Part shown: piece after piece, positions 1 through 6,312 of the stretch
Layout of the letters: the number at the start of each line of letters is the position of its first letter
Position numbering within the stretch: position 1 is the first letter of the stretch
Virus record (IMG/VR): IMGVR_UViG_2667527806_000009
Direction: 5' to 3' (one strand)
Source: a virus
Lineage: Duplodnaviria > Heunggongvirae > Uroviricota > Caudoviricetes
DNA: 6,312 nucleotides
Position numbers and translations under genes: made by a program
Notes under the pieces: model-generated
Told to the model about the DNA's origin: nothing
Database searches by the model: none
The model's input: only the letters and a program-made list of their open reading frames with translations

Positions 1-69
1 GCTGCATGACAAGGTCATCGGGCATTATCTGAACATAAAACACTATCAGTAAGTTGGAGTCATTACCTA

Positions 70-321
70 CTAACAGGATGCTCTGACTCGCAATTCATCC
101 AGCAGTTTATCATTTCCCATAATGTCACTTACCCTCATCGGTAAAAAAATTGCCTTTCGACCATTACGATACATTATTGATTTTGGGGTTTCAGGGAAGT
201 AATCCATTTCGACTATAACTGACAGGTCATCACGACGTATGACTGCGTATTTGCTACTAAATAGTTTCTTTATTTTTTCCACGATGCCCCCAGGTTTATA
301 AGTACAAACGGTTATATCCAC
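70..321 (-). CDS. rem: Small hypothetical protein, 83 aa, possibly Rem-like (Qin prophage)
   Basis: Minus-strand ORF with GTG start and no clear Shine-Dalgarno; AT-rich coding sequence. Called Rem-like only from size (83 aa) and position next to a hokD-type gene, as in E. coli K-12 Qin; sequence identity was not verified from memory. Confidence 0.4.
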   Translation of the reverse strand: MDITVCTYKPGGIVEKIKKLFSSKYAVIRRDDLSVIVEMDYFPETPKSIMYRNGRKAIFLPMRVSDIMGNDKLLDELRVRASC

Positions 322-464
322 ATAGAGACAAAAATATTAATCTGATAAATATTTATTTCACGCCGTATATTTGATTGTTTAATGTGCAAGTACAATGACT
401 TTTATTTTTTGTTGTGTATATAATCAAATATATGGTTATTTTTCACCCTGCGTATTCAGCACGC

Positions 465-490
465 AACAAAAAACCCGCCGAAGCGGGTTT
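465..490 (-). terminator. Rho-independent terminator at the 3' end of the hok transcript
   Basis: Minus-strand hairpin CCCGC-TTCG-GCGGG (plus 474-487) followed by a U-tract (minus strand GGGTTTTTTGTT), 70-90 nt downstream of the hok stop codon. Confidence 0.7.
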
Positions 491-557
491 AGTGCGGGTG
501 CGTTGAGGATGCCTGACACATGAGAGGTGGCGAGGGATTTCTCCCCCGCCTGGTCTC

Positions 558-713
558 TTACTCCTCAGGTTCGTAAGCTGTGAAGACAGCGACCTCCGTC
601 TGGCCGGTTCGGATTCGTACCTCGCAGAGGTCTTTCCTCGTTACCAGTGCCGTCACTATGACGGTTAAACAGATGACGATCAGGGCGATTAACATCGCCT
701 TTTGCTGCTTCAT
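558..713 (-). CDS. hok: Hok/Gef family type I toxin, 51 aa (HokD/RelF-like)
   Basis: Translation MKQQKAMLIALIVICLTVIVTALVTRKDLCEVRIRTGQTEVAVFTAYEPEE has the Hok family layout: one N-terminal transmembrane helix and the conserved C-terminal periplasmic segment with Cys. AAGGAG lies about 9 nt upstream of this ATG. Confidence 0.85.
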   Translation of the reverse strand: MKQQKAMLIALIVICLTVIVTALVTRKDLCEVRIRTGQTEVAVFTAYEPEE

Positions 714-770
714 AGCCTGCTTCTCCTTGCCTTTCGGCACGTAAGAGGCTAACCTACATTTGTGAGACAT
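558..770 (-). CDS. mok-like upstream reading frame (in-frame N-terminal extension of hok, 70 aa)
   Basis: ATG at 768-770 within the conserved hok leader, at the position where the mok frame starts in characterised hok/sok loci. Here it is in frame with hok. Whether it is translated as a separate modulator is not determinable from sequence. Confidence 0.35.
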   Translation of the reverse strand: MSHKCRLASYVPKGKEKQAMKQQKAMLIALIVICLTVIVTALVTRKDLCEVRIRTGQTEVAVFTAYEPEE

Positions 771-895
771 AGATTGGGCCTCAGATTAATGTTAAGCGTC
801 TTGCAGGACGCGTAATGTTAACTGGGGCTTTTCTCTGTCTGCCTTACAGTGGCATGCCCGAGGCAGACAGCCTCAAGCACCCGCAGCAATCTTAC
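714..895 (-). promoter_or_regulatory. hok mRNA 5' leader (sok target, translation-control stem-loops)
   Basis: Minus-strand leader begins near GGGTGCTTGAGGC and contains paired segments (plus 835-843 CTGTCTGCC with 862-870 GGCAGACAG). A diverged second copy lies at 2868-3014. Confidence 0.6.
760..838 (+). ncRNA. Putative Sok-like antisense RNA (copy A)
   Basis: Plus-strand segment antisense to the hok leader and mok start, with a candidate promoter (TTGCCT, 17 nt, TAACCT at 727-755) and ending near GGGGCTTTTCTCT. Boundaries are approximate and by analogy to plasmid R1 hok/sok. Confidence 0.35.
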
Positions 896-1051
896 CGATA
901 CCGATAAGAAAACGCTATTTTTTATTGCCAGCACCTTCTATCCAGGCTAATTTATCTGCGTCAGAACGGCGCAATGCGCTCGCCTGAGATACGTTTACTT
1001 GCCATGGTAACAACAGGTAACGGCAATTGCTGTTTCTGTTTTGTTTCCTTC

Positions 1052-1088
1052 AAAAACCCCGGACCATCAATCCGGGGTTTTTGTTTGT
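1052..1088. terminator. Bidirectional rho-independent terminator
   Basis: AAAAA-CCCCGGA-CCATCAA-TCCGGGG-TTTTTGTTTGTT: a 7-bp GC-rich stem flanked by an A-run and a T-run, immediately downstream of the last gene of the minus-strand operon (stop at 1168). Confidence 0.75.
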
Positions 1089-1167
1089 TAACCCCAACGG
1101 CAAATCGAATACACCACCAGCGCCACCGCCATCGCAATTCCTACCGTGGTGAATGCCTCAGGCCAGG

Positions 1168-1533
1168 TCATTGATTCACCTCCTGCGGTGGTTCCGGTAG
1201 CGGCATCCAGTGAGTTGAGCTCTCTACTTCAACGCCGTCTTTGTCCACAAAAGCCATCTTATTCCCGCCACGAGTGGGGCAAAAAACCTTATCCCAGGAA
1301 CCGGGGAATACATTCCCGAGATCATCGAGAAGAATCACATCGCAATATTCAGCAGGAACTGCATCACTACAGCTTATCCAGCCAGCCAGAGTTACCGGAG
1401 AGTTGCCAGCCTTACGCATGGCCATTTCCACGATTTCAACCATATCTCCTGGTGGAATTTTACAAAGTTGCCCAATACATTTCTGCTGCCTGGCATATTC
1501 GAGAATGTGCTCCAGTTTGGTTCGATTAATCAT
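1168..1533 (-). CDS. Hypothetical phage protein, 121 aa
   Basis: Minus-strand ORF with GGGAG about 7 nt upstream of the ATG; its start overlaps the upstream gene stop (TAATG), indicating translational coupling. No family recognised. Confidence 0.7.
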   Translation of the reverse strand: MINRTKLEHILEYARQQKCIGQLCKIPPGDMVEIVEMAMRKAGNSPVTLAGWISCSDAVPAEYCDVILLDDLGNVFPGSWDKVFCPTRGGNKMAFVDKDGVEVESSTHWMPLPEPPQEVNQ

Positions 1534-2198
1534 TATTTATCTCCCTTAAGCATGGCAGCGCGGCAGGCGTTCCAGCCATCAACATAATCAAACGTATTAC
1601 TATCGTTTGGCCCGATTTCATCCGGCACTATCGGCTCTGGTTGGATAGTGACGTTGGCAAAGGCAGCACGCAAACCGGTTTTAATTTCTTCGATTTCATC
1701 AGAGCCAAGCGATGAATCTGACAGTGCGTGATGGAATGCGTAAGCCATGTCGTCGTTTACTGCAACCGGCACTGCCGGCGCTGCGTAAAGCGGTGTTATA
1801 TCTGCCCGAAAATCACATGCTTTATGCAGTCGTACCCAACGCTCAACTTCCGCTTTGTAAAAATATATAGCAGTGAACGTATTAGATTCCTGGTCAACTT
1901 GAGTAAACGTCACCTTCCACGCTACAGCTACGGCTTTCCATCCATCAGGTTGTCGCATTCGCGGGGCAGCATAAAGCTCATGCATTCCATCAGGCAGCGA
2001 GTGACCCACATACTCACCGAACCCATCAATACACATGCCCCCATCTTCAACAATGCATTCCGCTACAGGCTCTGCTTCCAGTGATGCCAGAGCGATAAGC
2101 GCCAGTTCACGAATTTCACCGCCGTCTATATCGTCAATATCATCGCGGCCAGAAATGTTAGCCAGCCATTGCAGTCGCTCTTTGGTAATAGTAGTCAT
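1533..2198 (-). CDS. Hypothetical phage protein, 221 aa, acidic N-terminal region
   Basis: Minus-strand ORF with AAGGGG 7 nt upstream of the ATG; start overlaps the HNH gene stop (ATGA). Asp/Glu-rich N-terminus (DDIDDIDGGEIRE). No family recognised. Confidence 0.75.
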   Translation of the reverse strand: MTTITKERLQWLANISGRDDIDDIDGGEIRELALIALASLEAEPVAECIVEDGGMCIDGFGEYVGHSLPDGMHELYAAPRMRQPDGWKAVAVAWKVTFTQVDQESNTFTAIYFYKAEVERWVRLHKACDFRADITPLYAAPAVPVAVNDDMAYAFHHALSDSSLGSDEIEEIKTGLRAAFANVTIQPEPIVPDEIGPNDSNTFDYVDGWNACRAAMLKGDK

Positions 2199-2560
2199 GC
2201 CGTAGCCCCTTCTTGATATATTTCAAACCAGAACACAACCGGGTCAGATTTCATTTCAACCAATCCCATACGAACCAGCGCTTTGCCTTTCCCGGACGCA
2301 AGGAATTCACGACGACCATCACTGATAATTCGTCGATAATCTTCCAGGCTACTGCAATGCTTGTGCAGATTGCATGGGTGGCATTCTGGTACCATGTTGG
2401 ATATATCGTCACGTTCCTGGTGAAGCATATTTCCATCAAAACGAATGACCGGTTTTACATGGTCTGCATGCCACTTTTCGCCAAGTTCGCAGCCGCAATA
2501 AGCGCAGCGACCACCGAACTTCATGCGCAGTTCTGCACGTTGTTTTTTCGTCAGTGCCAT
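2195..2560 (-). CDS. HNH endonuclease, 121 aa
   Basis: Translation contains the HNH motif: CAYCGC, HADH, an Asn, then CHPCNLHKH. Start placed at the internal ATG (MALTKK...) preceded by AAGGAAAG at good spacing; the 151-aa ORF-track extension from 2650 has no SD and would overlap the upstream small ORF. Confidence 0.8.
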   Translation of the reverse strand: MALTKKQRAELRMKFGGRCAYCGCELGEKWHADHVKPVIRFDGNMLHQERDDISNMVPECHPCNLHKHCSSLEDYRRIISDGRREFLASGKGKALVRMGLVEMKSDPVVFWFEIYQEGATA

Positions 2561-2561
2561 A

Positions 2562-2780
2562 TCAGCTTTCCTTATACGGATTAATTTTATTGTGCAGTGT
2601 GTTGAATGACGCCCATACCACGTCGTTATACAATTCAATAACTGGCTCAATTATTTTTCCGATTATCCAGACAAAAATTTGCGGGGATATCGGTGTCATC
2701 AACACGATAAACAGAATGAGAAACAGGAATTCTGTTGTTCTACTCTTTCGCGGATATTTTTTTCTAAATAATGTAACCAT
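2562..2780 (-). CDS. Small hydrophobic (putative membrane) protein, 72 aa
   Basis: Minus-strand ORF with a hydrophobic stretch (FLFLILFIVLMTPISPQIFVWIIGKII); its stop is 1 nt before the HNH start (TGAnATG). The ATG sits 6 nt after the terminal hairpin of the 70-bp repeat. AT-rich with no canonical SD, so coding status is uncertain. Confidence 0.4.
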   Translation of the reverse strand: MVTLFRKKYPRKSRTTEFLFLILFIVLMTPISPQIFVWIIGKIIEPVIELYNDVVWASFNTLHNKINPYKES

Positions 2781-2786
2781 TCATTA

Positions 2787-2856
2787 CCGCCCTTTCGGGC
2801 GGTCTCCTGATGATTTGAGGGTGCAGAAATCCCTCCGGTTAAGGATTAAATTTTTA
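2787..2856. repeat. 70-bp structured direct repeat, copy 1 (abuts the N gap)
   Basis: Identical over all 70 nt to 3816-3885. Contains a GNRA-type hairpin (minus strand CCGCCC-GAAA-GGGCGG) and a second stem GAGGG..CCCTC. May extend into the N run. Confidence 0.9.
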
Positions 2857-2866
2857 NNNNNNNNNN
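2857..2866. other. Run of 10 N (unresolved sequence or scaffold gap)
   Basis: Ten ambiguous bases lie between the 70-bp repeat and the hok-B leader, where a hok-type CDS of about 180 bp would be expected. Confidence 0.95.
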
Positions 2867-2867
2867 T

Positions 2868-3014
2868 GTAAGAGGCTAACCTACATGTGCAAAGCATGAA
2901 ATTGGCCTCAGATTAATGTTAAGCGTCTTGCCGGACGCGTAATGTTAACTGGGGCTTTTCTCTATCTGCCTTTTGGTGTTCATGCCTGAAGCAGATAGCC
3001 TCAAGCACCCGCAG
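2868..3014 (-). promoter_or_regulatory. Second hok-type leader (hok-B) with mok-like start, truncated by the gap
   Basis: About 147 bp alignable to 741-886 at roughly 85-90% identity by eye. A mok-like ATG at 2895-2897 (minus) opens a frame (MLCTCRLASY...) that runs into the N gap. Confidence 0.6.
2887..2965 (+). ncRNA. Putative Sok-like antisense RNA (copy B)
   Basis: Homologous to the copy-A antisense segment, ending near GGGGCTTTTCTCT; the expected -35 region would fall in the N gap. Boundaries approximate. Confidence 0.3.
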
Positions 3015-3067
3015 TCATTCTACTTACCTCGCCAATATGAAATCAATCAGAAAGGTGCCCCATAAAA

Positions 3068-3754
3068 TCACTCCTTCTCTTCTTTACCGTAGTGGAGTTG
3101 ACCAATTTTGATAAGAGGGCGTCCCTGAGATTTGCGGTGTAGATTGGTATCGCGCAGAGAATACACACAGCCACAATATTCCTGCTGATAGAATTTTTCG
3201 CGCTTGCTGATTTCAATCATACGGGACGAGCCGCCCTGCTTGCGCCAGTTATAATCCCAGTACACCATGCCCGGATAATGCGCGACGGCTCGCCGCCCAC
3301 AGTCGTTAACCTGCTGCATATTTTTCCAGCGTGAAATGCCCAGTGAACTGCTGATCACACTGAAACCATTTTCAGCGGCGTACAGCGCTGTCCGCTCAAA
3401 ACGCATGTCAAAACACATGGTGCAACGGATCCCTCGTTCGGGCTCCCATTCCATTCCTTTGGCTCGTTCAAACCAGTTGTCTGTGTCGTAATCAGCATCA
3501 ATAAACGGCACGCCGTGTTGTTCAGCAAAGCGAATATTCTCATCCTTACGAATTAAATACTCTTTCTGAGGATGAATGTTCGGGTTGTAGAAAAAGATGG
3601 TGTAGTCGATTTCCGAGGCCTGAAGCGCCTCCATCACCTCACCGGAACATGGAGCACAGCAAGAGTGCAGTAGTAGTTTGTTTGCCCCGTTTGGGAGCTC
3701 CAATTTGGGCCGTTTGAAATCAGCAACTGTCATAAATATGTTTATTGAGGTCAT
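3068..3754 (-). CDS. queH: Epoxyqueuosine reductase QueH family protein (DUF208), 228 aa
   Basis: Translation carries the QueH/DUF208 signature Cys motifs: [11 protein letters not shown] near the N-terminus, [14 protein letters not shown], and C-terminal EYCGCVYS. No clear SD before the first ATG, so the exact start is uncertain. Confidence 0.8.
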
Positions 3755-3815
3755 AAAAATATCAAAGAGTGTAGCATTAGAACGGGGCTATCGGAAACAG
3801 ATGTGTGACTGCTCC

Positions 3816-3885
3816 CCGCCCTTTCGGGCGGTCTCCTGATGATTTGAGGGTGCAGAAATCCCTCCGGTTAAGGATTAAATTTTTA
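3816..3885. repeat. 70-bp structured direct repeat, copy 2
   Basis: Identical to 2787-2856, same orientation, offset 1029 bp. Sits in the intergenic space between the 3902 stop and the queH start. Confidence 0.9.
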
Positions 3886-3901
3886 ACAGTGCTAAATTTA
3901 A

Positions 3902-4258
3902 TTATTCAGTTCTGGATTTTGTCGCCCTGCGTATCCGCGCTTTCGCGTTACGCTCAATCTGTATCAGCTTTTCTATATTTCTCCGCCTTTCCTGTTCCTC
4001 CTGGCGCAATAGCCTTACATCATCTGCCAGTCTGGTTTCTCTTTTTGCCACAGAGAGCATCCAGTCAAACGGCTCCACAACCGCACCGCAGATTTTACAG
4101 CGGACCTGACGCTCTTTTTCGTCAACCCGTACAGAGGCGTGATGGCAATATGGTCTTTCCGATGGCTTATAAAGAAAATTAACCTGATTACGAGGGTCAT
4201 CCTCTTTTATCGGAAATAAAACGATATTGCTTAACTCATCTTCTGGTTTTATTTCCAT
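3902..4258 (-). CDS. Small putative zinc-ribbon protein, 118 aa (137 aa if started at 4315)
   Basis: CHH...CKICG Cys/His cluster and a basic, coiled-coil-like C-terminus. Preferred start is the ATG at 4256-4258, preceded by AAGGAG at 6-nt spacing; the alternative ATG at 4313-4315 abuts the upstream stop (TGAATG). Confidence 0.55.
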   Translation of the reverse strand: MEIKPEDELSNIVLFPIKEDDPRNQVNFLYKPSERPYCHHASVRVDEKERQVRCKICGAVVEPFDWMLSVAKRETRLADDVRLLRQEEQERRRNIEKLIQIERNAKARIRRATKSRTE

Positions 4259-4315
4259 GCTCCTCTCCTTTGATGCGAATGCCAGCGGTAATTGAAGCCT
4301 GATAGCTAATTTCAT

Positions 4316-4738
4316 TCACAGTATCGCCTCCTGAAAATTACCCTGATAGAAAGCCAGTACACGCTGCATAGCTTCGCTCTTCCGGCACTCGCGACAGATT
4401 ATATTCAGGCGCCTGTCGTAGCGGCGTATTTCTCCGTCAGGTAATGACCAGATAAGGTCCGGATCAACAACAACCGGTTTCCTCACCTTTACTCTCGAGA
4501 GTTTTTTGCGGGCGCTTTGCCAGTCCTTGCGAGCCTGTTCAGACGGGAATAAGCCGTAGCCAGAATTATATACATCACCACTTGCGACCAGTTCTATGCA
4601 TAAGCGACCGACAGACGCACGACTGATACCTGTTTCATCGGACAACTGCCGAATCGTGACCCGACCGTCCTGATGCACGAGTTCCACAATTCGCGTCTTC
4701 AGTTCTTCCCGCTGTTCGGGAGTAAAAGGTTTCGCCAT
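4316..4738 (-). CDS. Putative winged-helix/HTH DNA-binding protein with C-terminal CxxC, 140 aa
   Basis: AGGAGG upstream of the ATG. HTH-like segment (TIRQLSDETGISRASVGRL) and C-terminal CRECRK. No named family recognised. Confidence 0.7.
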   Translation of the reverse strand: MAKPFTPEQREELKTRIVELVHQDGRVTIRQLSDETGISRASVGRLCIELVASGDVYNSGYGLFPSEQARKDWQSARKKLSRVKVRKPVVVDPDLIWSLPDGEIRRYDRRLNIICRECRKSEAMQRVLAFYQGNFQEAIL

Positions 4739-4752
4739 AAATCCTCCTGAAA

Positions 4753-5499
4753 CTACTTAACAACCCTCGAATGGCTAACATTCGGACGCCAGCTCTCCCA
4801 GTTAAAATTCACCCAGCGCCCGCCGTTCATGACCATGCGATCCATCACCCGCTCGCCGAGAAGTGTATTCATCGCTGCATGGTTAATATTTGTCAGCATC
4901 CCCACACCGCGTAACGATGCCGTCCGGCGATCAACAATCTGGTTCAGTACCACCTGCTCGTTTTTCGTATCCCGCTGCATGCCAATTTCATCCAGGACCA
5001 GCAGGTCAACACCACAAAGCTCCTGTAAAAATTTTTCACCGGATTTGCCGTTGTCGTAGCTCTCATGCAACACGCTCATGACATCGGACACGGTGACGAT
5101 AATCACGCTACGCCCCTTCGCCATCAGCCGGTTGCCAATCGCGGCTGCAAGATGATTTTTTCCGGTGCCGGGCTTACCGCTGAACACAAAATTCGTACAG
5201 CCTGTCATCAGTTCGTCAGCTATGGATTTCGCCTGACTCAGTGCATGTCGCTGACCGTCGTTCTGCGCCCGGTAATTCGCAAACGAACACTTCCGGTGCA
5301 ACGGCTGGATGCCGGAGCGGTTCAGGATTTTTTCCACCCGCAACTGACGATTCAGGCGGTTGATCTCCTCGCAACGTTTCTGGCCTTCAGCAAGTTGCCA
5401 CTCGCGCCACTCCGCAACCGTTCTGAATGGGGCGGTTACATGTGGTGGGGTCAGTCTGCGGATACGCTCCAGAACGCCTCCTGTCGCAATATTTTTCAT
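4753..5499 (-). CDS. DnaC/IstB-like AAA+ helicase loader (phage replication protein P-type), 248 aa
   Basis: Walker A GKPGTGKNHLAAAIG and Walker B LLVLDEIG; positioned directly after the putative initiator, as in lambdoid replication modules with a DnaC-like loader (Rac ydaU/ydaV arrangement). Confidence 0.85.
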   Translation of the reverse strand: MKNIATGGVLERIRRLTPPHVTAPFRTVAEWREWQLAEGQKRCEEINRLNRQLRVEKILNRSGIQPLHRKCSFANYRAQNDGQRHALSQAKSIADELMTGCTNFVFSGKPGTGKNHLAAAIGNRLMAKGRSVIIVTVSDVMSVLHESYDNGKSGEKFLQELCGVDLLVLDEIGMQRDTKNEQVVLNQIVDRRTASLRGVGMLTNINHAAMNTLLGERVMDRMVMNGGRWVNFNWESWRPNVSHSRVVK

Positions 5500-5505
5500 G
5501 GTCTG

Positions 5506-6144
5506 TTACCCCCTGAAGCCTGGCGGGATCGCACTGTCCGGCAACGAGACGGTGTTAACCTGTCGGAGCAACGTCTCAGGCCGAACACCTTTCGGCGCGA
5601 ACAGGCCCTGGTATTCATTGGCGATGCTGTGTCGAATCACCTGCTCAGGTGTAAAACCCTGCTGACGGAATTTTTCCAGTTCCCGTATCGCCCCGTTAGC
5701 GCCCAGCTCCGTTCGAATCGGTTTTCGCAATGCCTGCCTGAACTGGACCCACTCATGCCAGAGTGTTTCTGACAACCAGTCGGGCAGATCAACTGACAAC
5801 GGGTCAAATTTTTTCTGGCGAACAGCCCCACCGATAACCAGAATTCCCTGCTCGGTGTGCCTTGCGATATCACTGCGCCGCAAGACACATATCCCGGTTT
5901 CAACAGCACCGATTTTGAGCAGTGATTTCTGTCGCGGAGAATTTCGGTCAAGCTCGATCCCACACCGGACACCGTTCCTGTCAGTCACGACGATATCAAT
6001 CCGCCCTCCGCAACCGTCACCACGCTCTGGCACCGGATACTCACGACAGACATCCAGGCCAGCAGCCTGCAACGCAACCACCGCAGAATTACAAAATTCC
6101 GCTGCAGTACCGCCAGATAATCTCCCCTCAAGCACTCCAGCCAC
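5506..6144 (-). CDS. Putative phage replication initiation protein (O-like/YdaU-type), 212 aa
   Basis: GTG start; it is the first ATG/GTG/TTG in a frame open back to 6289. Function inferred from its position upstream of the DnaC-like loader (6-nt gap) and a helical C-terminal domain; family not confirmed. Confidence 0.55.
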   Translation of the reverse strand: MAGVLEGRLSGGTAAEFCNSAVVALQAAGLDVCREYPVPERGDGCGGRIDIVVTDRNGVRCGIELDRNSPRQKSLLKIGAVETGICVLRRSDIARHTEQGILVIGGAVRQKKFDPLSVDLPDWLSETLWHEWVQFRQALRKPIRTELGANGAIRELEKFRQQGFTPEQVIRHSIANEYQGLFAPKGVRPETLLRQVNTVSLPDSAIPPGFRG

Positions 6145-6189
6145 AAAATCCCGAAACTCCCTTCCGGAAGGGAAGGGTTTGGGATGGGT

Positions 6190-6225
6190 TAGATCTGTTT
6201 TTAGATCTTTATCTGTATCTTTATT
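6190..6225. repeat. Cluster of short direct repeats (AGATCT x2, ATCTGT x2, ATCTTTAT x2)
   Basis: TTAGATCTGTTTTTAGATCTTTATCTGTATCTTTATT in the upstream region of the replication gene; function unknown (possible protein-binding sites). Confidence 0.3.
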
Positions 6226-6278
6226 AGTTGCCTTTGTGTTGGCATCTAGACTGGCCCCCTGAATCTCCAGACAACCAG

Positions 6279-6298
6279 TATCACTTATTTAAGTGATA
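6279..6298. promoter_or_regulatory. Operator-like inverted repeat (candidate CI/Cro-type repressor site)
   Basis: TATCACTTA-TT-TAAGTGATA: 9-bp perfect inverted arms around a 2-bp centre. TATCAC is the half-site core of lambda operators. Lies upstream of the replication operon at the window edge. Confidence 0.45.
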
Positions 6299-6312
6299 GT
6301 CTTAATACTAGT

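Follow-up and report, generated by a model that had tools for sequence, protein, structure and literature searches.

In the hok mRNA of plasmid R1, the 5′ tac element pairs with the 3′ fbi element when the message is inert, and the ucb element conceals the mok Shine–Dalgarno (SD) sequence (PMC9841398, PMC4147584). A second well-described system, hokW-sokW of Sp5, is a functional type I toxin–antitoxin (TA) module that depends in part on RNase III and Hfq (Takada et al. 2021, PMC8621323). Upon mitomycin C treatment, sokW RNA vanishes and HokW appears in a RecA-dependent manner, and deletion of hokW-sokW halves phage release (PMC8621323). HokW, which belongs to the subfamily of the toxin described below, is ~44% identical to R1 Hok (PMC8621323). 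Genes of the hok type are found in almost 80% of Enterobacteriaceae genomes and are enriched in prophages (bioRxiv 10.1101/2025.08.07.668861). In Escherichia coli K-12, the hok loci are described as inactivated, with intact ones in other strains (Pedersen & Gerdes 1999, as cited in PMC1635323).

The stretch of viral DNA analyzed here (the window, 6,312 nucleotides) carries a member of this family. With a probability of roughly 93%, positions 468-882 of its minus strand correspond to an intact hokD-type (hokC/hokD/hokW subfamily) hok/mok/sok type I TA module in the nin region of a lambdoid prophage. The module is identified as a complete HokD-type TA because the sequence, profile, structure and comparative evidence agree. 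The element itself is already known: it is represented in Rfam, in Pfam, in PGAP annotation and in recent surveys, and a copy 92% identical has been characterized. The original prediction had proposed a complete hok/sok-type locus within a prophage, with a structured leader, a mok-like start, a gene for a 51-residue HokD-like peptide and a tetraloop terminator on the minus strand and an antisense Sok-like segment on the plus strand, and every one of these parts was found in its place and on its strand. The interval that it gave, 465-895, covers the whole transcription unit and the −10 element of the likely hok promoter, but the weak putative −35 element (912-917) falls outside.

The closest characterized relative is found at the hokW position of Stx2-converting phage I; for this comparison, that locus was taken as the counterpart of Sp5 hokW-sokW. 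It shares ~92% DNA identity with the window over 400 nt, and its ORF-33c (70 aa, an in-frame mok) is identical to the Mok/Hok of the window at 63 of 70 residues (90%). Subfamily, architecture and a lambdoid prophage as host element are common to hokW-sokW and the window. The differences lie in the C-terminus of Hok (TAYEPEE in the window, VDYESEK in Stx2 phage I), in the terminator region, and at several positions of the Sok 5′ tail and mok start. With R1 hok/sok (parB), the window shares the Rfam leader family, the Pfam toxin family, the order of the elements and the logic of tac/fbi and ucb/dcb pairing. In contrast to the window, where mok and hok share both frame and stop codon, the R1-type mok runs in another frame and terminates within hok; the Sok hairpin is also longer in the window than in the R1 type, and the replicon is a prophage rather than a plasmid. 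The hokC/mokC/sokC (gef) locus is ~75% identical to the window in DNA sequence over most of its length and has an in-frame mok, the same tac and the same fbi position. However, its Sok hairpin is ~18 nt shorter than that of the hokD type, and hokC is a core-chromosome locus, whereas the window copy is prophage-borne.

The hok coding sequence, taken from the open reading frame list, occupies 558-713 on the minus strand and encodes a 51-residue peptide (MKQQKAMLIALIVICLTVIVTALVTRKDLCEVRIRTGQTEVAVFTAYEPEE). This peptide is identical to HokD/RelF of E. coli K-12 MG1655 (b1562) at 51 of 51 residues (100%) and matches Pfam HOK_GEF (PF01848) with 82.9 bits against a cut-off of 22 (E = 1.2e-23). An NCBIfam search returned only Hok and HokA matches below cut-off, that to the Hok subfamily reaching 48.5 bits against a strict cut-off of 73, and did not match the HokD equivalog. 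The HokD peptide is toxic in assays (bioRxiv 10.1101/2025.08.07.668861), and the product of the window copy would presumably be toxic as well. The Tyr47 codon of hok, UAC, lies within CUUACGAA (570-577, minus strand) in a UACG context, as in the anticodon loop of tRNA-Arg; TadA-mediated A-to-I editing in the UACG context, with recoding of Tyr to Cys, has been reported for hokD (bioRxiv 10.1101/2025.08.07.668861).

Reading of the sequence places the hok SD, AAGGAG, at 723-728 of the minus strand, which is also where homology to K-12 hokD starts. The mok reading frame (558-770, minus strand, 70 aa, also from the open reading frame list) begins with an ATG at 768-770 and shares its stop codon with hok, such that Mok is an N-terminally extended Hok. 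Eight nucleotides upstream of this ATG lies GAGG (779-782), within the mok SD region CUGAGGCC (777-784, minus strand). The in-frame arrangement is common to annotated MokC and MokW; at an R1-type plasmid locus used for comparison (L060), mok is out of frame and stops inside hok. With the frame shared in this way, the details of translational coupling may not be those of the R1 type.

Upstream of the toxin gene, positions 708-882 of the minus strand match Rfam RF01794 ("sok antitoxin, CssrC") from end to end (model positions 1-157 of 157) with 118.1 bits, where the gathering score is 59 (E = 2.9e-27). This family is in practice a model of the hok mRNA leader, with sok encoded antisense within it, because the matched strand is the one that codes for Hok and the match stops at the hok start codon. 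As controls, an R1-type plasmid hok scored 106.6 bits, and the 5 kb around K-12 hokD gave no match. Based on position 1 of the Rfam model and the family-wide conservation of GGGUGCUUGAGG, the hok transcript would start at G882. A putative hok promoter lies at 889-917 on the minus strand, composed of a −10 element, TAAGAT (889-894), and a weak −35 element, TAGCGT (912-917), separated by a 17-nt spacer. A consensus promoter scan of 380-1120 picked up neither this promoter nor that of sok, so both are placed by homology only.

The elements that define an R1-type hok mRNA are all present. From the 5′ end, all on the minus strand, these are the conserved tac element GGGUGCUUGAGG (871-882), which pairs with fbi in the minimum free energy (MFE) fold and with ucb in the Rfam consensus; the ucb or anti-SD box AAGCCCCAG (822-830), which pairs with the mok SD region in the full-length MFE fold and with tac in the Rfam consensus; and the dcb element AGCCUCUUAC (741-750), which is predicted to pair with the mok SD when the mRNA is open, through the Rfam consensus stem GAGGC...GCCUC. 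Beyond the coding sequence, a 3′ untranslated region (UTR) hairpin GGCGGGGGAGAAAUCCCUCGCC is predicted at 529-550, and the fbi element CCUCAACGCACCC (496-508), complementary to tac with a duplex energy of −21.5 kcal/mol, lies 49 nt past the stop codon. An intrinsic terminator spans 468-490, with a stem formed by AAACCCGC and GCGGGTTT (471-490), a UUCG tetraloop and six T residues that run to 468. In R1 hok mRNA, destabilization of the 3′ hairpin lowered mRNA stability (PMC9841398), and the hairpin at 529-550 would correspond to this stabilizing hairpin by position. Matches of the hok 3′ UTR to isrK (468-549, minus strand; 30.6 bits, with a gathering score of 50), and to rsmX and other Rfam families in the hok 3′ UTR and in a terminator at 981-1089, scored well below the gathering scores. 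All were taken as chance, and those of the hok 3′ UTR to isrK and rsmX were probably driven by a hairpin-plus-terminator shape.

The predicted full-length hok mRNA (415 nt, 882→468 on the minus strand) folds with an MFE of −175.4 kcal/mol and a z score of −7.9, and none of 100 shuffled sequences folded as well. In this closed form, nucleotides 1-12 (871-882) are paired with 496-508 in the 3′ UTR, and the GCCCCAG of ucb is paired with CUGAGGC, which contains the mok SD. Upon removal of the last 41 nt, the 5′ end is predicted to be released and to refold locally. In the open form given by the Rfam consensus alignment, the GGG-GCUU of tac pairs with the AAGCCCC of ucb, and the GAGGC of the mok SD pairs with the GCCUC of dcb. 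Both sets of pairings are fold predictions, from MFE folding and from the Rfam consensus, respectively.

Conservation of the tac–fbi pairing was examined in a family set obtained by scanning one genome per species, which returned 53 Hok-encoding loci, 49 of which were scored for this pairing. In nearly all loci, the hok ATG is preceded at a distance of ~143-170 nt by the tac motif, which is conserved at this spacing in the filtered loci from six genera, and a complementary segment is found 45-56 nt past the stop codon in 46 of the 49. Loci with this complementarity come from Escherichia, Kluyvera, Photorhabdus, Pantoea, Erwinia and Citrobacter, and include compensatory changes (GGGUGC/GCACCC versus GGGCGC/GCGCCC, and GAGG/CCUC versus GAGA/UCUC). 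Across 24 distinct tac+fbi pairs, 99.3% of the cells of the outer 6-bp helix are paired, a share that drops to 25-58% once the partner is shifted by 1-3 columns. Position 4 of the helix is U-A in 13 sequences, C-G in 8 and U-G in 2, and none of 500 shuffles reached the observed covariation score. As this covariation rests on a single variable pair, it may be read as supportive rather than strong on its own. Three genome loci, found in E. coli and Shigella, carry exactly the leader of the window.

On the plus strand, opposite the leader, the 75-nt stretch 764-838 folds into a long hairpin flanked by a free 5′ tail and a UUUUCUCU tail, with an energy of −33 kcal/mol and a z score of −5.6. The Sok RNA is predicted to be ~74 nt in length (763-836, plus strand), with a 5′ tail at 763-776, a hairpin at 777-829, a U-rich tail at 829-836 and putative ends, and shows full complementarity to the mok SD and start. 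Upstream of it, at 727-755 on the plus strand, is a segment that we take to be the sok promoter by positional homology with the R1 sok promoter; it consists of a −35 element, TTGCCT (727-732), a 17-nt spacer and a −10 element, TAACCT (750-755). This −10 element agrees with the consensus at only three of six positions, and the promoter-like block is conserved in the family alignment. A YUNR U-turn was also considered for the target loop of Sok. The loop here reads CUCACAA, yet the motif was present in 7 of 13 distinct family hairpins by crude loop predictions, and it was dropped as evidence.

The stretch that encodes the Sok tail and the mok start, 764-778 of the window (mRNA nucleotides 105-119), is the most variable part of the leader among 10 distinct hokD-type loci. 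In this small sample, its mean pairwise difference is 0.35, compared with 0.11 overall and 0.00-0.03 in the bins directly upstream. A second leader in the window, described below, differs from the first at ~9 of 22 positions at the Sok tail, and its hairpin body is nearly identical. Within the limits of the small sample, this variability suggests that antisense specificity has diversified among co-resident copies.

The hokD locus of the K-12 Qin prophage resembles that of the window in its identical Hok (51/51), in the presence of rem downstream and in its position ahead of Q. The two DNA sequences are nearly identical from the hok SD through the coding sequence into the 3′ UTR, the K-12 sequence that was compared ending inside fbi. 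The alignment begins exactly at the hok SD, AGGAGAAGCAGGCUAUG. In contrast to the window, the K-12 locus is without tac, ucb, mok start, dcb, sok promoter and sok gene; relBE takes the place of the leader, the sequence upstream of the SD being relE, and RF01794 is not matched. Because homology begins only at the hok SD, K-12 hokD is read as truncated at its 5′ end and fused behind relBE. By this comparison, Qin holds a derived, truncated hokD and the window the intact form, in agreement with the published view of the K-12 hok loci as inactivated. The original prediction had pointed out that relBE does not precede hok here, and the genes upstream are indeed those for DUF551, a hypothetical protein, HNH and DUF4014. 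The contrast with K-12 that it drew is correct, but is not peculiar to the window, whose arrangement is the common one.

As a whole, the window corresponds to the replication-to-nin segment of a prophage of the lambdoid (Qin/Rac-like) type, and its genes all lie on the minus strand. They encode, in order, a YdaU-like replication initiator (212 aa, 5506-6144), a YdaV/DnaC-like ATPase, a DUF977 protein, a small zinc-ribbon protein, QueH, DUF4014, HNH, a hypothetical protein, DUF551, Hok and Rem. At the position of the YdaU-like frame, the two closest complete genomes (L001, 8230-9429, and L057, 6166-7365) carry a YdaU-family replication-initiator pseudogene that is annotated in two pieces. In the two closest complete genomes, genes for DUF1367, DUF1364 and DUF1133 come after rem, along with tRNA genes in one of them, and the prophage immunity region lies on the opposite side. 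The synteny of replication genes, hok, rem, ydfU, rusA and Q is kept in phage mEp460, in PPompW/Stx2a phages and in Qin. Between DUF551 and hok, a 27-aa hydrophobic reading frame (MTWPEAFTTVGIAMAVALVVYSICRWG, 1088-1171, minus strand) overlaps the DUF551 stop codon (ATGA) and is followed by a strong bidirectional terminator hairpin (1051-1083) that separates hok from early-operon transcription. A similar coding stretch is present upstream of hok in Stx2 phage I.

Full-length copies of the locus, defined as matches to at least 80% of the 431-nt query, were found in 5368 of 5426 complete E. coli genomes, where they are annotated as hokD or mokC; the median is 4 places per genome with all matches counted. 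The query also matches 110 phage records, with names that include HokD, MokW, host killer and "phage maintenance protein", and 1455 plasmid records.

The second hok/sok leader (2867-3023, minus strand) lies directly after queH, scores 92.2 bits against the Rfam sok model and shares ~90% identity with the first. Its sequence stops at AGCCUCUUACA, where a run of 10 N (2857-2866) begins; beyond that run, a 70-nt segment (2787-2856) exactly repeats 3816-3885, a terminator module upstream of queH. In complete genomes, the 70-nt segment occurs in two cassettes, in which a gene for a hypothetical protein and the repeat are followed either by queH and a complete hok or by DUF4014, HNH and further genes through DUF551 to hok. 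Strain FDAARGOS_944 carries both types in separate prophages. The window junction, in which queH, a partial hok leader, the 70-nt repeat and DUF4014 follow one another, was found in none of the 5426 complete E. coli genomes, and none of these has the two cassettes in tandem; the best partial match, A37, consists of non-collinear pieces. The break coincides with the final base at which the queH-linked hok type and the first copy differ (A versus G). The truncated leader is probably a scaffold join of two prophage types, formed from two contigs that each ended at an inter-prophage repeat; a true recombinant that left an orphan hok leader and sok is less likely. The queH gene itself (epoxyqueuosine reductase QueH, 3068-3754, minus strand; Pfam E = 2.6e-65) appears as cargo between the replication genes and the truncated leader, and in other E. 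coli strains queH and hok commonly form a cassette.

As judged from its homology to the R1 system, the locus very probably acts as follows. The weak promoter would yield a stable hok mRNA of ~415 nt, in which tac is clamped to fbi and ucb hides the mok ribosome-binding site, such that neither ribosomes nor Sok could bind. Slow 3′ trimming would then take off fbi, allowing the 5′ end to refold onto ucb and the mok SD to shift into an SD/dcb target hairpin. Short-lived Sok would pair across the mok start, blocking translation of mok and the coupled translation of hok and marking the duplex for RNase III. Once the supply of Sok is stopped, Mok and Hok would be made, and the 51-residue Hok would insert into the inner membrane and collapse it.

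By analogy with Sp5 hokW-sokW, the most likely role of the module appears to be that of an aid to lysis and phage release on induction, a role slightly favored over addiction or abortive infection. Post-segregational killing (PSK) and T4 exclusion, to which the original prediction had appealed, are best regarded as extrapolations from plasmid R1. If addiction were the main role, cells that lose or excise the prophage would be killed after segregation, as with R1. Such a role, which we consider unlikely, would fit the R1 paradigm (PMC4147584), the prophage enrichment of hok (bioRxiv 10.1101/2025.08.07.668861) and the "phage maintenance protein" label of some phage records, but an integrated prophage is lost rarely compared with a plasmid, no experiment is known to demonstrate PSK by a prophage-borne hok, and chromosomal hok loci, even intact ones, are reported to have given none (Pedersen & Gerdes 1999, as cited in bioRxiv 10.1101/2025.08.07.668861 and PMC1635323). 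That last observation would also suit a structurally intact but silent relic, hitch-hiking on recombining lambdoid modules like the chromosomal hok loci of K-12, as would the poor consensus matches of both the hok and sok promoters. A relic of this kind is nevertheless very improbable: all regulatory elements are intact, the tac–fbi pairing is kept by compensatory change across genera, the reading frame is unbroken and encodes a peptide identical to one shown to be toxic, and a 92% identical locus is functional (PMC8621323). Moreover, the Sok tail is variable and its flanks invariant, which does not resemble uniform decay.

Defense of the lysogen by abortive infection, in which a superinfecting lytic phage such as T4 shuts off host transcription and thereby depletes Sok and releases Hok, is likewise doubtful as the main role. 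On a high-copy plasmid, R1 hok/sok cut T4 plating by 42% and made plaques ~85% smaller (Pecota & Wood, as cited in PMC8621323), an effect that, in that account, is modest and confined to high copy number, and hok is not enriched near defense systems (bioRxiv 10.1101/2025.08.07.668861). A more speculative proposal, in our estimation quite unlikely, is that the module serves lambdoid prophages as an induction sensor through antiterminated read-through past the terminator at 1051-1083 once the prophage is induced. The hok gene is co-oriented with the early-right operon, from the replication genes to Q, and sok is head-on to it. Read-through could silence the sok promoter by transcriptional interference and could give 5′-extended hok transcripts that are unable to form the tac–fbi lock. 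If true, this proposal would account for both RecA-dependent changes in Sp5, the disappearance of sokW RNA and the appearance of HokW (PMC8621323), and the hypervariable Sok tail would keep co-resident prophages from silencing one another.

For the favored reading, an intact hokD-type module that may aid lysis and phage release, the main practical use is in annotation: the window displays the ancestral complete form, of which the K-12 Qin prophage keeps only a relBE-fused stump. It also assigns the locus to a conserved slot, with the replication genes on one side and rem and Q on the other. As for the role of prophage-borne hok/sok, the window copy would serve as a test case as well as any other.

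Follow-up and report, generated by a model that had tools for sequence, protein, structure and literature searches.

Identical 70-nt Repeats around a Prophage queH Gene Very Probably Reflect the Mis-Scaffolding of Two Co-Resident Rac-Like Prophages

Introduction

In short-read assemblies of poly-lysogenic, IS-rich Shigella and Escherichia coli, mis-scaffolded or collapsed repeats leave contigs that end at repeat borders. Velvet and SPAdes leave no fewer than 10 N between two contigs whose gap is estimated to be small or negative; a literature search returned no usable documentation of this minimum-10-N convention. The mosaic module junctions of lambdoid phages, which arise in modular evolution, show sharp losses of homology at gene borders, and hok/sok loci (RF01794) are type I toxin-antitoxin systems. 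Phage T4 has split ribosome-binding sites, in which a hairpin brings the SD closer to the AUG, from 22 to 5 nt in gene 38 and from 27 to 11 nt in gene 25 (PMC3014915).

Here we analyzed a 6,312-nt stretch of tailed-phage DNA (the window) in which an earlier note had recognized two identical 70-nt sequences and had taken them to suggest recent duplication, gene conversion or a recombination linker that delimits a queH cargo cassette. Compared with mis-scaffolded short-read assemblies, the window shows no essential difference. It has overhangs of 66-70 nt, what looks like a small repeat-adjacent contig interleaved between larger pieces, and a minimal N gap, and closed genomes resolve its region into two separate loci. 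Both hok leaders of the window match the sok model, but the second locus differs from ordinary hok/sok loci in that it is cut by the scaffold gap, and it lies in no repeat-bounded cassette. As at other lambdoid mosaic junctions, a conserved gene (gene X) and its spacer abut many alternative downstream genes, with a break 0-3 nt from one fixed point. The difference is that the break here falls between an SD-like motif with its hairpin and a start codon, not simply between two complete genes.

Results

Layout of the window and the identical 70-nt pair

The features of the window are listed in Table 1; all of its genes are on the minus strand. Both ends are the terminal 66-67 nt of insertion sequences, so that the window appears to be an entire short-read draft scaffold. 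In closed chromosomes, the gene neighboring the left IS end encodes InsA/IS1 transposase domains (5729-6219 of locus L005), and the gene neighboring the right IS end encodes HTH_Tnp_1 and rve domains. We take the IS3-family element at the right end to be IS2-like.

Table 1. Features of the 6,312-nt window.
Feature	Coordinates	Strand	Remark
Terminal 67 nt of an IS1 copy; left scaffold end	1-67		IS-free relatives match from window 68
Prophage B unique left arm: hok/sok-A, DUF551, 221-aa hypothetical, HNH endonuclease, DUF4014 (2562-2780)	68-2786	-	Pfam domains
AGGAGA (2808-2803), CCGCCC-GAAA-GGGCGG hairpin (2802-2787), 6 nt, DUF4014 ATG (2780)	2787-2808	-	Same motif at 3816-3837
70-mer copy 1, first 70 nt of the inter-prophage repeat; stops at contig end	2787-2856	-	Exact copy of 3816-3885
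10-N run, scaffold gap between two contigs	2857-2866		
Sole prophage-A-specific DNA (949 bp): hok/sok-B leader (2868-3023), queH (3068-3733 or to 3754)	2867-3815	-	
70-mer copy 2, natural context, 16 nt downstream of gene X stop codon	3816-3885	-	
Segment perfectly common to prophages A and B in closed genomes: 70-mer, gene X (3902-4258), part of DUF977	3816-4905	-	
Prophage B right arm: DnaC/YdaV-like (4753-5499), YdaU-like replication gene interrupted by IS	4906-6246	-	
Terminal 66 nt of an IS3-family element, inside the ydaU-like gene; right scaffold end	6247-6312		IS-free L003/L004 matches end at 6246

The queH product matched the Pfam QueH family (E=2.4e-65). No SD-like sequence was present within 32 nt of either candidate queH start (3733 or 3754), and the upstream sequence is AT-rich. 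Gene X encodes a product of 118 aa that includes a CxxC motif region; a TFIIB-type zinc ribbon matches it weakly, below threshold (E=1.7e-4; 21.5 bits, cut-off 29). The hok/sok-A locus is complete at 468-895, with an Rfam sok match at 708-882 on the minus strand, and both leaders exceed the RF01794 gathering score of 59 (118 bits for hok-A and 92 bits for hok-B). We also saw an isrK-like match below threshold at 468-549 (30.6 bits; gathering score, 50), which lies over the 3' end of the hok mRNA and its terminator.

A repeat comparison within the window confirmed that 2787-2856 and 3816-3885 are 100% identical in direct orientation, 1029 bp apart from start to start as reported, a match far in excess of what chance would give over 70 nt. 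The hok-A and hok-B leaders of the window are 84-90% identical, in agreement with the divergence of 10-15% given for them earlier. It had also been noticed that the identity stops at a GNRA hairpin on one side, and this is so on the left, where the pair is limited by CCGCCC-TTTC-GGGCGG and the preceding bases differ (...cattcatta versus ...gactgctcc). The segment between the copies was described as holding only queH and the hok-B leader; it also encloses the assembly gap, a run of 10 N, left unmentioned in the earlier note, that begins immediately after the last base of copy 1.

Because copy 1 abuts the 10 N, the right end of the identity is the end of the known left-contig sequence and not a biological boundary. 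The length of "70 bp" is thus set by a contig end. Of the idea that the copies sit at a module junction, the left edge of the 70-mer stands as a true junction, and the right edge is a contig end only.

Two annotations are by-products of the join. The Rfam sok match of the second leader, at 2844-3010, aligns straight across the 10-N gap into the 70-mer. A candidate ORF of 37 aa at 2784-2897 was rejected, as it exists only by borrowing the mok start across the N gap.

Closed genomes hold the two parts in separate prophages

When complete E. coli genomes were searched with the interval 2400-4300 of the window, none of 5426 covered it to at least 80%. We then relied on closed chromosomes found by lookup of the exact DUF4014 and QueH proteins. 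About ten were obtained, and they match the window at 99.9-100%. These are IS-rich chromosomes of 4.4-4.7 Mb in which the exact DUF4014 and exact QueH proteins are encoded 440-570 kb apart.

The DUF4014 side was compared at four of their loci (L007, L009, L010 and L013). Each had 0 mismatches to window 1-2856 and 2-3 mismatches to window 3816-6312, and in each the sequence of 1-2856 is contiguous with that of 3886-6312 through a single 70-mer, so that the locus equals the window minus 2857-3885. The same holds for strain VL40 (L004) and for the prophage-B loci of E. coli FDAARGOS_944 and Shigella flexneri SFBU1023. Window 4906-6246 is 98.5-99.2% identical to the loci of VL40 and FDAARGOS_944 (L004 and L003).

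The queH side was found elsewhere in the chromosome. Ten QueH loci (L015-L024) are approximately 100% identical to the window from 2867 onward, and the corresponding FDAARGOS_944 locus (L001) is 99.8% identical. Each of the ten has one 70-mer and, toward the position of the gap in the window, an intact hok gene; the hok-B leader is therefore no remnant. FDAARGOS_944 illustrates both arrangements. Its L001 locus reads hokD - leader - queH - 70-mer - X - DUF977 - ydaV, and its L003 locus, approximately 717 kb away, reads hok - DUF551 - hypothetical - HNH - DUF4014 - 70-mer - X and onward, with one exact 70-mer in each. A scan of species representatives showed that Shigella flexneri SFBU1023 (CP182556.1) likewise holds both loci separately (L146 and L147). 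We also observed a 4.44-Mb chromosome, CP178302.1, labelled Escherichia coli ECMA0423, with two prophage loci (L145 and L148) that are both 99.9-100% identical to Shigella-type sequences; in size and content this chromosome resembles those of Shigella.

Across a wider sample, the core motif occurred once per locus in 125 of 125 loci and never as two copies together (0/125), and the window arrangement was absent from all 56 long contigs that were read. A repeat-bounded cassette would have its pair in cis on one continuous molecule; copy 1 ends at the gap, and closed genomes have one copy per locus. Nor did we find an empty site in a genome that lacks the cassette elsewhere, since the queH segment is present in the second prophage of the same genomes, where it keeps its natural neighbors, the hok gene and X. 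No recombinase or transposase acting on the 70-mers was found: only queH and the hok leader lie between the copies, and the IS ends are at the edges of the window.

We conclude that queH is not bracketed by repeats and that each prophage truly has one 70-mer. The earlier note had itself named the finding of a single copy by long reads as evidence against its reading, and one 70-mer per prophage is in effect what the closed relatives, at 99.9-100% identity, show. The duplication of a cis-bounded cargo cassette is accordingly abandoned.

The contig edges lie just inside repeats

We compared the two prophages, A (queH) and B (DUF4014), within single chromosomes. Their perfect identity spans 619 bp in three of the genomes and 1090 bp in a fourth, against 314 bp in FDAARGOS_944. 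This identity begins at base 1 of the 70-mer, with 0 bp of identity to its left. (Apart from FDAARGOS_944, the pairs compared were L009/L019, L007/L018, L010/L020 and L005/L015.) As the A/B identity extends over 314-1090 bp, the 70-mer is merely the first 70 nt of a repeat that exceeds short reads. Beyond the perfect block, A and B are 8-26% diverged per 100-bp bin, and their hok leaders are approximately 10-13% diverged in the closed genomes. The window agrees with prophage B at approximately 480-500 sites that discriminate A from B, the first of which falls at 4712-4906 depending on the genome. Because the window follows B rightward of approximately 4700-4900, the 949 bp that follow the gap are its only A-specific DNA.

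The left edge of the gap lies 70 nt into the perfect repeat of 619-1090 bp. The right edge is the first base past a second, shorter repeat: base 2867 (T) is the first hok-B-specific base relative to hok-A (C at window 740), and directly to the left of this position the closed genomes hold a stretch of 102-115 bp that is identical to hok-A. The window itself includes 67 nt of an IS1 copy at its left end and 66 nt of an IS3-family element at its right end. With the gap edges and the window ends at such positions, all four contig edges sit 0-70 nt into repeats, which is a signature of short-read graph assembly. A single k-mer size for all of the overhangs was considered and rejected, as 70, 67 and 66 nt are close but unequal. 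QueH was mostly found on contigs of less than 2 kb, and most contigs with DUF4014 measured 2-5 kb; these sizes agree with those expected of repeat-bounded fragments of approximately 1.1 and 2.9 kb.

The perfect identity of 0.6-1.1 kb between co-resident prophages would fit recent inter-prophage recombination or gene conversion. To this extent the idea of gene conversion or recombination put forward earlier survives; the pair of repeats in cis to which it was attached does not.

Probable origin of the window by mis-scaffolding

Judging from these near-identical relatives, we consider it highly probable that the direct-repeat pair is the product of a mis-scaffolded short-read assembly of two prophages. 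The source genome, most likely that of Shigella flexneri, would carry two Rac-like (ydaS/T/U/V-type) lambdoid prophages. Prophage B would have the order hok-A ... HNH - DUF4014 - 70-mer - X - DUF977 - ydaV - ydaU, and prophage A the order hok-B - leader - queH - 70-mer - X - DUF977 and onward. An assembler unable to resolve the 0.6-1.1 kb A/B repeat that starts at base 1 of the 70-mer would halt the contig of the B left arm 70 nt into that repeat. A second contig would open immediately past the hok repeat of approximately 110 bp with the 949 bp that are unique to prophage A, pass through the shared repeat and leave it into the right arm of B. The scaffolder would then have linked the two contigs by a minimal gap of 10 N. 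The gap, the repeat boundaries and the single-copy structure of the closed relatives are direct observations, and from them we infer the exact behavior of the assembler.

The 10 N might instead mask 10 real bases. We rejected this possibility: the GTDB species representatives, IMG/VR and the JGI metagenomes contain no contig in which 10 bases, or any number from 0 to 30, link the end of the 70-mer with the hok-B leader, and the closed genomes continue differently on both sides. It is likewise very improbable that the arrangement is real in the source strain, with the hok-B leader, queH and a second 70-mer inserted or duplicated beside DUF4014 and a short unresolved or masked junction hidden under the Ns. 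In favor of this reading, the copies show no mismatch, and related genomes do contain both parental prophages, between which recombination could in principle build hybrids. Against it, homologous exchange at the shared segment swaps flanks without duplicating the 70-mer, an illegitimate join would be needed precisely under the Ns, at the end of the hok repeat and 70 nt into the large repeat, a hok leader would be stranded without its toxin gene, and no closed genome, sampled locus or public contig has the arrangement.

The 70-mer is a conserved spacer at a mosaic junction

Mis-scaffolding would account for the pairing of the 70-mers. The 70-mer itself is common, being present in 1578 of 5426 closed E. 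coli genomes at a median of one copy per genome (maximum, five) and always in intergenic position. On the transcribed (minus) strand it begins 16 nt past the stop codon of gene X and reads UAAAAAUUUAAUCCUUAACCGGAGGGAUUUCUGCACCCUCAAAUCAUC-AGGAGA-CCGCCC-GAAA-GGGCGG. It is an ordinary conserved spacer downstream of gene X that ends in AGGAG(G/A) and a GNRA hairpin before the first gene of the variable region. An exact match to the 22-nt core was also seen in a 4-kb contig of a 'Candidatus Aenigmatarchaeota' MAG (JAUXAV010000104.1, 1761-1782). Its flanks are unrelated and gave no BLAST match to the window, and with approximately 0.07 chance matches expected in 596 Gb it is probably a coincidence.

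On the gene-X side the sequence is conserved, and on the other side we found at least six unrelated genes: DUF7167, Ead/Ea22-like, DUF4014, an unnamed family, Q-antiterminator-like and QueH. Homology is lost within 0-3 nt of the hairpin. Of 122 loci, 110 have the start of the first ORF 2-11 nt beyond the hairpin, and the genes mostly attach at 6-11 nt. The left edge of the 70-mer is therefore a lambdoid mosaic boundary in the ordinary sense.

We examined the structure of the spacer. The 16-nt GNRA hairpin has a folding energy of -12.4 kcal/mol, and the whole 70-mer folds better than its shuffles on either strand (z from -2.4 to -3.1). A search of Rfam 15 at E<=1 assigned the 70-mer to no family; within the window, only the two sok hits exceeded the gathering score, and the 13-nt tail of the gap-crossing sok alignment was the sole overlap with the 70-mer. 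This is consistent with the earlier remark that the sequence is no known IS end, tRNA or CRISPR repeat. The covariation test covered two helices, the sequence of the middle hairpin (GAGGG/CCCUC) being fixed by the sampling pattern. Among sequences 95% alike, it counted one double change from GC to AU, 17 one-sided changes to U-G (transcribed strand) and 14 unpaired cells, numbers equal to those of shuffled controls. A small ORF through the 70-mer was also considered. The minus-strand frame is open for 30 codons and ends with TAA or TAG right after the hairpin, but in natural context it lacks both an SD and a start codon (ATG, GTG or TTG); we rejected it as a gene.

A possible split ribosome-binding site

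The position of the hairpin between an SD-like motif and the following gene resembles the split sites of T4. The sequence upstream of DUF4014 has its best anti-SD match (UCAGGAGA, -7.4 kcal/mol) at a distance of 22 nt from the ATG; for DUF977, X, HNH, the 221-aa gene and DUF551, the corresponding distance is 3-7 nt. Directly 5' of the hairpin is AGGAGG in the sampled loci and AGGAGA in the window, and on the transcribed strand the hairpin is followed by UAAUGAAUGG or GGAGCAGUC. The spacers from hairpin to start codon are AT-rich and lack an SD in five of the six cargo families that start close to the hairpin, the exception being the Q-like gene. The layout of SD, hairpin, 6 to 11 nt and ATG precedes at least five unrelated genes and was seen in 110 of the 122 sampled loci. 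It has the features of a split ribosome-binding site: an SD more than 15 nt from the start, none in the normal position, and a hairpin that would restore a spacing of 5-11 nt. QueH does not use the arrangement, as its start is 61-82 nt away and neither candidate start is preceded by an SD.

By analogy with T4, we tentatively propose that AGGAG(G/A) and the GNRA hairpin form a split ribosome-binding site that is portable and part of the conserved upstream module. This is a candidate role only, though the likeliest one we see for the hairpin. The hairpin may bring the SD to working distance of the start codon, and that SD would serve the translation of any gene that recombines in 6-11 nt behind the hairpin and lacks one itself. 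As in genes 38 and 25 of T4, the SD and the AUG are 22-25 nt apart linearly, the hairpin would cut this to 6-9 nt, and the spacer holds no other SD. The present case differs in that the hairpin lies in an upstream conserved module and would serve different downstream genes; the T4 sites also have no sequence relation to the spacer hairpin.

We weighed two other roles, neither of which we think likely. The hairpin could act in the transcription of the early-right operon and not in translation, as a terminator, as an antitermination site of the nut/boxB type, or as an element for RNA processing or stabilization. In lambda, the nin terminators are located downstream of the replication genes, and here too a stable GNRA hairpin (-12.4 kcal/mol), with fold scores of z from -2.6 to -3.1, follows replication genes. 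A scan for Rho-independent terminators, however, gave 0 terminator-like sites in 2500-4100, and the hairpin has no U-tract. No boxA-like CGCTCTT occurs on the minus strand of the window, which is the transcribed one; the motif is on the plus strand only, at 2176, 4110 and 4375. There is neither an Rfam match nor significant covariation, and a transcription signal would leave unexplained why the start codons of different genes lie 6-11 nt from the hairpin.

The second role is that of a dedicated recombination linker, in which the hairpin or its flanks would actively promote the exchange of cargo modules between lambdoid prophages. Inter-prophage homology does start exactly at the hairpin, no fewer than six unrelated gene families adjoin it at 0-3 nt, and the 70-mer is widespread (1578/5426) and always intergenic. 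Sharp junctions at gene borders are nevertheless expected when selection acts on random recombinants that keep both genes and their translation signals, and the conserved side merely continues into gene X as ordinary homology. No recombinase gene or recognizable site accompanies the 70-mer. We regard such a linker as improbable, to about the same degree as a transcription signal, and favor the split ribosome-binding site as the more plausible, still tentative, role.

Discussion

The original reading would have implied a new repeat-bounded cargo cassette that carries a queuosine-pathway gene in prophages, and there is no such cassette. The case carries a caution for draft Shigella and E. coli assemblies, in which perfect repeats that touch a run of Ns should be treated as overlaps between contigs at inter-prophage repeats.

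The remaining findings are modest. Co-resident prophages have a block of 0.6-1.1 kb without any difference, which is consistent with recent exchange between them. In addition, a sharp mosaic junction coincides with a widespread conserved spacer, which may provide a common translation-initiation leader to whatever gene comes next. If the split-site proposal is correct, it would explain a mosaic junction of Rac-like prophages that lies between an SD and a start codon. The spacer would then correspond, in lambdoid prophages, to the T4 gene 38 and 25 sites and offer a mechanism by which the exchange of cargo at the hairpin is tolerated.

Follow-up and report, generated by a model that had tools for sequence, protein, structure and literature searches.

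The described systems closest to the locus analyzed here are hok/sok of plasmid R1 and the chromosomal and prophage homologues of the HokD type (e.g. WP_014532198.1). The mok leader frame begins approximately 115 nt into the mRNA and overlaps hok, and the R1 mok start codon includes mRNA nucleotides 117–118 (PMC9841398). The window, by which we mean the whole 6,312-nt stretch of DNA that was analyzed, contains one complete hok/sok locus (hok-A/sok-A) and the 5´ part of a second one (hok-B/sok-B), which has the same conserved 5´ leader as the plasmid and prophage systems and is cut by exactly 10 N at positions 2857–2866. Comparison with closed chromosomes suggests that this N run is very probably a scaffold join that connects parts of two defective prophages with partly identical sequences, and not new biology.

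Layout of the window

All genes of the window are located on the minus strand and belong to the early region of a Rac/ydaV-type lambdoid prophage. Read from right to left, the order is a ydaU-like gene, ydaV (IstB-like ATPase), DUF977, a 118/137-aa zinc-ribbon-like protein, a 70-nt sequence that occurs twice in the window (R), QueH and the sok-B leader; after the leader follow the 10 N, R again, DUF4014, HNH, a 221-aa protein, DUF551, sok-A/hok-A and an 83-aa ORF. The main segments are listed below, in which X and Y denote two prophage loci of closed chromosomes.

1–67, no strand: IS1 end, the terminal 67 nt at the left end of the scaffold, which match the IS1A element
68–2786, minus strand: X-specific branch with the 83-aa hypothetical gene, hok-A/sok-A, DUF551, the 221-aa protein, HNH and DUF4014 (2562–2780)
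2787–2856, no strand: first copy of R, an exact repeat that forms the final 70 nt of contig 1 and the start of the block common to X and Y
2857–2866, no strand: N run, the putative scaffold join of contig 1 (1–2856) and contig 2 (2867–6312); the gap size is not measured
2867–3815, minus strand: Y-specific branch with the sok-B leader and QueH (CDS 3068–3733), which has no mismatch to five Y loci
3816–4905, no strand: block common to X and Y, which opens with the second copy of R (3816–3885) and holds the 118/137-aa hypothetical gene and the DUF977 gene
6247–6312, no strand: IS3-family (IS2-like) end, the terminal 66 nt at the right end of the scaffold

The N run cuts the hok/sok leader (2867–3010, minus strand) 30 nt past its mok-like ATG, and self-comparison of the window shows that 2787–2856, directly on the other side of the gap, is an exact 70-nt copy of 3816–3885. 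Both points agree with the initial annotation, in which the hok-B leader and its mok-like start run into the 10 N, with the 70-bp repeat opposite; the same coordinates, leader and ATG were recovered.

Closed X loci carry an IS1 gene at the position that matches window 1–67. The sequence at 6247–6312 is found at 19,080 places in E. coli genomes and adjoins an IS3-family transposase; closed X loci have this element too. All contig ends fall within or next to repeated DNA, and closed genomes have both IS elements at matching positions; the window thus looks like one entire short-read scaffold of two contigs, which extends from an IS1 end to an IS3-family end.

Three further observations concern the layout. 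The QueH CDS (3068–3733, minus strand; Pfam match of 220 bits) encodes an epoxyqueuosine reductase; here the gene is an accessory one within a defective lambdoid prophage and lies immediately upstream of a hok/sok locus. An AT-rich stretch at 6185–6240 with repeated AGATCT/ATCTKT motifs (tagatctgtttttagatctttatctgtatctttat) is located just upstream of the ydaU-like ORF, beside the IS insertion point, and could be an origin or iteron-like sequence of the replication module. Between DUF551 and sok-A (981–1088), a 13-bp terminator-like hairpin at 1051–1083 (plus strand) lies between an A-tract and a T-tract; it may terminate in both directions, and is overlapped only by sub-threshold Rfam matches (STnc30 and PsrR1).

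The two hok/sok loci

The window holds the following parts of the two loci.

468–882, minus strand: hok-A/sok-A, complete, with the hok CDS (558–713), the mok ATG (768–770), the fbi-like CCTCAACGCACCC and a terminator (471–490)
625–739, minus strand: stretch common to hok-A and hok-B, 115 nt that are identical to hok-B directly past the gap edge in Y loci
2867–2897, minus strand: mok-like frame of copy B, first 10 codons, with the ATG at 2895–2897
2867–3010, minus strand: hok-B leader/sok-B region, mRNA nucleotides 1–144 only, cut by the contig end

hok-A/sok-A matches Rfam RF01794 with 118.1 bits at 708–882 and Pfam HOK_GEF with 82.9 bits, and its terminator was returned by the terminator scan. 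A sub-threshold Rfam match to isrK (30.6 bits vs a gathering score of 50) covers the hok-A 3´ UTR and terminator at 468–549 (minus strand), which probably reflects no more than terminator-type hairpins that the two share.

The hok-B leader, which corresponds to the conserved tac/ucb/sokT region of hok mRNA, also matches RF01794 (sok/hok leader), with 92.2 bits at a gathering score of 59 (E = 2e-20). The match spans 2844–3010 and crosses the Ns; real sequence is aligned only up to model position ~128, and the remainder, which falls on the Ns, is a spurious tail of low posterior probability. The mok-like ATG of copy B lies exactly in register with the mok ATG of copy A (offset 2127) and corresponds to putative mRNA nucleotides 114–116. 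The frames begin with MLCTCRLASY in copy B and MSHKCRLASY in copy A.

Inside the window, no Hok CDS (HOK_GEF) was found for copy B, and the contig stops 27 nt upstream of the CDS start; likewise, no fbi element or terminator was found for copy B within the window, where R was considered as a candidate and showed no hok likeness. Copy B lacks its CDS and 3´ elements in the window because the contig ends there. The leader (2867–3010) is 100% identical to the Y loci, in which hokD comes next: beyond the gap edge, the leader runs on for 27 nt, and after it come a 156-nt CDS and a 3´ UTR that contains the fbi-like CCTCAACGCACCC and a terminator. The CDS is a 51-aa Hok ORF (Pfam PF01848 HOK_GEF, 81.1 bits) that starts 27 nt past the gap edge in the closed Y loci, and the mok-like frame of copy B goes on to 70 aa. 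The hok-B product (MKQQKAMLIALIVICLTVIVTALVTRKDLCEVRIRTGQTEVAVFVDYESRK) is encoded within this 70-aa mok frame; the variants that mark the hok-B CDS are ...CTCTGTGAGG... and the C-terminus VDYESRK. Both the Hok ORF and the 70-aa mok frame are present in every closed genome that has the identical QueH-sok-B segment. hok-B is thus an ordinary prophage type I toxin-antitoxin locus of the hokD type that is already annotated in RefSeq genomes.

In copy A, the sequence TTGCCT-17 nt-TAACCT on the plus strand (727–755) was picked out by eye as a putative sok promoter. Copy B retains TAACCT (2877–2882), and its putative sok-B -35 position, by consensus reading only, falls in the N run. A consensus promoter scan of the window reported neither of these two putative sok promoters.

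Relative to hok-A (468–500), the terminator hairpin of hok-B in Y loci carries an insertion of ~25 nt (CATCGCTGTGATCTCTCAGCGTTTC) in its loop region. Most S. flexneri Y loci have an IS3-family element ~280 nt downstream of the hok-B stop codon, and one Y locus keeps a Rem-like gene.

The 70-nt repeat

The initial annotation had put R opposite the hok-B leader, across the gap. As the far side of the hok-B locus, R fails on two grounds: R is unlike hok, and Y loci have R only upstream of QueH. Local alignment of R with both hok loci gave scores of 14–22, as compared with a mean of ~16 and a maximum of 24–27 for shuffled sequences, and no Rfam family matches R at E ≤ 1. R folds only modestly better than its shuffles (z = -2.7), and a GC hairpin without a U tract is found in it. 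R was therefore rejected as the hok-B 3´ region on the basis of its shuffle-level alignment, the missing Rfam match and the hairpin without a U tract. No copy of R was found downstream of hok-B in any Y locus examined, each of which contains R once.

The left copy of R terminates exactly at the N run. Its 70 nt are consequently a minimum length set by the contig end and not the natural boundary of a repeat, and this copy is most simply viewed as an assembler overlap.

Two prophage loci in closed chromosomes

Exact DUF4014 and QueH proteins were used to find closed, IS-rich chromosomes (4.4–4.7 Mb), which include CP012137.1 (Shigella flexneri 2a strain 981). These chromosomes resolve the window into two loci. 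The order of locus X is IS3-family element, ydaU-like, ydaV, DUF977, the 118-aa hypothetical gene, R, DUF4014, HNH, 221 aa, DUF551, Hok, a hypothetical gene and IS1. The order of locus Y is DUF977, the 118-aa hypothetical gene, R, QueH, sok-B and hok-B.

Locus X equals window 1–2856 fused straight to 3816–6312 via one copy of R. In ten closed or near-closed chromosomes, both IS ends included, the two parts are collinear and have precisely the 70 nt of R in common: 1–2856 aligns to subject positions 7780–4925 and 3816–6312 to 4994–2498, with a single R at 4925–4994. Window 1–2856 is 100% identical to X in five records, and 3816–6312 shows 2–3 mismatches. The X-specific branch (68–2786) is likewise 100% identical in five closed X-locus records, CP024981.1 among them, and the Y-specific branch (2867–3815) is missing from the closed X loci examined. 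The left flank of the gap (DUF4014-R) thus runs directly into the sequence of window 3886 in closed genomes.

Locus Y corresponds to window 2867–3815, which has 0 mismatches in CP182555.1, CP045941.1, NXMF01000001.1 and CP012137.1 and is followed by the HOK_GEF ORF. In these same four chromosomes, X and Y are 0.43–0.56 Mb apart and located on opposite strands. With CP045941.1 as the reference, the window is partitioned as follows.

1–2856: X
2857–2866: 10 N
2867–3815: Y-specific
3816–4905: common to X and Y
4906–6312: X-specific

Judged from sequence comparison, the closed genomes show the two sides of the gap to come from different loci: there the left one continues with the sequence from 3886 on, and the right one leads into a complete hok-B locus.

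Searches of complete E. coli genomes

Both gap flanks together were found in none of 5,426 complete E. coli genomes when ~875 nt were allowed between the pieces, and the arrangement of the window itself was equally absent (0 of 5,426) when the whole window was searched with a joining tolerance of ~3.6 kb. The two flanks split by any 10 bases have no match in viral, genome and metagenome collections.

VL40 and FDAARGOS_944 are the genomes that match best (98.7% identity), with one alignment to 68–2856 and a second from 3816 on. These share precisely the 70 nt of R, which leaves one copy of R at this locus and no QueH/sok-B segment in between. The segment 2867–3885 finds its match in a different prophage, at 100% identity in FDAARGOS_943 and at 99.8% (two mismatches) in FDAARGOS_944; in the prophages of both genomes, hokD is annotated 27 nt past the position of the gap edge.

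An artificial junction was made by joining 2600–2856 to 3886–4142, with the 10 N, sok-B, QueH and one copy of R deleted. It is covered to at least 80% in 257 of the 5,426 complete genomes. Among the matches listed, FDAARGOS_944 (99.4%) and several others contain it in one collinear piece, and other matches listed have an insert of 0.4–0.7 kb between the halves. The hokD-sok-QueH block is covered to at least 80% in approximately 2,129 of the 5,426 genomes and is a single collinear piece among the matches listed.

Repeat boundaries at the break

Within each paired genome, X and Y are exactly identical from the first base of R, and the identity extends 0 nt to the left of it. The identical block measures 619 nt in CP012137.1 and two other records, 1,090 nt in CP045941.1 and 314 nt in E. 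coli FDAARGOS_944. R is therefore no 70-bp repeat: its 70 nt are the beginning of a much longer block (619–1090 nt in the paired genomes) that is present in two copies and is truncated by the end of contig 1.

The other contig end shows a comparable boundary. Window position 2867 is the last base that tells copy B from copy A (T vs C), and the next 115 nt in Y, which comprise leader, hok start and most of the CDS, equal hok-A 625–739 in all four paired genomes except NXMF01000001.1, as well as in FDAARGOS_944; in NXMF01000001.1, the identity of hok-A and hok-B past 2867 measures 102 nt. The 115-nt hok repeat is evidently what ended contig 2. The earlier suggestion that repeats broke the assembly is therefore borne out, as both contig ends sit on exact-repeat boundaries, one of the block common to X and Y and one of the 115-nt hok block. 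Distinct modules lie between the two common blocks, which makes the X and Y modules alternative branches that the scaffold laid end to end.

Across thousands of assemblies, the DUF4014 protein is mostly found on contigs of 2–5 kb and QueH mostly on contigs below 2 kb; the X and Y branches have just these lengths, in agreement with the two-branch model. CP024981.1 breaks independently at the same points: it has 99-N gaps at both ends of the common block (window 3816–4809), each bordered by an identical 98 nt, a duplicated border of the kind that R forms here. This record, entered as closed, is to all appearance really a scaffold with unmerged k-1 overlaps. Its 99-N runs are located at 3705–3803 and 4798–4896, and more N runs occur where IS elements sit, as also in record L010 (2181–4512).

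The contig ends are asymmetric: contig 1 keeps 70 nt of its repeat and contig 2 keeps 0 nt of the hok repeat. No single k-mer size fits the lengths kept at the four ends (70, 0, 67 and 66 nt), and no assembler is named here.

Discussion

The source of the window is most likely a Shigella flexneri-type genome with two defective lambdoid prophages, X and Y, whose structure we infer from related closed genomes. X and Y would have two exact blocks in common, one of at least 619 nt that opens with R and one of 115 nt from the hok leader and CDS; between them, X would hold DUF4014-HNH-221aa-DUF551-sok-A and Y would hold QueH-sok-B. Such a structure is beyond the reach of short reads: the assembler would have ended the X branch 70 nt into the common block and cut off the Y branch directly in front of the common hok block, at the last base outside it. 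The alternative X and Y branches would then have been set in series with a minimal 10-N spacer. Read pairs that reach into the common blocks probably connected the contigs in this order and orientation and implied a negative distance, which would have been written as a minimum gap. Velvet writes any gap below 10 bp as 10 N, and NCBI tools take runs of at least 10 N as gaps. A literature search for the convention of a 10-N minimum gap yielded nothing usable.

The gap had been proposed to hide a second hok gene. What holds of this proposal is that a hok CDS follows the leader in closed genomes; what does not hold is its location. hok-B almost certainly exists in the source genome, yet not between these two flanks. 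Were this a single locus whose gap is genuine and exceeds 10 bp, the missing part would contain the hok-B CDS and the first part of its 3´ region, followed by a second genuine R and then DUF4014, and the prophage would carry two serial hok loci. The leader and mok-like start that run into the Ns are what this arrangement predicts, as is the hok CDS that homologous loci place 27 nt past the gap edge. However, no Y locus has R downstream of hok-B, and R aligns with the hok loci at 14–22, below the shuffle maximum of 24–27. DUF4014-R consistently continues into the hypothetical gene at 3886 onward, the two flanks lie within 3.6 kb of each other in 0 of 5426 complete E. coli genomes, and in closed S. 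flexneri-type genomes they are ~0.5 Mb apart and mutually inverted, all of which makes a single locus very improbable. A truncated hok-B, in which deletion or illegitimate recombination had joined the leader to R via ~10 unresolved or masked bases, agrees with the nominal length of the N run and with nothing else among our results, and we give it hardly any credence. The flanks with any 10 bases between them are unmatched in the viral, genome and metagenome collections, and none of the 5426 complete E. coli genomes searched has them together. Moreover, both sides of the break fall, to the base, on exact-repeat boundaries, which is expected of an assembler and not of a deletion. The direct joining of leader and R, which the initial annotation had named as the finding that would speak against a hidden gene, was not seen either, in closed genomes or in the junction searches.

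A different possibility accepts that the flanks are not neighbours but treats contig 2 as real. An exchange of arms between X and Y by homologous recombination, with an inversion of ~0.5 Mb, would link QueH-sok-B-hok-B to the replication genes of X. Contig 2 is indeed Y-like up to 4435–4810 and X-like beyond 4861/4906, the assembler did thread a path from Y to X, and X and Y are in opposite orientation in the four closed genomes, where recombination in the 0.6–1.1 kb block would invert and not delete the DNA between them. Nevertheless, none of the closed genomes examined has the combination of contig 2 (Y branch, common block and X right arm) in one piece. An exact repeat of 0.6–1.1 kb exceeds the resolution of short-read inserts, and an arbitrary threading of contig 2 is therefore equally expected; we regard the exchange as unlikely. 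A scaffold join of pieces from two prophages is the reading that we prefer.

Several consequences follow for the use of this record. It would be wrong to interpret the scaffold as a prophage with two serial hok loci or with a truncated or pseudogenised hok-B, and the apparent 70-bp repeat should be annotated neither as a biological repeat nor as belonging to hok. Closed genomes already have annotation for the locus with hok-B and QueH. Where toxin-antitoxin genes are counted in short-read drafts of Shigella and E. coli, hok copies that are collapsed onto each other will be missed.

Comparison with known systems

As in plasmid R1 hok/sok, the DNA identical to copy B continues, in closed genomes, into a HOK_GEF protein, a mok frame, the fbi-like CCTCAACGCACCC and a terminator. 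Unlike R1 hok/sok, the copy B locus is located in a defective lambdoid prophage, and the window holds only nucleotides 1–144 of its mRNA.

The break itself resembles the repeat-induced mis-scaffolding known from short-read (de Bruijn graph) assemblies. The four contig ends are located at or within ~70 nt of repeat edges (IS1, the block common to X and Y, the hok block and the IS3-family element), and a duplicated stretch borders the join. It differs from the usual repeat break in that both alternative branches are set in series and neither is left as a separate contig.

R also has the character of a mosaic boundary in lambdoid prophages of the Rac/ydaV type, as it marks the point where ydaV-DUF977-hyp meets either the QueH module or the DUF4014-HNH module. 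These accessory modules end again in a conserved hok/sok locus, which is followed by DUF1367 nin-type genes. Compared with such mosaics, nothing is unusual here, and the apparent tandem of two modules would be an artefact of the scaffold.

Follow-up and report, generated by a model that had tools for sequence, protein, structure and literature searches.

The two hok-type sequences of the window, which is the whole 6,312-nt stretch of viral DNA that we analysed (IMG/VR record IMGVR_UViG_2667527806_000009), are called here copy A and copy B. We consider it very probable that both are leaders of prophage hok mRNAs, that a base pair of their long 5' hairpin has been kept through a matched double change, and that copy B came to its present place from another prophage through scaffolding. 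The two copies are paralogous alleles of two prophage lineages, and not the products of a duplication at this site followed by divergence there.

All the recognisable genes of the window lie on the minus strand and code for a YdaV-like ATPase, a DUF977 protein, a 118-aa protein, QueH, a DUF4014 protein, an HNH protein, a DUF551 protein and a Hok/Gef protein; they are part of a lambdoid, Rac-like prophage. The Rfam model RF01794 ('sok'; gathering score 59) matches the window twice, each time on the minus strand: at 708-882 for copy A, with 118.1 bits, and at 2844-3010 for copy B, with 92.2 bits, the 3' end of the model entering a run of N in the latter case and being poorly aligned there. Weak Rfam matches at 468-555 and 981-1089 (isrK, rsmX, STnc30 and others) were rejected, being below their gathering scores and driven by terminators. 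In copy A the hok-type mRNA is complete, running from leader to terminator (468-885, minus strand), as supported by the Rfam match, by the terminator itself (471-490, minus strand) and by the z-score of -8.2 of its predicted fold. According to the list of open reading frames, it contains a hok toxin ORF of 51 aa (558-713, minus strand; Pfam PF01848, 82.9 bits for a cut-off of 22) and, in frame with it, a mok-type ORF of 70 aa (558-770, minus strand). On the same strand, the 5' arm of the inner stem, CUGUCUGCCU, occupies 861-870 and the 3' arm, AGGCAGACAG, 835-844, the covarying base G at 868 being paired with C at 837. The tac element UGCGGGUGCUUGAGG was placed at 871-885 (minus strand) by the predicted folds: it pairs with fbi when the full-length mRNA is folded, with ucb when the leader is folded alone, and with the sequence immediately downstream of it in the metastable hairpin. 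The fbi element of the 3' UTR was located at 493-508 (minus strand) by the fbi scan and the full-length fold. Every testable defining feature of the hok/sok family is present in locus A.

Copy B corresponds to the initial ~146 nt of the leader of a hok-type mRNA (2867-3013, minus strand), with an MFE fold like that of A. The original prediction had taken it for a hok-type leader, and its Rfam score, well above the gathering score, bears this out. Inside these 146 nt the hok/sok features are present: tac, the 5' hairpin, ucb, the Sok-complementary region, the Shine-Dalgarno (SD) sequence of mok, the mok ATG (2897-2895) and dcb. The arms of its inner stem, both on the minus strand, are CUAUCUGCUU at 2989-2998 and AGGCAGAUAG at 2962-2971, and the covarying A at 2996 (T on the plus strand) pairs with U at 2964 (A on the plus strand). 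Within the window, copy B is without the hok ORF, the fbi element and the sok -35, and it stops at a run of ten N (2857-2866), at the place expected for the sok -35, the SD of hok and its ORF. Its leader is 100% identical to those of the intact hok loci L003, L137, L013 and L014; where leaders identical to B occur elsewhere, they are followed by a 51-aa Hok, and the NCBI PGAP annotation names the intact B-type toxin 'HokD'. A promoter-like site for hok mRNA B (TTGATT, 18 nt, TAGAAT; 3017-3046, minus strand) was returned by the promoter scan and places the predicted transcription start at ~3010-3013. Beyond this site lies queH, the gene of an epoxyqueuosine reductase (3068-3733, minus strand; Pfam PF02677, 220 bits), which naturally lies next to the B-type hok locus on its upstream side, a Hok/Gef ORF being found after queH in 10 of 10 genomic contexts. 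The queH gene is in itself a prophage cargo carried directly upstream of B-type hok, and the exact QueH protein occurs in 1448 blocks of the collections.

The global alignment of 741-886 with 2868-3014 gave 130 identities over 148 columns (87.8%), within the 85-90% that had been estimated by eye, and the repeat search resolved the two copies into two ungapped blocks of 90% and 84% identity. The strings proposed as pairing arms, CTGTCTGCC at 835-843 with GGCAGACAG at 862-870 in A and CTATCTGCC at 2962-2970 with GCAGATAG at 2991-2998 in B, had been read and placed correctly, and the changes G837 to A2964 and C868 to T2996 lie opposite each other in the hairpin. Read on the minus strand, which is that of the hok mRNA, A has a G-C pair here and B an A-U pair. 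The ninth pair of the stem, which on the plus strand as originally written appears in B as A opposite C, is not lost: on the minus strand it is U·G, because the C-to-U change at alignment column 25 faces G45. The pairing is thus kept, as had been claimed, since the double change preserves a real and conserved helix. Of the 'compensatory substitutions' that had been announced, one true double change stands; the plural does not, the other differences in the stem being single changes that stay paired, namely C-G to U·G at column 25 and, in the alternative hairpin, U·G to U-A at column 28.

With two sequences, such a change has little statistical weight by itself: when the same 19 substitutions were placed at random on the 47-pair fold of A, at least one compensatory double change appeared in 32% of the trials, and this test was not significant. 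It was therefore replaced by a broken-pair test and by counts at the level of the family. The 47 family-conserved pairs are those of the long 5' hairpin, the metastable 5' hairpin, the ucb/SD-mok helix, the inserted hairpin and the SD-mok/dcb stem. The 19 A/B substitutions leave every one of these pairs, a set derived from an alignment that contains A and B themselves, unbroken, an outcome that random placement reaches with P = 0.0002 over the whole leader and P = 0.004 over its first 61 nt. All the pairs of the long and of the metastable hairpin are intact in both copies, and so are the nine of nine ucb/SD-mok pairs and the five of five SD-mok/dcb pairs.

The predicted folds indicate where this pair belongs. 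The first 66 nt of either leader form the same long hairpin (z = -3.3 for A and -3.6 for B), made of an outer stem in which GGG.GCUU pairs with AAGCCCC and of an inner stem of 10 pairs. When the leaders of ~145 nt are folded on their own (z = -4.2 for A and -3.3 for B), the MFE structures of both combine the long 5' hairpin, a hairpin in the Sok region and the SD-mok/dcb stem, with tac and ucb paired at the base of the long hairpin. In the full-length MFE fold of mRNA A (468-885), nt 1-15 of tac pair with the fbi sequence CCUCAACGCACCCGCA, ucb (GCCCCAG) covers the SD of mok (CUGAGGC) and the inner stem is kept, so that the prediction matches the closed form described in the literature. The intact B-type mRNA of L003, taken from a complete genome, is predicted to fold in the same way over its full length (z = -9.5), with the tac/fbi fold-back, the ucb/SD-mok helix and the inner stem. 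The R1 numbering was transferred through the IncFII hok locus with the help of the positions G4/C5/U6 and A70/G71/C72 (PMC9841398), and by this mapping the covarying pair, located in the inner portion of the 5' hairpin, is the homologue of R1 U14-A62.

The claim that selection acts on the structure of the RNA finds its support in the covariation of the family, measured by pair counts and a G statistic. The hok loci were collected from GTDB genomes and IMG/VR and reduced to 88 distinct leaders, with identities of 67-100%, from Escherichia, Shigella, Kluyvera, Citrobacter, Photorhabdus, Erwinia, Pantoea and others. The pair formed by alignment columns 18 and 51 is A-U in 65 of the 88 leaders, G·U in 9, U-A in 6 and G-C in 5, and it is unpaired in 3. 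These columns are mutually each other's best covarying partner and rank 17th among 3240 pairs of variable columns by the APC-corrected G statistic, a rank to be read for leaders that are related to one another and recombine. The U-A state belongs to the Erwinia/Pantoea clade and to the R1-type plasmid hok; the G-C state is limited to five leaders of one clade and so probably reflects a single event on the A lineage. The G·U variant of L081 and the A×C variants of L103, L066 and L011 may be evolutionary intermediates or recombinants, two origins that the flanking sequence is too conserved to distinguish.

RNAalifold, applied to the 88 leaders, did not return the stem of the original prediction and chose in its place the metastable 5' hairpin together with ucb/SD-mok. 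Since this fold and the stem are mutually exclusive, both structures were scored explicitly, and both are supported, as expected for hok. In the long 5' hairpin, 96.6% of the cells are paired; shifting the 3' partners by 1-3 columns lowers this figure to 30-54%. Three pairs of this hairpin show double changes, and four standard pair types occur at 18/51. For the metastable hairpin with ucb/SD-mok, 97.7% of the cells are paired and seven pairs show double changes, four of them in the ucb/SD-mok helix across the family; the metastable hairpin alone (columns 6-16 with 23-33) is 98.1% paired and passes from U-A to C-G in 14 leaders. The U-to-C change of the Photorhabdus tac is matched both in its metastable partner and in fbi (an A/G change). 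The ungapped fbi scan worked for the E. coli prophage copies and for some Photorhabdus loci. With divergent loci it failed, as the 430 nt extracted were not long enough and the scan took no account of bulges. In the metastable hairpin column 18 is a loop position, and column 51 takes part in the long hairpin only, so that the double change reports specifically on the long hairpin.

Some members of the family have, in contrast to A and B, the look of decaying copies. In L006 (E. coli ECMA0423, CP178302.1 1947610-1949162) an intact-looking Hok ORF follows a degraded leader in which tac is lost and the stem is broken, and in L092, L133 and L044 the hok coding sequence has unrelated DNA upstream. 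For copy B, the original contrast with a decaying pseudogene goes further than a leader cut at the N run can carry within the window.

The antisense RNAs were placed by homology with the sokW misc_RNA of phage 933W: the predicted Sok-A would extend over ~762-832 and the predicted Sok-B over ~2889-2959, both on the plus strand. By this homology the covarying pair (837/868 in A and 2964/2996 in B) falls outside both spans, so that the 'sok target' label first attached to it has to be withdrawn. The plus strand on which the stem was first written has to be given up as well: the wobbles of the stem are frequent and its G·U pairs would be A×C on the plus strand, which designates the minus-strand hok mRNA, and not Sok, as the selected molecule. 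RF01794 itself matches the sense strand of the hok mRNA up to the hok start codon, and it therefore marks the hok leader and not the antisense strand or the extent of Sok. The consensus promoter scan of the window returned the hok-B promoter-like site and nothing for hok-A or either sok, and the sok promoters consequently rest on homology and on reading by eye. The putative promoter of Sok-A would combine a -35 TTGCCT (727-732) with a -10 TAACCT (750-755) and resembles that of the R1-type locus; for Sok-B, a putative -10 TAACCT is seen at 2877-2882, and the -35 would fall at 2854-2859, in the junction and the N run. As to the hok-A promoter region (887-915, minus strand), its -10 reads TAAGAT after a CCGATA-CCGATA duplication, most relatives having TAGAAT, and this upstream sequence is 100% conserved among the S. 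flexneri genomes.

Two further observations concern the Sok-complementary region. An extra hairpin of ~20 nt (GCGUC-CUGCAA-GACGC) is present on the minus strand at 775-813 in A and 2902-2940 in B; neither the Rfam consensus nor the leaders of the hokC-like, Photorhabdus and Erwinia loci have it, G-C to A-U and G·U variants occur in its stem, and it brings the length of Sok to ~71 nt. Variation is concentrated in the hairpin of the mok start codon, the complement of the Sok 5' tail (762-790 in A, 2889-2917 in B; columns 111-136). Among 46 distinct E. coli prophage leaders these columns have a mean entropy of 0.61, with 15 of the 26 variable, against at most 0.17 in the stems, and most of the differences between A and B fall there. 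Such variation may insulate co-resident hok/sok systems from cross-talk.

The original prediction implied that copy B is a second locus of the same prophage, a view that the comparison with complete genomes makes improbable, as these put A and B in different prophages ~440 kb apart. Positions 1-2856 of the window are 100% identical to one colinear prophage of the complete S. flexneri genomes L152, L154, L155 and L158, and positions 3816-6312 (99.9%) continue directly in this same prophage, which in the four genomes is without the queH/hokB segment. Positions 2867-3540 are 100% identical to L013 and L014, a different locus of the same S. flexneri genomes, where the B-type sequence continues into an intact hok, and positions 2867-4305 are 99.8% identical to the queH prophage of FDAARGOS_944 (L137). 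An intact hok likewise comes immediately after queH in L140 (CP182555.1 883087-889752; L150 at 1322619-1330837). An exact direct repeat of 70 nt, intergenic and common to both prophage types, occurs at 2787-2856 and at 3816-3885, and its two copies bracket the N run and the 949 nt of the hokB leader and queH; in the complete S. flexneri genomes this element is single, both copies of the window mapping to L152 3925-3994. The junction at the N run was not found in 5,426 complete E. coli genomes, the GTDB representatives, IMG/VR or the JGI metagenomes. The exact QueH protein lies on contigs of less than 2 kb in 812 of the 1448 collection blocks, which suggests that the segment commonly assembles as a short contig bounded by repeats; this is as expected for a segment limited by the hok repeat on one side and by the 70-nt element and the shared 118-aa gene on the other. 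In all likelihood the window is a chimeric scaffold and copy B owes its place to a scaffold join.

Against this scaffold join, copy B could be taken for a real truncated remnant. Recombination at the 70-nt repeat would have brought queH into the A prophage together with 146 nt of hok leader, the sok coding region among them, and the ten N would stand for genuine nucleotides; the leader so inserted would be devoid of toxin and might still give rise to Sok. For this reading it can be said that the right-hand junction shows no seam and runs through the 70-nt repeat, in the manner of homologous recombination, that lambdoid prophages are mosaic, and that the promoter-like site of hok, all of the Sok-complementary region and the sok -10 are retained in B. 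This reading nevertheless has to account for the absence of its junction from all the collections named above and for the gene of the 118-aa protein being contiguous with that of DUF4014 in all ten of the complete or near-complete genomes in which the exact DUF4014 protein occurs; moreover, the break coincides with the N run, at the edge of a sequence repeated among the hok copies, where short-read assemblies break. We therefore judge such a remnant unlikely, and the more specific proposal that B is a genuine toxin-less leader still making Sok-B, an orphan antitoxin within the A prophage, distinctly improbable. Were it true, the orphan Sok-B could silence the hok of a rival queH-type prophage, whose leader is 100% identical, and would exert an anti-addiction or cross-immunity function between co-resident prophages.

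Other objections bear not on the origin of copy B but on the meaning of its matched change. This change might be a coincidence, or might have hitch-hiked in the shuffling of alleles, and would then say nothing of selection on RNA structure: random placement of the 19 substitutions on the 47-pair fold produces a double change in about a third of the trials, both changes are transitions, and the mismatched A×C and wobble variants that exist could be recombinants. The family speaks against this, as only 3 of 88 leaders are unpaired at 18/51, three Watson-Crick types are found there, including the transversion pair U-A of the Erwinia/Pantoea clade and of the R1-type plasmid hok, each of the two columns has the other as its strongest partner, and not one conserved pair is broken between A and B; coincidence is thus very improbable. 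It is more improbable still, to the point of being nearly negligible, that the inverted repeat is constrained on the plus strand or as DNA, as a part of the Sok terminator or as a protein-binding palindrome, and not in the hok mRNA. The repeat does begin 3 nt past the predicted 3' end of Sok (GGGGCUUUU, ending at 832 in A and at 2959 in B), and Sok transcripts reading through this end would contain it. On the other side, the leaders carry U·G at 24-46 (51 leaders), 21-48 (10) and 26-44 (16) and G·U at 18-51 (9), wobbles of the minus strand that would all be A×C mismatches on the plus strand; on the plus strand the hairpin is not followed by a U tract, and the same bases join alternative, covarying pairings of the mRNA. 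The kept pair is best understood as one of the hok mRNA.

Among known systems, the closest to A is the hokW/mokW/sokW locus of the Stx2 phage 933W and the Sakai prophage Sp5, annotated in the GenBank record of 933W, which belongs to the same family and likewise to a lambdoid prophage (92.8% identity over 400 nt). Its layout is also the same, with a hok of 51 aa that mok overlaps in frame and with sok as an antisense RNA of ~71 nt. The 933W leader has the A-U pair of the B type, from which A differs by its rarer G-C variant; the Hok C-terminus reads ...FTAYEPEE in A and ...FVDYESEK in 933W, and the mok-start/Sok 5'-tail region and the genomic neighbours also differ. Experimentally, hokW-sokW is a toxin-antitoxin system of type I which depends on RNase III and Hfq and aids phage release, and the protein identity between the Hok of R1 and HokW, to which Hok-A is closely homologous, is only 44% (PMC8621323). 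The toxicity of Hok and its neutralisation by Sok have been demonstrated experimentally for relatives of the present copies, namely hokW-sokW (PMC8621323) and R1 hok/sok (PMC9841398). In the chromosome of K-12, the hok loci are published as inactive (PMC1635323), whereas every element of locus A is intact. The chromosomal hok loci of E. coli include hokD/relF in Qin and hokC/gef, among others; the hokC-like leaders (L015-L022) can be aligned with the copies along their full length and preserve their helices.

The hok/sok system (parB) of plasmid R1 presents the same order of elements as the prophage copies, that is tac, the long 5' hairpin, ucb, the Sok target, SD-mok, dcb, hok and fbi. The apical part of its hairpin is much longer than in the prophage copies, which have, unlike R1, the extra hairpin of ~20 nt in the Sok region. 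The mok ORF is in frame with hok here, unlike that of R1, where mok is in a different frame from hok. A blastn search of locus A against plasmids returned mostly plasmid-borne loci annotated 'hokD', divergent plasmid loci being matched over a conserved core of 47 nt only, and the R1-type (IncFII) hok locus was obtained by a protein search. Gultyaev, Franch and Gerdes (J Mol Biol 1997; RNA 2000) and Steif and Meyer (RNA Biol 2012) are said to have described coupled covariations in the alternative conformations of the hok mRNA, and coupled covariations in favour of alternative conformations were recovered in our set of leaders.

The model that we propose combines these observations. Both copies would be 5' leaders of hok-family type I toxin mRNAs of the hokW/hokD kind, carried on the minus strand by lambdoid, Rac-like prophages. 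The inner helix would be present in the closed form of the mRNA, in which tac is paired with fbi and ucb lies over the Shine-Dalgarno sequence of mok, and would persist in the open form, for which the leader-only fold serves as a proxy of the 3'-trimmed mRNA and in which tac would pair with ucb across the base of the helix. According to the published model, the change of the closed form into the open one would free the mok SD and expose the Sok target. With the roles of the helices taken from published work on hok/sok, the inner helix would act as a fixed scaffold that holds tac and ucb side by side, so that selection would keep its pairing, as G-C in the A lineage and as A-U in B and most relatives. 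Copy B would be the start of a queH-adjacent hok locus from another prophage and not a second locus of the A prophage, its segment most likely having been spliced in by scaffolding at the shared 70-nt repeat, with the ten N as a gap.

In conclusion, our observations indicate that, the window being probably a chimeric scaffold, 'two hok leaders in one prophage' are not to be read as a real tandem, and they remind annotators that the Rfam model named 'sok' matches the strand of the hok mRNA and not the antisense strand. They also illustrate that the reading of a raw sequence by eye can detect a real structure-preserving substitution, and they add no new biology to the family. The structure-preserving change of copy B is real, but the covariation of hok and the existence of prophage hok/sok systems were already known, covariation in hok mRNAs having reportedly been published since 1997. 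Copy B thus joins the relatives of a textbook RNA, the hok mRNA, whose alternative folds are all maintained by covariation.

Follow-up and report, generated by a model that had tools for sequence, protein, structure and literature searches.

The DNA analysed here, referred to below as the window, is the whole 6312-nt stretch of the IMG/VR virus record IMGVR_UViG_2667527806_000009. Its minus strand carries an open reading frame of 228 aa (3068..3754, with an ATG start and the stop codon included) that an initial annotation, made from the sequence alone, had recognized as a homologue of the epoxyqueuosine reductase QueH carried as prophage cargo. The features on which the analysis draws are as follows.

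2787..2856, no strand assigned: second copy of a 70-bp element, part of the other (DUF4014/HNH) prophage contig, matching loci L009 and L010
2857..2866, no strand assigned: 10 consecutive N, probably where scaffolding joined two prophage contigs, with flanks that map to different prophages
2868..3023, minus strand: hok/sok leader directly 3′ of queH, cut off at the N gap, 84–90% identical to 741–895 and matched by Rfam RF01794
3068..3754, minus strand: longest queH open reading frame (open reading frame list and Pfam PF02677), with the probable true coding sequence at 3068–3733 (221 aa, start at M8)
3167..3175, minus strand: CGC motif (residues 194–196, with C194 and C196), aligned to the CGC of PDB entry 7lc5
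3410..3427, minus strand: RCTMCF motif (residues 110–115, with C111 and C114), aligned to RCERCI of 7lc5
3647..3661, minus strand: CCAPC motif (residues 32–36, with C32, C33 and C36), aligned to C9, C10 and D13 of T. maritima QueH
3755..3810, minus strand: upstream sequence of about 55 nt that travels with queH, from the allele identity profile
3816..3885, hairpin CCGCCCGAAAGGGCGG on the minus strand: native 70-bp element, the 3′ flank of the phrog_1621 gene, found in both prophage types of FDAARGOS_944
3902..6144, minus strand: Rac/Qin-type replication module, upstream of queH and on the same strand (Pfam, NCBIfam and PHROG matches, and the RefSeq annotation of L001), made up of the next four genes
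3902–4315, minus strand: phrog_1621 protein (PHROG)
4316–4738, minus strand: DUF977 YdaW-like protein (profile matches)
4753–5499, minus strand: DnaC-like loader YdaV (NCBIfam PRK12377, 507 bits)
5506–6144, minus strand: YdaU/DnaT-like initiator (profile matches)

Membership of the protein in the QueH family is secure. The Pfam QueH profile PF02677 matched the open reading frame with 220.2 bits (E 2.6e-65) against a cut-off of 23.5, which is far beyond chance, and residues 27–201 correspond to profile positions 1–174 of 175, so that the match to DUF208/QueH is full length. A phmmer search of the PDB sequences returned only QueH of T. maritima (7lc5; residues 27–203, E 3e-22), and all seven cysteines (C32, C33, C36, C111, C114, C194 and C196) are present and aligned to that sequence. 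The three motifs also showed no variation in an alignment of 13 gammaproteobacterial QueH proteins. The Cys motifs reported earlier (CCAPC, RCxxCF and CGC) were thus found in place and withstood careful alignment, leaving the metal ligands intact. In the T. maritima structure, motifs of the form CCxP[C/D], RCxxC and CGC reportedly bind a [4Fe–4S] cluster and an adjacent iron, and the PDB also holds C9S and D13N mutant entries of that protein. The last position of the CCxPx motif was Cys in 110 and Asp in three of 114 family representatives, namely those among 150 diverse representatives in which the motif could be located, and Cys at this position is therefore the family norm.

An AlphaFold2 model of the window protein (pLDDT 77, pTM 0.77) adopts the QueH fold, with its adenine-nucleotide alpha-hydrolase-like Rossmann core. 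The five best PDB matches to the model were all T. maritima QueH entries (7lc7, 7lc5 and 9deu among them; E about 1e-12), with target-normalised TM-scores of 0.83–0.86, and the next fold followed at E 3e-5. A profile search of window positions 3071–3754 against NCBIfam release 20 gave no match to the QueH open reading frame; in view of the decisive evidence from Pfam, the PDB and the fold, this does not speak against membership. The RefSeq name of the protein, which is already "epoxyqueuosine reductase QueH", must accordingly stem from another type of rule. Elsewhere in the family, QueH is the C-terminal domain of much longer proteins in four representatives, P0125 (1398 aa), P0129 (761 aa), P0139 (824 aa) and P0057 (333 aa), and one of the long proteins also includes a ribosomal protein S21 domain. 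Either true multidomain architectures or fusions introduced by gene calling could account for such cases.

The open reading frame given in the initial annotation is genuine, but its start is likely to be at 3733 and not at 3754. The RefSeq coding sequence (WP_012421537.1) has 221 aa and starts at the second ATG (3733, M8), and the chromosomal QueH homologues in the alignment start at the same position. Residues 1–7 differ non-synonymously among alleles, and past approximately 3722 the sequence is 99–100% conserved. On the strength of the RefSeq and homologue starts and of the allele variation in the preceding seven codons, queH probably begins at M8 and encodes 221 aa. No Shine–Dalgarno sequence was found ahead of either ATG (3754 or 3733).

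Homology among queH-bearing loci reaches only about 55 nt upstream of 3754, and beyond approximately 3810 identity is at background. In this short segment, the sequence TGCTA[C/G]ACT (3776–3768; TGcTACACT in the window) was kept in 12 of 12 upstream variants. It is a candidate extended −10 element, with a weak −35-like sequence (TTCCGA, 3796–3791) at a spacing of 17 nt, and would put the transcription start near 3761. The candidate was derived from allele conservation; a consensus promoter scan (9-of-12) of the minus strand upstream of queH returned nothing and did not pick up TGcTACACT either. No terminator-like site was found by a scan from the queH stop codon to the hok/sok leader. Judged by its position, queH would be co-transcribed upon induction with the rest of the early rightward operon. 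It may be silent in lysogens, since it lies in that operon and has no Shine–Dalgarno sequence, consensus promoter or terminator.

The genes at 3902..6144 are the replication module of Rac/Qin-type lambdoid prophages, and near-identical or related prophages carrying queH were found at several places. In FDAARGOS_944 (L001) the near-identical prophage lies near ybhA and the mod genes, in E. coli 042 the queH prophage adjoins trkG, and in an E. coli B derivative it carries dicB and dicC. The window contains two hok/sok loci that are 84–90% identical, one complete (558–895, with a mok/hok open reading frame at 558–770) and one truncated (2868–3023), and the Rfam sok model RF01794 matched at 708–882 (118 bits) and at 2844–3010 (92 bits). 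In most loci hok/sok follows queH directly, and a complete hok lies after queH in viral contig L094 and in the chromosomal loci L175–L182. The placement of queH between replication genes and a hok module, as first described, is therefore confirmed, and the element is a lambdoid prophage; however, the native hok is the truncated leader at 2868–3023, not the gene at 558–770. In E. coli O157:H7 (L012, Z1832) hok is replaced after queH by genes for a cytosine methyltransferase and an NgoMIV-family restriction endonuclease (2806–4816 of that locus), indicating that the slot following queH exchanges cargo. PADLOC gave no defence-system match for QueH or its immediate neighbours, and only generic HNH similarities for an unrelated HNH gene.

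Two further observations concern other parts of the window. The longest HNH open reading frame (2195–2650, TTG start, 151 aa) overlaps the DUF4014 open reading frame (2562–2780) and is probably over-extended, as RefSeq annotates a shorter HNH gene of 366 nt. At the other end, the 66 nt at 6247–6312 are 100% identical to positions 193–258 of L014, a Shigella flexneri locus, in an orientation opposite to the rest of the alignment, a possible sign of local rearrangement or of a small repeat.

The initial annotation had viewed queH as a moron flanked by 70-bp repeats. Two copies of the element (2787–2856 and 3816–3885) are indeed present in the window and are 100% identical, but they do not constitute the signature of a moron cassette, as the lower copy directly abuts the run of 10 N (2857–2866) and belongs to another prophage. 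Window positions 2867–6312 are 99.94% identical to viral contig L094, in which queH is followed by a complete hok, whereas positions 68–2856 are 98.7% identical to a different prophage, present in FDAARGOS_944 (L009) and VL40 (L010). In FDAARGOS_944, the nearest complete genome, 718 kb separate this second prophage from the one with queH. Each of the two prophage types has one copy of the 70-mer, which forms the 3′ flank of a phrog_1621-type gene, and the cargo that comes after it differs. The element is found behind the phrog_1621 gene in several prophage types. Its hairpin CCGCCCGAAAGGGCGG has a GAAA loop, and as the element lacks a T-run there is no clear case for a terminator.

Most likely, two prophage contigs were joined during scaffolding to form the window. 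A query spanning the gap was matched with at least 80% coverage at just two places among 5426 complete E. coli genomes, and both proved to be two-piece matches made by the repeated 70-mer. The junction itself (70-mer, gap and hok leader) had no match in IMG/VR or in JGI metagenome contigs, and queH was found beside DUF4014/HNH in none of 80 viral loci (the best 80 of 191) and in none of eight loci with the exact protein. That the 10 N mask a genuine arrangement is less likely, given that no complete genome or viral locus has queH beside DUF4014/HNH. Such an arrangement would need illegitimate recombination to fuse the hok leader with the 70-mer at its start, and graph assemblers typically leave exact overlaps of this kind, here of 70 nt, at the ends of contigs. 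With a probable chimeric scaffold, the gene order across 2857–2866 is not to be trusted.

A different comparison bears on the accessory status of queH. The phrog_1621 gene and its 70-bp flank are followed by queH and hok in L001 and L094 and by DUF4014 and HNH in L009 and L010, so that cargo is present or absent between homologous flanks in related phages, as expected of a moron. The 70-mer does mark the boundary between a conserved replication module and a variable cargo slot, and it is reasonable to regard queH as accessory because related prophages hold other cargo at the same site. Its base composition is not deviant (GC 49%, against 48% for the window) and gives no signal of foreign origin.

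The gene is common. DNA matching queH was detected in 995 of the 5426 complete E. coli genomes (approximately 18%), mostly at 95–99% identity and in 985 cases with at least 80% coverage. In these genomes it lies just downstream of a Rac/Qin-type replication module, a layout that recurs. IMG/VR holds 191 viral contigs with a relative of queH, the best 80 of them at 98% identity or more, and in the assembly collection 1448 indexed blocks contain the exact 221-aa protein. Among 50,697 phage records a single credible isolated phage with queH was found, HannyBb (PP925841, 33011–33697), where it is listed as a hypothetical protein; the other tblastn matches in the phage collection were mostly unannotated metagenomic fragments or very large "prophage" records and were not counted as credible phages. 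PHROG 3217, the family that matches this protein, carries the label "unknown function"; the profile covers residues 41–228 of the window protein, beginning past the CCAPC motif at 32–36. A survey of phages by Hutinet et al. in 2019 reported no homologues of QueA, QueG or QueH in the viruses analysed (PMC6884629). Our search of the literature on QueH/DUF208 in phage, prophage or lambdoid contexts found no paper on the E. coli prophage gene. Public databases already cover the family and name the protein, and what is gained here is the phage context, the rest being largely ordinary.

Close relatives of the window protein occur well beyond Escherichia. It shares 79–92% identity with the QueH proteins of numerous Enterobacterales and further Gammaproteobacteria, including Enterobacter hormaechei (92%), Scandinavium (91%), Kluyvera (90%), Erwinia (85%) and Providencia/Proteus (84–86%), with Photorhabdus also in this range. 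The alignment of 13 gammaproteobacterial sequences, which have the same length and start, contains 121 invariant columns, and no prophage-specific change was seen at conserved positions. The C-terminal tail (residues 204–222) is common to the whole gammaproteobacterial clade in this alignment.

The genomic contexts of these relatives differ from that of the prophage gene. Among 80 species-representative loci, lambdoid phage genes were found near queH only in Shigella flexneri and E. albertii; flanks of up to 6–8 kb contained no homologues of lambdoid phage genes at the 78 loci from species outside Escherichia/Shigella, nor at three added loci from Providencia, Photorhabdus and Ewingella. Five chromosomal contexts were inspected, none of which is a lambdoid prophage and four of which are plainly housekeeping. 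In Providencia, queH adjoins a gene for a TmcA-like tRNA acetyltransferase, and in Photorhabdus, Ewingella and Scandinavium it lies amid metabolic genes. The Enterobacter gene is found beside an integrase-domain open reading frame and acetoin-pathway genes. The simplest reading of these comparisons is that a chromosomal enterobacterial queH was captured by a lambdoid phage.

Within Escherichia-type loci the protein sequence is maintained. The 22 nucleotide alleles found at 86 such loci, a sample that leans toward the best-matching loci, encode nine protein variants without stop codons, with a pooled dN/dS of approximately 0.06 and a mean dS of approximately 0.10. The protein is under purifying selection by this measure, a constraint that linkage to hok is unable to impose. 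The exact allele is also intact in IS-riddled prophage remnants in chromosomes of 4.4–4.7 Mb, such as that of Shigella flexneri SFBU1023 (L014). In this locus and in L175–L182 (for example CP182555.1 and CP012137.1) the remnant is flanked and interrupted by IS elements; the stretch where ydaU/ydaV once lay is devoid of called genes, yet queH and hok have both survived intact.

E. coli has the full queuosine (Q) pathway (PMC5372724), and its QueG is cobalamin-dependent, requiring cobalamin together with two [4Fe–4S] clusters (PMC4646009). QueH has been described as an alternative to the cobamide-dependent QueG. It was reportedly validated by Zallot in 2017. E. coli does not synthesize B12 de novo. 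Both oQ (epoxyqueuosine) and Q have a cis-diol, so that APB gels may fail to resolve the two. With the K-12 gene as query, queG was found in 5426 of 5426 complete E. coli genomes, which bears out the earlier remark that E. coli normally uses QueG and means that queH is always a second, B12-independent route in this species.

We consider it probable (about 70%) that the window encodes a catalytically competent Fe–S QueH, captured from an Enterobacteriaceae chromosome, that reduces epoxyqueuosine (oQ) in host tRNA without B12. The protein most likely serves to turn epoxyqueuosine into queuosine in the tRNA of the host, independently of cobalamin. A lineage of Rac/Qin-type lambdoid phages would have acquired the chromosomal queH of some other Enterobacteriaceae species. 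In E. coli and Shigella the enzyme would then reduce oQ34 to Q34 in tRNA-Asp, tRNA-Asn, tRNA-His and tRNA-Tyr, the same step as that performed by the host QueG, and since QueH has no need of B12 the maturation of Q would be freed from the B12 supply. Expression would come either from read-through of the early rightward operon in lytic growth or from a weak promoter of its own in lysogens. We found no experiment on the window protein in the literature, and no phenotype that separates oQ-tRNA from Q-tRNA, so that the benefit of a second reductase stays putative. The neighbouring hok/sok addiction module could aid the retention of queH irrespective of any benefit.

Other explanations for the presence of the gene were weighed against this reading. 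An enzymatically intact queH might be physiologically irrelevant, with QueG sufficient for the cell and the gene kept by the adjacent hok/sok and by recombining prophage modules. The universal presence of queG in E. coli, the position of hok/sok directly after queH in most loci, the empty consensus promoter and terminator scans and the restriction of carriers to only about 18% of genomes all fit such a passenger, yet a dN/dS of about 0.06 over 22 alleles goes beyond what hok linkage explains. The O157:H7 strain moreover keeps queH with a restriction-modification system, not hok, downstream, and queH is intact in decayed remnants for which no replication-initiator or loader gene is called; on balance we regard neutral carriage as unlikely. 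It is quite improbable that the gene serves the phage only in lytic growth, with QueH expressed from the early operon and completing host tRNA Q for translation of phage genes at no benefit to the lysogen. The strand and position of queH, downstream of the replication genes, are those of lambdoid nin-region genes, an isolated phage (HannyBb) carries it, and queH prophages also carry tRNA genes. These tRNA genes are, however, not for Q-tRNAs, NAU codon use in the window genes is unremarkable (57%), and queH is intact in IS-disrupted remnants that are presumably non-inducible.

A role on another substrate, whether 7-deazaguanine in phage DNA, a free nucleobase or nucleoside, or a part in defence or counter-defence, appears very improbable. 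Phages are known to use preQ0-derived DNA bases (PMC6884629), and in relatives of the window prophage the variable region that follows the replication module also contains genes for restriction-modification and HNH proteins. No DpdA/TGT-like transglycosylase or preQ0-synthesis gene was found among the window proteins, though, in line with the initial annotation's statement that companion 7-deazaguanine DNA-modification genes are not visible in the window. The same holds for the RefSeq annotation of the 41-kb L001, which contains most of the near-identical prophage and includes no DpdA/TGT-like gene and no QueC, QueD, QueE or FolE. This lack of DpdA and preQ0 genes, together with the absence of a PADLOC match, argues against DNA modification or a known defence role, as do the 79–92% identity to housekeeping QueH without lineage-specific change at conserved positions and the 2019 survey, in which no QueA, QueG or QueH was found in the viruses analysed (PMC6884629). 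The suggestion that the protein acts on a 7-deazaguanine DNA substrate, made in the initial annotation, is thus without support, as is its repeat-based argument for a moron; what stands of that account is the identity of QueH and its prophage context.

A broader proposal, which we consider unlikely, is that a lineage of temperate phages carries out lysogenic conversion of the host tRNA epitranscriptome, with the B12-independent QueH maintaining full Q modification of tRNA under cobalamin shortage, as in the gut or within host cells, for instance. If true, the translation of NAU-rich genes would be shifted, and possibly virulence as well. Shigella flexneri offers an example, as the exact queH allele survives there in a decayed prophage and loss of tgt lowers VirF translation in this species (PMC10570037). 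QueH would also be the first documented case of a phage carrying an enzyme that acts in the tRNA-specific part of Q synthesis; the 2019 survey reported none in the viruses analysed (PMC6884629). Should the enzyme prove active, the last step of queuosine synthesis would need no B12 in about 18% of sequenced E. coli strains, in some Shigella and in derivatives of E. coli B, and strains without queH would depend on B12 for this step, a difference that bears on studies of tRNA modification and translation across laboratory strains and on B12 dependence in the gut. The wide distribution of a phage-borne, B12-independent enzyme for the final step of queuosine synthesis in tRNA, among hosts already equipped with QueG, is an unexplored point that no paper found in our literature search discusses, and the phage context is mildly interesting. 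Annotation of phage genomes also has a gap here, with PHROG 3217 labelled as of unknown function and the HannyBb copy as hypothetical. The gain is contextual and not conceptual, because the family, the chemistry and the protein name are already in public databases.

Comparison with known systems places the window gene among several types of relative. With QueH of T. maritima (7LC5, 7LC7 and 9DEU) the window protein has in common the full-length domain, the predicted fold and the CC..P.., RCxxC and CGC motifs, but the two are only 31% identical, Cys36 stands where T. maritima has Asp13, and the conserved C-terminal tail (residues 204–222) is found in the window and gammaproteobacterial proteins and not in that of T. 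maritima. The chromosomal QueH of Enterobacterales is near-identical to the window protein, with the same length and start; those copies show no lambdoid genes within flanks of up to 6–8 kb, and the contexts inspected are housekeeping or island-like in character, whereas the copies in Escherichia, Shigella and E. albertii are found in lambdoid prophages. Lambdoid morons and nin-region cargo such as hok/sok resemble queH in occurring variably at one fixed position behind the replication module and in the alternative cargo of sister prophages. They differ in that a promoter of its own is only a candidate for queH, a terminator was not found by the scan and the GC content (49% against 48%) is not distinct. 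Phage clusters of DpdA with FolE, QueD, QueE and QueC also represent phage-borne genes of the queuosine/archaeosine pathway, but they use the early (preQ0) steps and a DNA transglycosylase, while the window has only the last, tRNA-specific step and no DpdA. Closest in predicted function is QueG (yjeS of E. coli), which is co-resident in every E. coli genome and catalyses the same reaction as that predicted for QueH, from oQ-tRNA to Q-tRNA; QueG needs cobalamin, and QueH is the cobalamin-independent alternative.
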